A stretch of DNA of 64,000 nt from an uncultured Chloroflexia bacterium (GTDB lineage: Bacteria; Chloroflexota; Dehalococcoidia; DSTF01; WHTK01). Each line of letters starts with the position of its first letter. Positions within the stretch are counted from its first letter, which is position 1. The notes beneath the pieces were generated by a model. That model was given only the letters and a program-made list of their open reading frames with translations. It was not told the DNA's origin and did not search any database. Made by a program: the position numbers and the translations under genes. This document shows, in pieces, positions 1-64,000 of the stretch. The DNA is taken from assembly GCA_963731765.1 (NCBI GenBank), contig CAVSWS010000040.1, positions 17,732 through 81,731 of the forward strand, read 5' to 3'.

Positions 1-1213
1 CGGGACCGGCCGGCTCCACGTCCGCGATGTTGAGCGCGACGACCGGCGACGTCGGGGTGAGGATGAGGTCGACCTCACGCATGAGCAGGCCGACGCGATG
101 CTTGAATTCCATCTGGCGCCAGCGAGCGCGGGCGTAGTCGAGGCCGGTGATGCTCATCGCCGACTGTACACGCTGCCGAGGCAGCTCGCTGAGCTCCTCG
201 GGACGCTCACGCAGGCGCTCTTCGTGAAAGGCGCCGGTCTCAGCCGTGAAGGCCTGGTTGTCCTGGTGATAATCGGGGTCCGGAAACTCGACCTCCGTAA
301 CAGTGGCGCCTAGCGACTCGAATACCGGAACGGTCGCGCGTACCGCCGCGAGGACTTCGGGGTCGACGACGTCCTCATCGAAGAAGAAGTTGCGCGGGAC
401 GCCGATGCGCATGCCCTCGAGCGGTCGCGGGGTCGCCGACGCCGGCTCGAGGTAGGCAGCGTAGTCCGGCACCGGCACGTCGGCCGTGGTGGGGTCGCGC
501 TCATCGAAGCCTGCGATGGCGTTGAGGATGAGGGCGCAGTCTTCGGCGTCGCGCGCCATGGGGCCGGCGTGGTCGAGCGACCACACGAGGGGGATGACGC
601 CTCGCAGGCTGACCCGGCCCCACGTGGGCTTGAGGCCGGTGATGCCGCAAAGCGAGGCCGGCATGCGGATGCTGCCCCGCGTATCGGAGCCCAGGGAGCC
701 GTAGCAGTAGCCCGCCGCCAGGGCGAGGCCGGAACCGCCGGAGGAGCCACCGGTGACCTTGGTCTGGTCCCACGGGTTCTTCGGCGTGGGGAAGAAGTAG
801 TTGACGTTGGTGCCGCCCATGGCCCACTCGTGCAGATTGAGCTTGCCGAGCATGACGGCACCGGCCTGCTTCAGCCTGGCGACGGCCTCCGCGTCCTCCT
901 CCGGCACGTTCTCAGTCACGAGCACCGAGCCGGCCGTGGTACGCACGCCTGCCGTCTCGTACAGGTCTTTGATGGCGAACGGGACGCCGTGCAGGGGTCC
1001 GAGGCTGCGTCCGGCGGCGATTTCGTCTGTCGCGAGCTTTGCTTCCTGACGCGCCGTCTCGAAGGTAGGCGTGAGGTAAGCGTGCAGGTTGTCGTCCAGC
1101 GCTTCGGCGCGGGCGATGCAGGCTTCGGTGAGCTCCAGAGGCGAGGCTTCGCGGGCGGCGATAAGGTTCGCGGCCTGGCGAATCGAGAGGTAGATGAGGT
1201 CTTTAGCATCCAT
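1..1213 (-). CDS. Amidase-signature (GatA-like) enzyme, runs off the window edge
   Basis: Manual translation from ATG 1213: MDAKDLIYLSIRQAANL...GPLHGVPFAIKD...GKLNLHEWAMG...TGGSSGGS...GSDTRGSIRMPASLCGITGLKPT. Absent from the ORF track because no stop lies in the window. Confidence 0.9.
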   Translation of the reverse strand, partial: MDAKDLIYLSIRQAANLIAAREASPLELTEACIARAEALDDNLHAYLTPTFETARQEAKLATDEIAAGRSLGPLHGVPFAIKDLYETAGVRTTAGSVLVTENVPEEDAEAVARLKQAGAVMLGKLNLHEWAMGGTNVNYFFPTPKNPWDQTKVTGGSSGGSGLALAAGYCYGSLGSDTRGSIRMPASLCGITGLKPTWGRVSLRGVIPLVWSLDHAGPMARDAEDCALILNAIAGFDERDPTTADVPVPDYAAYLEPASATPRPLEGMRIGVPRNFFFDEDVVDPEVLAAVRATVPVFESLGATVTEVEFPDPDYHQDNQAFTAETGAFHEERLRERPEELSELPRQRVQSAMSITGLDYARARWRQMEFKHRVGLLMREVDLILTPTSPVVALNIADVEPAGP

Positions 1214-1276
1214 GGGCGGCTCCTTCGGCAGCAACTGGAGGGCGGTTTCTTGACAGAGGGTCTAAGATTCTCGCCC

Positions 1277-2290
1277 ATGACAGACGTGTTAGACGAGGCC
1301 CTGCAGGCGATCGGCCGCACCGCTCCCGAATTCGCGAACGGCAACAGCAACCACGCGCCCATGGTGGCCGAGACGTTGATGGCACTCGACCGCCCCGACG
1401 CGGTGCTCTCGTGGGTTGAAGCTTACTGCCGCGAGCTGGGTGAGCGGCCCGCCGAGCGTCCTTCTATCGACGGCGACTGGCGTCAAGACCTCGGCAAGTC
1501 GGAGGAATGGGCGGCCTGGGTGGCGCTATTTCGCCAGGAGCTGCAGGAGCTGCACTGGACCGAGGTGGTGGAGGCGTGGACCGTGCGTCTGGCGCCCGGT
1601 CTCTCCGGTGCGGCGATGCACGGCCTGCTGCGGACGGCTCATGCCGTCAGGGCGCTCGGGCAGGTCGAATCGCAGCCTCGACTCGATGAGCTGGCGGACG
1701 CGCTGGCGTACTGGGCCGCCAGCTATCACGCCTTCGGCTCGGTGCCTACCGGCCTGCAGCACTTCGACCTCGATGCCGCCCTGAGCCGCGTGCCCGACCT
1801 CGACGTCGACACGTCCGGCAACATCGACGATGCGTTGCGCCAGCTGGACAGGTCACGTGAGTTCGCGCCCGTAATCAACCTGCTGGGCACGAGTTCCGAT
1901 CCGCTACAGGACCTCTCGAGGCTGACCCAGCGATTCGCCGCGCTGTACATCCGCAACGCGACGGACCCGGCGCGAACCTTCGCAGTGGTGCATGCGGTCA
2001 CGGGCCCCTCGGCGCTGCGATTGCTGTCGCCCCACGTGTCGAAGTCGACGCTGGAGCTGCTGCTGCTCTATGCGTGGCAGGCGGACGGAGCGATCTACGG
2101 CATCTGGGCGCGGGATCGCGATGATCCCGAGCTCGGCGACGACCCAGCTGATAAGCAGGGCCTGATCGACGCCGCCGTGAGCAACGGTGCCGCACATGCG
2201 ATCAAGCTTGTCGAGGTGTGTCTGCGGGAGCATCATCGCAACCCGGCGCCCGTGTATCTGGCAGCCGCGGCGGATGCGGCGAGCGGCTAA
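1277..2290 (+). CDS. Questin oxidase-like (DUF4243) protein
   Basis: C-terminal part of the 569..2290 ORF, from MTDVLDEAL; His motifs NHAPM, HGLLRTAHA, VHAVTG, AHAIK; TAAGAT -10 box 8 nt upstream. Confidence 0.75.
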   Translation: MTDVLDEALQAIGRTAPEFANGNSNHAPMVAETLMALDRPDAVLSWVEAYCRELGERPAERPSIDGDWRQDLGKSEEWAAWVALFRQELQELHWTEVVEAWTVRLAPGLSGAAMHGLLRTAHAVRALGQVESQPRLDELADALAYWAASYHAFGSVPTGLQHFDLDAALSRVPDLDVDTSGNIDDALRQLDRSREFAPVINLLGTSSDPLQDLSRLTQRFAALYIRNATDPARTFAVVHAVTGPSALRLLSPHVSKSTLELLLLYAWQADGAIYGIWARDRDDPELGDDPADKQGLIDAAVSNGAAHAIKLVEVCLREHHRNPAPVYLAAAADAASG

Positions 2291-2328
2291 CGGGATAGCT
2301 TCAGCGGCTCTGCGGTGGCGCTCGAGCA

Positions 2329-2398
2329 GTGCGGTGATGAGTCCCGCAACTTGCGTTTTGGGCCGCACAAGTCACTGCGGGATGAATCCCGCAGCTTG
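2329..2398. repeat. Two copies of REP-like palindrome CTGCGGGATGAATCCCGCAG
   Basis: Degenerate copy at about 2329-2353 and intact copy at 2375-2394, between convergent genes; related copies elsewhere in the window. Confidence 0.75.
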
Positions 2399-2406
2399 TG
2401 TTTCAG

Positions 2407-3258
2407 CTATTCGTCGCGGAGCTGCTTGAGGATGTCGACGTTCTTCTGGTCGGGGCCCTTGGCTTCGCCGAAGCCGGGGACTTCGAGCAGGAACGGCACG
2501 TCCTTGAAGGCGCGGTGGTGGACGATGCGCTTGAAGCCCTCGACGCCGATGTGGCCATCGCCGATGTTTTCGTGGCGGTCGCGGCCGGAGCCGAGCTCGA
2601 CCTTCGAGTCGTTGGCGTGGACGGCGACGAGCTGCTCCAGACCCACTTCGTCCTCGAACTCGCTCATCGCCAGCTCCAGACCCTCGGCGGTCGAGAAGTC
2701 GTAGCCGGCCGCGTAGGAGTGCTGCGTGTCGATGCAGACTTTCACGCGCGGGCTGCCCACCTCGCGAATGATGCGCCCAAGGTCGGCCCAGTTCGAACCG
2801 ATGTTGCCGCCAGCGCCCGCCGAGTTCTCAAGGATCAGTAGCGAGTCGTCCGGAGTCGCTTCGAGCACGTCCTGGCAGGCCTTGCAAATCTGGGCGAATA
2901 CGGCATCGAGGCCCTGGCCCTTGTGCGATCCGAGGTGAAAAATCACGCCTCGCATGCCGAGCTGGGAGCAGCTTGTGAGGGCCGACTTGAGTGAGCCGAT
3001 GCCGCGATTGAGGTTCGGAATGTCGTCCGTCGCGAGGTTAATCAGGTAAACGCCGTGGATGAAGACGTCCTTCGCGTCGATCGGGCTGGTCTCTGCCCGG
3101 TCACGGAAGGCCTGGATCTGGTTCTCGTCGAACTTGCTGGAGCGCCACTGCTGGGGCGGGGTGAGAAACACCTGAATCGCCTCGGCGCCGATGGCTTCGG
3201 CACGGTCGAAACAGTTGGCCGGGCCGCCGGCTGCCGAGACGTGTGCACCAATCTTCAT
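2407..3258 (-). CDS. nfo: Endonuclease IV
   Basis: MKIGAHVS, HGVYLINL, FHLGSH, LENSAG, CIDTQH, HANDSK, DRHENIGDG motifs. Confidence 0.95.
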   Translation of the reverse strand: MKIGAHVSAAGGPANCFDRAEAIGAEAIQVFLTPPQQWRSSKFDENQIQAFRDRAETSPIDAKDVFIHGVYLINLATDDIPNLNRGIGSLKSALTSCSQLGMRGVIFHLGSHKGQGLDAVFAQICKACQDVLEATPDDSLLILENSAGAGGNIGSNWADLGRIIREVGSPRVKVCIDTQHSYAAGYDFSTAEGLELAMSEFEDEVGLEQLVAVHANDSKVELGSGRDRHENIGDGHIGVEGFKRIVHHRAFKDVPFLLEVPGFGEAKGPDQKNVDILKQLRDE

Positions 3259-3342
3259 GTGTGCAAGCTACGGCTTCGGGCCTCAAGCTGCAAGCGTGGG
3301 CAGACTCAAAGCGCGGTGGTTTAACGTTGGCGTCGGGCGGAG

Positions 3343-4786
3343 CTAGGCTGCGTCAGCCGTGACATGAGAGGCTGTCGGAGGTGCCGGCGCACCGGAGGTC
3401 TTGAGGCGCGCCATGACTTGAGTGAATACGGCGACCACGTGCGAATCGAAGTGAGTGCCGGAGGAGCGGTGTAGCTCTTTGACGGCGTCTTCGTGACTCA
3501 CCGCGGGCTGATAGACGCGTCCGGAGGTCATGGCATCGTAGGCGTCTGCGACGGACACAATGCGCGCATGCAGTGGGATGTTCTCCCCGGCGAGGCCGAG
3601 GGGGTAGCCGGAACCATCGACGCGTTCGTGGTGCAGGTAGATGGCTTCGGCAGCGGGTTCCAGGGCTTTAACGCTGCGGGCGATGTCGTAGCCGCGGGTG
3701 GCGTGCTGCTGGATGACGGCGAACTCCTCGTCCGTGAGCTTGCTGGGCTTCGTCAGGATGCGGTCCGGCACGCCAATCTTGCCGACATCGTGCATCTGAG
3801 CACCGAGGGCAAGCCGGCGCAGCTCGAGGGTCGACAGACCCATCTCCTTGCCAATCATCACCGCAAAGCTGGCGACACGACGGACGTGACCGAGGGTGTA
3901 GAGGTCTTTCCATTCGATGGCATCGACCAGCTCGGCGATGGGCTGAGCGTGGCCGTGGTTGAGCTGAGTCACGGCATCGCGCATGGCGAGAGCGTCGGCG
4001 ATGACGCGGATGTTGCCGGCGCGTCGCACCTCCATGGCCCAGGCGCCGAACAGCATCACGAAGGCCGAAGCATAGAGGCCGTGGTAGAGCCACCAGCTGT
4101 AGTGCCAGTAGCGCCCGAAAGTCATCGAGGCCTGTACCTCGACCAGCAGGACAACGACGCAGACCATGGCCCACTGGCTGGGCTGTCGTGCGAAGAGAAA
4201 GGCCTGGAGGTATCGGTATGCGGCGAAGAGCAGCAGCGACATCGTGAAGTACCGTGACGCCCAGCTGCACCTCCCGCAGGTCGTAGGGCACCCAGGAGAG
4301 CCAGTCCGGTGAAGCGATTGCCAGGCCCATGTAGACGCCCAATGCCAGGGCGATGACACCGAAGAGGGGCAGGCTGTAGCGCTTAACCAGGTCTTCGACC
4401 ACGGTGGGGAGCGTCGCGACGCTCAAAGCGACGAAGATGGCGCCCAGTAGCACGCTGAGCCAGCTACTGACGCTCAGCTCCGCGTGCGCCTCGGAGTGGA
4501 TGTGGCCGGGCGTCATGAGGCCGTGGACCGCGAAGACGGAGGCGATGCACATAAAGGCGAGGCCGAGGAAGAGGAGGCGAGTCTCCTTCATGGACTGAAT
4601 GAGGCTCACGACGACGCCGAATGCGACCGCTGCCGCCAGCGTCACTCCGGAGACGATATAGAAGTGGAAGTTGTTAGTGCCGAAGGAATGGTCCCAGGAC
4701 GGCACCTTCAGCAATACGACGAGAGCAATGGCGGGAGAGATAAGCAGAGGCCCCCAGAAGGCCCACCAACGCCGACTCAACCCCAT
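3343..4786 (-). CDS. Membrane-bound HD-GYP phosphodiesterase; apparent +1 frameshift near 4251
   Basis: N-terminal multi-TM part in ORF 3668..4831; C-terminal HDVGK, HHERVDGSGYP, ADAYDAMTS in ORF 3343..4359; removing one base joins GVT-VFTMSLL. Confidence 0.85.
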
Positions 4787-4858
4787 GTTCCAGCACCCCG
4801 AAACGGCTTCATCACATTCAGTTATCGGCAATGTGAATCGGGTCAGAAGGGGATTCGC

Positions 4859-5947
4859 TTATAGACCTAGCGATTCGGCGACCATCTGGTTCACCAGCTC
4901 GCCGTTCCGGGTCATCAATCCCTTTGCCAGGCTGCCGTCTGAAGCGATTGCGGCCTCAGAACCCAATCCCGCGATCTTGAGGATGTAAGAGACTGTCGCG
5001 GCGGTGAGGGCGAGGGTCGAAGAGTGCGGCACGGCGCCGGGCATGTTGGGTACGCAGTAGTGCACGACGCCCCCTTCGACGAAGACGGGATCGCTGTGCG
5101 ACGTGGGCCGCGACGTCTCGAAGCTACCGCCCTGGTCGATTGAGACGTCGACCATGACCGCGCCTTCGCCGAGCAGCCGGAGCGCGTCGCGGCTCACGAG
5201 CTTCGGCGCGGCGGCACCGCCAGGTATGAGCACGCCGCTGACGACGAGGTCGGCGCCGGTGATAGCCCGCTCGATGTTGCCCTCGGTGGACGGCAGGGTA
5301 ACGAGACGATGGGGCCAGCGGTCTTCGAGGCGTCGGAGGTCCGCCAGGCGCTCGGAGACAACCGTGACCTGGGCTCCAAGCGCGAGCGCCACGTCGCAGG
5401 CGTTGCCCGAGACGGTGCCGGCACCGAGGATCACGACCCGTGCAGGACGGGAGCCCGGCAGCCCGGAGAGCAGCTTGCCCCGCCCGGGTCCCGGGTGCTG
5501 CAGCCATCGCTGCCCTACCAGGGTGGCCATGCGACCGGCGATCTGGCTCATCGGGATCAACAACGGGAGGGAACCGTCCGGGAGCTGCACGGTCTCGTAG
5601 GCAATGCTGGTGGTGCCGGCGGCGAGGAGCGCTTCGGTGGCTTCCCGCGCCGCCGCGAGATGCAGGTAGGTGAACAGCGTCTGGCCGCTGCGGAGCATGG
5701 GAAACTCCGGCGCCAGAGGCTCCTTCACCTTTATGACAAGTTCGGCGGTGCCCCACACGTCAGCGGCGGAGGATACAACTTCGGCGCCGTGCTGCTGGTA
5801 GACCGCATCCGAGAAGCCGCTGCCCGCGCCAGCGCCCGTCTCGACGAGGACGCGATGGCCCTGGCGCACGAGGTCATCGACACCTTCCGGTGCCAGACCG
5901 ACGCGGTACTCCTCGTCCTTGATCTCGCGGACGGTGCCTACGATCAC
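4859..5947 (-). CDS. ald: Alanine dehydrogenase
   Basis: MIVGTVREIKDEEYRV, FTYLHLAA, PMSQIAGR, DQGGSFETS, VPNMPGAVP; GTG start overlaps the upstream TGA (GTGA). Confidence 0.92.
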   Translation of the reverse strand: MIVGTVREIKDEEYRVGLAPEGVDDLVRQGHRVLVETGAGAGSGFSDAVYQQHGAEVVSSAADVWGTAELVIKVKEPLAPEFPMLRSGQTLFTYLHLAAAREATEALLAAGTTSIAYETVQLPDGSLPLLIPMSQIAGRMATLVGQRWLQHPGPGRGKLLSGLPGSRPARVVILGAGTVSGNACDVALALGAQVTVVSERLADLRRLEDRWPHRLVTLPSTEGNIERAITGADLVVSGVLIPGGAAAPKLVSRDALRLLGEGAVMVDVSIDQGGSFETSRPTSHSDPVFVEGGVVHYCVPNMPGAVPHSSTLALTAATVSYILKIAGLGSEAAIASDGSLAKGLMTRNGELVNQMVAESLGL

Positions 5948-8349
5948 TGGTCCAGGCCCATGGGCCCGCGCCATTGCTCCGCGGCGAAGTCGCGCAGGCG
6001 CTCGGCGAAGCTGGTGAGACGCGCCTGCACCAGCCCGTTGATCGAATCGGGCGGGTAGGCGCCGTCAGGGCCTCGCTCGCCGGCAGGGACGCCCGTGAGG
6101 AGCTCCAGCGCCTCGTCTACAGTCGTCACGGAGTAGACCTTGAATCGACCTGCCCGCACCGCTTCGACGACGTCCTCGCGAAGCATGAGGTGCTGCACGT
6201 TGCTCGCTGGAATAATGACGCCCTGGTCGCCAGTCAGGCCTCGCTCGTTGCACACGTCGTAGAAGCCCTCGATCTTGTGATTGGCCCCACCGATGGCCTG
6301 TACCTCACCGCGCTGGTCCATGGAGCCTGTGATGGCAAACGACTGCTTCAGAGGAACGCCGGAGAGCCTCGAGAGGAGCGCACAGGTCTCGGCGCAGGTG
6401 GCGCTGTCGCCCTCCAGGAGGCCGTAGCTCTGCTCAAAGGAGAGGCGGGCCGAAAGCGTGAGGGGCGCCTCGGCGGCGTAGCGGTCGACGAGGAAGCCCG
6501 TTAGCGTGAGGACCGCCTTGGAGTGAATCGGACCGCTGAGATGGGCCTCCCGCTGCAGATCGACGATGCCTTCCCGTCCGACGCCCACGGTGGCCGTGAT
6601 GCGCGCGGGCTGCCCGAAGGCCGTGTCACCCAGGTCGATAACGGAAAGGCCGTTGACCTGGCCCACCTCTTCGCCTTCGGTATCGACCACGACGATCTCT
6701 TTGCGGATGGCTTCGCGGCTGTTGTCCTCGATGAGGTTGACTCGCTCGTTGCGGGCGGCGATGGCCTGGCTGATGTGCTCGGCCGTGATCACCGGTGATG
6801 CGCTCTGCCGGGCCCAGTACGCTCCCTCGCGCACGATGTCCGAAATGACGCCGAAGAGGACAGAGAGCTTGTTGTGGTCGTCGGCGAGGCGCATACCCTC
6901 CTCCACGACGCGCGCGACCCCGCTGCGGTCCACGGGTGGGAGGTTCTCTCGCTGCGTTACCGCCGCGAGGAGGGCGGCGTAGTCCGTCTGATGCTCCGGC
7001 GTGCGGTCGATGCGCAAATCGAAGTTCGCCTTGACCTTGAAGAGCTCACGAAAGTCCGGGTCCATTGTGTAAAGCGCGCGATAGACGCTCTCACGGGCGA
7101 TGCCAATGATCTTGCCGGTCCATGGGATGGGCTGAGGGCGCAGGGACTTCGTCTCGACCATACCAATGCGATCGCCCAGTTCCTCGATAGTGATCTCACC
7201 CGTGTGGAGCACGCGCTTGAGCTCATTCCATGACAGGGGGTAGAGCAGAAGATCATCGAAGTCGAAGACGAGATAGCCGCCGTTTGCCCGGTGCATCGAG
7301 CCGGGGCGGATCATTGTGAAATCCGTGGTCAGAGCGCCGAACACTGCTTCTTTCTCGATGCTGCCGAAGAGGTGCTGGGGCGTCGGATTGGACTCGTAGA
7401 CGACCGGCGCGCACTCCATGTCGGAACAATCGACGAGCAGGTTGACTTGATAGCGTCTGAACGGCAGCGACGGGTCTCGAGTTGGCGGCATCCCCGGCGT
7501 GGGCGGTGTTGGCAGGAAGGCCGTAATTTTGTCGACCATGTCCTTGCGCATTGCCAGCATGTGCTGGATGACTTCCGGATAGTCCTGGTAGTCCTCGAAG
7601 AAGCGCTGCACGAGCATGTCCACGACGTTCATGGCGACGGTGCGTTGCAGATCGGCCATGCGCTCTGCTGCTTCCATCTCCTCGCTCTGACCCTGCTTCG
7701 CCAGGGGCTTGAGCTCCTCCATGAGCTCATCGCGGCGATTCATCAGGTCGGCGCGCGATTCGGCAGGCAGGGCTGCGAACGCCTCATCATTCATCGGTTC
7801 GCCGTTGAGCAAGGGGACCAGGAAGAAGCCTTCGAAGTTGCCCTGGAGGAGGAAGCCTGCCTTACGCGCGCGCTCAGCCAGCGAGACGAAGAGCTCCTGG
7901 CGCTGTCGCTGCACGAGGCCGGTGATCTCGTCACGCCGGCGCACGTAGTCATCGGAGGCGAAGGTGCGCGGGATGAGGTCGCGCGCCTCGTCGATCATCC
8001 CTGCTATCGACCGGGCGAAAACTGCGCCCTTCCCCGGAGGCAGACGGAGGGCTACAGGCTTGTAGGAGTCCGTGAAGTTGTTGACGTAGACCCACTCGTC
8101 CGGTCCCGGCTTACCGGCCGCGACATCCTGCAGGTGCTCACGGATCGCCGTGCTGCGACCCGTGCCCGGTTCGCCGGTGACGACTATGTTGAAGCCCTGG
8201 CTGTCCATACCGAGGCCGAACTTGATCGCCTCGATGGCACGGGTCTGGCCGATGAGCCCTACATGGGGCGTCACCTCGGCGGTGGTCGCGAAGGAGAAGC
8301 TGTCCGGGTCACACTTCGGACGTAGCTGTTCGATTGGCACTTCCGGCAC
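5944..8349 (-). CDS. Lon-like protease (LonC-type, AAA plus Lon protease domain)
   Basis: IGQTRA, degenerate Walker A GEPGTGRS, HRANGGYL, GQVNGLSV, EGDSA Ser and KIEGF Lys dyad. Confidence 0.9.
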   Translation of the reverse strand: MPEVPIEQLRPKCDPDSFSFATTAEVTPHVGLIGQTRAIEAIKFGLGMDSQGFNIVVTGEPGTGRSTAIREHLQDVAAGKPGPDEWVYVNNFTDSYKPVALRLPPGKGAVFARSIAGMIDEARDLIPRTFASDDYVRRRDEITGLVQRQRQELFVSLAERARKAGFLLQGNFEGFFLVPLLNGEPMNDEAFAALPAESRADLMNRRDELMEELKPLAKQGQSEEMEAAERMADLQRTVAMNVVDMLVQRFFEDYQDYPEVIQHMLAMRKDMVDKITAFLPTPPTPGMPPTRDPSLPFRRYQVNLLVDCSDMECAPVVYESNPTPQHLFGSIEKEAVFGALTTDFTMIRPGSMHRANGGYLVFDFDDLLLYPLSWNELKRVLHTGEITIEELGDRIGMVETKSLRPQPIPWTGKIIGIARESVYRALYTMDPDFRELFKVKANFDLRIDRTPEHQTDYAALLAAVTQRENLPPVDRSGVARVVEEGMRLADDHNKLSVLFGVISDIVREGAYWARQSASPVITAEHISQAIAARNERVNLIEDNSREAIRKEIVVVDTEGEEVGQVNGLSVIDLGDTAFGQPARITATVGVGREGIVDLQREAHLSGPIHSKAVLTLTGFLVDRYAAEAPLTLSARLSFEQSYGLLEGDSATCAETCALLSRLSGVPLKQSFAITGSMDQRGEVQAIGGANHKIEGFYDVCNERGLTGDQGVIIPASNVQHLMLREDVVEAVRAGRFKVYSVTTVDEALELLTGVPAGERGPDGAYPPDSINGLVQARLTSFAERLRDFAAEQWRGPMGLDQ

Positions 8350-8416
8350 GCTGAATCCTCCCGTGCTGCCTGTTTTGCCCCGACTGATGGAGGCACGCGC
8401 CGAATTCGGGCGCCCG

Positions 8417-8812
8417 CTATTTTATCGACTGCCTGAGCGCCGTCATGAAACGCTCGGGTTCTTCCAGGCTCACGGCGAGCCGGTCGCAGGGGAACTTCAT
8501 GAACGGCAGCAGGCCTGCGACCTTCATCCGCCGGCTAAACCTGATCTCGACTACTCCCTGGAAGCTCGCTACCAGCCCTACCAGGCCGACGAAGTTGCCT
8601 CGCCAGCCGAGGCCGTAGTACCAGGGCCAGCGCGTCGGCGTCACCGACTCCACTTCGGCTAAGGGAAAGGTCTCGTTGAAGAACCAGCCAAAACGAGCGC
8701 GAAGCTGATCGCCTTCGATGGCCACGTAGCTATTGGAGTCTCGGGTGAATCCAACCAGCCAGAGCAGGGGCAAGAGAAGCGTCGCCCGCCGAATGAGGAA
8801 GCGCTCGTCCAT
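8417..8812 (-). CDS. Hypothetical membrane-associated protein
   Basis: MDERFLIRRA...ARFGWF...GLGWR...VSLEEPERF; coherent ORF in the minus-strand run. Confidence 0.65.
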   Translation of the reverse strand: MDERFLIRRATLLLPLLWLVGFTRDSNSYVAIEGDQLRARFGWFFNETFPLAEVESVTPTRWPWYYGLGWRGNFVGLVGLVASFQGVVEIRFSRRMKVAGLLPFMKFPCDRLAVSLEEPERFMTALRQSIK

Positions 8813-8832
8813 CGAATGACGGCTTCTTGGTC

Positions 8833-9117
8833 CTAGGCCGAAACCGGCGCGGCCTGCAACGCTGCAACCGATTCGGCGAGAGCCGTGAGCTCGGCCAGTC
8901 GCGGCGTGAGGGCAGACGAGACGCCACGAGGCTCCCAACCGTTCAGGCGCCCCGGATGGCCGTAGTCCGTCTGCTCGAAGCGCGCGCTGCCCCGTGGCGT
9001 CTCAATCGTGACGATTCGCCAGAGCATGGCGTTCGGGGTGCCGTGCAGGGCATCGTAAGGCGGGTAGACCCTCTGCTCACAGGTGACGTTGATGATGCTG
9101 GATTCGGGTTCTGACAT
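8833..9117 (-). CDS. Hypothetical protein (94 aa)
   Basis: GGAGGAG Shine-Dalgarno upstream of the ATG; fills the gap between neighbours. Confidence 0.65.
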   Translation of the reverse strand: MSEPESSIINVTCEQRVYPPYDALHGTPNAMLWRIVTIETPRGSARFEQTDYGHPGRLNGWEPRGVSSALTPRLAELTALAESVAALQAAPVSA

Positions 9118-9180
9118 CCTGCTCCTCCAATGCGGCCATATTTGCCGAGTGACCGAATCGTAGCGGTTCCCGGGGGCACG

Positions 9181-9206
9181 AAAAAGCCGCCGAGGTTTCG
9201 GCGGCT
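9181..9206 (-). terminator. Intrinsic terminator
   Basis: AGCCGCCGA-AACC-TCGGCGGCT hairpin running into a T tract on the minus strand. Confidence 0.8.
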
Positions 9207-9233
9207 CTCAGCGTACGTAGAGCGGGGTGGAGC

Positions 9234-9689
9234 TTATCGGCGGCTGCTCCAGAACGGCTGCGTGCCCTTCTCCTCTGTGTAGAGCATGTATCCTCCGGCG
9301 GCCAACGCAAGGACGGCGAGGAAGCCCAGGAAGAAGCCGTAGGAGAGGTGGCTGGACTCGTTGAGGAATTTGATAATCACGAGCACCAGGGCCGCTATGC
9401 CTGCACCAGCATAGGCCTGACCCCACGTAACACTGCCGCCGAGGTCAGGGAGCTGGATGGTCGAGAACTTTGGCGCCAGAACCGCGGCCGCCATCACGAT
9501 CCCGATGAGCACTGCCAGGATCGAGAAGAGCGACCCGGGCGCATCCCACCCATTCGCACTGGCGCTGGCAGAGAAGCCACCAAAACTCGCCGTGACCTTG
9601 TACCAGGGCAGAAACGACGCGATAAGAAGGACGATGCCGCCTCCCGCGATCAGCTTCTCGCCGGTGCTCATCTCGTTGATCTTTTCCAT
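9234..9689 (-). CDS. Four-TM hypothetical membrane protein
   Basis: AGGAGGAG SD; SFLPWY...NGW motif; four hydrophobic segments. Confidence 0.8.
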   Translation of the reverse strand: MEKINEMSTGEKLIAGGGIVLLIASFLPWYKVTASFGGFSASASANGWDAPGSLFSILAVLIGIVMAAAVLAPKFSTIQLPDLGGSVTWGQAYAGAGIAALVLVIIKFLNESSHLSYGFFLGFLAVLALAAGGYMLYTEEKGTQPFWSSRR

Positions 9690-9876
9690 GTGTCAGCTCC
9701 TCCTACGACGAGTCGGTCGCCGAATGGACACAGAAATAACATGTCCGCCGTGGGATTACAACGCCTTTCCGAAGAGAACTGGTAAAAGGCGCAAACTTAT
9801 TTACAAATTCGCCGGAGGCATCACGTCGTTGTAATAGCGCTGCATTGAGCTCGCCGCGAACCCTTGTCGCGGCCGA

Positions 9877-10372
9877 CTACCCTCGAGTGCGCAGGAAGAC
9901 AGGGAAGTCGAGGTCGCCGGGGGAACGCCCGACCATGGTCAGGGCTTCTGCTGCTTCGGCGCCGTGCTGCTTGGCGTGCGTGTCGATCATGGTGCGCAGC
10001 TCCCACAGCTTCCATGTGCGGTCGACGCCGTCACGGCCGCGCATGACGTACTCGCGCTCCGGGTCGTCGGCGGTCGCCATGTAGGCCCGCCAGGCGGTCT
10101 CGGAGTCGCTCCAGCTGCTGCTTGAGCTGGCTCATCGTTTTGATTGTGTGATGGCCGGGGGCCGTCTCGCGGTCGATCGGGCGCTCATGCATGCGCTCGA
10201 ACCAGATGTACTCGGCGCCCAGGCAGTGCGCGAGGATGGCGAGGATGTTGCCGTAGGTGAAGCCGTTGGGCTTCGTGAGGTCCTCGTCGGTCATGCCTTC
10301 GGTGGCGGCGAGCAGGCCATCTCGGCACCAGTACTGGTAGTCGAGCATCAGGCGGAAGTAGTCGGCGTTCAT
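9877..10372 (-). CDS. DinB family protein; apparent +1 frameshift near 10110
   Basis: YQYWCRD...LAHCLGAEYIW, then HAKQHGAEAA...GRSPGDLD in the next frame; one extra base joins them. Confidence 0.8.
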
Positions 10373-10490
10373 CAAGATTGGTCTTTCTAGCGCAATAGGT
10401 GCGGCCTGTGGCGATTACCGAGGCCGCTCCGAACCTTGAGCTGCGCATCGCTGTCGCGCTGCTCCGCACGAATATTAAAGGAAACAGAAT

Positions 10491-10540
10491 GGGGGACACC
10501 CCCCTTGCCCCCCGCGCATGGACTTCGTCCCCGCTACCCT
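10491..10540. repeat. 50-bp GC-rich dispersed repeat, copy 1
   Basis: GGGGGACACCCCCC..GCCCCCCGCGCATGG...CCCGCTACCC; near-identical to 21581-21630. Confidence 0.8.
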
Positions 10541-10663
10541 CAAGTTCAAAGCGCTAAGCATGGTGCCGTGCAGCGGGACCTGAGGGCACAGGCATATCCA
10601 TCGCCGTCGATAGGGGCAAGAAGCAGCGAGCGGTGTCACTGCGGGGGCTCGTACAATAGCGCA

Positions 10664-12022
10664 ATGCCCAGAGCCCACCGCTCCGACGCCTCCCAGGCGG
10701 GCTTCTTCCCGGAGCCCGCAGCCGCATCGAGCCCCCTGGAAGAGGAGCCGGCCGGCGCGCCGCTGGCTGCCCGCATGCGACCGCGCAGCCTGGACGACTA
10801 CGTGGGCCAGGAGCACATCGTCGGGCCGGGGAAGCTGCTGCGGCGGCTGCTGGATGCCGGCCAGCTGCCTTCGCTGATCCTCTGGGGACCGCCGGGCGTG
10901 GGCAAGACGACGCTGGCCCGGATCATCGCCTCGCAGGCGAACGCGACGTTCGTGGCGATTTCGGCGGTGAGCGCCGGGGTTGCCGACCTGCGAAAGGTCG
11001 TGGCTGAGGCGCGAGCGCGCAAGCCGGAGCAGACGGTCCTGTTCATCGATGAGATCCACCGCTTCAACAAGGCGCAGCAGGACGCGGTGCTGCCGGTGGT
11101 GGAAGACGGGACCGTGACGCTGATCGGCGCCACGACGGAAAACCCGAGCTTCGAGGTGATCGGACCGCTGCTGTCGCGCAGCCGCGTGTTTGCCCTGCGG
11201 TCGCTGGACGACGCCGACCTGGCGCGGCTGATCAGGCGGGCACTCGCCGATACCGAACGCGGCCTCGGCGGGCTGAACGTCGAAATGGATGACGATGCTG
11301 TCGAAGCGCTGGCAGCGTCGGTAGGCGGAGACGCACGGATTGCCCTGAACGCCCTCGAGGCGGCGGTGATGTCTGTCGCGCCGGCGGAGAGGGGGAGCGC
11401 GGACGAGGCCGTCGCCGTCCGTCACGTGACGCGGGCCGATGTGGAAGAGGCGCTGCAGCATCGCACGTATCTCTACGACCGCCAGGGGGATGCCCATTAC
11501 GACACGATCAGCGCGTTCATCAAGAGCCTGCGAGGTTCGGACCCGGACGCAGCGCTGTACTGGCTGGCGCGGATGATCCAGGCGGGCGAGGACCCCCTGT
11601 TCATCGTGCGGCGCATGGTGATCCTGGCCTCGGAGGACGTGGGGCTGGCCGACCCGCAGGCGATGGTCGTCGCGTCGGCGTGTCAGCAGGCCGTGCACTT
11701 CATCGGCATGCCGGAGGGCTTCTATCCCCTGGCAGAGACGGCGTTGTATTTAGCGCTGGCGCCGAAGAGCAACAGCGTGGGCACGAGCTACGGCCGCGCC
11801 CTGGCCGACGTGGAGGCGACGCGCAACGACCCGGTACCGATGCACCTGCGCAACGCGGTCACGGGGCTAATGCGGGGCATGGGCTACGGGCAGGGCTACA
11901 AGTACGCGCACGACTACGAGGGCGGCGTCGCGCCGGAGCAGACGTACCTACCGGAGCGCGTGAAGGGGCATCGTTACTACGAGTCGAAGGGCATCGGGTG
12001 GGAGAAGGACCGTCGGGGTTAG
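10664..12022 (+). CDS. rarA: Replication-associated recombination protein A (RarA/MgsA)
   Basis: PLAARMRP, WGPPGVGKTT, FIDEIHRFNKAQQD, GATTENPSF, SAFIKSLRGSDPDAALYWLARM; TACAAT 6 nt before the ATG. Confidence 0.95.
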   Translation: MPRAHRSDASQAGFFPEPAAASSPLEEEPAGAPLAARMRPRSLDDYVGQEHIVGPGKLLRRLLDAGQLPSLILWGPPGVGKTTLARIIASQANATFVAISAVSAGVADLRKVVAEARARKPEQTVLFIDEIHRFNKAQQDAVLPVVEDGTVTLIGATTENPSFEVIGPLLSRSRVFALRSLDDADLARLIRRALADTERGLGGLNVEMDDDAVEALAASVGGDARIALNALEAAVMSVAPAERGSADEAVAVRHVTRADVEEALQHRTYLYDRQGDAHYDTISAFIKSLRGSDPDAALYWLARMIQAGEDPLFIVRRMVILASEDVGLADPQAMVVASACQQAVHFIGMPEGFYPLAETALYLALAPKSNSVGTSYGRALADVEATRNDPVPMHLRNAVTGLMRGMGYGQGYKYAHDYEGGVAPEQTYLPERVKGHRYYESKGIGWEKDRRG

Positions 12023-12057
12023 CGTGGGGCCGGACGGCTACGCGGGCTCAGAACTGG

Positions 12058-12472
12058 CTAGCGGGGCTCGATGCGCGTCAGGCCCTCGACGCGATCGAGG
12101 CCACGGTCGAAGCTGTAGACCTCGGACGGTGACTGCTCCAGAGCTGCAGCGGCGATGAGGGCATCGGCAAAGCTGATGGCTCGAATTGCGGCGAAGAGCT
12201 CCAAGGCATGGATGCAACGTGCCTTGTGCTCCATCCTGAACCCGGAAATCGTGAGTAGAGACAGCAGACGCTCGACGATCAGATCTCGCGGCAGGTCGTA
12301 CATTGTCCGGGAGGCCAGAACGTAGACCACCTCGGCGACTGTCGCATCCAGTAACTCAACCTCTTCTTCGCCGTCCTCGATGCGTCCAAACAGCGCTGCG
12401 GCGGCAGCCGCCATCTCGGGCTGGTCCTGAGTCAGGACGCGAACGATCAAATTTGCATCGAGGATGCTTCAC
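12058..12472 (-). CDS. vapC: PIN-domain (VapC-like) toxin; start disturbed by one extra base
   Basis: ILDANLIVR...VAEVVYVL...SFADALI...YSFDR; the GTG at 12472 is out of frame by one base. Confidence 0.85.
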
Positions 12473-12771
12473 CGGCGCTCTTCGACCTCGCGTCGCATCG
12501 ACTCAATGACTTGCCGAGCCACATCCTCGTGGGCGATTTCCTGCATCTCCTCCCACGTCATGGGCGTCTTGAGCTTGATGGGCGGAATATCGGAAACCAT
12601 TTCGGCGATGGAAGAGTATCGCGGCTTCTTCAGCACGACGGCGCCGTCCTCGATTCGAAAGATAACCTTTCCCCGATTCGAGATGCCGAGGGCTTTGCGA
12701 ACCTCTTCCGGAATCGTGACCTGACCACGCTCCGTGATGCTGGCCCAGACTTCGTGTGGCGGCTTAGACAC
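12469..12771 (-). CDS. AbrB/MazE/SpoVT-type antitoxin
   Basis: ITERGQVTIPEEVRKALGI...VIFRIEDG; directly upstream of the PIN gene. Confidence 0.9.
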   Translation of the reverse strand: MSKPPHEVWASITERGQVTIPEEVRKALGISNRGKVIFRIEDGAVVLKKPRYSSIAEMVSDIPPIKLKTPMTWEEMQEIAHEDVARQVIESMRREVEERR

Positions 12772-12821
12772 TGCATTACTCCTGCTGCATTACATCGTAT
12801 CCGGCCCCGGACAATGCAGGC

Positions 12822-14240
12822 TTACTCAGCCGTCAGGTATCGGGCGTCGGCGAAGCCTTCTCGGCCATCGAGCAGGCGTACCCGCAGCCAGCGCTGGGCG
12901 CCGACCGTCACGTCGACATGGAGGTCGTAGACCAGCGTGCCGTCGACGGCGCAGGTGAGCTCCTGGGCCTGGACGTCGGTCCCGACGCGCACTGAGACGC
13001 ATGGGGTGCCGGTGGTCACGCGCAAGAACGGGCCCTCGACGGCACCGGCCAGGCTATTGCGGCCAAGAGGCCGATCGCCGTTGCCGAAGGGTGGATCCAG
13101 CAAGGGACCGTGGATGGGTGTCAAAACGCCCTTTGCGAGGTCGATGAAGCCGATGGTCTGCGCGGCGGAACCTGGGCCATCCGTCATATCACCGATGAGA
13201 GCACCGGACCGCAAGCGTTCCAGGGCGAGAGCGAAGGCGTCGGAGCGAAATCCTGCGAGCTTGCCATCAGGGCCAACCGTCGTGATATTCCAGCCGACGA
13301 AATTACGCGCCGGATTGGAATCGCCTTCCTCCCAGGTCACGGGTGGGTCTGAGGCGTCGCCGGTAGCTATCGCCGTCACTCGGGAGCCCGGCTCGACCTG
13401 GGCGATCTTGTCGCCCTGCCCGTCGAGAACCGTACTGCCACCGTCGAGCGCCCAATGCAACGCACCGCTGGAATGCGAGTCGTAGATCAGATATTCGGCG
13501 CCAGCCGGTGGTGTGATGGCGTCGCCGTTGAAGTAGCGCAGCTTTCCGCCGCCCAGGGTGTCGACGATGATCCCCTGCTCGGTGACCGCTTCGACGAAGA
13601 TCGCGTCACCCGGATCGGTGGTCGTCAGCACCTGCCAGGTCACGCCACCATTCCGTGATTCGTAAAGCGTGACAGGCGAATTTGCGAGCGCCTTGCTTTC
13701 GCACTCGGTACAGATGGTCACGACGATCTGGGACAGATCGGGGCGGAGGGCAAAGCTCGTTATCCGGGAATCATCCGAACCGCTGTAGCCTGCGTCGATG
13801 AGCTTTTCGACGTGAGTGTCACCGCTGTTGCGCCAGACGCGGTAGAGCGCGTCGGTGGGGCCGTCGCACTGGATGCATCCCGTCTCGATCACGGTCATGA
13901 GGTTCTCGGGGAAGTCGATGGCGTCGGCGGTCTTGAAGTCGCCGTAAATCTGGTAGCCGCTGTAGACGAGCTCGGGCTTCTGGGTTGGCTCGGTCGCGGG
14001 TGATTGGGCAGTCGGAGAGGCGGGTGCCTTAGTTGGGCTGGGCGAGAGCGCAGACGTGGGCGTGGTTTCGGGAATAGACGTGGCCGTAGCAATTCCGCCC
14101 GCTGCCGTTGGCGTCGCGCCCTCCGGGCTCGAGCCGCCGCTGCAGCCTGCGAAGGCAAGACTTACCAGACCAAGCAGCAGCAAGAGTGCGAGAGGACGGA
14201 ATCCAGGGTGAAGGGTTGCGGGTAATGGCATGCGATCCAT
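12822..14240 (-). CDS. Secreted lipoprotein with Pro/Thr linker, Asp-box and C-terminal SH3-like domain
   Basis: Lipobox LAFAGC, PT-rich linker, YESRNGGVTW, C-terminal WLRVRLLDGREGFADARYL. Confidence 0.7.
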   Translation of the reverse strand: MDRMPLPATLHPGFRPLALLLLLGLVSLAFAGCSGGSSPEGATPTAAGGIATATSIPETTPTSALSPSPTKAPASPTAQSPATEPTQKPELVYSGYQIYGDFKTADAIDFPENLMTVIETGCIQCDGPTDALYRVWRNSGDTHVEKLIDAGYSGSDDSRITSFALRPDLSQIVVTICTECESKALANSPVTLYESRNGGVTWQVLTTTDPGDAIFVEAVTEQGIIVDTLGGGKLRYFNGDAITPPAGAEYLIYDSHSSGALHWALDGGSTVLDGQGDKIAQVEPGSRVTAIATGDASDPPVTWEEGDSNPARNFVGWNITTVGPDGKLAGFRSDAFALALERLRSGALIGDMTDGPGSAAQTIGFIDLAKGVLTPIHGPLLDPPFGNGDRPLGRNSLAGAVEGPFLRVTTGTPCVSVRVGTDVQAQELTCAVDGTLVYDLHVDVTVGAQRWLRVRLLDGREGFADARYLTAE

Positions 14241-14320
14241 TGTGAGGCCTGAGAAGCGGCGTACAGACAAGGGCCATCCGGTAAGTGCTTGATAACAAGC
14301 CCGGCCCTATACTGTCAGCC

Positions 14321-15101
14321 GTGGATAAGAGACCCCTTGAAGGCAAGATTGCGCTGGTTACCGGCGGCAGCCGCGGCATTGGCCGAGCGATCGCGGAGAA
14401 GCTGGGACGCCAGGGCGCACAGGTAATCATCAACTACGTCCGTCGTGAGGCCGACGCCGAGCATGCCGTGAGCGAGATGGCCGAATCTGGCATCAGTGCG
14501 AGCGCTTTGCGAGGCAACATGGGCGACATGGACGACATTCGCGCCGTGTTCCAGCAGATCAAGGAGCAGCACGAAGGCCTCGACATTCTGGTGAACAGCG
14601 CGGCGCGTGGCCTGGAGCGGCCTCGAAACGCCATCGCCTCTCTGCCAAACCACCTGCGGAGCACGTTCGAGACCAACGTCCTCGGGACCGTGGTTTGCGG
14701 CCAAGGAAGCGATGCCGCTGATGGAGGCCCGGGGTGGCGGCGCGATCATCAACCTCACGAGCCTGGGTGCGAGACGCTATACGCCCGCCTACGCCGCGGT
14801 GGGCGTGACGAAGGGCGCGCTCGACACGCTAACCATGTACCTGGCCGTTGAGCTGGCCCCGAAAGGCATCCGAGTGAACGGCGTGTGTCCGAGCTGGGTG
14901 GAAGAGACCAGCGGCGTGGCGGCGATGTCGCCCGAGTATGGCGAGAGCCTGCGCAAGAGCATGCCCATCGGGCGCCATGTCGTGCCGGCGGACGTCGCGA
15001 ACCTCGTCGCGTTCCTGTGCAGCCCGGAGTCGGAGATGATCGTGGGTCAGACGATCATTCTCGATGGCGGCATCAGCCTGATCGGCGTGCTTCAGGCGTA
15101 G
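14321..15101 (+). CDS. SDR oxidoreductase (FabL-like); apparent +1 frameshift near 14687
   Basis: TGGSRGIG and LVNSAA, then YAAVGVTK, GIRVNGV, GQTIILDGG in the next frame. Confidence 0.85.
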
Positions 15102-15123
15102 GTCAGGGTGTCGAAGAACTTCA

Positions 15124-15143
15124 CCGCGGGTTGAAACCCGCGG
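15124..15143. repeat. REP-like palindrome CCGCGGGTTGAAACCCGCGG
   Basis: Hairpin between convergent genes; relative at 55539-55556. Confidence 0.6.
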
Positions 15144-15216
15144 CATCGCCCAAGGCGCCGGATTCATCTCGGTGGTGTTCAGCGTCAGCTTGCCGCGCTG
15201 TTCTCAACACACACTG

Positions 15217-17876
15217 CTAAACCGGTCTTTCGAGGCGAATGCGGGCATCAAGTGCGACGACGCCGTGGCCTGCCGGTCGCGCGATCACGGGGTTGAGGTC
15301 CAGCTCGGCGATCTCCGGAAGGTCTTCAACCATCTGCGAGATGCGCAGCAGCAGATCACGCAGTGCCGGCAGGTCGGCTGGCGGGCTGCCTCGATAGCCC
15401 GCGAGCAGGCGGGCCGCTTTGACGGAGCCCAGGAGCTCGTCGGCGTCGATGTCGGTGAGGGGGTGGAGACGAAACGCCACGTCGCCCATGACCTCAGCGA
15501 TGGTGCCACCGAGGCCGAAGGCGACGAGCGGGCCGAACAGCGGGTCGTTCACCAACCCCACGAGGCACTCGACACCGCCTGTGACCATCTCCTGGACCAG
15601 GACGCCCTCGAAGGCGTCTCCGAGGCCGTGCGACTGAAGGGAGGCCTCCATCGTGCGGTACGCACCGGCGGCAGCCTCAGGCGTTCGGACATCAAGCAGC
15701 ACGCCGCCAACGTCCGACTTGTGCAGCACCGTCTTCGAGACAAGCTTGAGGGCCACGGGCGCATCGATCTGGCGGCAGGCATCCGCGGCCTCCTCGGGCG
15801 AATGGGCAACGACGCTGCGAGGGAGGGGCAATCCATACGCCGTCAGCAGGTCGCGTATCTCCTGCGGCTCCAGCCACGGCGACTGCTCCCGAGCCAGCGC
15901 AGAGCGCACGATGGCCCGGGCCTTTTCTGTGTCGAGGTCATCGAAGTCGGGCAGGTTGCCGGCGGGGCGGCGCAGCCAGGCGGCGCGCTCGGCGGCGTGA
16001 CCGAGGGCGCGGGCGGCGGTTTCGGGAAACCGGAAGACGGGCACGCTGCTGGCAGGCTCCGGCATTGTGCCCGGCCACTCGTAACCGGCGAAGCAGGCCA
16101 GGATCGGCTTCGTCGTGCCTGCCTGTTCCGCGGCAACCAGGGCGTTCGCGGCGTCTTCGAGACTGTTTGTCGCCAACGGGATGAACTGGGCGATGACGGC
16201 GTCGATACCGGGGTCGTCGAGTACGAGGCGCAGGGCTTCGCGGTAGGTTTCGGCGGAGCTGGACGCCCCGATGTCGAGGGGGTTGCCGGGGTGCATGGCG
16301 GGCGAGAGGATCTCGCGCAGGCGGCTCGTTGTTGCCTCTGACAGGGCCGGGAGCTCAAGGCCGTTCGCCTCGCAGGCATCGGCGCAGAGGATGCCGAGGC
16401 CGCCGGCGTTGGTGACGATGCCGACCCGGTTGCCCGCGGGCAGGGGCTGGCGCTCGAACAGGAGGGCGGCGTCGAACGATTCCTCAAGCGTCTCGCAGTG
16501 GGTGACGCCGGCCTGCTTGAACAGGGCCTCAACCGCGACGTTGGAGCCGGCGAGGGCGGCGGTGTGCGACTGAGCGGCGCGACGGCCGGCTTCGCCACGG
16601 CCACCCTTCACCGCCACGATGGGCTTGCTGCGGCCGACGCGACGCGCCACGCGGGCGAAGCGCTTCGGGTTGCCGAAGGATTCGAGATAGAGCACGACGA
16701 CTCGCGTCTGTTCGTCCTCCTCCCAGTACTCCAGCAGGTCGTTGGAGGAGACGTCGGCCTTGTTGCCCATGGACACGAAGGCTGAGACGCCCATGTCGGT
16801 CTTGCGGGCCTGGTCCAGGATGGCGATGCCGAGTGCGCCGGACTGGGAAGCGATGGCGACGCCACCGGCCGGCGGCAGCAGCGGGGCGAACGTGGCGTTC
16901 ATCGTCGTGCCATTGCGGGCGGAGAGGACGCCGAGGCAGTTCGGGCCTACGAGGCGAGCGCTGTGGGAACGCACGAGGTCGAGCAGCTCCTGCTGGTCTC
17001 GTTTGCCAGCCTCGCCGGCTTCGGCGAACCCGGAGGAGATGACTACCAAGCGCCCGGACACCGACTGCAAGGCAGTCACGCACGACGTCGAGCACGGCGG
17101 CGGGCGGCACGGCGATGACGGCCAGGTCGAGGTCATCGGCGATGTCGGTGATGCGGGGATAGGCGTGCACCGAGGCGACGGCGTGAGCGTTTGTGTTGAC
17201 GGGATAGACGGCACCCGCGAAGCCGCCATCAATCAGGTTGCGGAAGATGGCGTGGCCGGGCGTGCCGGGGCGACGAGAGGCGCCAACGACGGCGATGTTT
17301 CGCGGGTGGAAGAGCGGCACCAGCGAGGCCTGTGCAGCCACGTGAAGTCGCGCATCCGAGCGCGCGACGGCGTCCGTCTCCGGATGGAGGGAGATCTCGA
17401 ACTCCCACTCGCCCTGCGTTTCGAGGCGGCGGGACATCTCGAAGCCCAGGTTCTGGAACACGTCCAGCATGCGGTTGTTCGAGGTCATGACGAGAGCGAG
17501 GAAGCGCTCGATGCCTTCGCGGCGGGCATCCTCCGCGAGGCGCTCCAGCATGGCGGTGCCGATGCCGTGGCCCTGCTCCGCGTCGAGAACCGCAAGAGCG
17601 ACCTCGGCGCGCCTGGGGTCGCGTAGCTGGTAGTAGGAGCCGATGGCCGCGATGGCACCGTCGAGCTCCGCGACGAGGGCGTGGCCGGACGTCGCCATGG
17701 CAACGAGGCTCGCACGTTACGCGCACCGCGGAGTGAAAGCGAAACGTCCGGCTCTCGACGGAGACGCTGTCGAAGAAGGCATCTACCGCTTCGCGGTCCT
17801 CAGGCGTGAGGGGGCGCAGAAGGACCTGTCGCCCGTCACGGAGCAGCGCGTAGGTGCGCAACGACGCCTCAGACAC
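15217..17876 (-). CDS. GNAT-acyl-CoA synthetase fusion (Pat-type protein lysine acetyltransferase); apparent +1 frameshifts near 17714 and 17050
   Basis: LRDGRQVLLRP...SRTFRF; AEVALAV...QGHGIGT; IAVVGAS, GPNCLG, SQSGALG, YLESFGNP, TNAGGLG; ATP-grasp HKSDVGGV and LDLNPV, spread over three frames. Confidence 0.88.
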
Positions 17877-17990
17877 GGAGGGTGTCCCGAATCGCAACGA
17901 GGATAGGCCGGCGCATGAGCATCTCCATCAAGACCTGATGCCATGCTCGCACAGGCTCAGCCTTTCGTGGAGGGCCGAAGCGCCCGAAGG

Positions 17991-19670
17991 CTAGCGCGTG
18001 ATGGCGCCCTCCGAAGCAGACGAGACGAGCCTGGCGTACTTGGCGAAGACGCCGGCGGTGTAGTGCGGCTCCGGCTCCTTCCACTCGGCCAGGCGGCGCT
18101 GCAGCTCCTCCTCGCTGATCTCGAGTCGCAGCTCGCGCGCCTCGACGTCGAAGGTGATCGTGTCGCCTTCGCGCACGGCGGCGATGGGGCCGCCGACAGC
18201 CGCCTCCGGGGCGACGTGACCGGCCATGAGGCCGTGGGTGGCGCCGGAGAAGCGGCCGTCCGTCAGGAGTGCCACGCTGTCGCCGAGGCCTTCGCCGACG
18301 AGGGCCGCCGTGACGCCAAGCATCTCGCGCATACCAGGGCCACCCTTCGGGCCTTCGTAGCGGATGACGACGACGTCGTTGGGATTGATCTTGTTGGCCG
18401 AGACCGCCGCGAAGGCGTCCTCCTCGCGCTCGAAAACGCGGGCGGGGCCGCTGTGAAGCATGCGCTCGTGGCCGGCGACCTTGAGGACGCAGCCTTCGGG
18501 CGCAAGGTTGCCCTTGAGGATGACGAGACCACCCGTGGCCTTTAGAGGTGCATCGATGGGGTGAACAACCTTCTGGCCGGGCGTCTCTTCGGCGGTGGCG
18601 ACTTCCTCACCGATGGAGCGGCCCGTGACGGTCATCGGCTCCGGGTGGAGCAGGCCCGCCTGGAGGAGGCGGTTGGCGACGAGGCGAACACCGCCGGCCA
18701 TGTAGAGGTCGTTGGCGGTGTACTGACCGCCGGGCTTCATGTCGCCGATGACGGGCGTGGTGCGGCTGATGCGGTCGAAGTCGTCGATGCTGAGCTCGAC
18801 GCCGGCTTCGCGGGCGATGGCGAGCAGGTGGAGTACAGCGTTGGTCGAGCCGCCGGTGGCGAGCACGGAGGTGATGGCGTTCTCGAGGGAGGCCTTGGTG
18901 ATGATGTCGCTGGGGCGCAGGTTGCGTCGCAGGAGCTCGACGGCCTGCTGACCGACGGCGAAGGCGACGTCGTCCTTCTTGGGGTCGACGGCGGGGACGG
19001 AAGCGCTATCGACGAGGGACATGCCCATCATCTCGACCGCCATGGCCATGGTGTTGGCGGTGTACTGACCGCCGCAGGCTCCCGCGCCAGGGCAGGCGAC
19101 GTGAGCCAGGGCGTTGAGCTGCTCCTCCGTGATCTTGCCGGCGGCGTGCGCGCCCACCGCCTCGAAGACGTCGAGGACGGTGACGTCCTTGCCTTCGTAG
19201 ACACCGGGCATGATGGAGCCGCCGTAGAGCTGAATCGAGGGGAGGTTGAGGCGAGCCAGCGCCATGAGCGTACCGGGCGTGGTCTTGTCGCAGGCTGCGA
19301 TGGCAACGACGCCATCGAGGGAGTGGCCGCGGACGACGAGCTCGATGGAGTCGGCGATGACCTCGCGGCTGATGAGGGAGGCCTTCATGCCCTCGGTACC
19401 CATGGTGATGCCGTCGTTGACGGCGATGGTGTTGAACTCGAGGGGGGTGCCGCCGGCGGCACGGATGCCTTCCTTGACCTTGGCAGAGAGACGGCGGAGC
19501 TGGAAGTTGCAAGGACCGATCTCGGTCCAGGTGTTGGCGACGCCGATGAGCGGCTTCGAAAGGTCTTCATCGGTGAGGCCGGTGGCGTAGAGCATGGAGC
19601 GGGCGGCGGCACGGCCGGGTCCGTCCAGCAGGACATGGCTGGGTCCACGCAGGTCGTTCTGGTTGGTCAT
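17991..19670 (-). CDS. ilvD: Dihydroxy-acid dehydratase
   Basis: GPCNF, DGITMG, SLISRE, CDKTTPG, GACGGQYTANTM, GPGMREM, TDGRFSG; GAGGAG SD. Confidence 0.97.
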   Translation of the reverse strand: MTNQNDLRGPSHVLLDGPGRAAARSMLYATGLTDEDLSKPLIGVANTWTEIGPCNFQLRRLSAKVKEGIRAAGGTPLEFNTIAVNDGITMGTEGMKASLISREVIADSIELVVRGHSLDGVVAIAACDKTTPGTLMALARLNLPSIQLYGGSIMPGVYEGKDVTVLDVFEAVGAHAAGKITEEQLNALAHVACPGAGACGGQYTANTMAMAVEMMGMSLVDSASVPAVDPKKDDVAFAVGQQAVELLRRNLRPSDIITKASLENAITSVLATGGSTNAVLHLLAIAREAGVELSIDDFDRISRTTPVIGDMKPGGQYTANDLYMAGGVRLVANRLLQAGLLHPEPMTVTGRSIGEEVATAEETPGQKVVHPIDAPLKATGGLVILKGNLAPEGCVLKVAGHERMLHSGPARVFEREEDAFAAVSANKINPNDVVVIRYEGPKGGPGMREMLGVTAALVGEGLGDSVALLTDGRFSGATHGLMAGHVAPEAAVGGPIAAVREGDTITFDVEARELRLEISEEELQRRLAEWKEPEPHYTAGVFAKYARLVSSASEGAITR

Positions 19671-20000
19671 TTGGGCGGCTCCTCGGATTCGGAATGGCGG
19701 TGGAGAAATCGTAGGAGCAATCCGGCCATCGGGCAATCTCGGCCTTTCGGGCAGGGGGTCGGAGAGCGTTTGATTGTTTGATTGATTTTCGGCACGAAGT
19801 TTGTCGTTTCGTGTTTCCGTTGCTCCGGCTCACCAAGGGGCGTGAGCTTCGCCGGGGGCATGAGTGTACCGGAGCAGGGAGTGAGCGCCGAGCGTGCGTG
19901 GCGCCGACCGAGTTCGGATAAGTCAGAGAGGAAGGCCCGATCTGCGGGATGAAGCCCGCAGCCAAGTCCGTGGACCTCACGTGCGTCGGATGGACGCAAT

Positions 20001-20028
20001 GAAGCCGGCACCCGTAGGTGCCGGCTTC
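20001..20028. terminator. Perfect 12-bp hairpin, possible terminator
   Basis: GAAGCCGGCACC-CGTA-GGTGCCGGCTTC downstream of 20050..20301; no clear U tract. Confidence 0.55.
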
Positions 20029-20049
20029 CCAAACGTCCTCCCTCAGGGG

Positions 20050-20301
20050 TTAGACGTGGTCGTGCGTGTGTGGACGGTCGATGGGGCCACGCTCTACGTA
20101 GTCACGCTCTACGTAGCGGTCATGCGAGCCGAAGGGCGCAAAGCTGGCGAGGAAGAGCATGGAGACTGCGAGGCCAACGAGGCCGACGACGAAAAGGATG
20201 ATGCCGATGCTCTGAATGTCGACTCCCTGAACCTGATAGTCGACGGCGAAGGCGAGTACCGCACCCGCGGCGATAAGCAGAAGACTGAATCCTGTGGACA
20301 T
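20050..20301 (-). CDS. Small two-TM protein (DUF6458-like)
   Basis: GFSLLLIAAGAVLAFAV...VDIQSIGIIL; AAGGAGG SD. Confidence 0.8.
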   Translation of the reverse strand: MSTGFSLLLIAAGAVLAFAVDYQVQGVDIQSIGIILFVVGLVGLAVSMLFLASFAPFGSHDRYVERDYVERGPIDRPHTHDHV

Positions 20302-20598
20302 CTATGAACCTCCTTGGGTCTGACAAACCACTTGAGTAGGTTCGCTCATCTGGTGTAGCGCGCGGCGTAGTCAAGCACGTAGGGAACGTGACAAAGGCAT
20401 CACGCTCAGCGGGCGTTCAGGAGTGGATGTGCGAGTACACGTCGATGGGGTGTGACAAGGATGATGTTCGCCGGGTGAGGAGCATTTACGGCGAAACGGG
20501 CCGTCGGAGGGACCCACGCGAGTCGAGCGGTAGACCGACTGAGATGCCCCGGAGCTACGCCGGCAGCTTCAGGCGAATGGAAGCCGTAGAATCGAAGG

Positions 20599-21420
20599 AT
20601 GAAGGCGCCTGTGATCATTGCGCACCGGACTTCGCCGGCTTATGCGCCGGAGAACAGCCTCGAGGGCATCGGAGTGAGCTTCGAGCAGGGGGCTGACGGG
20701 GTGGAGATCGACCTGCGCACGAGCCTGAACCTGGGCTCCTTTTTAATGCACGACAACTCGATGTGGCGCACCACCGGGTGGCCGTTGCCGATCGAGCTGA
20801 CGCCATCGAGCGTCGTGGGGCGGCGTCGATTGCGCACGGGCTCCGGCGTCTACGGTGCGCAACCTCGCCCCCAGGCCCTCTCCTCGCGAGGAGAGGGGGG
20901 AGTGCCGGACGAAGCGGTTTCAGGCGCTACGACACTGCGGGATGAGTCCGGCAGCTACGGTCTGCTCGTGCCGACCCTGGAAGAAGCGATCGAGGCGGTG
21001 CCCGCGGACAAGCTGTTCGCGGTGGACGTGAAGACTCCGTGGTCGATATTCGACCTGGTGCGGGTGGTGAGGCGACGAGAGATGGAGTCGCGGACGCTGG
21101 TGTGGTGCTCGAGCGCGCTGGTGGTGCGGTACGCGGCCTCGAAGATGCCGGGTGTCGAGGTGGCGTACTACAAGGACTTCGAGGACGGGCCTAACAACAT
21201 CGAGTTCGTGGGCAAGGCGGCGCGCATCGGGGCACAGGCGGTGTCGCTGGACTGGCGCGGCATCAGTCCGGAAGTCGTCTCGGCGGCGCACTGGCTGGGG
21301 CTCAAGGTGTACTCGTGGCACAAGGAGCATCCGATCACGCGCGAGAAGATCGAATCCGGGCTGGACGGCCTGATCACGGACTACCCGGCTCGCAGTCGCG
21401 AGCTTATTGCGGCGATGTAG
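20599..21420 (+). CDS. Glycerophosphodiester phosphodiesterase with in-frame repeat-derived insertion
   Basis: IIAHR, PENSL, GVEIDL, MHD, VPTLEE, DGLITDYP. Confidence 0.88.
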   Translation: MKAPVIIAHRTSPAYAPENSLEGIGVSFEQGADGVEIDLRTSLNLGSFLMHDNSMWRTTGWPLPIELTPSSVVGRRRLRTGSGVYGAQPRPQALSSRGEGGVPDEAVSGATTLRDESGSYGLLVPTLEEAIEAVPADKLFAVDVKTPWSIFDLVRVVRRREMESRTLVWCSSALVVRYAASKMPGVEVAYYKDFEDGPNNIEFVGKAARIGAQAVSLDWRGISPEVVSAAHWLGLKVYSWHKEHPITREKIESGLDGLITDYPARSRELIAAM

Positions 21421-21580
21421 GCATCCTGTCGGGACGGACCTGTGGTGCGTGCCTACGTCGTATGACGTCGGCGGCGCTCGACGGGTAGGCAGGGGACGGC
21501 GAGAGGGTCCTCATCGAGTCGGGGGCCGGTGGCTGCGCATCGCTGGCGCGCTGCTACGCCTGGGTTTTTAGTGAGACGTG

Positions 21581-21630
21581 GGGGGACACCCCCCAGGCCC
21601 CCCGCGCATGGGCTGCGCCCCCGCTACCCC
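21581..21630. repeat. 50-bp GC-rich dispersed repeat, copy 2
   Basis: Matches 10491-10540. Confidence 0.8.
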
Positions 21631-21826
21631 TGCTCGCTTTGCTTCGCAATGCGGGGGCGCCCACGAACCGCTTCAGGGCTTTCGACCGCTTTGCCCTTCT
21701 ATCGGCTGGAGGAACACCGAGCGCCCGGGTGAGGTCGGCCTCCCGCGCTGCGGGTGCTCCGTGTTCGCTGGAAGCTGTTTTCACATTGCTTGCCAAGGGT
21801 TTGAAAGCGAGCGCGGAGCAAAAGGC

Positions 21827-21878
21827 TTGATCCGATGGTGTTGTGGCCTTAGTATTCTTGACTAAGGCAATCCACTTT
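21827..21878 (+). promoter_or_regulatory. Sigma70 promoter of cysH with overlapping candidate Rrf2 operator
   Basis: TTGATC-17 nt-TAGTAT, then ATTCTTGACTAAGGCAATCCACTTT (IscR-like). Confidence 0.6.
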
Positions 21879-21901
21879 ATCGACTAGCCCTGAGGCCGAC
21901 C

Positions 21902-22651
21902 GTGACGAACGTGAAAACCTACGACGCAGCCACCTTGACACGCCTGAGCGCAGAGATGGAAGGCAAGGAACCGCAGGAGATCCTGCGATGGGCGACGAGC
22001 GAGTTTCAGCCGGGACTGACCATGGCGTGTAGCTTCGGCGGGCCCACCGGCATGGTGTTGCTGGATATGGTGATGAAGATCGACGCGTCCGTAGAGGTGT
22101 TCTACCTGGATACGGACTTCCTGTTCCCGCAGACGTACCAGCTGCGCGAGATGTGCGAGGCGCGCTACGGCTTCAAGCCAATCGGCTACAAGTCGCTGTT
22201 GACGCCGGAAGCGCAGTCGGCGCAGCACGGGGAGGCGCTGTGGGCGCGCGACCCGGACATGTGCTGCGAGCTGCGCAAGGTGGAGCCGAACAACCGGGCG
22301 CTGGACGGCAAGACGGCGTGGATCTCCGGCATGCGCCGCGACCAGGCGAAGACGCGAACGGACATCGGCATCGTCGAGTGGGACTCGAAGTTCAACCTGG
22401 TGAAGCTAAACCCGCTGGCGACCTGGGATGAGAAGCAGGTCTGGTCGTACATCGTCACGAACGGTGTGCCCTACAACGAGCTGCACGACCACGGCTACCC
22501 GAGCATCGGCTGCACGCACTGCACGAAGCCGGTGAAGGCCGGCGAGGACCCGCGGTCGGGTCGCTGGCAGGGCTTCGACAAGGAAGAGTGCGGCATCCAG
22601 GAAGGCACCGTGCAGATCCTCAGCGTGGCACGAGGCGTTACGGATGCTTGA
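21902..22651 (+). CDS. cysH: APS/PAPS reductase, [4Fe-4S] type
   Basis: YLDTDFLF, CCELRKVEP, GMRRDQ, GYPSIGCTHCT, RSGRW, ECG. Confidence 0.93.
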   Translation: MTNVKTYDAATLTRLSAEMEGKEPQEILRWATSEFQPGLTMACSFGGPTGMVLLDMVMKIDASVEVFYLDTDFLFPQTYQLREMCEARYGFKPIGYKSLLTPEAQSAQHGEALWARDPDMCCELRKVEPNNRALDGKTAWISGMRRDQAKTRTDIGIVEWDSKFNLVKLNPLATWDEKQVWSYIVTNGVPYNELHDHGYPSIGCTHCTKPVKAGEDPRSGRWQGFDKEECGIQEGTVQILSVARGVTDA

Positions 22652-23609
22652 GAGGCCCGCTGCCTCTAACCTCCAGGCTGCCACCTTTTTCACTGATCGC
22701 TTCGATGAGATTGCGCACCGGGGCGGGCAAATGACGTCCTCTGCGCGTGAGAATGCCGTACAGCAGCGGAGGCAAGCCGCCGCGTACGGGGCGCAAAGCC
22801 AATCGATCGCCCTCTCCCGCCACGGTGAAGCTCGGGACGAGGGCGATGCCCTGCCCGAGAGCAACGAACTCCTTGATCATGTGCCATCGCTCCAGCTCCA
22901 TGGCCACGCGCAGCTCGCGGCCGGTACGGGCTATCGCCGCCTCGATGGCGGCGCGGGCAGAAGACTCGGGGGCGGCCATGAGCATGGGGTAGGGCGCCAC
23001 GTCGGCGATGCTCACGATGCTGCGCTGAGCCAGGGGATGGTCGAGGGGGCAGATGAGGATGAGCTCGTCGTTGAGAACCGGCTCGAAGGTCAGGTAGGGG
23101 CTCGTGATCGGGCCGGACGTGATGCCGAAGTCGATCTCATCCGCGGCGACCATGTCCTCGGTCTGGCCACGGGTGCTGCTGTAGACAACAAGACGTACGT
23201 CGGGATGGCGCTCTCGATAGACCTGCAGGGCCGGGCCGGCGAGATGGAGCAAGAGCTCGTGACCGGCGGCGAGGCGCACTTCCTGGACGTCGCTGCCGAG
23301 GCGGTCGGACAGGCTGCCCTGGAGCTGGTCGATGCCCTCGACGAGAGGCTCGACGAGGTCGAAGAGGGCTTCGCCGGCCTCGGTGAGGGTGGCGCCGCGG
23401 GCGTGACGCAGGAAGAGCGGGCGGCCCATGAGCTGCTCGAGGCTTTTGATGTGAGTACTGATGCTCGGCTGGGTGGTCAGAAGCTGCTCGGCGGCGCGCG
23501 TGAAGCTGCGATAGACAGCGGCGTAGTAGAAGCTCCGGAGCTGGGCGAGATCGCCGGGGAAGAACTGCGAAGGGGTGGATAACTCGGGGCGAGCCATACG
23601 ATTCAGCAA
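22638..23609 (-). CDS. LysR-family transcriptional regulator
   Basis: QLRSFY...SFTRAAEQL..TQPSISTHIKSLE...LFLR; divergent from cysC; start uncertain (23609 or 23597). Confidence 0.92.
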   Translation of the reverse strand: MLNRMARPELSTPSQFFPGDLAQLRSFYYAAVYRSFTRAAEQLLTTQPSISTHIKSLEQLMGRPLFLRHARGATLTEAGEALFDLVEPLVEGIDQLQGSLSDRLGSDVQEVRLAAGHELLLHLAGPALQVYRERHPDVRLVVYSSTRGQTEDMVAADEIDFGITSGPITSPYLTFEPVLNDELILICPLDHPLAQRSIVSIADVAPYPMLMAAPESSARAAIEAAIARTGRELRVAMELERWHMIKEFVALGQGIALVPSFTVAGEGDRLALRPVRGGLPPLLYGILTRRGRHLPAPVRNLIEAISEKGGSLEVRGSGPLKHP

Positions 23610-23628
23610 TGTCTCCTATTCGGAATCA

Positions 23629-23664
23629 TACACTACTCGGATACCTACTTGAGTCGACATAGTA
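23629..23664. promoter_or_regulatory. Divergent lysR/cysC promoter region with candidate Rrf2 operator
   Basis: TACACT on plus and TACTAT on minus; minus strand reads TATGTCGACTCAAGTAGGTAT. Confidence 0.45.
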
Positions 23665-23704
23665 AGCAAGGCGATGTGAGGCATCGCGATGGAGGGAAGT
23701 GTTA

Positions 23705-24256
23705 GTGAGTAACAAGGGTTTCACGATCTGGTTCACGGGCCTGTCCGGTGCGGGCAAGTCGACGCTGTCGGAGGCGCTGGCGCCGGTGCTGCGGGAACGC
23801 GGGCACAACGTCGAGATTCTCGACGGCGACATCGTGCGCACGAACCTGAGCAAGGGTCTGGGATTCAGCAAAGAAGACCGTGACACCAACATCCTGCGCA
23901 TCGGCTTCGTGGCGCACCTGCTGAGCCGCAACGGCGTGGCCGTGATTACCGCCGCCATCTCCCCCTACCGCGACATCCGCGACCAGAACCGAGCGCTGAT
24001 CGGCGACGGGTTCGTCGAGGTGTACGCGAAGTGCTCGATCGAAGAGCTGACGCGCCGCGACGTGAAGGGCCTGTACGAGAAGGCGCTGCGAGGCGAGATC
24101 CAGAACTTCACGGGCGTTTCCGACCCCTACGAGGAGCCGCACAACCCGGAGGTCGTTATCGACTCCGAGCTGGAGACGGTGGAGGAGAGCCTGAACAAGA
24201 TCCTGAACCACCTCGAGGAAAAGGGATACATCGCTCCGGTGGCGTCGCGGGCGTAA
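23705..24256 (+). CDS. cysC: Adenylyl-sulfate kinase
   Basis: [48 protein letters not shown]. Confidence 0.97.
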
Positions 24257-24300
24257 AGGCGGCAGTACGTAACCTCGGCATGAATGCCGGGATTTGAGGT

Positions 24301-24341
24301 CCCCTCACCCTGGCCCTCTCCCCGAGGGGGAGAGGGAACTA
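24301..24341. repeat. CCCTCACCC...CCCTCTCCC-N-GGGAGAGGG palindromic repeat
   Basis: Same family as 20863, 29848, 31081, 34549, 34731 and 51619. Confidence 0.75.
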
Positions 24342-24431
24342 CCAAAGAGCGGCCCTTTCCTAAGGCAGAGGAAAGCTCGATAAGTAAGCAGCGCTCCGGG
24401 TTCGGGGCTTTCGATAAGGATGAAGACTGGA

Positions 24432-25589
24432 ATGACTGACGGACTGATTGAGCCGCACGGCGGGATTCTTGTTGACCGGATTGCGACGAACCAGGATGCG
24501 CTCAACATGGCGGAGCAGGCAAAGAGCCTGCCCGTGATCAAGCTGGGCATGCGGCCGCTGTCCGACCTCGAGATGATCGCGGTGGGCGCCTTCAGTCCCC
24601 TGACCGGCTTCATGAACAGCGCCGACTACAAGGGCGTGGTGCACAACATGCACCTCGCGAGCGGGCTGCCGTGGTCGCTGCCGGTAACGCTTTCAGCCTC
24701 GAAGGAGGACGCGAAGGCGTACGAGGGCAAGCAGGTGGCGCTGGGTGACGAGGACGGCAACCTGCTGGCGATCATGGACGTCGAAGAGGCGTTCGAGTAC
24801 GACAAGCAGGAAGAGGCGCGTCTGGCGTACGGCACGGAAGAGGACGCCCACCCGGGCGTGGCAGCCGTGTACGCGCAGGACGAAATGCTGATCGGCGGGC
24901 AGGTACGGCTGTTCGAGCGCCAGAAGCACACCGAGTTCCTGGAGCACCGCCGCGACCCGAAGGAGACGCGCGCCGCCTTCGCAGAGAAGGGCTGGAAGAC
25001 GATCGTCGGCTTCCAGACGCGCAACCCGGTGCACCGGGCGCACGAGTACATCCAGAAGTGCGCTCTCGAGACCGTCGATGCCATCCTGCTGCACCCGCTG
25101 GTCGGCGCCACGAAGGGCGACGACATCCCGGCGGACGTGCGCATGAAGTGCTACGAGGTGCTGCTGAGCGACTACTACCCGGCCGAGCACGCGTTGCTTT
25201 CGGTGTACCCGGCGGCGATGCGCTACGCGGGTCCGCGCGAGGCGATCTTCCACGCCCTGGTGCGCAAGAACTACGGCTGCTCCCACTTCATCGTCGGTCG
25301 CGACCACGCCGGTGTCGGCTCTTACTACGGCACCTACGACGCACAGAAAATCTTCAGCCAGTTCGAGCCGGGTGAGCTGGGCATCACTCCGATGTTCTTC
25401 GAAAACAGCTTCTTCTGCAGGGCTTGCGGTTCCATGGGCACCGCGAAGACCTGTCCCCACGGCGACGACGACCACGTGAGCCTCTCCGGCACGAAGGTGC
25501 GCGAGATGCTCTCCCAGGGCCAGATGCCCCCTTCAGAGTTCACGCGACCCGAGGTCGCCCAGATCCTGATCGACTCTTACCGGAGTTAG
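24432..25589 (+). CDS. sat: Sulfate adenylyltransferase
   Basis: PHGG, GAFSPLTGFM, FQTRNPVHRAHE, MRYAGPREA, HFIVGRDHAG; alternative start 24420. Confidence 0.97.
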   Translation: MTDGLIEPHGGILVDRIATNQDALNMAEQAKSLPVIKLGMRPLSDLEMIAVGAFSPLTGFMNSADYKGVVHNMHLASGLPWSLPVTLSASKEDAKAYEGKQVALGDEDGNLLAIMDVEEAFEYDKQEEARLAYGTEEDAHPGVAAVYAQDEMLIGGQVRLFERQKHTEFLEHRRDPKETRAAFAEKGWKTIVGFQTRNPVHRAHEYIQKCALETVDAILLHPLVGATKGDDIPADVRMKCYEVLLSDYYPAEHALLSVYPAAMRYAGPREAIFHALVRKNYGCSHFIVGRDHAGVGSYYGTYDAQKIFSQFEPGELGITPMFFENSFFCRACGSMGTAKTCPHGDDDHVSLSGTKVREMLSQGQMPPSEFTRPEVAQILIDSYRS

Positions 25590-25604
25590 CAAGGCAGCGC
25601 ATTG

Positions 25605-26741
25605 ATGTCCGAATCGGTACCTGAGGCGCGCCTGGCCGGCAGAAAGTCGACTTTGTTGACCGACGAAGTCGAGATTGTCGAAGCCGTGCCCTTGCGCTTT
25701 CGGATGCCGAAGATCCTGGGGCACACCGCGCTGGTCCTGCTTTCGCTCTGGCTGTTCATCGTCGCGCTGCAGCTGATCAAGAGCGGCGCGACCGGCCTGC
25801 GCCCCGTGCTGGACGCGGTGTCCGCCGACGGCATCGCCGGGCATTTCGGCTTCGGCTGGTTCGGGTCATACGTGGTGATGAGTGGGTCGCCCGTGGCCGC
25901 GGTGGCGATGAGCCTGTTCGCGGGCGGGGCGACGACCAACCTCGAGACGTTCGCGATGATCAACGGCACCCGGATGGGCGCTTCGCTGATCGTGCTGGTG
26001 GTGGGCTTCGTGTCTTATGTCACGGGGCGGCGCAACCCTGACGGCCTCTACGTCGGGGTGGTTGCGCTGCTGACGGCGATGACGCTGTGGGCGCCGGCGA
26101 TGCCGATGGGCCTGCTGATCCTGGACAAGGGCTGGCTGGACGGGATTCAGATCAGCAGCCCGGGCGCGTTGACGTCGTTCGTGGGCACTGTATCGGACCC
26201 GGTGGTCAAGCCTCTGGTGGATACGCTGCCGCTGTTCGGGCTATTCGTGGCCGGCGTCGGGGCGCTGGTCATCGCGTTCACGAGCTTCGACCGGGCGATC
26301 CCGAGTCTCGAGACGCCGGGGCCGCGGTTCGAGCGCCTGTCACGCCTGCTGCACCAGCGGCTGGCGATGTTCGCGTTCGGCACACTCGTGACGCTGATCA
26401 CGCTCTCGGTGTCGTTGTCGGTGACGATCCTGGTACCGCTGGCGCTGAAGGGCTACATCCGGCGCGACCGCGTGGTGCCTTACGTCATGGGCGCGAACGT
26501 GGCGACGTGGGTCGACACGCTGTTCGCCGCCCTGCTGCTCGACTCACCGCGGGCGTTCACGATCGTGCTGACGGAGATGGTGGTGGGCGGCATCGTCTCG
26601 CTGACAGTGCTGCTGGTGTTTTACGGGCCGTACACGCGCCTGATCCTCGGCATCGCGCATCGGGTGAGCAGCAGCAGGACTCACCTGATGGTGTTCATCG
26701 GCGTGCTGTTCATGATGCCGGTGGTCCTGCTGTTGTTTTGA
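25605..26741 (+). CDS. Na/Pi-cotransporter-like multi-TM permease (candidate sulfur oxyanion transporter)
   Basis: About 9-10 TM; internal repeat SGSPVAA...GTRMGAS / SVSLSV...YVMGANVATWVD resembles NaPi-II QSSS...GANIGT; starts 15 nt after sat. Confidence 0.7.
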   Translation: MSESVPEARLAGRKSTLLTDEVEIVEAVPLRFRMPKILGHTALVLLSLWLFIVALQLIKSGATGLRPVLDAVSADGIAGHFGFGWFGSYVVMSGSPVAAVAMSLFAGGATTNLETFAMINGTRMGASLIVLVVGFVSYVTGRRNPDGLYVGVVALLTAMTLWAPAMPMGLLILDKGWLDGIQISSPGALTSFVGTVSDPVVKPLVDTLPLFGLFVAGVGALVIAFTSFDRAIPSLETPGPRFERLSRLLHQRLAMFAFGTLVTLITLSVSLSVTILVPLALKGYIRRDRVVPYVMGANVATWVDTLFAALLLDSPRAFTIVLTEMVVGGIVSLTVLLVFYGPYTRLILGIAHRVSSSRTHLMVFIGVLFMMPVVLLLF

Positions 26742-26747
26742 TGCGGG

Positions 26748-26779
26748 TGATATAATTGTTGACGTACTTACTAAACAAA
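26748..26779 (+). promoter_or_regulatory. Extended -10 promoter with candidate Rrf2 auto-operator
   Basis: TGA-TATAAT followed by ATTGTTGACGTACTTACTAAAC. Confidence 0.65.
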
Positions 26780-26817
26780 TCCCGGGCGCCTGTGGGCTCC
26801 CCTAGAGAGGCACGACT

Positions 26818-27255
26818 GTGAAGGTATCGATGAAGGGCGACTACGGTGTTCGCGCGCTGGTCGAGCTCGCGCATCGCTACGGTGATGGGCAGCAAATGCA
26901 GAGCGCTGCGATTGCCAGTGCGCAATCGATACCGGAGCCGTACCTCGACCAGCTGCTGACAACGCTGCGCCGCGCGGGGTTCATCCGCAGCGTGCGCGGT
27001 CCCCAGGGCGGCCACTCCCTGATCCGCGACCCGCACGAGCTTCGCCTGAGCGAAGTGATCGCAGCACTGGAGGGATCGCTGGCGCCGATAGCGTGCCTGG
27101 ACGACCCGGAGGGATGTCGCAAGACGGCGAGTTGCAGCCTGCGACCGGTGTGGCAGGAGATCGAAGCTGCTACGATGCGCGTCCTGGACAGCATCACCAT
27201 CGCCGACCTGGCGGAGCGCGAGCGGGCCGGCAGCAGCGCAAGATACGCGATCTAG
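26818..27255 (+). CDS. Rrf2-family regulator (IscR/CymR-like) with three Cys
   Basis: KGDYGVRAL, YLDQLL, SVRGPQGG, CLDDPEGCRKTASC. Confidence 0.93.
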   Translation: MKVSMKGDYGVRALVELAHRYGDGQQMQSAAIASAQSIPEPYLDQLLTTLRRAGFIRSVRGPQGGHSLIRDPHELRLSEVIAALEGSLAPIACLDDPEGCRKTASCSLRPVWQEIEAATMRVLDSITIADLAERERAGSSARYAI

Positions 27256-27266
27256 AAGGGGGCGAA

Positions 27267-28196
27267 GTGCAGGCAAGAACGGAACAACGCATCGCAAACG
27301 GCGCCCTCGACCTGATCGGCGGCACACCGCTCGTGCGCCTGGAGAAGATCCGGCCGGCGGGCGGGGCAGAGATCCTGGCCAAGATGGAGGCGTTCAACCC
27401 CGGCGGCAGCGTGAAGGACCGCATTGCCCTCGCGATGGTCGAGGACGCGGAAGAGCGCGGACTGCTGAAGCCGGGCGGGACGATCGTGGAGCCGACGTCG
27501 GGCAACACCGGTATCGGCCTGGCAGTGGTGGCGGCGGCGAAGGGATACAAGCTGATCCTGACGATGCCGGACGACTACAGCGTTGAGCGCCGCAAGCTGG
27601 TGCAGCGTTTCGGCGTCCAGCTGATCCTGACGCCGGCGATCGAAGGCATGACGGGCGCAGTGTTCGCGGCGGAGGAGCTGGTGGCGAAGAACCCCAACTA
27701 CTACATGCCGCAGCAGTTCGATAACCCGGCCAACCCGGCGGTGCACCGACGGACGACGGCGCAGGAGATCCTGCGAGACACGGACGGCCGCCTGGATGCG
27801 TTCGTTGCGGGCGTGGGCACGGGCGGCACGATCACCGGCGTCGGCGAGGTGTTGAAGGAGCGCATACCGGGTGTGCTGATCGTGGCGGTGGAGCCGTCGC
27901 GGTCGCCGGTGCTGGCGGGAGGCAAGCCGGGTCTACACGCGATCCAGGGCATCGGCGCGAGCTTCGTGCCCGGCGTGCTGAACCGCGATGTCTACGACGA
28001 GCTGATCGCCGTGAAGGACGACGAGGCGACGGAGATGGCGAAACGGATCACTCGTGAGGAGGGACTGCTGGTCGGCATCTCCTCCGGCGCCAACGTGTTC
28101 GCGGCGGTGAAAATCGCGCAACGGTTGGGTGCTGACAAGCGAGTGGTAACATTGCTTCCAGATACCGGGGAGAGGTATCTGAGCGTAAACTTCTAG
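27267..28196 (+). CDS. cysK: Cysteine synthase A
   Basis: IGGTPLV, NPGGSVKDR, EPTSGNTG, QQFDNPAN, GVGTGGT, HAIQGIG, PDTGERYLS. Confidence 0.95.
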   Translation: MQARTEQRIANGALDLIGGTPLVRLEKIRPAGGAEILAKMEAFNPGGSVKDRIALAMVEDAEERGLLKPGGTIVEPTSGNTGIGLAVVAAAKGYKLILTMPDDYSVERRKLVQRFGVQLILTPAIEGMTGAVFAAEELVAKNPNYYMPQQFDNPANPAVHRRTTAQEILRDTDGRLDAFVAGVGTGGTITGVGEVLKERIPGVLIVAVEPSRSPVLAGGKPGLHAIQGIGASFVPGVLNRDVYDELIAVKDDEATEMAKRITREEGLLVGISSGANVFAAVKIAQRLGADKRVVTLLPDTGERYLSVNF

Positions 28197-28236
28197 AGTC
28201 AGGAACAAGGAATCAGGAACAGGGAACAAGAAGCAT
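28194..28236. repeat. Degenerate heptamer tandem array (AGGAACA/AGGAATC)
   Basis: aggaaca aggaatc aggaaca gggaaca agaagca directly after the cysK stop. Confidence 0.65.
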
Positions 28237-28408
28237 CGAAGCGCGAGTGCTGTGAACCGCGCGGCCACGTTTGCCAGAGCCTGCTTGCAGGTGGAGGCGC
28301 ATCGAAAAGCGTGACCGGAGCCGTTATTTAGATGATTTCGCTGGCCGCAGTAGCGGCTACGTCCAAGAGAGATAGTGTGCGAGTATGGAGAGTGCGGGAG
28401 GAAAGCCC

Positions 28409-29527
28409 ATGATCAGTGTCTATATCCCTACGCCCTTCCGAAGCTTCGTTGGTAATCGGACCAACGTGGAAGTGGAAGGCAACAACGTCGCCGAGGTGAT
28501 CAAAGCCCTCGACGTCCGATTCCCCGGCTTCCGCAACCTGTGTTACGACTCCAAAGGCACGATCCCGACGCACATCAACATCTACGTCAACAACACGGAG
28601 ATCAACGCCCTGGACGGCGAGGCGACGAAGCTTTCGACCGGCGACCAGGTGGCGGTGATCCCGGCACTCGCCGGTGGAGCCGACGTGGCAGAAGAGGAAA
28701 AGAAGCCTTCCGAGTACGCGCTGACGCCTGAGCGGGTGACGCGGTACTCGCGCCACATCATCATGAACCAGGTCGGCAGCCTGGGGCAGCGCAAGATCTT
28801 TGACGCCAAGGTGCTCATCGTGGGTGCCGGCGGCCTCGGGTCACCGGTGGCGTTGTATCTGGCCCTCGCGGGCGTCGGTACGCTGGGCCTCGTCGACTTC
28901 GACGTGGTCGACCTGTCGAACCTGCAGCGCCAGATCCTGCACCAGAACGACGACATCGGTAAGCGCAAGGTGGTATCGGCTCGGGAGACGCTGAACGCGT
29001 ACAACCCGGACGTGAAGGTGATCACGCACGAGGAGCCGCTGCACTCCGAGAACGCGCTGGAAATCCTCAAGGACTACGACATCATCGTTAACGGCGCGGA
29101 CAACTTCGCGGTGCGTTACCTGGTGAACGACGCGTGTGTGTTCCTGAAGAAGCCGCTGGTAGACGGTTCGATCCTGCTGTTCGACGGCCAGGCGACCGTG
29201 TACCTGCCGGGGCGGGGCTGCTACCGCTGCCTCTACCCGACGCCTCCCCCACCCGGGATGGTCCCCTCCTGCGCGGAGGCCGGCGTGCTCGGCGCGCTGT
29301 GCGGGACGGTAGGTTCCATCCAGGCCACGGAGGTGCTGAAGCTGATTCTCGGCATCGGCGAGAGCCTCAACGGGCGCCTGTTGCTCTACGATGCTCTGGC
29401 GATGGAGATGCGTCAGGTGAAGGTCCGCCGCGACCCGAACTGCGTGGTTTGTGGCGATAACCCCACGATTACGGAATTGATCGACTATGACGAGTTCTGC
29501 GGGACACCCCCCGCCTGGCAGGAGTAA
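28409..29527 (+). CDS. MoaD/ThiS ubiquitin-like domain fused to MoeB/ThiF adenylyltransferase
   Basis: VYIPTPFR...INIYVN...IPALAGG, then RYSRH, GAGGLGS, SNLQRQ, CYRC, SCAEAG, CVVC; no rhodanese domain. Confidence 0.92.
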   Translation: MISVYIPTPFRSFVGNRTNVEVEGNNVAEVIKALDVRFPGFRNLCYDSKGTIPTHINIYVNNTEINALDGEATKLSTGDQVAVIPALAGGADVAEEEKKPSEYALTPERVTRYSRHIIMNQVGSLGQRKIFDAKVLIVGAGGLGSPVALYLALAGVGTLGLVDFDVVDLSNLQRQILHQNDDIGKRKVVSARETLNAYNPDVKVITHEEPLHSENALEILKDYDIIVNGADNFAVRYLVNDACVFLKKPLVDGSILLFDGQATVYLPGRGCYRCLYPTPPPPGMVPSCAEAGVLGALCGTVGSIQATEVLKLILGIGESLNGRLLLYDALAMEMRQVKVRRDPNCVVCGDNPTITELIDYDEFCGTPPAWQE

Positions 29528-29530
29528 AGA

Positions 29531-29806
29531 GTGCCCGTAGAGGTCCGCGTAACATCGGTTCTCCAGCGCGTCATCGGCGCAAAGTCCGTCGAGGCGGAAG
29601 GCAAGACGATCGCCGAGGTATTGCAGGGCATCGAAGCCCGGTACCCCGGCTTTCGGGAGCAGATCACCATGGAAGATGGCTCGCTGCACCGCTTCGTCAA
29701 TATTTATGTCAACGACGAAGACATCCGGTTCATGCAGCAGCTGGAGACACCGGTGGCAACGGGCGACGTCGTATCGATCCTGCCCGCGCTGGCGGGCGGC
29801 GCTTAA
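29531..29806 (+). CDS. MoaD/ThiS/CysO-type sulfur carrier ending GGA
   Basis: LHRFVNIYVNDEDIRF...ILPALAGGA*. Confidence 0.92.
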   Translation: MPVEVRVTSVLQRVIGAKSVEAEGKTIAEVLQGIEARYPGFREQITMEDGSLHRFVNIYVNDEDIRFMQQLETPVATGDVVSILPALAGGA

Positions 29807-29847
29807 TACAAACGGAGGGAAGCTCGCGGTGATAAGCAAGCCCGCTC

Positions 29848-29890
29848 TACCCCTCCCCTTAACCCCCTCCCCGTCTGCGGAGAGGGGGAA
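29848..29890. repeat. CCCCTCCCC...GGAGAGGGG palindromic repeat
   Basis: Same family as 24301 and 37033. Confidence 0.6.
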
Positions 29891-29997
29891 GCACGTCTTC
29901 TCCGCGGAACCGGCCGGGAGTTCTCTCCACAGGTCGGGGCCGAGAGCCCGAGACGGCCAGAAGGTCAATAAGAATGGTTACTACCCCTCATCGCGTC

Positions 29998-30933
29998 ATG
30001 CTGTATAGAAGCATGCTTGATCTAATCGGCAATACACCGCTGGTGGAGATGCCGAACCTGAGCCCTTCGCCCACGGTGCGCTTTTTCGCGAAGCTGGAGG
30101 GGCAGAACCCGACCGGCAGCGTGAAGGACCGCATCGCCAAGGCGATGATCGAGGCGGCGGAGCGAGACGGCAAGCTGACGCCGGGCTGCACGATCCTGGA
30201 GCCGACGTCCGGCAACACGGGCGTGTCGCTGGCCTTCGTGGCGAAGCTGAAGGGCTACAAAGTCAAGGTCGTGATGCCGGACAACATGAGCCCGGAGCGC
30301 ACGTCGCTGCTGCGGGCCTACGGCGCCGAGATCGTGTACTCCGAAGGCGTCAAGGGCACCAACGGCTCGATTGTCGTGGCGCAGGAGATGGCGGAACAGG
30401 ACCCGAGCCTGGTGATGCTGTACCAGTACGGCAACGACGCCAACCCCGGCGCGCACTACGAGAGCACGGGGCCGGAGATCCTGCGGGACCTGCCGGAGAT
30501 CGACGTCTTCGTGGCGGGCCTGGGCACCGGCGGCACGCTGACGGGCACGGGTCGCTACTTGAAGGAAAAGAAGCCCAGCGTGAAGGTCGTGGCTTCGGCG
30601 CCGCACCCCGGCGACCGAGTGCAGGGGCTTCGCAGCCTGGACGAGGGGTTCATCCCGCCGGTGCTGGACCAGTCGCTGCTGGACGGTCGCATCGTGGTGG
30701 ACTCGAAGAACTCGTTCGCGGCCACGAAGGAGCTTTTGGACAAGGAAGGCATCTTCGCGGGCATTTCGGGCGGCGCGACGCTACGGGCGGCTCAGCGCGT
30801 AGGGTCTCGCATGGACCGGGCGAACATCGTGCTGCTGCTGGCGGACGGCGGGTGGAAATACCTTTCGACCGACCTGTGGAACACGGAGTACGAGGACCTG
30901 GCGGACGACCTGGACGAGAAGACCTGGTGGTAA
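29998..30933 (+). CDS. cysM: Sulfur-carrier-dependent cysteine synthase (CysM-type)
   Basis: KLEGQNPTGSVKDR, LYQYGN, GLRSLDEGFIP, ADGGWKYLST and a C-terminal Trp, as in mycobacterial CysM; follows a CysO-like carrier. Confidence 0.85.
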   Translation: MLYRSMLDLIGNTPLVEMPNLSPSPTVRFFAKLEGQNPTGSVKDRIAKAMIEAAERDGKLTPGCTILEPTSGNTGVSLAFVAKLKGYKVKVVMPDNMSPERTSLLRAYGAEIVYSEGVKGTNGSIVVAQEMAEQDPSLVMLYQYGNDANPGAHYESTGPEILRDLPEIDVFVAGLGTGGTLTGTGRYLKEKKPSVKVVASAPHPGDRVQGLRSLDEGFIPPVLDQSLLDGRIVVDSKNSFAATKELLDKEGIFAGISGGATLRAAQRVGSRMDRANIVLLLADGGWKYLSTDLWNTEYEDLADDLDEKTWW

Positions 30934-31044
30934 CTGCGTTACGGCGCGGGCTGCCGGTCATTGCATGACAGCATGGGGCCTGCCGCCGGCGTGGATGAGG
31001 CGGCATCAGGCAGATAAGGCGCCCCTTCGAGTCAAGAGAGATAA

Positions 31045-31081
31045 AGAGACCGTGGTCAGTCGCCACGGTCTCTCTATTTTC
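31045..31081 (+). terminator. Intrinsic terminator after cysM
   Basis: AGAGACCGTGG-N7-CCACGGTCTCT followed by CTATTTT. Confidence 0.7.
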
Positions 31082-31174
31082 CTCACTCCCTCTCCCTGAA
31101 GGGTGGGGGAACTACGTCGGGGCCTGGACGACGGGACAGTCGTTGAGGACGCGATGTGGGGCTAGACTGCGGGC

Positions 31175-31894
31175 GTGGATATGCAGCGGCCACGGGCGAT
31201 CTTCTTCGACCTGGACGACACGATCATCGACGACAGCTCGAACATCGAGGAGGCGTGGCTGGCGGCAGTCGAGAGCGAGTCGCGGGCGTTCGGGGGTGTG
31301 GCGCCGGGTGAGGTCGTTGCCGTAGTGCACGAGGTGCGCGGCCGGTACTGGTCAGACCCGGAGCGGCACCGCGTGGGGCGAGCCGATTTGCGGTCGGCCA
31401 GTACGAATATCCTGGCAGAGTGTTTGCGACGGTTCGGCATAGATGACCTGGCCCTGGCGCGACGGATTGCCGGGCACTACCGCGATCTGCGAGAGAATGG
31501 CCGTAGCCTGCTTCCCGGTGCGATCGAATCGCTGGAGCGAGTGCGCGGCCTCGGTATCACCTCCGCGCTGCTGACGAACGGCGATTCCGCAGGGCAGCGG
31601 GCGAAGCTGGCGCAGTTCGACCTGGCGCGGCATTTCGACTACATCTGCATCGAGGGGGAGTTCGGCTGCGGCAAGCCGGATGAGCGCGTGTACGCCGGGG
31701 CGCTGAAGGCGTTGGGCTGCGAGCCGCGCACGACGTGGATGGTCGGCGACAACCTGGAGTGGGACGTGGCGGCGCCAATGCGGTTGGGCATCAGCGGCAT
31801 CTGGCACGACCGGTTCAAAACGGGCCTACCGGAGGGCGCCAGCGTCACGCCGGACCGAGTGATCTTCGGCCTTTCGGAATTGCTGCCGGACTGA
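31175..31894 (+). CDS. HAD-superfamily hydrolase
   Basis: FFDLDDTI, LTNG, GKPD, MVGDNLEWD. Confidence 0.92.
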   Translation: MDMQRPRAIFFDLDDTIIDDSSNIEEAWLAAVESESRAFGGVAPGEVVAVVHEVRGRYWSDPERHRVGRADLRSASTNILAECLRRFGIDDLALARRIAGHYRDLRENGRSLLPGAIESLERVRGLGITSALLTNGDSAGQRAKLAQFDLARHFDYICIEGEFGCGKPDERVYAGALKALGCEPRTTWMVGDNLEWDVAAPMRLGISGIWHDRFKTGLPEGASVTPDRVIFGLSELLPD

Positions 31895-32007
31895 GCCGTC
31901 ATCACGTGGCGCTTCAGATACTTCGCTCTTCACGGACTCATTGACAACGGGCATGAAAATGTCGTTATGACTCTATTAATTCCGGCATTGCTACCGATGC
32001 TGTAAGC

Positions 32008-33937
32008 GTGGGGCATCTTTCTTTTCGCACGGCCGCACGTATTGGAACTGTGACCATGGCAGGCATCCTGGTCAGCATGGTCGTCATTGTCCTCGCGACG
32101 CTGCTCTGGAGCCGGCAGGAGGTCTCCGACCTCGAGTCGCAGATCGAGATTAGCAGCGCGTACAACCAGACGGCGATGAACGCGTCGCTCTCGTCCATCT
32201 ACTCGCAGCGTTATGGACAAAGCGGGGACCCGCAGGACCTGGCGCGACTACAAACTGCGCTGGTTGCGACGCTGCAGAGTGAGAACCGGATCAAGCAAAT
32301 CGGTACGGACGAAGACCGTGCCTACCTGGCCAACCTGGAGAGCCAGTACGCCGCCGACCTCCTGAAGGCAAGCCAGACCCTGACGGCGATCTCGGCGGGC
32401 AACTTCGATCCCGGCGCGGTTGGCGATTCCGGGGCGCTGACGGAAATTACGCAAGCGCTCACGGACCGGGCGGATGTGCAGCGCCAGACGGCGCTCGCCA
32501 ACCTCCATTCGGTCAGGTCGAGGACCGAAAGCCTCTCGGCTGGATCGATCCTGGTGCTGATGCTGGGCATGCCACTCGTCGTCGGGGCGTACGTCATGAC
32601 GCGCCGGTATGAGCACAAGGAGACCGTGCGCGAAACGGAGCTCGAACGCTTGAAAGAGGCCGCTCTAACGGACGGGCTCACGGGCCTGGCAAACCATCGG
32701 GCGTTCCAGGAGGACCTGCGACGAGAGGTGGCGCGGTCGGCCCGCCAGACTCGCCCGATCACAATTGCCATGCTGGACGTGGACGACTTCAAGGAAGTGA
32801 ACGACACCGAAGGTCACGCAAAGGGCGATGCGATGCTGGCGCAGCTTGCGGGTCTGATGGTGCACCTGCGCGGGCAGGACCGGCCCTATCGTGTCGGCGG
32901 GGACGAGTTCGCGCTGATCATGCCGGAGACAGACGAGACTGAGGCAGCGGCAGCGCTGGAGCGGCTGAGGGCGCTGATCGAAGCGAGCCTACCGAAGGCG
33001 ACGATGAGCATCGGCTTCGCGAGCACGCACCTGGCGGTGTCGCCCGAGACGCTCAGGGACCACGCCGACCTTGCCCTGTACGAATCGAAGCGCCACGGCA
33101 AGAACCAGGTCACGGCTTTCACGGAGGGAATGATCCAGGGCATCGAGATGACGACATCGAGGGCACTGGCGCTAAGACGGGTACTGGACAGCGGCACGAT
33201 CGAGATGTGGTACCAGCCCATATATCACTTCCAGACGAAGGAACTGCTCGCGTTCGAATCGCTACTGCGTCTACCCGACCGAACCAGAGATCGAGGGGCC
33301 GCAGGAGGCGTTCAAGATCGCGGAGGGCCTGGGCAAGGCGCGCGAGCTGGACATGCTCTGCGTCGCCGGAGCCCTGCGCTCCGCCGACGACCTTCCGGAT
33401 GACGTGAAGCTGTTCATCAACCTGGACCCCGCCACACTGGCAAGCTCGCGATTTTCGATGCAAGAACTCGTGGACATCGTTGCGGCGTCCCGTTTCAAGC
33501 CGCAGCAGATCGTGTTCGAGGTCACGGAGCAGACCGTCGTACCGGTCGACTTGCTGAAGGCGCAGATCGACGCGATCCGCCAGGAGGGTTTCGGCGTAGC
33601 CCTGGACGACGTCGGTACGGGAAACGCCGGGCTGGAGCTGATGCGCCTGATCAAGTTCGATTATGTGAAGATCGACCGCTCCGTGATCATCGATGCGAGC
33701 GAGGGCGGCCAGGGGCGAGCCGTCATTCTGGCAATCGTGGCGTTCGCGCGTGAGACCAACTCCTTCATGATCGCTGAGGGTGTCGAGGATGCGTCGATCT
33801 TGCAGGGGATCCAGCTGGATGAGCCGGGCCTGCGAGAGTTCTGGGTGCGCGGCGTGCAGGGCTTCCTGCTGGGCGAGCCGCGTGCGTCAATCGAGAGCTT
33901 CCTCGATGTTGCCCATCGCCGGAAACACGCCGCCTAG
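32008..33937 (+). CDS. Membrane GGDEF-EAL protein; apparent +1 frameshift near 33281
   Basis: Two TM, TDGLTGL, DVDDFKEVND, RxxD I-site, GGDEF, FESLLR; then FEVTE, DDVGTG, KIDR, AEGVE, QGFLL in the next frame. Confidence 0.88.
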
Positions 33938-34381
33938 CCGGAGGGTCAGGACGGATCGCCGGCTGCGACCCCGTCCGGAAGGTTGCCTTGGAAGCAGGCC
34001 GGCATCTCGAAGGATGCGAGCCGGCTCGGGGCTGGCAGGTCCGCCCGGGAAGGTGAGCAGGATGCCGACGGCGGGGATGCGCGTGTCGGTCTGCAGGCGT
34101 CGCATGTACTCTTCGACGCCCCAGTGCATGAGGACGCGACGAAGAATGGTCGCGTCGCCGGCGGGCCTTTCGTTGCGCTCGAGCTCGGCGCGCAGACGGT
34201 CGAGGGCGTCCCATGTCATCCAGACCATGAGCTTGCGGGGCGGGCCGTCGTCAAAGATGAGGTTGAGCTCGCCGCCGACACGGGCGCCGGAGGACGATGC
34301 AGGCGTGAAGGAGACGGCGCCGGGCTTCGACGACTGCACGGCGGTTGCGGATTGAGATGACTTCGTCCTGAAGAACCCCAC
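33887..34381 (-). CDS. Hypothetical protein; true stop may lie near 33946 if one G is spurious
   Basis: GGAGG SD before the GTG; the annotated C-terminus overlaps the EAL gene. Confidence 0.6.
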   Translation of the reverse strand: MGFFRTKSSQSATAVQSSKPGAVSFTPASSSGARVGGELNLIFDDGPPRKLMVWMTWDALDRLRAELERNERPAGDATILRRVLMHWGVEEYMRRLQTDTRIPAVGILLTFPGGPASPEPARILRDAGLLPRQPSGRGRSRRSVLTLRLGGVFPAMGNIEEALD

Positions 34382-34518
34382 GATGATCCTCCCCTGGGTG
34401 CTGCGAACTTCGAGGGAGTAATCCGGTTTCGAGGGCTAAAGGTTTCGGGTGAGAACGTCACTTTCCTGAAAAAGCGGGGATTGGTCGCAAGACAGGGCGC
34501 AACGTCTTCACGAGAGGT

Positions 34519-34778
34519 GCCTCACCGGCGCTCCGACACGCCGATGCCGCCTCACCCTGGCCCTCTCCCCCGGAGGGGCGAGGGAACTATGGCCTTACCC
34601 ATCCCGCAATACGCCATTTCGACAGTCGGACGTCCATGACCCCAGGACGGCGGAGCCATCTTGTGCGAAAGCCCGCCGAGGCCCCAAAGCCCTCGGAGAT
34701 GCCTCACCGGCGCTCCGATGCGCCGATGCCCCCTCACCCTAGCCCTCTCCCCCGGAGGGGCGAGGGAACTATGGCCTT
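34519..34778. repeat. Two about 80-bp direct repeats containing the CCCTCACCC palindrome
   Basis: GCCTCACCGGCGCTCCGA...GAGGGAACTATGGCCTT at about 34519-34597 and 34701-34778. Confidence 0.85.
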
Positions 34779-34795
34779 GCTCCTCCGAGAAGAGG

Positions 34796-36073
34796 TCAGG
34801 GGACCAGCTTGTAGATGCCGCCGTGGGCGAGATCGAGGGCGTAGAGCTCGCCGGTGTTGTCCTGGGCGAGAGAGCTGACGTTGAGGTCGGTTTCGGCGAT
34901 GGTCTCTTGTTCGGTGAGGATGCCTTTGTCCGCGCGAAGGGCGTAGATTTCGCCGCTGCAGTAGTCGGAGAAGACGTAGGCACCGCGGAGATCGGGGATG
35001 GCGCTGCCGCGGTAGACGAAGCCGCCGGTGACGGCGCAGGTGCCGCCGCTGCCCGTGGCGTAATCGAAGACGGGTGGCAGGAGTCCGGTCTTGTCGCAGC
35101 TGGAGCCGCCGCCGCGACAGTCGAAGCCTTCCATGATGTTCCAGCCGTAGTTGCCACCTCGCTGGACGAGATCGATTTCCTCGCGAGTGTTCTGGCCGAC
35201 ATCGCCGACCCAGAGCTGGCCCGTGTCGCGGTCGAAGGAGAAGCGCCAGGGGTTACGGAAACCGTAGGCCCAGATTTCGGGGCGAGCACTGCCGTGGTCG
35301 GCGAAGGGGTTGTCGGCGGGCACCGTGTAGGTCGCGTCGTTGCCGGAGACGTCGACGCGGAGGATGGTGGCGAGGAGGGTGCTGAGGTTCTGGCCGTTGC
35401 CGCTGGGATCGTTGCCGCTGCCGCCGTCGCCGAGGCCGATGTAGAGGTAGCCGTCCGGCCCGAAAGCGAGCTGACCACCGTTGTGGTTGGGGAAGGGCTG
35501 GTCCACTTTGAGAAGCTGCTGCTCGCTGATGGGATCGGCGCTGAGACCGTCGGCGGCGGCGTGGAAGCGGGAGACGACGGTCTGGCCGCCTCCGGTGTAG
35601 TCGAGGTAGAAGACGCGCGAGGTCTCGAAGTCTGGCGCGAGGGCCATGCCCAGCAGACCCATCTCGTTGCCACCGGAGTCGACGCGGTCGGTGATGTCGA
35701 GCCAGAGCGTCGACTTGCCGGTGGCGGCATCGATGCGCTGAACGCGGCCGGCCCGCTCCGTGACGTACCAGTTGCCATCGGTGTCCTGATACATGCCGGT
35801 CATGCCCTCGAAGCTCAGGGACGGGAAGACGCGCTGGAGGTGGATCTGCGGCAACGCAGGCGCGGGCGTGGCAGTAGGGATCGAGTCTCCATCGGGCACG
35901 CGAGCGGTGGGCGAGGCGGTCGCGTCGGGAGATGAGGGCGTGGTGGGCGAGACGGGTGGGGAGCCTTGAAAGGCATTGTCGTCGCCGCTACTACAGGCAG
36001 CCGTCAGCACCAGGAGCGCTGCGACGATTGGGAGGAGGAGGTAACGAAGCGCCGGTCGATGGGTCAGGAGCAC
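34796..36073 (-). CDS. PQQ-dependent glucose/sorbosone dehydrogenase family lipoprotein
   Basis: Lipobox LTAAC, EMGLLGMA, NHNGGQLAFGPDGYLY, EIWAYGFRNPWR, GGNYGW. Confidence 0.92.
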   Translation of the reverse strand: MLLTHRPALRYLLLPIVAALLVLTAACSSGDDNAFQGSPPVSPTTPSSPDATASPTARVPDGDSIPTATPAPALPQIHLQRVFPSLSFEGMTGMYQDTDGNWYVTERAGRVQRIDAATGKSTLWLDITDRVDSGGNEMGLLGMALAPDFETSRVFYLDYTGGGQTVVSRFHAAADGLSADPISEQQLLKVDQPFPNHNGGQLAFGPDGYLYIGLGDGGSGNDPSGNGQNLSTLLATILRVDVSGNDATYTVPADNPFADHGSARPEIWAYGFRNPWRFSFDRDTGQLWVGDVGQNTREEIDLVQRGGNYGWNIMEGFDCRGGGSSCDKTGLLPPVFDYATGSGGTCAVTGGFVYRGSAIPDLRGAYVFSDYCSGEIYALRADKGILTEQETIAETDLNVSSLAQDNTGELYALDLAHGGIYKLVP

Positions 36074-36130
36074 CGATCCAAGGTATCAAGGCGGGCGTTC
36101 AAGAAGCCACAACGCTGGTAGAGTCGCGGC

Positions 36131-37027
36131 ATGGCGAAAGCGCGGGGCTTCGACTACGCGATGCTGGCGATCGGCGTGCTGGCGGTGAGCACGGCGGCGA
36201 TCATCATCCGGGAGGCCGATGCGCCATCGCTCGTGATCGCGGCGTACCGGCTGGTGCTGGCGTCGGTGCCGATGCTGGCGTTCTCGGCGTACAGGCGGGA
36301 AAGGTTGCTGCCGCATACGGGGGAGCGCATCGGCCTGACGCTGCTGGCGGGCGTGAGCCTGGCGCTGCACTTCGCGTTCTGGATCACGTCGGTGAAGGAG
36401 ACGTCGGTCGTGACGTCCGTGGTGCTGGTGTCGATGGCGCCGCTGTTCGTGTCGGTGGCGTCGGGGCCGCTGCTGGGGGAGCGACCGGCGCGGGCGGTGT
36501 GGTACGGGCTGGCGATCACGGCGCTGGGTACGTTGATCATGGTGAGCGACGACTTCGGGGCGGGCGGCGACACGCTGCGAGGCGACCTGTATGCGCTGAT
36601 CGGCGCCGGCTTCACGACGGTGTTCCTGCTGGTGGGGCGGCGGATGCTGGCGACGGAGGGTCGGTGGCTGCCTTACTCGACGGGGACGTACAGCGTGGCG
36701 GCGGTGACGCTGGTGGCCTTCGTGGCGATCGCGGGCGACCCGGTGACGGGCTTCGGGACGATGACGTATGTGTACATGGTGTTGCTGGCGCTGGTGCCGC
36801 AGATCATCGGGCACACGGCGCTGAACCGGTCGCTGGGCTACCTGCCGGCGTTCGCGGTGGCGCTGGCGATCCAGGGCGAGCCGGTGGCATCGACCGTGCT
36901 GGCGGCTGTGTTGCTGAACGAGATACCGACGGGGCTGGAGCTGGCCGGCGGCGCGCTGGTGCTGGCGGGCGTGTACATCGGCCTGCGGCCCAGCCGAGCG
37001 AAATCGATTGTGGCGCGAGCGCCGTAG
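36131..37027 (+). CDS. DMT/EamA transporter
   Basis: Ten TM; ALHFAFWITS, GHTALN, EPVAS. Confidence 0.92.
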   Translation: MAKARGFDYAMLAIGVLAVSTAAIIIREADAPSLVIAAYRLVLASVPMLAFSAYRRERLLPHTGERIGLTLLAGVSLALHFAFWITSVKETSVVTSVVLVSMAPLFVSVASGPLLGERPARAVWYGLAITALGTLIMVSDDFGAGGDTLRGDLYALIGAGFTTVFLLVGRRMLATEGRWLPYSTGTYSVAAVTLVAFVAIAGDPVTGFGTMTYVYMVLLALVPQIIGHTALNRSLGYLPAFAVALAIQGEPVASTVLAAVLLNEIPTGLELAGGALVLAGVYIGLRPSRAKSIVARAP

Positions 37028-37032
37028 GGACG

Positions 37033-37125
37033 ACCCCTCGCCTTAATCCCTCCCCGTTTACGGAGAGGGACATCTCGCCGTACTGGGTATCGCGCGGCTG
37101 GCGGGCGGCTTGTGGTGTGGGGGAC
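37033..37125. repeat. Extended dispersed repeat, copy 1 of 3
   Basis: CCCCTC(G)CCTTAATCCCTCCCCGTTTACGGAGAGGGACATCTCGCCGTACTGG...; matches 41144 and 43033. Confidence 0.85.
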
Positions 37126-37132
37126 ATCACGC

Positions 37133-37450
37133 TCAGGGGGTGGCCACCCAGATGGCGCCGTCTTCGAGCTTGACGGGGAAGTGGTGGATGGCGTCGGGGG
37201 CGACGCGGCAGGCGTTCATGGTGCGGTTGGGGACGTTGAGGAGGATGCCGTGGCCGGGGCAGACGATCTCCTCGCCGTCGAGCTCGCCGTTGGCGAGGGC
37301 CCAGGCCTGGTGGGGGCATCGGTTGCCGATGGCGTAGATTTGGCCATCGATGTTGGCGAGGCAGAGCACCTCTTCGCCAGCCTTGGCCTGGAGGAGCTGG
37401 CCCGGCGGCAGGTCATCGGCGTTGGCAACTCTCACGTAGTGTTCCGGCAT
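37133..37450 (-). CDS. Rieske [2Fe-2S] ferredoxin
   Basis: CPH...CPGHG motifs; GGAGG SD. Confidence 0.88.
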   Translation of the reverse strand: MPEHYVRVANADDLPPGQLLQAKAGEEVLCLANIDGQIYAIGNRCPHQAWALANGELDGEEIVCPGHGILLNVPNRTMNACRVAPDAIHHFPVKLEDGAIWVATP

Positions 37451-37473
37451 CGATTCCCTCCTGGCGTCTCGGA

Positions 37474-39078
37474 CTAGTTGAGGCCGACGAGCTTACGCAG
37501 CAGGTCCGGCGCGTCGTCAGGGGCCGCGTCGCCGGCCCACGCTACGTAGTGGTCGGGGCGGACGAGGACGAGATGGGACTCGTAGCGCTGACGGCCGCCG
37601 GCACGGGAATCGCGGATCACTCGCAGGGGGATGCAGTATTTGGCGGCGGCTTGCTCGATGGCTTCGACGTCCGCTTCGGGCGCATCGAGGGCGAGGAGGG
37701 CGAAGTCGCGGCCGAGCTCTTCGGGCAGGTATCGACCGCCCGAAAGGGCCTGAGGCGAGAGGTGGTGTCCGGGACGCGCCTTGAAGCTGAACTCGCCGTG
37801 GGCACTGCAGACGCCGTCGGGCGGGCCGGCGACGACGGACGAGCCTTCGTAGTGGGGCTCGTAAGTGAGGCCGCGGTTACCGCCGGTGTCCTCGAAGTCG
37901 GCCCAGGCCTTCTCGAACTCTTCGGGGTCCTTCTCAGGGCTGTAGCGCGCGAGGAATTCGCCTTCCTTCTCCATGCCGCGGGCGATGAAGTCTTCGCCGA
38001 CCTCCCAGAAGACGGGGCGGCGCTCCTGGCTGTAGGAATCGAGGAGCATGTCGCCGCCCCAGCCCTGGAGCTTCGCTGCGAGCTTCCAGCCGAGGTTACG
38101 GATGTCTTCGAGGCCGTTGTTGAGACCGAAGCCCCCGAAGGGCGGATGGCTGTGGGCAGCATCGCCGGCGATGAAGACGCGGCCAACCTGGTAGTCCTTC
38201 GCTATCGAGACGCGCATGTCCCAGAAGCCCTTGTACTCGAACTCCGCTTCGACGTCGAAGCCGGCGCCGCGACTGAGCAGGGCCTGGAAGTCGAACGTGG
38301 AGGGATCGGCATCGTTGGGGACAGGGGCGAGCTGGAAGAACGACTCGCCGACGACGACGCGGCCGTGCATCATCGGGTAGCCCTTGTAGTCGGGATCGAG
38401 GACGCGGTAGGTGGAGCCGTGGGGGAAGCGCTCGAGGGCCTGATGGAACTGGGGCGACTTGAAGACGGAGAGCGCCATCTTCTGCTCGAAGTCGGTGCCG
38501 GCGCGCTCGATGCCGACCTGCTCCCGGACGATCGAGCGGGCGCCGTCGCAGCCGACCACGTAGTCGCCTTCGATGACCTGGTCCTCGTAGGGCCAGACGT
38601 GGTCCTCGACCGTGACCCGCACGCCGTTTTCGTCCTGCTCGACCTTGCGCGCCGACTTTTCGAACAGGAGCTTGACGGTCGGCAGCGTGGCCGCCTTTTT
38701 GCGCATGACGGCCTCGTGGCAGTACTGCGGCATGCGGTCGTTGTCCTCGAAGTAGTGAGGGCGGATGAAGTTGCGATTGCTGCGGGTGTTGGTGCGCTGC
38801 CCCCACCAGTACTCGCCCATGAGGTTCTTGTAGGCCGTGATGCCGCCGATGGGATAGCCCTTCGGCATGAGTCGGGCCTCTCGCACTTCATCGACGATGC
38901 CCCAGGTGTAGAAGTGCTCCAGGGTGCGGGGCATGAGGCTCTGGCCCTTCGGGATGTTGGCCAGCTCCTTGTGGCGCTCGATGACGACGCAGTCGATGCC
39001 GCGCAGGCCGAGCTCGAGCGAGAGGCCGACGCCTACGGGGCCGCCGCCCACGATGATTACTTGATGCCGCTCGGCCAT
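37474..39078 (-). CDS. FAD-dependent monooxygenase (aromatic hydroxylase family)
   Basis: VGGGPVG, GCDGARS, GDAAH, FGLNNGLED..NLGWKL, LVRPD. Confidence 0.92.
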   Translation of the reverse strand: MAERHQVIIVGGGPVGVGLSLELGLRGIDCVVIERHKELANIPKGQSLMPRTLEHFYTWGIVDEVREARLMPKGYPIGGITAYKNLMGEYWWGQRTNTRSNRNFIRPHYFEDNDRMPQYCHEAVMRKKAATLPTVKLLFEKSARKVEQDENGVRVTVEDHVWPYEDQVIEGDYVVGCDGARSIVREQVGIERAGTDFEQKMALSVFKSPQFHQALERFPHGSTYRVLDPDYKGYPMMHGRVVVGESFFQLAPVPNDADPSTFDFQALLSRGAGFDVEAEFEYKGFWDMRVSIAKDYQVGRVFIAGDAAHSHPPFGGFGLNNGLEDIRNLGWKLAAKLQGWGGDMLLDSYSQERRPVFWEVGEDFIARGMEKEGEFLARYSPEKDPEEFEKAWADFEDTGGNRGLTYEPHYEGSSVVAGPPDGVCSAHGEFSFKARPGHHLSPQALSGGRYLPEELGRDFALLALDAPEADVEAIEQAAAKYCIPLRVIRDSRAGGRQRYESHLVLVRPDHYVAWAGDAAPDDAPDLLRKLVGLN

Positions 39079-39180
39079 TCGAGCCTCCCCCGTGATGCGT
39101 CTAACGCGGGCAATTTGGCATTCGCTGCCAGTGGAGGCAAGTTAGATGACGGGCGGGGGAATGTCTACCGGAGAGGGCTT

Positions 39181-39217
39181 CTGGTTGTTGGTGGTCGGTT
39201 GTTGGTTTTCGGTCCCG
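39181..39217. repeat. Degenerate heptamer array (YYGGTTG)
   Basis: ctggttg ttggtgg tcggttg ttggttt tcggtcc. Confidence 0.65.
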
Positions 39218-39243
39218 GAGAACTGAGCGAGGTCAGCGGCCGT

Positions 39244-39483
39244 CTAGATGTTCGTGTTTTCCAAGCGCGCGGCCCAGGCGTCGTTGCTGCCGAGGTTGGG
39301 GTTGCGGAGGCTGGTCACGGTGTAGCCGGCGACCTCATCCCAGCGGAAGTAGCCGACCTCGTTGTTGCCGAAGAAGCATCGCAGGACCTGCGACGAGGTG
39401 TTTTCGCCGGCGCTCTCGAGGCGGACGTAGTTGGCGTCCGGGATCGGGGCTTTCTCACCGTTCTTGAGGTAGACAACGACCAT
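39244..39483 (-). CDS. Hypothetical protein (79 aa)
   Basis: AAGGTG SD; MVVVYLKNGEK...FRWDEVAGY. Confidence 0.7.
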   Translation of the reverse strand: MVVVYLKNGEKAPIPDANYVRLESAGENTSSQVLRCFFGNNEVGYFRWDEVAGYTVTSLRNPNLGSNDAWAARLENTNI

Positions 39484-39604
39484 GGCAACACCTTTCGAGC
39501 TGCGGGTTGAAGACGGTTTCATGGGGATGATCGGCAGGTCGAGGGTGGAGATGAAGTCGGGGCGAGGCGCGACCGCGGGGCGATCGGGCAAGCGCCATTT
39601 ACAA

Positions 39605-39637
39605 AGAGGCACTCCATCAGTGCGATGGAGTGCCTCT
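39605..39637 (-). terminator. Terminator after clpP
   Basis: Perfect 14-bp stem AGAGGCACTCCATC/GATGGAGTGCCTCT. Confidence 0.75.
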
Positions 39638-39667
39638 CATTCCGGGTGATCTGGCGGTGCTGGCGCT

Positions 39668-40276
39668 CTACGAACGCGGTTGCGAGGTGAGGATTTCGTC
39701 GATCATGCCGTATTCCTTCGCCTGCTGAGCGTCCATGTAGAAGTTGCGGTCGAAGTCGCGGCGGATGCGCTCGGGGTCCTGGCCGGTGTTCTTCGCGAGG
39801 ATGTTGCGCAGGAGGTCGTTGAGGCGGATCGTCTCGCGGGCCTCGATCTCGATGTCGGAGGCCTGGCCCTGGACGCCGCCAAGCGCCTGGTGCATGTGGA
39901 TGGTGGCGCTGGGCATGGCGTAGCGCTTGCCGGTGGTGCCGGAGCTGAGCAGCACGGTGGCCATGCTGGCGCAGACGCCGACGCAGTAGGTGGCGACATC
40001 GCAGCGGTTGAGGTTCATGGCATCGAGGATGGCGAGACCGGCGTGGACTTCGCCGCCGGGGGAGTTGATGTACATGGCGATGTCGCGGTCGGGGTCTTCT
40101 CGCTCCAGGTGCAGGAGCTGGGCGATGATGCTGTTCGCGACCTGGTCGAAGATCGGCGTGCCCAGGTAGATGATGCGCTCCTTGAGGAGCATCGAGTAGA
40201 TGTCGTAAGTGCGCTCGCCGCGAGGCGTGACCTCGGTGACGGCCGGGATGATGTTCTGGGGGAGATGCTGGTTCAT
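39668..40276 (-). CDS. clpP: Clp protease proteolytic subunit with Asn at the triad Asp position
   Basis: YDIYSMLLKERII, YINSPGG, CASMA, HMHQ, DRNFYM. Confidence 0.95.
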   Translation of the reverse strand: MNQHLPQNIIPAVTEVTPRGERTYDIYSMLLKERIIYLGTPIFDQVANSIIAQLLHLEREDPDRDIAMYINSPGGEVHAGLAILDAMNLNRCDVATYCVGVCASMATVLLSSGTTGKRYAMPSATIHMHQALGGVQGQASDIEIEARETIRLNDLLRNILAKNTGQDPERIRRDFDRNFYMDAQQAKEYGMIDEILTSQPRS

Positions 40277-40382
40277 ACGGTGTGCTCCTTCTGTGCTTCT
40301 CTATCAGACCACATCGCGGGGTGGGTCTGCACGAGAGTCATTAGGCGCGGCTCGTGGGATGAATTTGGGAGCCCTCCGCTAT

Positions 40383-40401
40383 TGCGGGATGAATCCCGCA
40401 G
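40383..40401. repeat. REP-like palindrome TGCGGGATGAATCCCGCAG
   Basis: Same core as 2375-2394. Confidence 0.75.
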
Positions 40402-40489
40402 CTTCTTCTGTTCGAGCAGTGGCTGGCGCAGCCTGGCGGCGGGCACCGGCAGTCCCGGGTTCGTCGCGGCAGGCTAGAATCAAGGCGCG

Positions 40490-41137
40490 ATGGTGGACGA
40501 CGCGGGGACCGGTGAAGTCTTCGAAGCGATCGACGAAGAGATCGAGGCGCTTCGGGCGGAGTCGGAGCGTCGCGGCTGGTTCCGGCTGGAGTACGGGATC
40601 TTCGGCGGGCTGGCGATTGTGTTGGCCGCGTACGCCGTCGCGTTCTTGCTCCTCGACGTCGACCTGGAGGGGCTGAAAGACTGGGGCTACCTCGGCATCT
40701 TCTTCATCTCGATGGCGGGGTCGGCGACGATCGTGCTGCCGACGCCGAGCACGGTGGCGATCTTCGGCGGCGGCATCGTGCTGGACCCGGTGCTGGGCAT
40801 CCCGGCGCCGATCCTGGTCGGGCTTGTCGCCGGGTTGGGCGATGCCATCGGTGAGTTTTCCGGTTACGGCCTCGGGTACGCCGGGGCGGACGCGCTGCGG
40901 AACCGCGGGATGTACGTGCGGTTCGAGCGGTGGATGCGGCAGAACGGGATGCTGACGATATTCCTGCTTTGCACGTTCCCGAACCCGTTCTTCGACCTCG
41001 TGGGTGCCGCCGCGGGATCGACTCGAATGCCGGCGCGAAAGTTCTTCATCGCGACGCTGGGCGGGAAGATTGTGAAGGACCTGTTCCTGGCTTACGGCGG
41101 CACGTTTTCGGCGGGGGTTGTCGGAGGTTGGTTCTAG
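40490..41137 (+). CDS. VTT/DedA-like membrane protein
   Basis: GYLGIF, LPTPS, GEFSGYGLG, PNPFFDLVG, GKIVK. Confidence 0.85.
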   Translation: MVDDAGTGEVFEAIDEEIEALRAESERRGWFRLEYGIFGGLAIVLAAYAVAFLLLDVDLEGLKDWGYLGIFFISMAGSATIVLPTPSTVAIFGGGIVLDPVLGIPAPILVGLVAGLGDAIGEFSGYGLGYAGADALRNRGMYVRFERWMRQNGMLTIFLLCTFPNPFFDLVGAAAGSTRMPARKFFIATLGGKIVKDLFLAYGGTFSAGVVGGWF

Positions 41138-41143
41138 TGGGCA

Positions 41144-41290
41144 ACCCCTCCCTTAATCCCTCCCCGGTTACGGAAAGGGGACATCCCGCCGTACTGGCTA
41201 TCGTGGCGTTGGCGGGCGCCTCTGGGCCTGGGGGACCTCGCCCCGATCGCTGCGGCGACCACCCCTCTCTCTGGGTCGAGGGGACGCCTG
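41144..41290. repeat. Extended dispersed repeat, copy 2 of 3
   Basis: Aligns with 37033 and 43033. Confidence 0.85.
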
Positions 41291-41331
41291 CTACGACGTG
41301 GTTCAGGAGCATCTGAGAATGAGGGGCTAGC

Positions 41332-42009
41332 GTGACGGTTGGGGCGATTGTTGTGGCGGCGGGGAGCAGCACTCGGATGGGTGGTGGCGACAAGCTGCAG
41401 CTGGTTGTAGGCGGGCAGCCGGTGCTGTCGTACTCGATGGCGGTTTTCGATGGGCATGAGGGCATCGATGCAGTGGTGGTTGTTGCGTCGGAGGCTAACG
41501 TCGAGGCCGTAAGGACGATGGCATCGCAGTTTGCCAAGGTGCGCGTCGTGCTGGGCGGGATGCGGCGGCGCGATTCCGTGGCGTGCGGGCTCGAGGCGCT
41601 GGAGGGGTGCGAGATCGTGGTGGTGCACGATGGGGCACGGCCGCTGGTGACTCGCGAGCTCATCGATGCGGCGATCGAGGGGGCGAGAGAGACCGGGGCA
41701 GCACTGTGCGCCGTGCCGGTGTCGGACACGGTGAAGCGGGCCGAGGAGTCCGGGTTGGTGCGGGGGACGGTGTCTCGGGAGCACCTGTGGCTGGCGCAGA
41801 CACCGCAGGCGTTCCGAGTGGATGTGCTGCGCCGGGCTCACGCCGCACACGACATCGACGCGACTGACGATGCAGCGCTGGTGGAGCTGATCGAGGAGCC
41901 GGTGCGGCTGGTGATGGGGAGCCGGGAGAATATCAAAGTCACAACACCTGACGACCTGCCGTTGATCGAAGCGCTTATGGCGGCGCGGCGCCGATATACT
42001 GAGCGCTAA
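41332..42009 (+). CDS. ispD: 2-C-methyl-D-erythritol 4-phosphate cytidylyltransferase
   Basis: AAGSSTRMG..DK, GGMRRRDSV, VHDGARP, AQTPQAF, TDDA, NIKVTTPDD. Confidence 0.95.
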   Translation: MTVGAIVVAAGSSTRMGGGDKLQLVVGGQPVLSYSMAVFDGHEGIDAVVVVASEANVEAVRTMASQFAKVRVVLGGMRRRDSVACGLEALEGCEIVVVHDGARPLVTRELIDAAIEGARETGAALCAVPVSDTVKRAEESGLVRGTVSREHLWLAQTPQAFRVDVLRRAHAAHDIDATDDAALVELIEEPVRLVMGSRENIKVTTPDDLPLIEALMAARRRYTER

Positions 42010-42554
42010 TGCAGACGAACAAACCGGTGCTCATCCTGATGGCAGGCCTACCGGGCTCCGGGAAGAGCACGCTGGCGCTCGCCGTGGGCCGGCGGCTGAA
42101 CTGGCCGGTGATCGACAAGGACACGGTGAAGAGCGGGTTGCTGGACCTGGGCGCGGAGGAAGAACTCGCGGCGCAGGCATCCTACGTGCTGCTGCATGAG
42201 TTCGCGCGAGACCTGGTCGTCGGGCAAGGGCTCTCGGTGGTACTCGACACGCCTTCCTCTTACGAACGGGTGATCGAGACGTGCAGCAAGATTGCCGAGG
42301 AGGGGGACGGGGCACTTTGCATCGTCCTGTGCGAGGCGAGCGTCGACACACGGGCCGAGCGCCTGCGCACGCGGAATCGCCGTTCGTCCCACGTCGCGGC
42401 GGTCGACCCCGAGGCTGAGGCCGTGATCACGAAGCGATTCGAGAAGCTGCCGAAGACGGCGCTTCGATTGTCCACAGAGGGTCCTGCAGAGGACCTGATT
42501 GATGAAGTGGTGTACTTCGCCATGCAGGCCGGGAGTGAGGAAGAGGATCGGTGA
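42009..42554 (+). CDS. P-loop kinase (AAA_33-like)
   Basis: MAGLPGSGKSTLA, IDKD, VVLD, lid RAERLRTR. Confidence 0.85.
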   Translation: MQTNKPVLILMAGLPGSGKSTLALAVGRRLNWPVIDKDTVKSGLLDLGAEEELAAQASYVLLHEFARDLVVGQGLSVVLDTPSSYERVIETCSKIAEEGDGALCIVLCEASVDTRAERLRTRNRRSSHVAAVDPEAEAVITKRFEKLPKTALRLSTEGPAEDLIDEVVYFAMQAGSEEEDR

Positions 42555-43024
42555 GAGTCGGGCAAGGGTACGACGTGCATCCGTTCGATGACGGCAAGCC
42601 GCTGGTACTGGGCGGCGTCGTGTTCGAGGGCGAGCGCGGGCTGAAGGGCCACTCGGACGGCGACGCGCTGACGCACGCGGTGATCGACGCGCTGCTGGGC
42701 GCCGCGGCGCTGGGCGACATCGGCTCGCACTTCCCGAGCACAGACGAGAAGTATCGGGGCGCCGATAGCATCGAGCTGCTGAAGCGGGTGTGCCGTTTGA
42801 TCGCGGCGAAGGGGTGTCGGATCGCCAACGTGGATACGATCGTGGTGGCAGAGAAGCCGCGAATGGCACCTCGGGTCGGGGATATGCAGTCGCGGCTGGC
42901 GTTCGCGATGGGGTTGGACCTGACGCAGGTGAGCGTGAAGGCGACGACGACGGACGGCCTGGGCGCTGTCGGGCGCGGCGAGGGGATCGCGGCGCAGGCG
43001 GTGGCGCTGATCGAGGAGTCGTAG
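42551..43024 (+). CDS. ispF: MEcPP synthase
   Basis: MRVGQGYDVH, GHSDGD, DIGSHFP, SVKATT. Confidence 0.96.
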   Translation: MRVGQGYDVHPFDDGKPLVLGGVVFEGERGLKGHSDGDALTHAVIDALLGAAALGDIGSHFPSTDEKYRGADSIELLKRVCRLIAAKGCRIANVDTIVVAEKPRMAPRVGDMQSRLAFAMGLDLTQVSVKATTTDGLGAVGRGEGIAAQAVALIEES

Positions 43025-43032
43025 GGGCTGAG

Positions 43033-43180
43033 ACCCCTCCCTTAATCCCTCCCCGTTTACGGAGAGGGACATCTCGCTGTACCGGGAATTGTGGCGTTGG
43101 CAGGCGCCTTTGGGGCGGGGAAGCTTCACTCCGTTTGCTGCGGTCAGCCCTCCTCCCTGCGGGGCGAAAAGGGGAGCCTG
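43033..43180. repeat. Extended dispersed repeat, copy 3 of 3
   Basis: Aligns with 37033 and 41144. Confidence 0.85.
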
Positions 43181-43277
43181 CTACGAGCCGGTGATAAACC
43201 TATAGCAGGCCGCCGATTGCCCGATTGCCCGATTGGCCGTGAGGCTTCTGCCGGTCAGACTCGGTGGGGGCGCTGTA

Positions 43278-43420
43278 TGTTATATTGCGCAGGTCTTATG
43301 AGTCCTAGCCGCCTTACCTGTATCTGTCGATAGGGCGTCCGTTCCTCGGGCTGAGGGCGGGCTCCCGCTTCAGAGAGGGCGTCGGGTCAGACGCCGATGC
43401 AGGTCCAGGAGGCAAGCCGA
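43278..43420 (+). promoter_or_regulatory. cysE leader: extended -10 promoter and candidate Cys-sensing attenuator
   Basis: TGT-TATATT; 43311-43324 is complementary to 43396-43413, which covers the SD. Confidence 0.65.
43298..43333 (+). CDS. Candidate leader peptide MSPSRLTCICR
   Basis: 11-codon ORF with two TGT codons near its end, upstream of cysE-cysS. Confidence 0.6.
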   Translation: MSPSRLTCICR

Positions 43421-44116
43421 GTGTCCCTTCTCAAGAGCATCCATCGAGACATACGAGCAGCGTTGGATCGCGATCCGGCGGCGCACAGTGCTGTCGCGGT
43501 GGTGTTGAGCTACCCGGGGTTTCATGCTCGGCAGATGCACCGGCTGGCGCACTGGTTCTACGTGAACGGGGTGCCGGTGCTGCCGGGGGCGACGGCGTTC
43601 GTGAGCCGGTTGCTGACGGGCATCGAGATTCACCCGGCGGCGCAACTGGGCGAGGGGTTGTTCATCGACCACGGCATGGGCGTGGTGATCGGCGAGACGT
43701 CGATCATCGGCGATGATTGTCACCTGGCTCAGGGCGTCACGCTGGGCGGCACGAGCACGCGGCGGGAGAAGCGACACCCCACGTTGGGCAACAACGTCCT
43801 CATCGGGGCGGGCGCCATCGTGATGGGGAACGTCGAGATCGGCGACCACGTGCGGATCGGTGCCGGCTCTGTGGTGCTGACGAACGTGCCGCCGTTCGCG
43901 ACCGTGGTGGGCAACCCGGGCAAGATCGTGGCGTACTACGAGCCGGGTAACGACACGCGCGTGAGGCTGCCGGACCCGGAGTGGGACCGCATCGAGGAGC
44001 TGAGCCAGCGGCTCGAGGAGCTGCGCGGGCAGGTCGCGGCACTGGAGGCCGAGCTGGCCGAGCACGGGCGTCGCGCCATCGAAAGCGCGCACGTTCTGCC
44101 GCCGGGCGCCTCTTAG
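43421..44116 (+). CDS. cysE: Serine O-acetyltransferase
   Basis: RDPAA, SYPGFHA, TGIEIHPAA, FIDHGMG, GVTLGGT, KRHPT; AGGAGG SD. Confidence 0.96.
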   Translation: MSLLKSIHRDIRAALDRDPAAHSAVAVVLSYPGFHARQMHRLAHWFYVNGVPVLPGATAFVSRLLTGIEIHPAAQLGEGLFIDHGMGVVIGETSIIGDDCHLAQGVTLGGTSTRREKRHPTLGNNVLIGAGAIVMGNVEIGDHVRIGAGSVVLTNVPPFATVVGNPGKIVAYYEPGNDTRVRLPDPEWDRIEELSQRLEELRGQVAALEAELAEHGRRAIESAHVLPPGAS

Positions 44117-44227
44117 ACTGTCACGCAGGGGCTTGCTCGCCACGACATCGCATCGCCAATATGTTCAGGCAGCGATCGGTGAGAGCCGAGAGCGCGGCAC
44201 CGAGCCAGACTAGCCGGAGGATCAGGT

Positions 44228-45610
<1,383 letters not shown>

Positions 45611-45644
45611 CCCGGCGCCCGGGACAAAGAGCCGACTAGACACA

Positions 45645-46175
45645 GTGGGCCGCGCTCGCGTGGCGATTGCGTTCGGGACCTTTCTCGCGGCGCTGCTGGT
45701 GGCCTGTGGCGGCGGGACAGGGGCCGACAAGACACCGACGCCGGCCATGACGGTCGCGTCCACCGCTCTCAGCACATCGCCTGTTGCCGAGGTCACTTCG
45801 ACGCCACGACCGACCTCGACGCCGTATGCGGCAACGGAGCCGCCGGCGTCCGGCCGAGTGCGCACGACGTTCAGTGTGCGCTGCGACATGGGCGCGTTCG
45901 GGCCGGAGATCCACGTGGGCTATGACATCGCTATCGTGGACACGGACGAGCCGGCCGCGACGCTTACGGGCGTGAAGCTGTACATCGACGGGGTGCTGCA
46001 AGAGGACAACTCGCCGCTATCGACGAAGACGTTCGTGAAGCAGTCGACGTTTGGCGGCGTACCCCGCAAGGTGCATGCTGTCGAGCTGCACGTGGAGACG
46101 TGGGCGGCACCGCAGCCGAAAGACATCATTGAGTTCGCCGCCTGCCCGGCCGCACCGGGCAAGCCGGTGGCGTAG
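45645..46175 (+). CDS. Hypothetical lipoprotein
   Basis: Lipobox LVAC, PT-rich linker, beta-rich domain. Confidence 0.7.
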   Translation: MGRARVAIAFGTFLAALLVACGGGTGADKTPTPAMTVASTALSTSPVAEVTSTPRPTSTPYAATEPPASGRVRTTFSVRCDMGAFGPEIHVGYDIAIVDTDEPAATLTGVKLYIDGVLQEDNSPLSTKTFVKQSTFGGVPRKVHAVELHVETWAAPQPKDIIEFAACPAAPGKPVA

Positions 46176-46195
46176 GTGGTATTCTAGGTAGACCA

Positions 46196-46507
46196 ATGCA
46201 AGACGAAGTTTTCGACGAGATTGAGAAGGCGATCGAGAAGGGTCAGCCCCTCGTGATCGCTACCGTGGCCGCTTCTCGCGGGTCCACGCCACGCAAGCCG
46301 GGCGCCAAGATGGCCGTACGTGCCGATGGTACGTTCTGCGGCACGATCGGCGGCGGTTGTGGCGAGGCCGAAGTGTGGCAGGAAGCCATGAACGTGCACG
46401 AGAGCGGCAAGCCCCAGCTCGTTGTGGTGGACCTCACGGAATCGCCGGAAGGTGAAGACAAGATTTGCGGCGGTATCATGGAGGTCTTCGTCGAGCGGGT
46501 CGTCTAG
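46196..46507 (+). CDS. Stand-alone XdhC/CoxI N-terminal domain
   Basis: GSTPRKPGAKM, GTIGGGCGE, ICGGIMEVFVE. Confidence 0.9.
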   Translation: MQDEVFDEIEKAIEKGQPLVIATVAASRGSTPRKPGAKMAVRADGTFCGTIGGGCGEAEVWQEAMNVHESGKPQLVVVDLTESPEGEDKICGGIMEVFVERVV

Positions 46508-46565
46508 GACCCATAGCGAGGCAGGGTCGCCGCTCGGGAGCGGCGTCGGGGGATTCTGCGTTTCG

Positions 46566-46595
46566 TTGACGCTCGGAGAATCCCGGTGCTATCGT
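46566..46595 (+). promoter_or_regulatory. Sigma70 promoter for the first tatA
   Basis: TTGACG-18 nt-TATCGT with a TG extension. Confidence 0.55.
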
Positions 46596-46629
46596 CTAGA
46601 CGTACTTTAGGGTGCAGGAGGTGCTCCCG

Positions 46630-46977
46630 ATGTTTGCAGCAGCTGGACCGTTCGGCCTTGGGCCGGCGGAACTCGCAATTATTCTCGTTATCGTGGTGGT
46701 GATGTTTGGTGCCACGCGTTTGAAGGACCTTGGTGGCTCTCTGGGCCAGGGGATCAAGGAGTTTCGGGCCGCCGTCAAGGAAGACGAGGACGAGGCTCCC
46801 CATCCGGCGACCGCAGCCCAGACAGGAGCACCGGCAGCGCCAGTTGCTTCGAGCAACGGCGGGGCCGAGGTCGTGGCAGCGGTGAAGTGCCCGTCCTGCG
46901 GCAGCCTAAACGCCCAAACCGCCAAGTTCTGCAGCTCCTGTGGCGCGACTATCGCCGCACCGGTGTCCCAGAGCTAA
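46630..46977 (+). CDS. tatA: TatA/E subunit with C-terminal zinc ribbon, copy 1
   Basis: GPAELAIILVIVVVMFG..RLKDLGGSLGQGIKEFR plus CPSCG-x8-FCSSCG. Confidence 0.88.
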   Translation: MFAAAGPFGLGPAELAIILVIVVVMFGATRLKDLGGSLGQGIKEFRAAVKEDEDEAPHPATAAQTGAPAAPVASSNGGAEVVAAVKCPSCGSLNAQTAKFCSSCGATIAAPVSQS

Positions 46978-46997
46978 GCGACAAAGCAGCAAGCTTG

Positions 46998-47029
46998 AGA
47001 AGCGGGCCGATCGGCCCGCTTCTTGATTT
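46998..47029 (+). terminator. Terminator between the tatA paralogues
   Basis: AGAAGCGGGCC-GATC-GGCCCGCTTCT then TGATTT. Confidence 0.75.
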
Positions 47030-47131
47030 CTCGACGATCTCGCCTCTAATTCAGGTAATCTTCAGGGCATTTTCAACCCCGGCTCTTACCCTGTTTGCAG
47101 GTGCAATGATTGCGCTGTTGGAGGTGTGGGT

Positions 47132-47458
47132 GTGGATCTGGGACCAGCAGAACTGATCATCATTCTGGTCATCGTAGTGCTCGTATTCGGCACTACGCGG
47201 CTGAAGGACCTCGGTGGGTCGTTGGGCCAGGGCATCAAGGAGTTCCGGGCCGCAGTGAAGGAAGAGGACGAGGAAGCGCCATCAAGCGATGCGGCTCCAG
47301 CCTCGCTGTCAGCGGCTCAGCCTGTCGCGTCGAGCAACGGCGGCGCCGAGGTCGTTGCGGCGGTGAAGTGCCCGAGCTGCGGCAGCCTGCAAGCGCAGGG
47401 CTCCAAGTTCTGCGATTCGTGCGGGGCGGCGATCGCGGCGCCGGTGGCACAGAACTAG
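47132..47458 (+). CDS. tatA: TatA/E subunit with C-terminal zinc ribbon, copy 2
   Basis: Close paralogue of 46630..46977; CPSCG...FCDSCG; GGAGG SD. Confidence 0.88.
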   Translation: MDLGPAELIIILVIVVLVFGTTRLKDLGGSLGQGIKEFRAAVKEEDEEAPSSDAAPASLSAAQPVASSNGGAEVVAAVKCPSCGSLQAQGSKFCDSCGAAIAAPVAQN

Positions 47459-47480
47459 TCGAGACGAGGCAAGCGAATCG

Positions 47481-47510
47481 AGGGCGGGCTGGAAGGTCCG
47501 CCCTTGTTTG
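47481..47510 (+). terminator. Probable terminator
   Basis: AGGGCGG...CCGCCCT followed by TGTTT. Confidence 0.6.
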
Positions 47511-47612
47511 CGTGGGCCGGGGATGGCTGAGGGATATCGAGATGGTGATGCCGTCTGGGAGTCACCAGTCACGCAGAGTGTCGGGAGCTGGGGCGGCTCG
47601 GGACGCATCGAA

Positions 47613-47682
47613 GGCGCATGAGGGGCAGGAGGCGCTGCGTGGGATTGCCGCGGCCGCTCCTGGCGTCGGGCCTCGCAATGAC
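47613..47682. repeat. GGATTGCC...CCTCGCAATGAC palindromic repeat
   Basis: Near-identical cores at 51701-51744 and 51879-51922. Confidence 0.85.
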
Positions 47683-47793
47683 GGGGTCATCTCTGAAGGG
47701 TGGGCTGCCAAACGGTAGTGGTTTGGCCATGCGGCGTCGGGATGCGGTGTTCGCTTTCCGGGGTAGGCCTTCTGTAGGCTGTAGGCTAAAGCA

Positions 47794-48525
47794 ATGGTTA
47801 GAGCCGTCCTGTTCGACCTCTGGGAGACGCTGATTAACGACAAGCCCGAGCGGGCTCAGCCGCGACGCACGTGGCGGAGCAATGCGGTGTTCGAGGTGCT
47901 GCGGGAGTACGGACACGAAGCTCCACTGGACGCGGTGCAGGCCGCGCTCGATGCGTCGGGTGGGGTGCTGTCGCGGCTGCACGAAGAGGGCAAGGACGTC
48001 GGTCAGGGCGGTCGGGCCCGGGTATTCATGTCGCAGCTTGAGGCGGTGACGAACGCGGCGGCCCCGGAATCGGCGCTGGACGCGCTGGAAGCAATCATCA
48101 CGTCCATGCCGCTGGAGATTGCGCCGATGCTGGCGCCGTTCGCCGTCGAAACGACGTCGGCGATCAAGCAGCGCGGGCTGGCGACGGGCCTCGTGTGCAA
48201 CGCGGGCTTCACGACGACGCCTCACCTGCTGCCGATGCTGGAGCACTACGGGCTGAAGGCGCAGCTGGACGTGATGGTGTTCTCGGACGAAGAGGGTTAC
48301 GCGAAGCCGGACCCGCGCATCTTCGCGAAGGCGCTGGACGCCATCGGCCTGGCTGCCCACGAGTGCGCCTTCGTGGGCGACAACCCGCACACGGACATCG
48401 CGGGGGCGCAGGCAGTCGGGCTATTCGCGGTGCAGGTCGGGCGCAAGGAACGAGACGGCGTGGTGCCCGATGCGCGCATCGACGACCTGAGCGAGCTGCT
48501 CGGGGTGCTTGACGGCCTGGGGTAG
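47794..48525 (+). CDS. HAD-superfamily hydrolase
   Basis: LFDLWETL, KPDPRIF, FVGDNPHTD. Confidence 0.92.
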   Translation: MVRAVLFDLWETLINDKPERAQPRRTWRSNAVFEVLREYGHEAPLDAVQAALDASGGVLSRLHEEGKDVGQGGRARVFMSQLEAVTNAAAPESALDALEAIITSMPLEIAPMLAPFAVETTSAIKQRGLATGLVCNAGFTTTPHLLPMLEHYGLKAQLDVMVFSDEEGYAKPDPRIFAKALDAIGLAAHECAFVGDNPHTDIAGAQAVGLFAVQVGRKERDGVVPDARIDDLSELLGVLDGLG

Positions 48526-48540
48526 ACGACTGCGCCGTTG

Positions 48541-48583
48541 CTGGTCGTTGGTTCTTAGTTTTTAGTCGTCGGTTGCCGGTTGC
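48541..48583. repeat. Degenerate heptamer array (YYRGTYG)
   Basis: ctggtcg ttggttc ttagttt ttagtcg tcggttg ccggttg. Confidence 0.65.
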
Positions 48584-48716
48584 CTATAACCACATGCTGA
48601 TTGCGCTCGTGCTCTAACCCCCTGAGGTGGGGTCACGGGTTCCTTCCGTCCCTGCTCCACTCTTTGTCACCTTGATCCATTCGCTTATTAGCTTGCGTTG
48701 GGTGTTAGTATGGCTG

Positions 48717-48735
48717 TACCCCCTGCCAGGGGGTA
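48717..48735. promoter_or_regulatory. CsoR operator
   Basis: TACCCCC-TGCCA-GGGGGTA palindrome just upstream of csoR. Confidence 0.85.
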
Positions 48736-48745
48736 GGAGAAGAGC

Positions 48746-49042
48746 ATGGAAACAACTCACACGCATCGAGTACCGGTGGATACGAGCGCGAAGCCGGACA
48801 TTCTGCGGCGAATCGCGTATATCGAGGGACACCTCAACGGCGTGAGGCGCATGATTGAGGAAGACCAGTACTGCGTCGACGTGCTGAAGCAGACGTACGC
48901 CGTGCGCCGTGCCATCGAGAAGATGGAGAAGCTGATCCTGGAGCACCACCTGCAGGGCTGCGTGGTGGAGGGGATCAAGCAGGGGCGCGAGGACGAGGTG
49001 ATCGGCGAGCTGATCGACCTGTACGAGCAGGCGGGAAAGTAA
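48746..49042 (+). CDS. csoR: Copper-sensing repressor, CsoR family
   Basis: [27 protein letters not shown]. Confidence 0.92.
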
Positions 49043-49052
49043 CGGGGTTCGC

Positions 49053-51581
<2,529 letters not shown>

Positions 51582-51618
51582 GGCGGAGTGCAGGGCGCCG
51601 GGTCGATGTTGCCGGAAG

Positions 51619-52013
51619 CCCCCTCACCCTCCTTACGAAACGGAGAGGGCAAGTCAATACGCTAACGGCCGCGAGCGCATGAGGAACGGTTGAGCGATTC
51701 GTGGGATTGCCACGGCCGCTCCTGGCGTCGGGCCTCGCAATGACCAGTTGTGGATTCGGGGCGTTTGGAGGCACATGTGATGGGCCAGGCGTTCCGAGGC
51801 GCTGTAGGGGCGGTTCGCGAACCGCCCCTACGAGAGGTTCGAGTGCGGGCGAGCGCATGAGGGGCAGATGAGCGGTTCGTGAGAGTGCCACGGCCGCTCC
51901 TGGCGTCGGGCCTCGCAATGACCAGTTGTGGATTCGGGGGACGGCGCGCGTGGGCTGCTCGGCGGTGCGAGGCGCTGTTAGGGCGGTTCGCGAACCGCCC
52001 CTACGAGAGGTTC
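51619..52013. repeat. BIME-like mosaic with a tandem about 175-bp unit carrying two palindrome families
   Basis: Units 51671-51840 and 51849-52013 each hold the GCAATGAC repeat and (GTAG)GGGCGGTTCGCGAACCGCCCCTAC. Confidence 0.88.
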
Positions 52014-52067
52014 CGCGTGCGGTATTGCACTGCACTGGGTTCCAGACTCGCGTAGACTAGAGCGAAG

Positions 52068-53234
52068 TTGAACAAAACATTTCGTGTCGCTCGCCTGCTG
52101 GGCATCCCGGTCGAAGTCAACGTCTCGTGGATCTTCACCATTGCGTTCGTAACCGGGTTCCTGGCCCTGAGCGTCTATCCCCAGATCATTCCGGTCGACT
52201 CGCCTAACCACGACAAGGAGTGGCTGCACTGGGTGATGGCGCTTTCGAGCGGGCTGATCTTCTTCGGGTCGATCCTGGTCCACGAGCTGGCGCACAGCGT
52301 GGTGGCGCAGCGGTACGGCATCCCGGTAAAGAGCATCACGCTGTTCATCTTCGGCGGCGTGTCGCAGATCGGCGGCGAGGCGAAGCGGCCGCGGCACGAG
52401 TTCTTCATGGCGATCGTGGGGCCGCTAACGAGCCTGATCCTGGCGGGGATTTTCTTCGGCCTCTGGTACGCCATCGGCGACAACGAGGACGGGCCGGTGA
52501 ACATCGTCCTGGAGTGGCTGTTCCTGATGAACCTGATCATCGCGGCGTTCAACATGGCGCCGGGCTTCCCGATGGACGGCGGTCGCGTACTGCGGTCGTT
52601 GATCTGGGGCGTGAGCGGGAACATCTACCGCGCGACGCGGCTGGCGACGCTGGTGGGCCGCACGATGGGCTACAGCCTGATCATCATCGGCGCGCTCTCG
52701 TTCGTCGGGCTGTTCCAGGACTACATCAGCCCGTGGAGCGGCCTGTGGTTCTCATTGCTGGGTCTGTTCCTGGAGTCTTCGGCGCGACAGGCGTGGTTCC
52801 AGGCGAAGGCGCTGGAGGTGCTATCCAGCGTGACGGCAGAAGAGATCATGAATAGCGACCTGCCGACGACGGACTCCCAGGTTGCGCTGACGTACCTGGC
52901 GAACCGCAACGACGAGCACTACATCTACTTCGTCGAGAACGACGAGGAGCGCGTGGTGGGTGTGCTGACGGAGAAGGAAGTCGCCTCGGTCGCGGTGGAC
53001 GAGCGGCGGGCAGCGACGGCCGGTCAGGTGATGAGCCGCACCGAAGATGTCGAGGTCGCGGCACCGAAAGAAGACGGCGCCACCTTGCTGCAGCGCATGG
53101 AATCAAGCGATACGTGGATGATGCCGGTGGTTTCGGAAGGCAACGTGGTGGGCGTGGTGAGCAAGCTTGCGCTGCTGCGGGTCCTGGCACGCAACTTCAT
53201 GCCGCGAGAGCCTGCAACGGCGGGCCAGCAGTAG
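52068..53234 (+). CDS. Site-2 protease (M50) with CBS domains
   Basis: HELAH, FNMAPGFPMDGGR, C-terminal CBS pair. Confidence 0.92.
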   Translation: MNKTFRVARLLGIPVEVNVSWIFTIAFVTGFLALSVYPQIIPVDSPNHDKEWLHWVMALSSGLIFFGSILVHELAHSVVAQRYGIPVKSITLFIFGGVSQIGGEAKRPRHEFFMAIVGPLTSLILAGIFFGLWYAIGDNEDGPVNIVLEWLFLMNLIIAAFNMAPGFPMDGGRVLRSLIWGVSGNIYRATRLATLVGRTMGYSLIIIGALSFVGLFQDYISPWSGLWFSLLGLFLESSARQAWFQAKALEVLSSVTAEEIMNSDLPTTDSQVALTYLANRNDEHYIYFVENDEERVVGVLTEKEVASVAVDERRAATAGQVMSRTEDVEVAAPKEDGATLLQRMESSDTWMMPVVSEGNVVGVVSKLALLRVLARNFMPREPATAGQQ

Positions 53235-53237
53235 TCC

Positions 53238-54632
53238 GTGCCAGCAGCGCGCACCCTCGCATCGGTCTGGGCGGCCAAGGGGACCGCATTCGCGAGCCGG
53301 GCTCTCGGGCGTGGCGGCGGCACGGCGGCCAGCGGGCTGGTGGGAGCCTGGCTACAGCCGCGGCTGATCGGTGAACTGGCGTCGCAGCTCGGGCACGGCA
53401 GCGTCATCGTCACGGGTACCAACGGCAAGACGACCACGTCCCTACTGCTGAGCGATACGGCGCGCGCTGCGGGGCTGAAGCCGCTCGCGAACGCGTCCGG
53501 CTCCAACCTCGTGCGGGGATTGGCGTCGACACTGGCGCTGGCTACCGGACCGGACGGACAGCTGAGCGAGGCAGCGGAGCGACTGGGCGTTTTCGAGGTG
53601 GACGAGGCGACGGTGCCACTGGTGCTGCGCGACATTCATCCACGCGCCATCGTGTTCACCAACCTGTTTCGGGACCAGCTTGACCGCTACGGCGAAGTCG
53701 CGGCAGTCGCGGCGCTGTGGCGCGAGATGCTGAAGAGCGCGCCGGCGGAGCTGCACCTGGTACTGAACGCCGACGATCCGTCGGTGGCATCGCTGGGCGA
53801 GGGGCGCGAGCACGTGACGTTTTTCGGGGTGGAGGACCGCAAGCTCGACAGGGGCGCGCCGGACCACGCGTCGGACGCGCTGAGCTGCCTGTGCGGCGAG
53901 CGGCTGGAATACAGCGTGGCGTTCTTTGGCCACGTGGGCCACTGGCGCTGCCCAAGCTGCCAGCGCACTCGACCGAAGCCGGAGGTGGCGGCACGCCTCA
54001 TCAACCTGAAGGACGGCCGGAACGCGCGGTTCCAGCTCGCCGTGGGCGACGAGCACAAGGGCATGGTCGACCTCGGGATCGGGGGGCTCTACAACGTGTA
54101 CAACGCGCTGGCATCGGCTGCAGGGGCACGTGCGCTCGGCCTGCCCGCCTCGGCCAGCATTGAGGCAATCGAGGGCGTGGCGGCGGCGTTCGGGCGCCAG
54201 GAGGCGTTCGAGGTTGACGGACGGCGAGTCGAGGTGTTCCTGGGCAAGAACCCGGCCGGGCTGAACCAGGTGCTTTCGACGCTGCTGCTGGACGCATCGA
54301 GGCGGACGGCGCTGTTCGTGCTGAACGACGGCATCGCGGACGGCCGAGACATTTCGTGGGTGTGGGACGCAGACTTCGAGATGGCAGCGGACAAGCTGGC
54401 GCATGTCGTCACGAGCGGCACCCGGGCGGCAGAGATGGCGCTGCGATTGAAGTACGCGGAGTGGGACGAGAAGACGCTGGAGGTCGACCCGCAGATCGCG
54501 CGTGCCCTGGAGCGCGCCATCGCGCTGACGGCGCCGGGCGATTGCCTGACGGTGGTGCCGACCTACACGGCGATGCTGACGGTGCGAGAGCTGCTGGCGA
54601 AGCGGTCCGGCAAGGAGCCGTTTTGGAAATAA
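53238..54632 (+). CDS. murT: Lipid II amidotransferase subunit MurT
   Basis: TGTNGKTTT, EVDE, NLFRDQLDRYGE, four-Cys finger, KNPAG, DGRDISWVWD, PTYTAML. Confidence 0.9.
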   Translation: MPAARTLASVWAAKGTAFASRALGRGGGTAASGLVGAWLQPRLIGELASQLGHGSVIVTGTNGKTTTSLLLSDTARAAGLKPLANASGSNLVRGLASTLALATGPDGQLSEAAERLGVFEVDEATVPLVLRDIHPRAIVFTNLFRDQLDRYGEVAAVAALWREMLKSAPAELHLVLNADDPSVASLGEGREHVTFFGVEDRKLDRGAPDHASDALSCLCGERLEYSVAFFGHVGHWRCPSCQRTRPKPEVAARLINLKDGRNARFQLAVGDEHKGMVDLGIGGLYNVYNALASAAGARALGLPASASIEAIEGVAAAFGRQEAFEVDGRRVEVFLGKNPAGLNQVLSTLLLDASRRTALFVLNDGIADGRDISWVWDADFEMAADKLAHVVTSGTRAAEMALRLKYAEWDEKTLEVDPQIARALERAIALTAPGDCLTVVPTYTAMLTVRELLAKRSGKEPFWK

Positions 54633-54679
54633 GCAGCACACCCGCAAGCCAGCCGACAAACAACGAGGCCGGTGGCCGG

Positions 54680-55396
54680 GTGCTGCGGCTGGGGCATCTG
54701 TATCCGTCGCTGATGAATATTTACGGCGACCGCGGGAACATCGTGTGTTTGACGCGGCGCTGCCGGCTACGAGGCATCGAGCTGGAGGTCGAGGCGCTAG
54801 AGGTGGGCGACCGGCTCCTGCCCGGCGGCTTCGACATGCTGTTCATGGGAGGCGCCCAGGACCGGGAGCAGACGCTGGTGGCGAAGGACCTGCTTGAAAC
54901 CAAGGGTGCGCTGAAAGAGATGGTGCAGGACGGCGTCGTCTTCCTCGGCGTTTGCGGCGGGTATCAGCTCTCGGGGCGGTTCTATCGCGGCCTGGACGGG
55001 GTGGAGATACCGGGCGCCGGCGTGTTCGACCTGTTCACGCTGCACCCGGGAGCGGGCGCGAAACGCCTGATCGGCAACCTGACGGCCGAGTGGGAACACG
55101 GGACGCTGGCCGGCTTCGAGAACCATGGCGGTCGCACGTATCTCGGGGCGGGGGCGGAGCCGCTCGCGAAGGTGACGCGGGGCTTCGGCAACGACGGTCG
55201 CAGCGGCTACGAGGGCGCCCGATTCAAGAACGCGTTCGGCTGCTACCTGCACGGGCCGCTGCTGCCGAAGAACCCGGCCTTCGCGGACCACCTGATCTCG
55301 CTGGCGCTGCAACGTCGCTACGGAGATGGGACGCTGACGCCTATCGACGACGGGCTGGAGCAAATGTCGCACGAGGAGGCGATGCGGGCACGGTGA
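54680..55396 (+). CDS. gatD: Glutamine amidotransferase subunit GatD
   Basis: LYPSLMNIYGDRGN, VCGGYQL, GFENHGG, YLHGPLLPKN. Confidence 0.9.
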   Translation: MLRLGHLYPSLMNIYGDRGNIVCLTRRCRLRGIELEVEALEVGDRLLPGGFDMLFMGGAQDREQTLVAKDLLETKGALKEMVQDGVVFLGVCGGYQLSGRFYRGLDGVEIPGAGVFDLFTLHPGAGAKRLIGNLTAEWEHGTLAGFENHGGRTYLGAGAEPLAKVTRGFGNDGRSGYEGARFKNAFGCYLHGPLLPKNPAFADHLISLALQRRYGDGTLTPIDDGLEQMSHEEAMRAR

Positions 55397-55427
55397 GTTG
55401 GCAATCGTCCGGCGTCAGTTGGGTTTG

Positions 55428-55656
55428 TCGGTGACCAGGGCTTCGTTGGATCGGTGGTTAGGCCTTAGTTAGTGGTTGTTGGTTGACGCTCCGCGGCCGG
55501 GTGCGTCCTCTCAGCCGAAGCACCTTGCACGGCGGCATCGCGGGTTGAGACCCGCGGCATAATGCGCCCCCTTCCGCAAACGCCGGAGCCGGGCACCAAC
55601 TACTGAGACCCGACAACCAGCGACTAACAACCAGGCACCGAAGGCCAACGACCAGC
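55428..55656. repeat. Inverted pair of heptamer arrays flanking a REP-like hairpin
   Basis: Left YYRGTYG units, right CRACYRR units, with CGCGGGTTGAGACCCGCG between them. Confidence 0.7.
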
Positions 55657-55736
55657 CCCCATTTGCCCGTTTCGGAAGCAGACTCGTATCCTGAGATCGT
55701 CCTACCGGACTCTGGAGGGTTGTTCTGCGCCTAACC

Positions 55737-56441
55737 TTGATGGTCGCAGGCCTTGTAGCGATGTTTGCCCTGACGGTGGCTTGTGGTGGCGGTGGTGGTG
55801 ACGAGGCCGGCTCTTCCGGTGGGAACAGCGCGATCGCCGTAGCTACGGTTACGCCTGCACCGCCGGCGACGGCAACCGCCACGCTGGAGCAGGCGCTAAC
55901 GGGCTTCATCTACCCCATCGACGGGGGCTGCTTGCCGCAGGGCGATCAGCTGATGCCGAATGCGCCGCGGGAGTATCGCCTGGGCGTGCACGAGGGCGTC
56001 GACATGTACGGCGTCGACAACTGCACGGACATCACGGTGGGTACGCCGGCACGCGCTGCCAAGGCTGGCACGATCATCCGCATCGACCACGACTACGTCG
56101 ACCCGACGGCTGCGGAGATGGACGGGCTGCTATCGGACCCCGACAACGAGAAGGCGCTGAACGCGTTCCGAGGGCGCCAGGTGTGGATCGACCACGGGAG
56201 CGGCGTCGTCACGCGCTACTGCCACCTGAGCGGCGTCGTAGAGACGTTGCAGGTGGGCGACCACGTGGACCAGGGCACGACGGTGGGCTTTGTGGGCGAG
56301 AGCGGGACGCCCGAATCGATAACGAACCCCGGGACGGAATACCACCTACACTGGGAGGTGCGGATCGGCGACGGCTTCCTCGGCAAGGGCGAGCCGCCGG
56401 AGCAAGTAAGGTCCGAGTACCTTGCGCTGTTCAATCCTTAG
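55737..56441 (+). CDS. M23 peptidase lipoprotein
   Basis: Lipobox TVAC, HEGVD, RYCHL, HLHWEV. Confidence 0.9.
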   Translation: MMVAGLVAMFALTVACGGGGGDEAGSSGGNSAIAVATVTPAPPATATATLEQALTGFIYPIDGGCLPQGDQLMPNAPREYRLGVHEGVDMYGVDNCTDITVGTPARAAKAGTIIRIDHDYVDPTAAEMDGLLSDPDNEKALNAFRGRQVWIDHGSGVVTRYCHLSGVVETLQVGDHVDQGTTVGFVGESGTPESITNPGTEYHLHWEVRIGDGFLGKGEPPEQVRSEYLALFNP

Positions 56442-56450
56442 GCCGTGAGC

Positions 56451-57104
56451 ATGGACGAGCACAACGAAATCGATTCCCGTCCCCAGAGCCGTCGCGAATG
56501 GCACGGCTACCTGCGCAGCCTGGTGCTGCCGCTCGGGCTAGTCGTGATCATCGTGGCGGGGCTGCTGTACGTGCAGTCGAGCCGGGGCGGGCATGCGCAG
56601 GAGGACGGCTTCGGCATCGTCGCGCTACCGGCAGAGCGCAACAGCACGGGCAAGAGCCCCAGCGCGACGGAGGGGCGAGCGGCGCCGGACTTCCTGCTGC
56701 GAACCCTGGGGGGCGATCCGCTTCGACTGAGCGACTTGCAGGGAAAGCCGGTGGTGGTCAACTTCTGGGCTTCCTGGTGCGCAACGTGCCGGCAGGAGAC
56801 GCCCGACCTGATCGCCATGTACAAGGAACACCAGACGAACGACCTGCAGCTGGTAGGCGTGGACCTGCGAGAGGCCGACAACGAGGTGCAGAGCTTCGTG
56901 GATGAGTTCGGTATTTCGTATCCCGTGGTGATGGACCGCGACGGCCAGGTCGGGAGCACGTGGCATATCGGTGGGCCGAACAACGGCGTGCCGGCGACCT
57001 ACTTCATCGATCGAGCCGGCGTTGTCCGGCTTGTCGTATTCGGCAGCCTGACGCAAACGAAGATGGACCAGGGCCTGTCCCTGATCCTGCCCGAGGGTAC
57101 GTAG
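56451..57104 (+). CDS. ResA/TlpA-type thiol-disulfide oxidoreductase
   Basis: TM anchor, APDF, NFWASWCATC, VPATYFID. Confidence 0.9.
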   Translation: MDEHNEIDSRPQSRREWHGYLRSLVLPLGLVVIIVAGLLYVQSSRGGHAQEDGFGIVALPAERNSTGKSPSATEGRAAPDFLLRTLGGDPLRLSDLQGKPVVVNFWASWCATCRQETPDLIAMYKEHQTNDLQLVGVDLREADNEVQSFVDEFGISYPVVMDRDGQVGSTWHIGGPNNGVPATYFIDRAGVVRLVVFGSLTQTKMDQGLSLILPEGT

Positions 57105-58754
57105 TTGGCCGTCCTGCAGGAGCAAAACCCGCGGCGGACGCTGCGGTGGTCTGATTTCGACCCGCTGCGCCTGACCTGGCGCATGTTGACCTCGGTGCGG
57201 TTCGCGCTGGGGCTCATCGGGTTCCTGGCGCTGATCGCGCTGCTGGGCGTGATCATTCCGCAGGTGCCGAACGAGATGCGCGGCAACGTTGCGGCGGAGA
57301 CGGCGTGGTATGGCCTGCAGCAGAACAGCCTCGGCATTCTGTACGGGCCGATGCGGGCGCTCGGTACATTCGAGATCTTCCGGACGCCGTACTTCATCGG
57401 CGGCCTGGCGATGCTGGTGATGAGCGTGTGCGTTTGCACGGCGAACCGGCTGCCGCCGATCTGGCGCAACGTGTTCGAACCGCAGACGCGGGTGCCGGAC
57501 GAGTACCTGCTGCGCGGCGGCAACGCCACCGTGACGCTCGAGTCGGTGCCCTCGACGGCGGCGCTGGAGACGGAGCTAAGGCGGCGCCACTATCACGTGA
57601 AGACGACGCAGGAAGGCGATGCGACCTACCTCTTCGCCGACCGCTTCCCGTGGGCGCAGTTCGCGACGTTCGTGAGCCACCTGGCGTTGATCCTGTTCCT
57701 GGCCGGCGGCTTCGTGACCGTTGTCACAGCGAAGGAGCAGCAGATCCTGATCGGCGAGGGGGAGACTCCCCTGCCGGTGTTCGGCCTCAACGACCCGGAC
57801 CACATGCAGATTTATGTCAAGGATGCCGTGGGCAAGTTCGACTCCACGGGCTTCCCGCTCGACTTCCACACGGACCTTGTTATCTACCGCGACGGCAAAG
57901 AGGTCGCCAGCGGCACCTCGACGGTAAACAATCCGCTGACCTACAACGGCTACAAGTTCCACCAGTCCGTGTTCTTCCCGGATGGTGCGGCGCTGCGGGT
58001 GAAGGACGTCGCGACGGGCAATGTGATCTACGACGAGGTGCTGGCCCTGGTGGACCAGGCTCCGACGCCTCGAGTCGTGGTGCGCGACGATGCGGGCAAC
58101 GTGCTGCTGGATGACACGGTCGTACCGACGGACTTCATCGCGCTCGGTAACGGGACGAATGACTCTGTCGCCGGGACGACGACGGCGGTGGATGGACACA
58201 CATTCTGGATGGGCGCAAGGAAGAGCGACGACGGTACCGGTTGGCAGCTGGTGGTGTACGAGGCGGGCAAGAACAACGGGTCCGTGCTCACGGAGGGCCA
58301 GGCGGAAGATTTCGACGGGCTGAGTGTTAGCTTCGTCGGCGTAACGACGATACCGTCCGTGGCGGTAAGTAGCGTGCCTGGTCTGGATGGCGACGGCGTC
58401 GCGGAGCTATCGAATGGGCCCGGTGGCAGCCCGCTTCTGACGGTGGGGACGGTCCAGGGGCAGGCGCTGGCGCTTTCTCCGAACGAGCCTGTGACGGTGG
58501 GCGGCCGCGAATACACCTTCCTGGGCAAGCGAGAGTTCGCCGGGATCACGGTGAGACGCGACCCAGGCTCGACGTTGATCTGGTTCGCGACGGGCACGTT
58601 TTTGCTCGGCCTGATCCTGACGTTCTACACGCCCAGAAGAAGGCTCTGGGGTAAGATAGCCGCGGGTCAGGCCTCCTTCCGGGGCCTCGGCGGCCAGCGG
58701 AAACGCGTGGAGAAGGAAATCCGGGAGGTTGCGGCAAAGGCGAGCCGTTCATAG
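57105..58754 (+). CDS. resB: Cytochrome c biogenesis protein ResB (system II)
   Basis: LTSVRFAL, IPQ, CTANR, SHLAL, VNNPL, RDPG. Confidence 0.88.
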   Translation: MAVLQEQNPRRTLRWSDFDPLRLTWRMLTSVRFALGLIGFLALIALLGVIIPQVPNEMRGNVAAETAWYGLQQNSLGILYGPMRALGTFEIFRTPYFIGGLAMLVMSVCVCTANRLPPIWRNVFEPQTRVPDEYLLRGGNATVTLESVPSTAALETELRRRHYHVKTTQEGDATYLFADRFPWAQFATFVSHLALILFLAGGFVTVVTAKEQQILIGEGETPLPVFGLNDPDHMQIYVKDAVGKFDSTGFPLDFHTDLVIYRDGKEVASGTSTVNNPLTYNGYKFHQSVFFPDGAALRVKDVATGNVIYDEVLALVDQAPTPRVVVRDDAGNVLLDDTVVPTDFIALGNGTNDSVAGTTTAVDGHTFWMGARKSDDGTGWQLVVYEAGKNNGSVLTEGQAEDFDGLSVSFVGVTTIPSVAVSSVPGLDGDGVAELSNGPGGSPLLTVGTVQGQALALSPNEPVTVGGREYTFLGKREFAGITVRRDPGSTLIWFATGTFLLGLILTFYTPRRRLWGKIAAGQASFRGLGGQRKRVEKEIREVAAKASRS

Positions 58755-59648
58755 ATGACTGAGCTTCTCAAAATATCCATCGGCATCGATCCAAACGTGT
58801 TCAGTGTCTTCGGTCTGCTGGTGACGTGGCACGGGGTTTTCACGGCCATCGGCATCATCGCTGGCGTCTGGCTGGCCGTGCGTATCGCCTCCTCCCCGCG
58901 TGTCGGCATCGATATCGACACGTCTTACACCATCGGCATGATCGTGGTTGCGTGCGGCCTGGTAGGGGCACGCGCCGCGTACGTGCTGGAGAACTACGGC
59001 GACAACCCAAACATCGATAGCTTCGTCGACATCTTCAAGGTGACCGAGGGCGGCATCACGATCTGGGGCGCCATGCTCGGCGGTGCGCTGGGCGGTTGGA
59101 TTTACGGCCTGCGGGCCAAGCTGCCGAGCGCGGCCGGCGCAGACGCCGCGGCGTTCGGCATGCTCCTCGGCATGGCGATCGGGCGCATCGGCGACATCAT
59201 CAACGGCGAGCACCTGGCAAAGGCGACTGACCTGCCCTGGGGCGTGTACTACAGCAATGTGAACAGCCCGGGCTTCGCTCACAGCTTTGCGGTAGGCCCC
59301 TGGCACCCGGCGGTGGCGTACGAGCTTATCGGCGACCTCGTGATCATCGGGTTGCTGGCGCTGCTGTGGAAACGTCAGCCCAAGAGCGGCGTGATCTTCT
59401 GCACGGCGTTCATCGTCTACGCGATCATGCGGTTCTTCGTCAGCTTCCTGCGCCTCGACAGTCACGAGCCGCTGCTGGGCCTGACGACGCCGCAGCTGAC
59501 ATCGCTGGCCGTGATCATCGTGGGCGTGCCTCTGATGGCGTTCTTCATACGGCGCAAGGAAACGGGTCCGTACGTACCGCGGGTGTCGGACTCACGACGG
59601 CGCCAGATCAGCCGGGCGGAGCGGCGGCGGAGGCTGCGCGGCACCTAG
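58755..59648 (+). CDS. lgt: Prolipoprotein diacylglyceryl transferase
   Basis: WHG, GARAAYV, GGITIWG, IGRIGDIINGE, HPAVAYE, RFFVSFLR. Confidence 0.93.
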   Translation: MTELLKISIGIDPNVFSVFGLLVTWHGVFTAIGIIAGVWLAVRIASSPRVGIDIDTSYTIGMIVVACGLVGARAAYVLENYGDNPNIDSFVDIFKVTEGGITIWGAMLGGALGGWIYGLRAKLPSAAGADAAAFGMLLGMAIGRIGDIINGEHLAKATDLPWGVYYSNVNSPGFAHSFAVGPWHPAVAYELIGDLVIIGLLALLWKRQPKSGVIFCTAFIVYAIMRFFVSFLRLDSHEPLLGLTTPQLTSLAVIIVGVPLMAFFIRRKETGPYVPRVSDSRRRQISRAERRRRLRGT

Positions 59649-59649
59649 T

Positions 59650-59895
59650 ATGACGACGCTGACTGGGCTGCGGTTGCTATCGCGTCCGGGTTGCCACCTC
59701 TGTGAGGAGATGGCGAAATCGCTCGATGAGCTGGGGCTGCCGTACGAGGCCGTGAACATCGAGGACAACGAGGCGCTGACCGCGGCGTATCGGGATGTGA
59801 TCCCGGTGCTGATGCAGGGCGAACAAGAAGTAGCGCGCGCACCACAATCGACGAGAACGCTGAAGCGCGCCTTAAGACGGTCTGGCGTACTCTAG
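59650..59895 (+). CDS. Glutaredoxin-like protein (DUF836)
   Basis: SRPGCHLCE, IPVL. Confidence 0.85.
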   Translation: MTTLTGLRLLSRPGCHLCEEMAKSLDELGLPYEAVNIEDNEALTAAYRDVIPVLMQGEQEVARAPQSTRTLKRALRRSGVL

Positions 59896-59899
59896 GGGT

Positions 59900-60394
59900 A
59901 TGAAGACGACGTACGAGGTCCGCGTCGAGAACATTCGCTTCGATGCAGCCCACTTCGCCACTTACGGCGGCCACTGCGAACCTCTGCACGGGCATAGCTA
60001 TGAGGTCGCAGCGGAAGTCGAAGGTGACCTGGGTGAAGATTCGCTCGTCGTCAACTTCATCGGCCTGAAAGCCATCCTCAGGGACCTGAGCAAGGAGCTG
60101 GACCACAAGTTCATGCTGCAACTGGAAAGCCGCATCCTGACCGTCGAATCGACGGATACGGCGTGGAAGGTGCGGACGCCGGGCGACATCGGGTACGTGT
60201 TCCCGAAGGCAGACGTGGCCGCGCTGCCCATCGACAATACGACAGCAGAACGCCTGGCAGAGTGGTTTGGCGGCAGACTCTGGCAGTGGATGAAGGGCCG
60301 AGGTGCATCTAATGTGGATGCGCTGACCGTAGAAGTTTGGGAGGGTCCCGGACAACGGGGTTCCCACCGAGTAGAACGCTTGCCGCAAGCATAG
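59900..60394 (+). CDS. queD: 6-carboxytetrahydropterin synthase / PTPS family
   Basis: FDAAH, CEPLHGHSY, LDH, TTAE, VWE. Confidence 0.82.
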   Translation: MKTTYEVRVENIRFDAAHFATYGGHCEPLHGHSYEVAAEVEGDLGEDSLVVNFIGLKAILRDLSKELDHKFMLQLESRILTVESTDTAWKVRTPGDIGYVFPKADVAALPIDNTTAERLAEWFGGRLWQWMKGRGASNVDALTVEVWEGPGQRGSHRVERLPQA

Positions 60395-60451
60395 TGGTCG
60401 TGAATAATGCTCAAGTCACGCCACAATCACGATTAATGCGAGAGTCCCCTC

Positions 60452-60922
60452 ATGTTTAGCCGTCAAGAACGGAATGTTAAGAGCAAGGAATCTCCCCTAG
60501 CCTTCAAATCCATCCTCGTGCCGGTCAACGGTAGCGAGGCCAGTACCATGGCCGTCGAGTTTGCCTGCGGCGTTGCGAAGCGCTCGCGGGGCAAAGTGCA
60601 CGTCGTCCACGTCATCGAGGTGAAGCGGGCCCTCCCGCTGGACGCCGACCTGACGGAGGAGGCGCAGCGTGGGGAGGACATCCTCACGGAAGCGGAAGCC
60701 GCGGCCCGGCGACAGGACTTTGACGTCGAAGGCGACCTGCTGCAGGCGCGCGACGCCGGTCACGCCATCGTGGATGAGGCAACGGAACGCCAGGCAGACG
60801 CCATCGTCATCGGCGTGCCGTTCAAGCGCCCGTTCGGGGAGTTCGAGTTGAGTCGCGTCGCAGCGCACGTCCTGCGCACTGCCCAGTGCGAGGTCGTTCT
60901 ACTGCGGATGCCGGCGGAGTAA
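60452..60922 (+). CDS. Universal stress protein
   Basis: ILVPVNGS, ADAIVIG, VLRTAQCEV. Confidence 0.88.
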   Translation: MFSRQERNVKSKESPLAFKSILVPVNGSEASTMAVEFACGVAKRSRGKVHVVHVIEVKRALPLDADLTEEAQRGEDILTEAEAAARRQDFDVEGDLLQARDAGHAIVDEATERQADAIVIGVPFKRPFGEFELSRVAAHVLRTAQCEVVLLRMPAE

Positions 60923-60925
60923 GCC

Positions 60926-61333
60926 GTGTTCACAATCATCATGGGCTGCGGCCGGCTAGGCGCGGAGCTCGCAATCATGCTGGAACGCGATGGTCACGAG
61001 GTAGCAATCCTCGACATCGACAAGATTGCCTTCGACCACCTTGACCCTTCGTTCAAGGGACGCAAGATCCTCGGCGACGGTACGGACCAGGACACGTTGC
61101 GACGGGCGGGCGCCGAGCGCGCCGATGCCTTCGTGGCGGCGACCCGTGGCGACAACCGCAACGCCCTGGCATCGCAGATCGCGCAGCACGTGTTCCAGAT
61201 CGGGCGCGTGAGCAGCGTGATCTTCGACCCGATGCGCGAGGAAGTGTACCGGGGCCTGGGATTGCGGACGATCAACCCGACGAAGCTCGAAGCAGAGCTG
61301 CTGCGCGAGCTGGTCGAGCAGGAGGACGAGTAG
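60926..61333 (+). CDS. TrkA-N (RCK) single-domain protein
   Basis: IMGCGRLG, GDGTD, TRGDNRN. Confidence 0.88.
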   Translation: MFTIIMGCGRLGAELAIMLERDGHEVAILDIDKIAFDHLDPSFKGRKILGDGTDQDTLRRAGAERADAFVAATRGDNRNALASQIAQHVFQIGRVSSVIFDPMREEVYRGLGLRTINPTKLEAELLRELVEQEDE

Positions 61334-62001
61334 TGTTCATCGTCGTTGGTGGTGGCGGCAAGGTCGGTTATCACCTGGCGCGCGCTCTCCTGGCAGACCA
61401 TGAGGTCCTCGTCATCGAGGAGAACCAACAGCGGGTCGAGTTCATCGCCGAGGAGCTCGGGTCAGACGTGATCATGCAAGGCGACGCCTGCGATGCGGCC
61501 ACGATGGAGCGCGCCGGCATGGCCCGGGCGGACCTCGTAGTAGCGGTGACAGGCGAAGACCAGGACAACCTGACGCTGTGCCAGATTGCCAAGGCGAAGT
61601 TCAGCGTGAACCGGGCCGTGGCACGCATCAACAACCCGCAGAACGAGAGCCTGTTCCGCCAGCTGGGCATCGACAGCACGGTGTCGGCGACGACGTTGAT
61701 CATGGGCCACATCGAGCAGGAGCTGCCGTGGCAGGGCCTGATCCCGCTGCTGACGCTGGGCGGCTTCAGCCTGGAGCTTGTCGAGGTGAAGGTGCCGCGG
61801 GAGGCATCGACGGTGGGCAAGCAGGTGAAGCAGCTGCTGCTACCGCAGGGCGCGCTGATCTGCCTGATTATCGATTCAGAGGGCACGTCTCGGCTTCCGA
61901 CGCCGGACACGCAGATCCACGCCGATGACATCCTGGTGGCGGTGACGAACATCGAAGCCGAGGAATCGCTCCGCACTGCCCTGACCGCACCCATCGGCTG
62001 A
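61333..62001 (+). CDS. trkA: TrkA-family potassium uptake regulatory subunit
   Basis: GGGKVG, GDAC, TGEDQDN, ARINNP, TrkA-C domain. Confidence 0.9.
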   Translation: MFIVVGGGGKVGYHLARALLADHEVLVIEENQQRVEFIAEELGSDVIMQGDACDAATMERAGMARADLVVAVTGEDQDNLTLCQIAKAKFSVNRAVARINNPQNESLFRQLGIDSTVSATTLIMGHIEQELPWQGLIPLLTLGGFSLELVEVKVPREASTVGKQVKQLLLPQGALICLIIDSEGTSRLPTPDTQIHADDILVAVTNIEAEESLRTALTAPIG

Positions 62002-62846
62002 TGGCCAGCCAGGTCTACTATCTGGGGCCGCCCGGCACCTTCGGTGAGCAGGCGGCGATTACCTACCTCAAGCAGTCCGGCCAGGCGCTGCCCCTAACGC
62101 CGCTTGCGAGCCACGGCCGTGTTATCGAGGCGGCAGAGCGCGACGCCAACGCGCTGGGCGTTGTGGCGGTCGAGAACAGCCTGGGCGGCGCCGTGAACGA
62201 CGTGATGGATGCCGTCCTTGGCACCGAGGGCCTGTTTGTGTGTGCCGAGATCGTGGTGCCGATCGAGCACGATTTGATCGTGGCTCCGGGCACGAAGCTG
62301 GAAGACATCCGCGTCGTTATGTCACATCCGCAGGCGCTGGCCCAGTGCCACGAGTTCCTGCAGTCAAAGCTGCCGGGAGCGCGCATGGATGCATCGCTGT
62401 CCACGGTGGCGGCGGTGGAGGAGGCGATGCGCACGCCGGGAGCCGCCGCGGTGGCCGCAAGGCGTGCAGCAGAGCTCAATGGCGGCGAGGTGCTGGCCGC
62501 TTCGATCCAGGACGAGGACAACAACAAGACACGCTTCTTCGTCCTCGGTCACGCCGACGCGCCGCCGACCGGTGACGACAAGACGTCGATCGCGTTCAAC
62601 GTGGCGGACCGTCCGGGGTCATTGGTGAGCGTGATGCGACACCTGTCAGACAGAGGACTGAACCTCACGCGCATCGAGTCGCGGCCGTCGCGGGAGGAGC
62701 TGGGGAAGTACATCTTCCTCGTCGATTTCCAGGGCCATCGCACGGAGGCGGCGGCGAACGAGGCTATCGAGGCGATCAAGGCGGACGGCGCTGTGCTGCT
62801 GCCGGCGGGACTGCCACTGGGTTCTTATCCCCGGTTTAAGGAATGA
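62001..62846 (+). CDS. pheA: Prephenate dehydratase
   Basis: YLGPPGTF, ENS, SHPQALAQC, NKTRF, LTRIESRP. Confidence 0.95.
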   Translation: MASQVYYLGPPGTFGEQAAITYLKQSGQALPLTPLASHGRVIEAAERDANALGVVAVENSLGGAVNDVMDAVLGTEGLFVCAEIVVPIEHDLIVAPGTKLEDIRVVMSHPQALAQCHEFLQSKLPGARMDASLSTVAAVEEAMRTPGAAAVAARRAAELNGGEVLAASIQDEDNNKTRFFVLGHADAPPTGDDKTSIAFNVADRPGSLVSVMRHLSDRGLNLTRIESRPSREELGKYIFLVDFQGHRTEAAANEAIEAIKADGAVLLPAGLPLGSYPRFKE

Positions 62847-62898
62847 TGCCCGAATACCGGCCTCCAGGAACATCCGCGATGCTACACTTGAAGGGCTT

Positions 62899-63862
62899 AT
62901 GACTTCTGCTTCCGGCGATTATCCGCCGCGGTCCGAAGAAGACGATCAGACCAGTACCCCGCCGACACCTTCTGAACGGCCCGGGGAAGAGCCGAATAGT
63001 CAGGTTAACCTGTGGTCTGAGGATGAGTCTGATGGCACGCTGGATGCCGACTCGACGGTCACGGGCACCCGCGACGAGGTCTGGTCCCGCGGACATGAAG
63101 GCGTCACGGAGGCAGATGCGGTCTCAGGCGACAACGACGCTTCGTTGAGCGCGATGAGTGACTCCGAGGCGGTTGCGACCATGGACGAGGACGACGAAAT
63201 TTTCTACGCCGAAAGTCCCGAGAAGGGCGGTGGCGCCGTGCGAGCCCGACGAGTGGCCTGGGAGCTAATCCAGACGCTGGTCCTCGCGGCGCTGATTTTC
63301 CTTCTGGTGCGCGGAGTGGCGCAGAACTTCCGTGTGGAAGGCCCCAGCATGCAGCCGGGCCTGCACAACGGCGAGTACCTGCTGGTGAACAAGGCGGTCT
63401 ACTTCAAGCTAGACCTGGATAAGCTTTCGAACTTCATCCCATTCGTTAACGGCGGCGATCACCCATCGCGGTTCCTGTTCCACGGGCCGGAGCGCGGGGA
63501 CGTCATCGTCTTCCGCTATCCGAATGACCCCAGCCGCGACTTCATCAAACGCATCATCGGCATACCGGGCGATACGGTGTCGATTGCGAACGGCGTCGTG
63601 AGCGTTAATGGCACAGCGCTGGACGAACCGTACATTGCGCCGGGATCGAATACGAACGATGGATGCGAAGGTGGTGCCGGCGGACAGCTACTTCGTGATG
63701 GGCGACAACCGCCCCAACAGCTCCGACTCGCGTAGCTGGGGCTTCGTGCCGGAGGAGAACATCATCGGCAAGGCGATGTTCGCCTACTGGCCGATGAGCG
63801 ACTTCGGCGGGGTGGGTAACCGGAGCATCAACCTGGGCTTCATCAAGGTCCCGTTCTTCTAG
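62899..63862 (+). CDS. lepB: Signal peptidase I with acidic N-terminal extension; apparent +1 frameshift near 63658
   Basis: GPSMQP, RGDVIVF, FIKRIIG; [15 protein letters not shown] in the next frame. Confidence 0.9.
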
Positions 63863-63873
63863 AGGAGACGAGG

Positions 63874-64000
63874 GTGGACGTCGATTCCCTGCTGCGCTCG
63901 ACAGGTGCTGTACTGGAGGGCCACTTCAAGCTGACCTCCGGACGGCACTCCGGTGTTTATGTCGAGAAGTTCCGGATCATGGAGAACCCGGAGGTTACCT
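63874..64000 (+). CDS. pyrE: Orotate phosphoribosyltransferase, partial
   Basis: MDVDSLLRSTGAVLEGHFKLTSGRHSGVYVEKF; GAGGAG SD. Confidence 0.85.
   Translation, partial: MDVDSLLRSTGAVLEGHFKLTSGRHSGVYVEKFRIMENPEVT

What the first reader, a model, noticed from the sequence alone, without database searches (positions are those of the whole stretch)
43278..43423. Cys-codon leader peptide that can base-pair over the cysE Shine-Dalgarno: candidate cysteine-sensing translational attenuator
Seen: an extended -10 (TGT-TATATT) is followed 11 nt later by an ORF encoding MSPSRLTCICR* (43298-43333, TGT at codons 8 and 10). Its segment GCCUUACCUGUAUC (43311-43324) pairs with GAUGCAGGU-[CCAG bulge]-GAGGC (43396-43413), 9+5 bp including G-U, and covers the AGGAGG SD of cysE. 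Two hairpins fill the loop (CTGAGGGCGG/CCGCTTCAG and GGCGTC/GACGCC). Known: Cys-rich leader ORFs attenuate cys genes in Actinobacteria, and Firmicutes control cysE-cysS with a T-box; no T-box is seen here. Inference: a ribosome stalled at the Cys codons frees the SD and switches on cysE(-cysS). I know of no such element described in this lineage.
Basis: partly seen in the sequence, partly recalled or inferred. Interest (0 to 1): 0.82.

Follow-up and report, generated by a model that had tools for sequence, protein, structure and literature searches.

The report
Cysteine-sensing leader ORF before cysE-cysS
A tiny 11-codon upstream gene with two cysteine codons, whose RNA pairs with the ribosome-binding site of cysE, is conserved across many Chloroflexota and most likely switches on cysteine synthesis and cysteinyl-tRNA synthetase when charged tRNA-Cys runs short.

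Summary
The window alone is not statistically special: the whole-leader fold has z -1.07. Comparison carries the case.

- **Conservation.** A short ORF ending C-x-C-(L/R/P)-stop lies 50-115 nt before cysE in 26 of 28 order-level relatives; the other two have variants. It also occurs in 11 of 28 class-level loci and 5 of 18 phylum-level loci.
- **Reading frame.** Start and stop codons sit in the Cys frame far more often than in the other two frames.
- **Pairing.** Only the uORF stretch at or just upstream of the Cys codons is complementary to its own cysE ribosome-binding site beyond what non-cognate pairs give. This held in two separate sets: 0 of 2000 permutations at each set's best window.
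- **Hairpin.** A covarying hairpin starts 8 nt after the last Cys codon's first base in 31 of 35 loci.
- **Negatives.** No T-box, no Rfam family, and no terminator between uORF and cysE.

Best reading: ribosome stalling at the Cys codons frees the Shine-Dalgarno sequence. This mechanism was shown experimentally for mycobacterial polycysteine sORFs. It is therefore a new member of a known kind, undescribed in Chloroflexota in my searches. This scan has noted other Cys-codon leaders in Chloroflexota before, on different DNA.

The parts
43278..43286 (+). Extended -10 promoter element TGTTATATT (TGnTAnAnT)
   Evidence: A TGnTA[TC]AnT box lies 103-161 nt before cysE in 17 of 17 family-f1 loci with upstream DNA. 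The -35/-10 consensus scan found no promoter, so this is an extended -10 without a -35. The TSS is not mapped.
43298..43333 (+). Leader ORF (uORF), MSPSRLTCICR-stop. Cys codons TGT at 43319-43321 and 43325-43327, UAG stop at 43331-43333
   Evidence: In 48 loci the Cys frame has a stop within 10 codons in 39, against 4 and 6 in the other two frames. It has an in-frame ATG upstream in 32, against 2 and 10.
43308..43324 (+). Anti-SD strand inside the uORF (codons 4-9, including the first Cys codon)
   Evidence: In the MFE, 43308-43314 pairs with 43407-43413 and 43316-43324 pairs with 43396-43404. Cognate-specific complementarity is confined to this part of the uORF.
43333..43366 (+). Conserved hairpin P1 (G-rich 5' arm, C-rich 3' arm). 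It starts on the G of the UAG stop, 8 nt after the first base of the last Cys codon
   Evidence: The spacing is 8 nt in 31 of 35 loci, and fold z is below -2 in 34 of 35. On 20 loci, 8 of 10 pairs change on both sides and 0 of 500 shuffles reach the covariation score.
43378..43395 (+). Variable hairpin P2 (GGCGUC / GACGCC)
   Evidence: It is not conserved in sequence or presence: the shortest relative, L009, has P1 only.
43396..43413 (+). 3' strand of the sequestering helix, including the Shine-Dalgarno AGGAGG (43407-43412)
   Evidence: The mean unpaired probability of the SD is 0.18 in the free leader.
43421..44116 (+). cysE, serine O-acetyltransferase (GTG start)
   Evidence: TIGR01172, E 8.4e-64, 214.5 bits against a cut-off of 210.65. 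The start aligns with residue 1 in 30 relatives.
44228..45610 (+). cysS, cysteine--tRNA ligase, 111 nt after cysE
   Evidence: TIGR00435, E 5e-149. cysS follows cysE on the same strand in nearly all loci that carry the element.
42551..43024 (+). ispF, the conserved upstream neighbour (context, not part of the switch)
   Evidence: TIGR00151, E 3.6e-60. The ispF-leader-cysE-cysS order is conserved.

Best explanation
This is a ribosome-read sensor of charged tRNA-Cys that controls translation of cysE, and with it probably cysS.

**How it would work.**
- An extended -10 promoter starts an mRNA with almost no 5' leader.
- An 11-codon ORF on that mRNA is translated.
- The 3' half of the ORF contains two Cys codons (UGU-AUC-UGU). 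It is also one strand of a long-range helix whose other strand holds the cysE Shine-Dalgarno sequence.
- When Cys-tRNA is plentiful, the ribosome reaches the UAG and leaves. The helix closes around hairpins P1 and P2, and cysE initiation is blocked.
- When Cys-tRNA is scarce, a ribosome waits with a Cys codon in its A site. It covers the anti-SD strand, the SD stays free, and cysE is translated. cysS would follow by co-transcription.

**What is shown by computation.** The conserved ORF, its frame and its Cys codons; cognate-specific uORF-to-RBS complementarity; the conserved P1 hairpin at fixed spacing; and the absence of a T-box or terminator.

**What is inferred.** The TSS, translation of the uORF, stalling, the response to cysteine, and co-transcription of cysS.

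P1's role is not known. Its fixed position puts its base at the mRNA entry of a ribosome decoding the last Cys codon, so it may hold or slow the ribosome there. That is speculation.
For: **1. Conservation.**
- C-x-C ORFs occur in 26 of 28 order-level loci with at least 200 nt of upstream DNA. L010 has S-V-C and L024 has C-C.
- The same motif plus P1 is present in 11 of 28 class-level loci and 5 of 18 phylum-level loci read.
- It is also present in 3 of 80 broad loci, all Chloroflexota, plus 1 weak hit elsewhere.

**2. Reading frame (48 loci).**
- A stop lies within 10 codons in 39 loci in the Cys frame, against 4 and 6 in the other frames.
- An in-frame ATG lies upstream in 32 loci, against 2 and 10.

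**3. Peptide outside the Cys codons.** It is not conserved; see the peptides listed.

**4. Pairing, family f1.**
- With 17 loci, cognate uORF-half x RBS duplexes average -23.8 kcal/mol against -21.0 for non-cognate pairs; 1 of 10000 permutations reaches this.
- With 15 loci, among 25 sliding windows only those at -30..+11 relative to the last Cys codon are both strong (-17.7 to -22.2) and better with their own RBS. The difference is -2.4 to -2.7, with p of 0.0025, 0/2000 and 0.002.

**5. Pairing, independent set.** In 24 loci from other families the same test peaks at -42..-7, with difference -3.0 and 0 of 2000 permutations.

**6. Examples of uninterrupted helices.** L132 has 10 bp, formed by the Cys-Ser-Cys codons themselves against the SD. 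L115 has 9 bp. L005 and L124 have 11 bp.

**7. Footprint folding.**
- In f1 the RBS opening energy is 9.4-17.8 kcal/mol when free.
- It falls by a mean of 7.1-7.2 with the A site at the first Cys codon or up to two codons before it. It falls by 4.6 at the stop, and by 0.3-1.4 for most footprint positions over P1/P2.
- In the window it goes from 12.5 to 6.7.

**8. No intrinsic terminator** lies between the uORF and cysE. **No T-box or other Rfam family** matches.

**9. Target genes fit the signal.**
- The 13 best covariance-model hits in 151 genomes break down as 10 before cysE-cysS, 1 directly before cysS, and 2 elsewhere.

**10. Precedent.** The mechanism has experimental support: in M. smegmatis a polycysteine tract at the 3' end of a leaderless sORF pairs with the SD of Ms5788, and stalled ribosomes block that structure (10.1101/834739, abstract and passages).
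Against: - There are no transcript, TSS or ribosome data. No RNA run was listed.
- The window's leader is not unusually stable (z -1.07).
- G+C-rich flanking windows often pair with the RBS as well: 5 of 52 for the window, and 32 of 52, 40 of 52 and 29 of 52 for L008, L014 and L019.
- Three f1 loci are no better than shuffles, with z of +0.31, +0.62 and -0.04.
- With a footprint at the first Cys codon the window's SD is still only 0.40 unpaired in the model, because it re-pairs locally.
- In 6 of the 11 loci of families f2-f5 (L021, L022, L023, L024, L026, L027) a single 30-nt footprint at the Cys codons relieves the RBS little or not at all, and in L030 only at the second Cys codon. The anti-SD there lies 20-45 nt further upstream, so queued ribosomes would be needed.
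- In 9 of 48 loci the ORF runs 18-35 codons past the Cys codons, through P1 and up to the cysE start. This does not fit the simple model.
- Three f1 loci (L012, L014, L016) have no canonical in-frame start after the -10 box.
- The 5' leader implied by the -10 box is only about 4-5 nt and has no SD. Initiation must therefore be leaderless-like, which is untested in this lineage.
- Loci are related, so permutation p-values overstate independence.
Confidence: 0.65

Rival explanations
1. Same Cys-codon sensor, but the output is transcriptional. When the leader ribosome leaves quickly, the roughly 90-nt untranslated spacer and an untranslated cysE 5' end let Rho, or a weak terminator, stop transcription. 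Stalling or cysE translation prevents this.
For: Cys leader peptides without terminators in Actinobacteria were first explained this way (PMC1262725, passages). Earlier notes of this scan read other Chloroflexota Cys leaders as transcription attenuators (unchecked). SD sequestration and Rho polarity can act together.
Against: No terminator-like site lies between 43334 and 43420; the two sites found lie at 43244-43275, upstream of the uORF. By eye the spacer is G-rich and highly structured (P1, P2), which suits Rho loading poorly. Cognate-specific complementarity targets the RBS itself.
Confidence: 0.13
2. The uORF is a constitutive ribosome-delivery or helix-opening device. Its translation simply unfolds the SD helix or allows re-initiation, raising cysE translation independently of cysteine. 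On this view the Cys codons are a by-product of the sequence needed to pair with the SD region.
For: In 9 of 48 loci the ORF runs up to the cysE start, which looks like coupling. Any footprint in the second half of the uORF relieves the RBS, not only one at the Cys codons. Re-initiation at leader peptides has been proposed as a general enhancer (PMC4833913, search listing only).
Against: Two Cys codons are kept in frame across several classes while the pairing register and partner sequence change. The last one is always the minor codon TGT, which has a genome share of 0.22. The element sits only before cysE or cysS.
Confidence: 0.1
3. An untranslated RNA switch (ligand-, protein- or temperature-sensing) built on P1 and the SD helix, in which the short ORF is incidental.
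For: Conservation is at nucleotide level: C-UGU-C, with the base after the last Cys codon being C in 34 of 43 loci. P1 is conserved in sequence and position.
Against: Frame statistics favour translation. A start codon sits 7-12 nt after the -10 box in 12 of 17 f1 loci (read by eye). No Rfam family matches. P1's loop and inner stem vary freely.
Confidence: 0.07
4. Chance ORF and chance pairing in G+C-rich DNA, with no function.
For: Single-sequence statistics are weak.
Against: Conservation holds across order, class and phylum, with covariation.
Confidence: 0.02

Closest known systems
Mycobacterial polycysteine leaderless short ORF attenuators (Ms5788A and the 'Cys ribulon'; Canestrari et al. 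2020, 10.1101/834739)
   Same: A short ORF at the very 5' end of the mRNA has Cys codons at its 3' end. These codons pair with the SD of the downstream cysteine-related gene. A ribosome stalled for lack of Cys-tRNA blocks the sequestering structure. Control is translational and there is no terminator.
   Different: - Different phylum and no sequence likeness.
- Two Cys codons separated by one codon (C-x-C) rather than a run.
- A conserved hairpin sits at a fixed 5-nt spacer after the last Cys codon.
- The target is cysE-cysS.
- The element is single-copy in this genome, not a multi-operon set.
- A 5' leader of a few bases is likely, rather than a strictly leaderless start (TSS unmapped).
- Nothing has been tested experimentally here.
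Cys T-box leader of the Firmicutes gltX-cysE-cysS operon (recalled from general knowledge, not from a call)
   Same: Same regulated genes (cysE-cysS) and same physiological signal, the charging state of tRNA-Cys. The neighbourhood, with ispD and ispF upstream, is also similar.
   Different: A T-box binds uncharged tRNA directly and usually acts by antitermination. Here no T-box model matches, and the sensor is a translating ribosome.
Classical leader-peptide transcription attenuators (trp, his, leu, thr; Actinobacterial Cys and Leu leaders, PMC1262725)
   Same: A leader ORF enriched in codons of the regulated amino acid. Ribosome position selects between RNA folds. In the LEU element the codon run pairs with the SD of leuA.
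   Different: There is no intrinsic terminator or antiterminator pair. The output is SD access.
ermC / cat / cmlA translational attenuation
   Same: A stalled ribosome on a short leader ORF opens a helix that hides the SD of the next gene.
   Different: Stalling there depends on a drug and the nascent peptide. Here it would depend on the supply of one aminoacyl-tRNA.

Membership tests
Mycobacterial polycysteine LL-sORF attenuators | sORF begins at the transcription start (leaderless) | tested here: inconclusive
   The -10 box ends 11 nt before the ATG in the window. The gap is 7-12 nt in 12 of 17 f1 loci (read by eye). This implies a 0-5 nt leader with no SD. The TSS is not mapped and no RNA run was listed.
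Mycobacterial polycysteine LL-sORF attenuators | Run of consecutive Cys codons at the 3' end of the sORF | tested here: not met
   The window has C-I-C. Most relatives have C-x-C, and only a few have CC, CCC or CCCC, for example L024, L026, L127 and L031.
Mycobacterial polycysteine LL-sORF attenuators | Cys-codon region base-pairs with the SD region of the downstream gene | tested here: met
Mycobacterial polycysteine LL-sORF attenuators | Expression of the downstream gene rises on cysteine limitation and depends on the Cys codons | not testable with these tools
   Needs reporters or proteomics.
Classical leader-peptide transcription attenuator | Leader ORF with codons of the regulated amino acid | tested here: met
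Classical leader-peptide transcription attenuator | Intrinsic terminator (GC hairpin plus U run) between leader ORF and structural gene, with a competing antiterminator | tested here: not met
   One search found no terminator-like site in 43334-43420. P1 and P2 are not followed by U runs.
T-box riboswitch | Match to the Rfam T-box model (specifier loop, T-box sequence) | tested here: not met
   There was no T-box hit even at E up to 10 in 42500-44500. At gathering score there were 0 hits in 20 related loci.
Translational attenuation of the ermC type (mechanistic class) | SD of the regulated gene sequestered by pairing with leader-ORF sequence, and opened by a ribosome held on the leader ORF | tested here: inconclusive
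   Pairing is met. Modelled opening is met: mean relief 7.1 kcal/mol in f1. Actual stalling was not tested.

The most novel reading that the evidence does not exclude
The invariant hairpin P1 is part of the sensor. Its first base pair lies 5 nt after the last Cys codon, which is always the wobble-read minor codon UGU. Sitting at the mRNA entry of a ribosome that decodes the Cys codons, P1 would slow or hold the ribosome exactly there. On this reading two Cys codons are enough to read Cys-tRNA charging, where mycobacteria use runs of Cys codons. This would be a hairpin-assisted, ribosome-read aminoacyl-tRNA sensor. It would also be an old, phylum-wide replacement of the Cys T-box in Chloroflexota, controlling the tRNA synthetase itself: in L171 the element lies directly before cysS.
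Probability: 0.25. Interest if true: 0.65.

Novelty: new member of a known kind. Interest (0 to 1): 0.5.

Why it matters
- **New phylum.** It extends ribosome-read cysteine sensing with SD sequestration, so far shown only in mycobacteria, to a distant and largely uncultured phylum.
- **Convergence.** It shows that cysE-cysS, T-box-controlled in Firmicutes, is put under control of the same signal by a different device.
- **A usable marker.** The family is compact: a uORF with C-x-C, a 5-nt spacer, a G-rich hairpin, and an anti-SD strand inside the ORF. It is absent from Rfam. It can be used to annotate leaders in Chloroflexota genomes assembled from environmental samples and to flag unannotated small ORFs.
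- **A testable design question.** The fixed hairpin raises the question of how few regulatory codons a leader peptide needs.

Tried and rejected
- **RNA evidence.** No RNA holder was listed for 43000-44300, so the TSS and expression could not be examined.
- **The search for related loci on genome contigs.** It served for naming the phylum and as a negative control, not for close relatives.
- **RNAalifold on the MAFFT alignment of 39 cores.** It predicted 0 pairs. The five outer P1 pairs on that alignment showed no covariation: 73.4% paired, and shuffles were equal. The cause was that the two P1 classes were one column out of register; the re-aligned subset A2 gave clear covariation.
- **Idea that P1's 3' arm pairs with the SD when a terminating ribosome covers its 5' arm (a trp-like four-segment logic).** Rejected. 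Neither P1 arm is better matched to its own RBS than to others: 3446 of 5000 and 2391 of 5000 permutations reach the cognate value.
- **Idea of a multi-operon Cys regulon in this genome.** Not supported. A promoter-plus-Cys-ORF scan gave only the cysE leader, one weak candidate (C29) and hits inside genes. A motif-plus-hairpin scan gave only the cysE leader as a strong hit. cysK follows an Rrf2 regulator gene without a uORF.
- **Model R1.** It was built without most f1 rows, and under the strict filters of the 151-genome search it did not re-find the window's own copy. Its counts are therefore lower bounds.
- **Earlier-findings look-ups.** Searches by place and by sequence found nothing on this DNA.
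Full report
**Setting.** The window carries the following genes in order:
- ispD (41332-42009);
- a small AAA_33 kinase-like gene (42009-42554; Pfam hit);
- ispF (42551-43024);
- a 396-nt gap;
- cysE (GTG 43421-44116; TIGR01172, E 8.4e-64);
- cysS (44228-45610; TIGR00435, E 5e-149).

The genome is 64% G+C. The best named cysE relatives are Chloroflexota genomes assembled from environmental samples (65% and 61% identity) and Dehalococcoidales (56%). The lineage is therefore an uncultured Chloroflexota, placed by the tool in a class that also holds small Dehalococcoidales-like genomes.

**Observation.**
- TGTTATATT at 43278-43286;
- ATG at 43298, 11 nt later;
- the ORF MSPSRLTCICR-stop at 43298-43333, with TGT at codons 8 and 10;
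- the two strands 43311-43324 and 43396-43413;
- AGGAGG at 43407-43412, 8 nt before the GTG that aligns with residue 1 of cysE in 30 relatives.

The minimum-energy fold contains the long-range helix. In it, 43316-43324 pairs with 43396-43404 and the SD strand 43407-43413 pairs with 43308-43314. It also contains the GGCGUC/GACGCC hairpin.

Taken alone, the window is not remarkable:
- The leader folds no better than shuffles: z -1.07, with 27 of 200 shuffles folding at least as well.
- The uORF-half x RBS duplex beats its own shuffles: z -3.2, reached by 1 of 300. But 5 of 52 other windows of the G+C-rich upstream DNA pair with the RBS as well.
- The consensus promoter scan found nothing.
- The only terminator-like sites lie upstream of the uORF.

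**Conservation of the ORF.**
- cysE was found in 41 of 41 related genomes. Of 30 loci fetched, 28 have at least 200 nt upstream; L004 and L029 are cut.
- A short ORF ending C-x-C-(L/R/P)-stop, or running a few codons further, lies 50-115 nt before cysE in 26 of the 28. L010 has S-V-C and L024 has C-C. These loci span five families of one order.
- In a sample of one genome per family across the class, 11 of 28 loci carry the motif plus hairpin. Three have one-Cys variants (L119, L126, L131). Five cysE-cysS loci lack it, two of them because ispF abuts cysE. None of the nine loci with cysE identity under 50% and no ispF or cysS neighbour has it.
- In a phylum sample, 5 of 18 loci read have it, from three further families. 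L156 comes from an unpublished genome and was left out.
- Among 80 loci of mixed phyla, a strict motif-plus-hairpin scan hit 3 Chloroflexota records, one of them Thermomicrobiales, and 1 weak Vulcanimicrobiota site. L032, also Chloroflexota, has the motif with a differently starting hairpin.

**Is it translated?** Four lines of evidence bear on this.
- Over 48 loci, the Cys frame has a stop within 10 codons of the last Cys codon in 39. The other two frames have one in 4 and 6.
- The Cys frame has an in-frame ATG upstream, with no intervening stop, in 32 loci, against 2 and 10.
- The peptide outside the Cys codons is not conserved.
- In family f1 an extended -10 box is present in 17 of 17 loci.

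For start codons, read by eye:
- An ATG follows the -10 box after 8-12 nt in 11 loci.
- A GTG follows after 7 nt in L009 and after 16 nt in L010.
- An ATG follows after 19 nt in L019.
- Three loci (L012, L014, L016) have no canonical in-frame start.

This short gap, with no SD, implies leaderless or near-leaderless initiation. That is the architecture of the mycobacterial Cys sORFs.

**Pairing with the ribosome-binding site.**
- In f1 (17 loci), cognate duplexes between the uORF 3' half and the RBS average -23.8 kcal/mol against -21.0 for non-cognate pairs. Only 1 of 10000 permutations reaches this.
- A sliding test was run on 15 f1 loci, with near-duplicates L002 and L007 dropped. Of 25 windows, only those at -30..+11 relative to the last Cys codon are both strong and better with their own RBS. 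The difference is -2.4 to -2.7, with p of 0.0025, 0/2000 and 0.002. One distant window reached p 0.0155, and several were worse than non-cognate.
- An independent set of 24 loci from other families, with L027 and L030 dropped, gives the same result slightly further upstream. The peak is at -42..-7, with difference -3.0 and 0 of 2000.
- The register and partner sequence change between lineages while pairing is kept. In L132 the Cys-Ser-Cys codons are a perfect 10-bp complement of the SD. L115 has 9 bp. L005 and L124 have 11 bp.

Against this:
- Energy alone is weak. Mean z against shuffles is -1.54.
- Three loci are no better than shuffles.
- Other G+C-rich windows are often as good.

**Footprint modelling.**
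- In f1, opening the RBS (-16..+3) costs 9.4-17.8 kcal/mol in the free leader.
- A 30-nt footprint lowers this by a mean of 7.1-7.2 when the A site is at the first Cys codon or up to two codons before it.
- The relief is 4.6 at the stop codon, and 0.3-1.4 for most footprint positions over P1 and P2.
- In the window the cost falls from 12.5 to 6.7-7.5 for A sites 43308-43335, and not at all from 43341 on.
- In 6 of the 11 loci of families f2-f5 a single footprint at the Cys codons relieves the RBS little or not at all, because the anti-SD lies further 5'.

**Hairpin P1.**
- A hairpin with a G-rich 5' arm starts 8 nt after the first base of the last Cys codon in 31 of 35 loci. The other four have spacings of 5, 7, 7 and 9 nt.
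- Fold z is below -2 in 34 of 35.
- On a 20-sequence alignment, 86.7% of cells pair and 8 of 10 pairs change on both sides. No shuffle reaches the covariation score (0 of 500), and slid controls stay at or below 0.153 against 0.369 observed.
- In f1 the first G of P1 is the last base of the stop codon. This explains why the stop is UAG in 16 of 17 f1 loci.
- Neither arm of P1 shows cognate complementarity to the RBS, so a trp-like four-segment scheme is not supported.
- The last Cys codon is TGT at the conserved site in all 43 loci tallied. TGT makes up 22% of Cys codons in this genome's long open frames.
- The site was first found with a pattern that allowed either codon, although later scripts anchored on TGT.
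- P1's function is open.

**Specificity.**
- In this genome the element is single-copy.
- A covariance model of the core (R1) was searched in 151 Chloroflexota genomes and matched 23 at E up to 0.01.
- Of the 13 best hits (E up to 5.4e-4), 10 lie before cysE-cysS. One lies between ispF and cysS with no cysE. Two lie elsewhere: before a gene I read by eye as queF-like, and inside a large gene.
- The weaker hits, with E above 0.002, mostly look like chance hits inside coding regions.
- The model missed the window's own copy, so these counts are lower bounds.

**Known systems.**
- No Rfam family matches the window at E up to 10. At gathering score none matched 20 related loci, so this is not a T-box.
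- Cys leader peptides were predicted in Actinobacteria in 2005, with the mechanism left open (PMC1262725, passages).
- In 2020 polycysteine leaderless sORFs of M. smegmatis were shown to act by the mechanism proposed here. The Cys tract pairs with the SD of the next gene, and stalled ribosomes block the structure (10.1101/834739, abstract and passages).
- Searches for a description in Chloroflexota found nothing relevant (some searches gave only the papers above).
- Earlier notes of this scan report Cys-codon leaders before cysK-cysE, a rhodanese operon and sulfite reductase in other Chloroflexota. Those were read as transcription attenuators. They are unchecked here and lie on unrelated DNA.

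**Verdict.** It is a new member of a known kind. It is distinguished by the C-x-C design, by the fixed hairpin, and by its target, the cysE-cysS pair that Firmicutes control with a T-box. I give 0.65 to the full mechanism. The main open points are the TSS, actual stalling, the role of P1, and the 9 of 48 loci whose ORF runs on to the cysE start.

Noticed in passing
window 26818-30933: A second cysteine-related cluster lies here. It holds an Rrf2-family regulator gene (26818-27255), cysK (27267-28196, TIGR01139 453.6 bits), a ThiS-ThiF fusion (28385-29527) and a second PALP enzyme (29974-30933). cysK has no Cys-codon uORF. The ThiS-ThiF plus PALP pair recalls the sulfur-carrier (CysO/CysM-type) route to cysteine; that comparison is from memory.
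   Followed up: partly
window 43213-43239: A tandem repeat of an 8-nt unit, CCGATTGC, with 3.4 copies, lies between ispF and the leader promoter. It is not present in the closest relative L002. The ispF-cysE gap is about 400 nt here, against about 170-190 nt in most relatives.
   Followed up: partly
G000 contig C29, minus strand, uORF start at + strand coordinate 34535: A second short ORF has the same layout: TGCTATAGT, then 11 nt, then ATG, encoding MVGKCSCE-stop. It lies 51 nt before a gene for a protein with a signal-peptide-like N-terminus. It has no G-rich hairpin at the fixed spacing, so it may be chance.
   Followed up: partly
L171 (G202:C4) about 1501-1548: Here the C-x-C leader plus hairpin lies between ispF and cysS, with no cysE in between. 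In this genome it would control the tRNA synthetase alone.
   Followed up: partly
L101 (Candidatus Eremiobacteraceae record), about 100 nt before cysE: A different, polycysteine-type uORF (...CPGCCCLCKSCCCC-stop) lies before cysE in another phylum. It looks like the mycobacterial design.
   Followed up: no
L118 (G065), ispF stop: The leader ORF start overlaps the ispF stop (ATGA). In this lineage the uORF may therefore be translationally coupled to ispF rather than started from its own promoter. In families f2-f5 a TGnTAGAGT-like box coincides with the last ispF codons.
   Followed up: no
L018, L020, L024, L032, L116, L117, L118, L122, L123: In these 9 of 48 loci the Cys-frame ORF continues 18-35 codons past the Cys codons. 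It runs through P1 and ends at or beyond the cysE start. The simple stall-and-release model does not explain them.
   Followed up: no
window 42009-42554: A 181-aa AAA_33 / zeta-toxin-like P-loop kinase gene is wedged between ispD and ispF, overlapping both by 1-4 nt.
   Followed up: no
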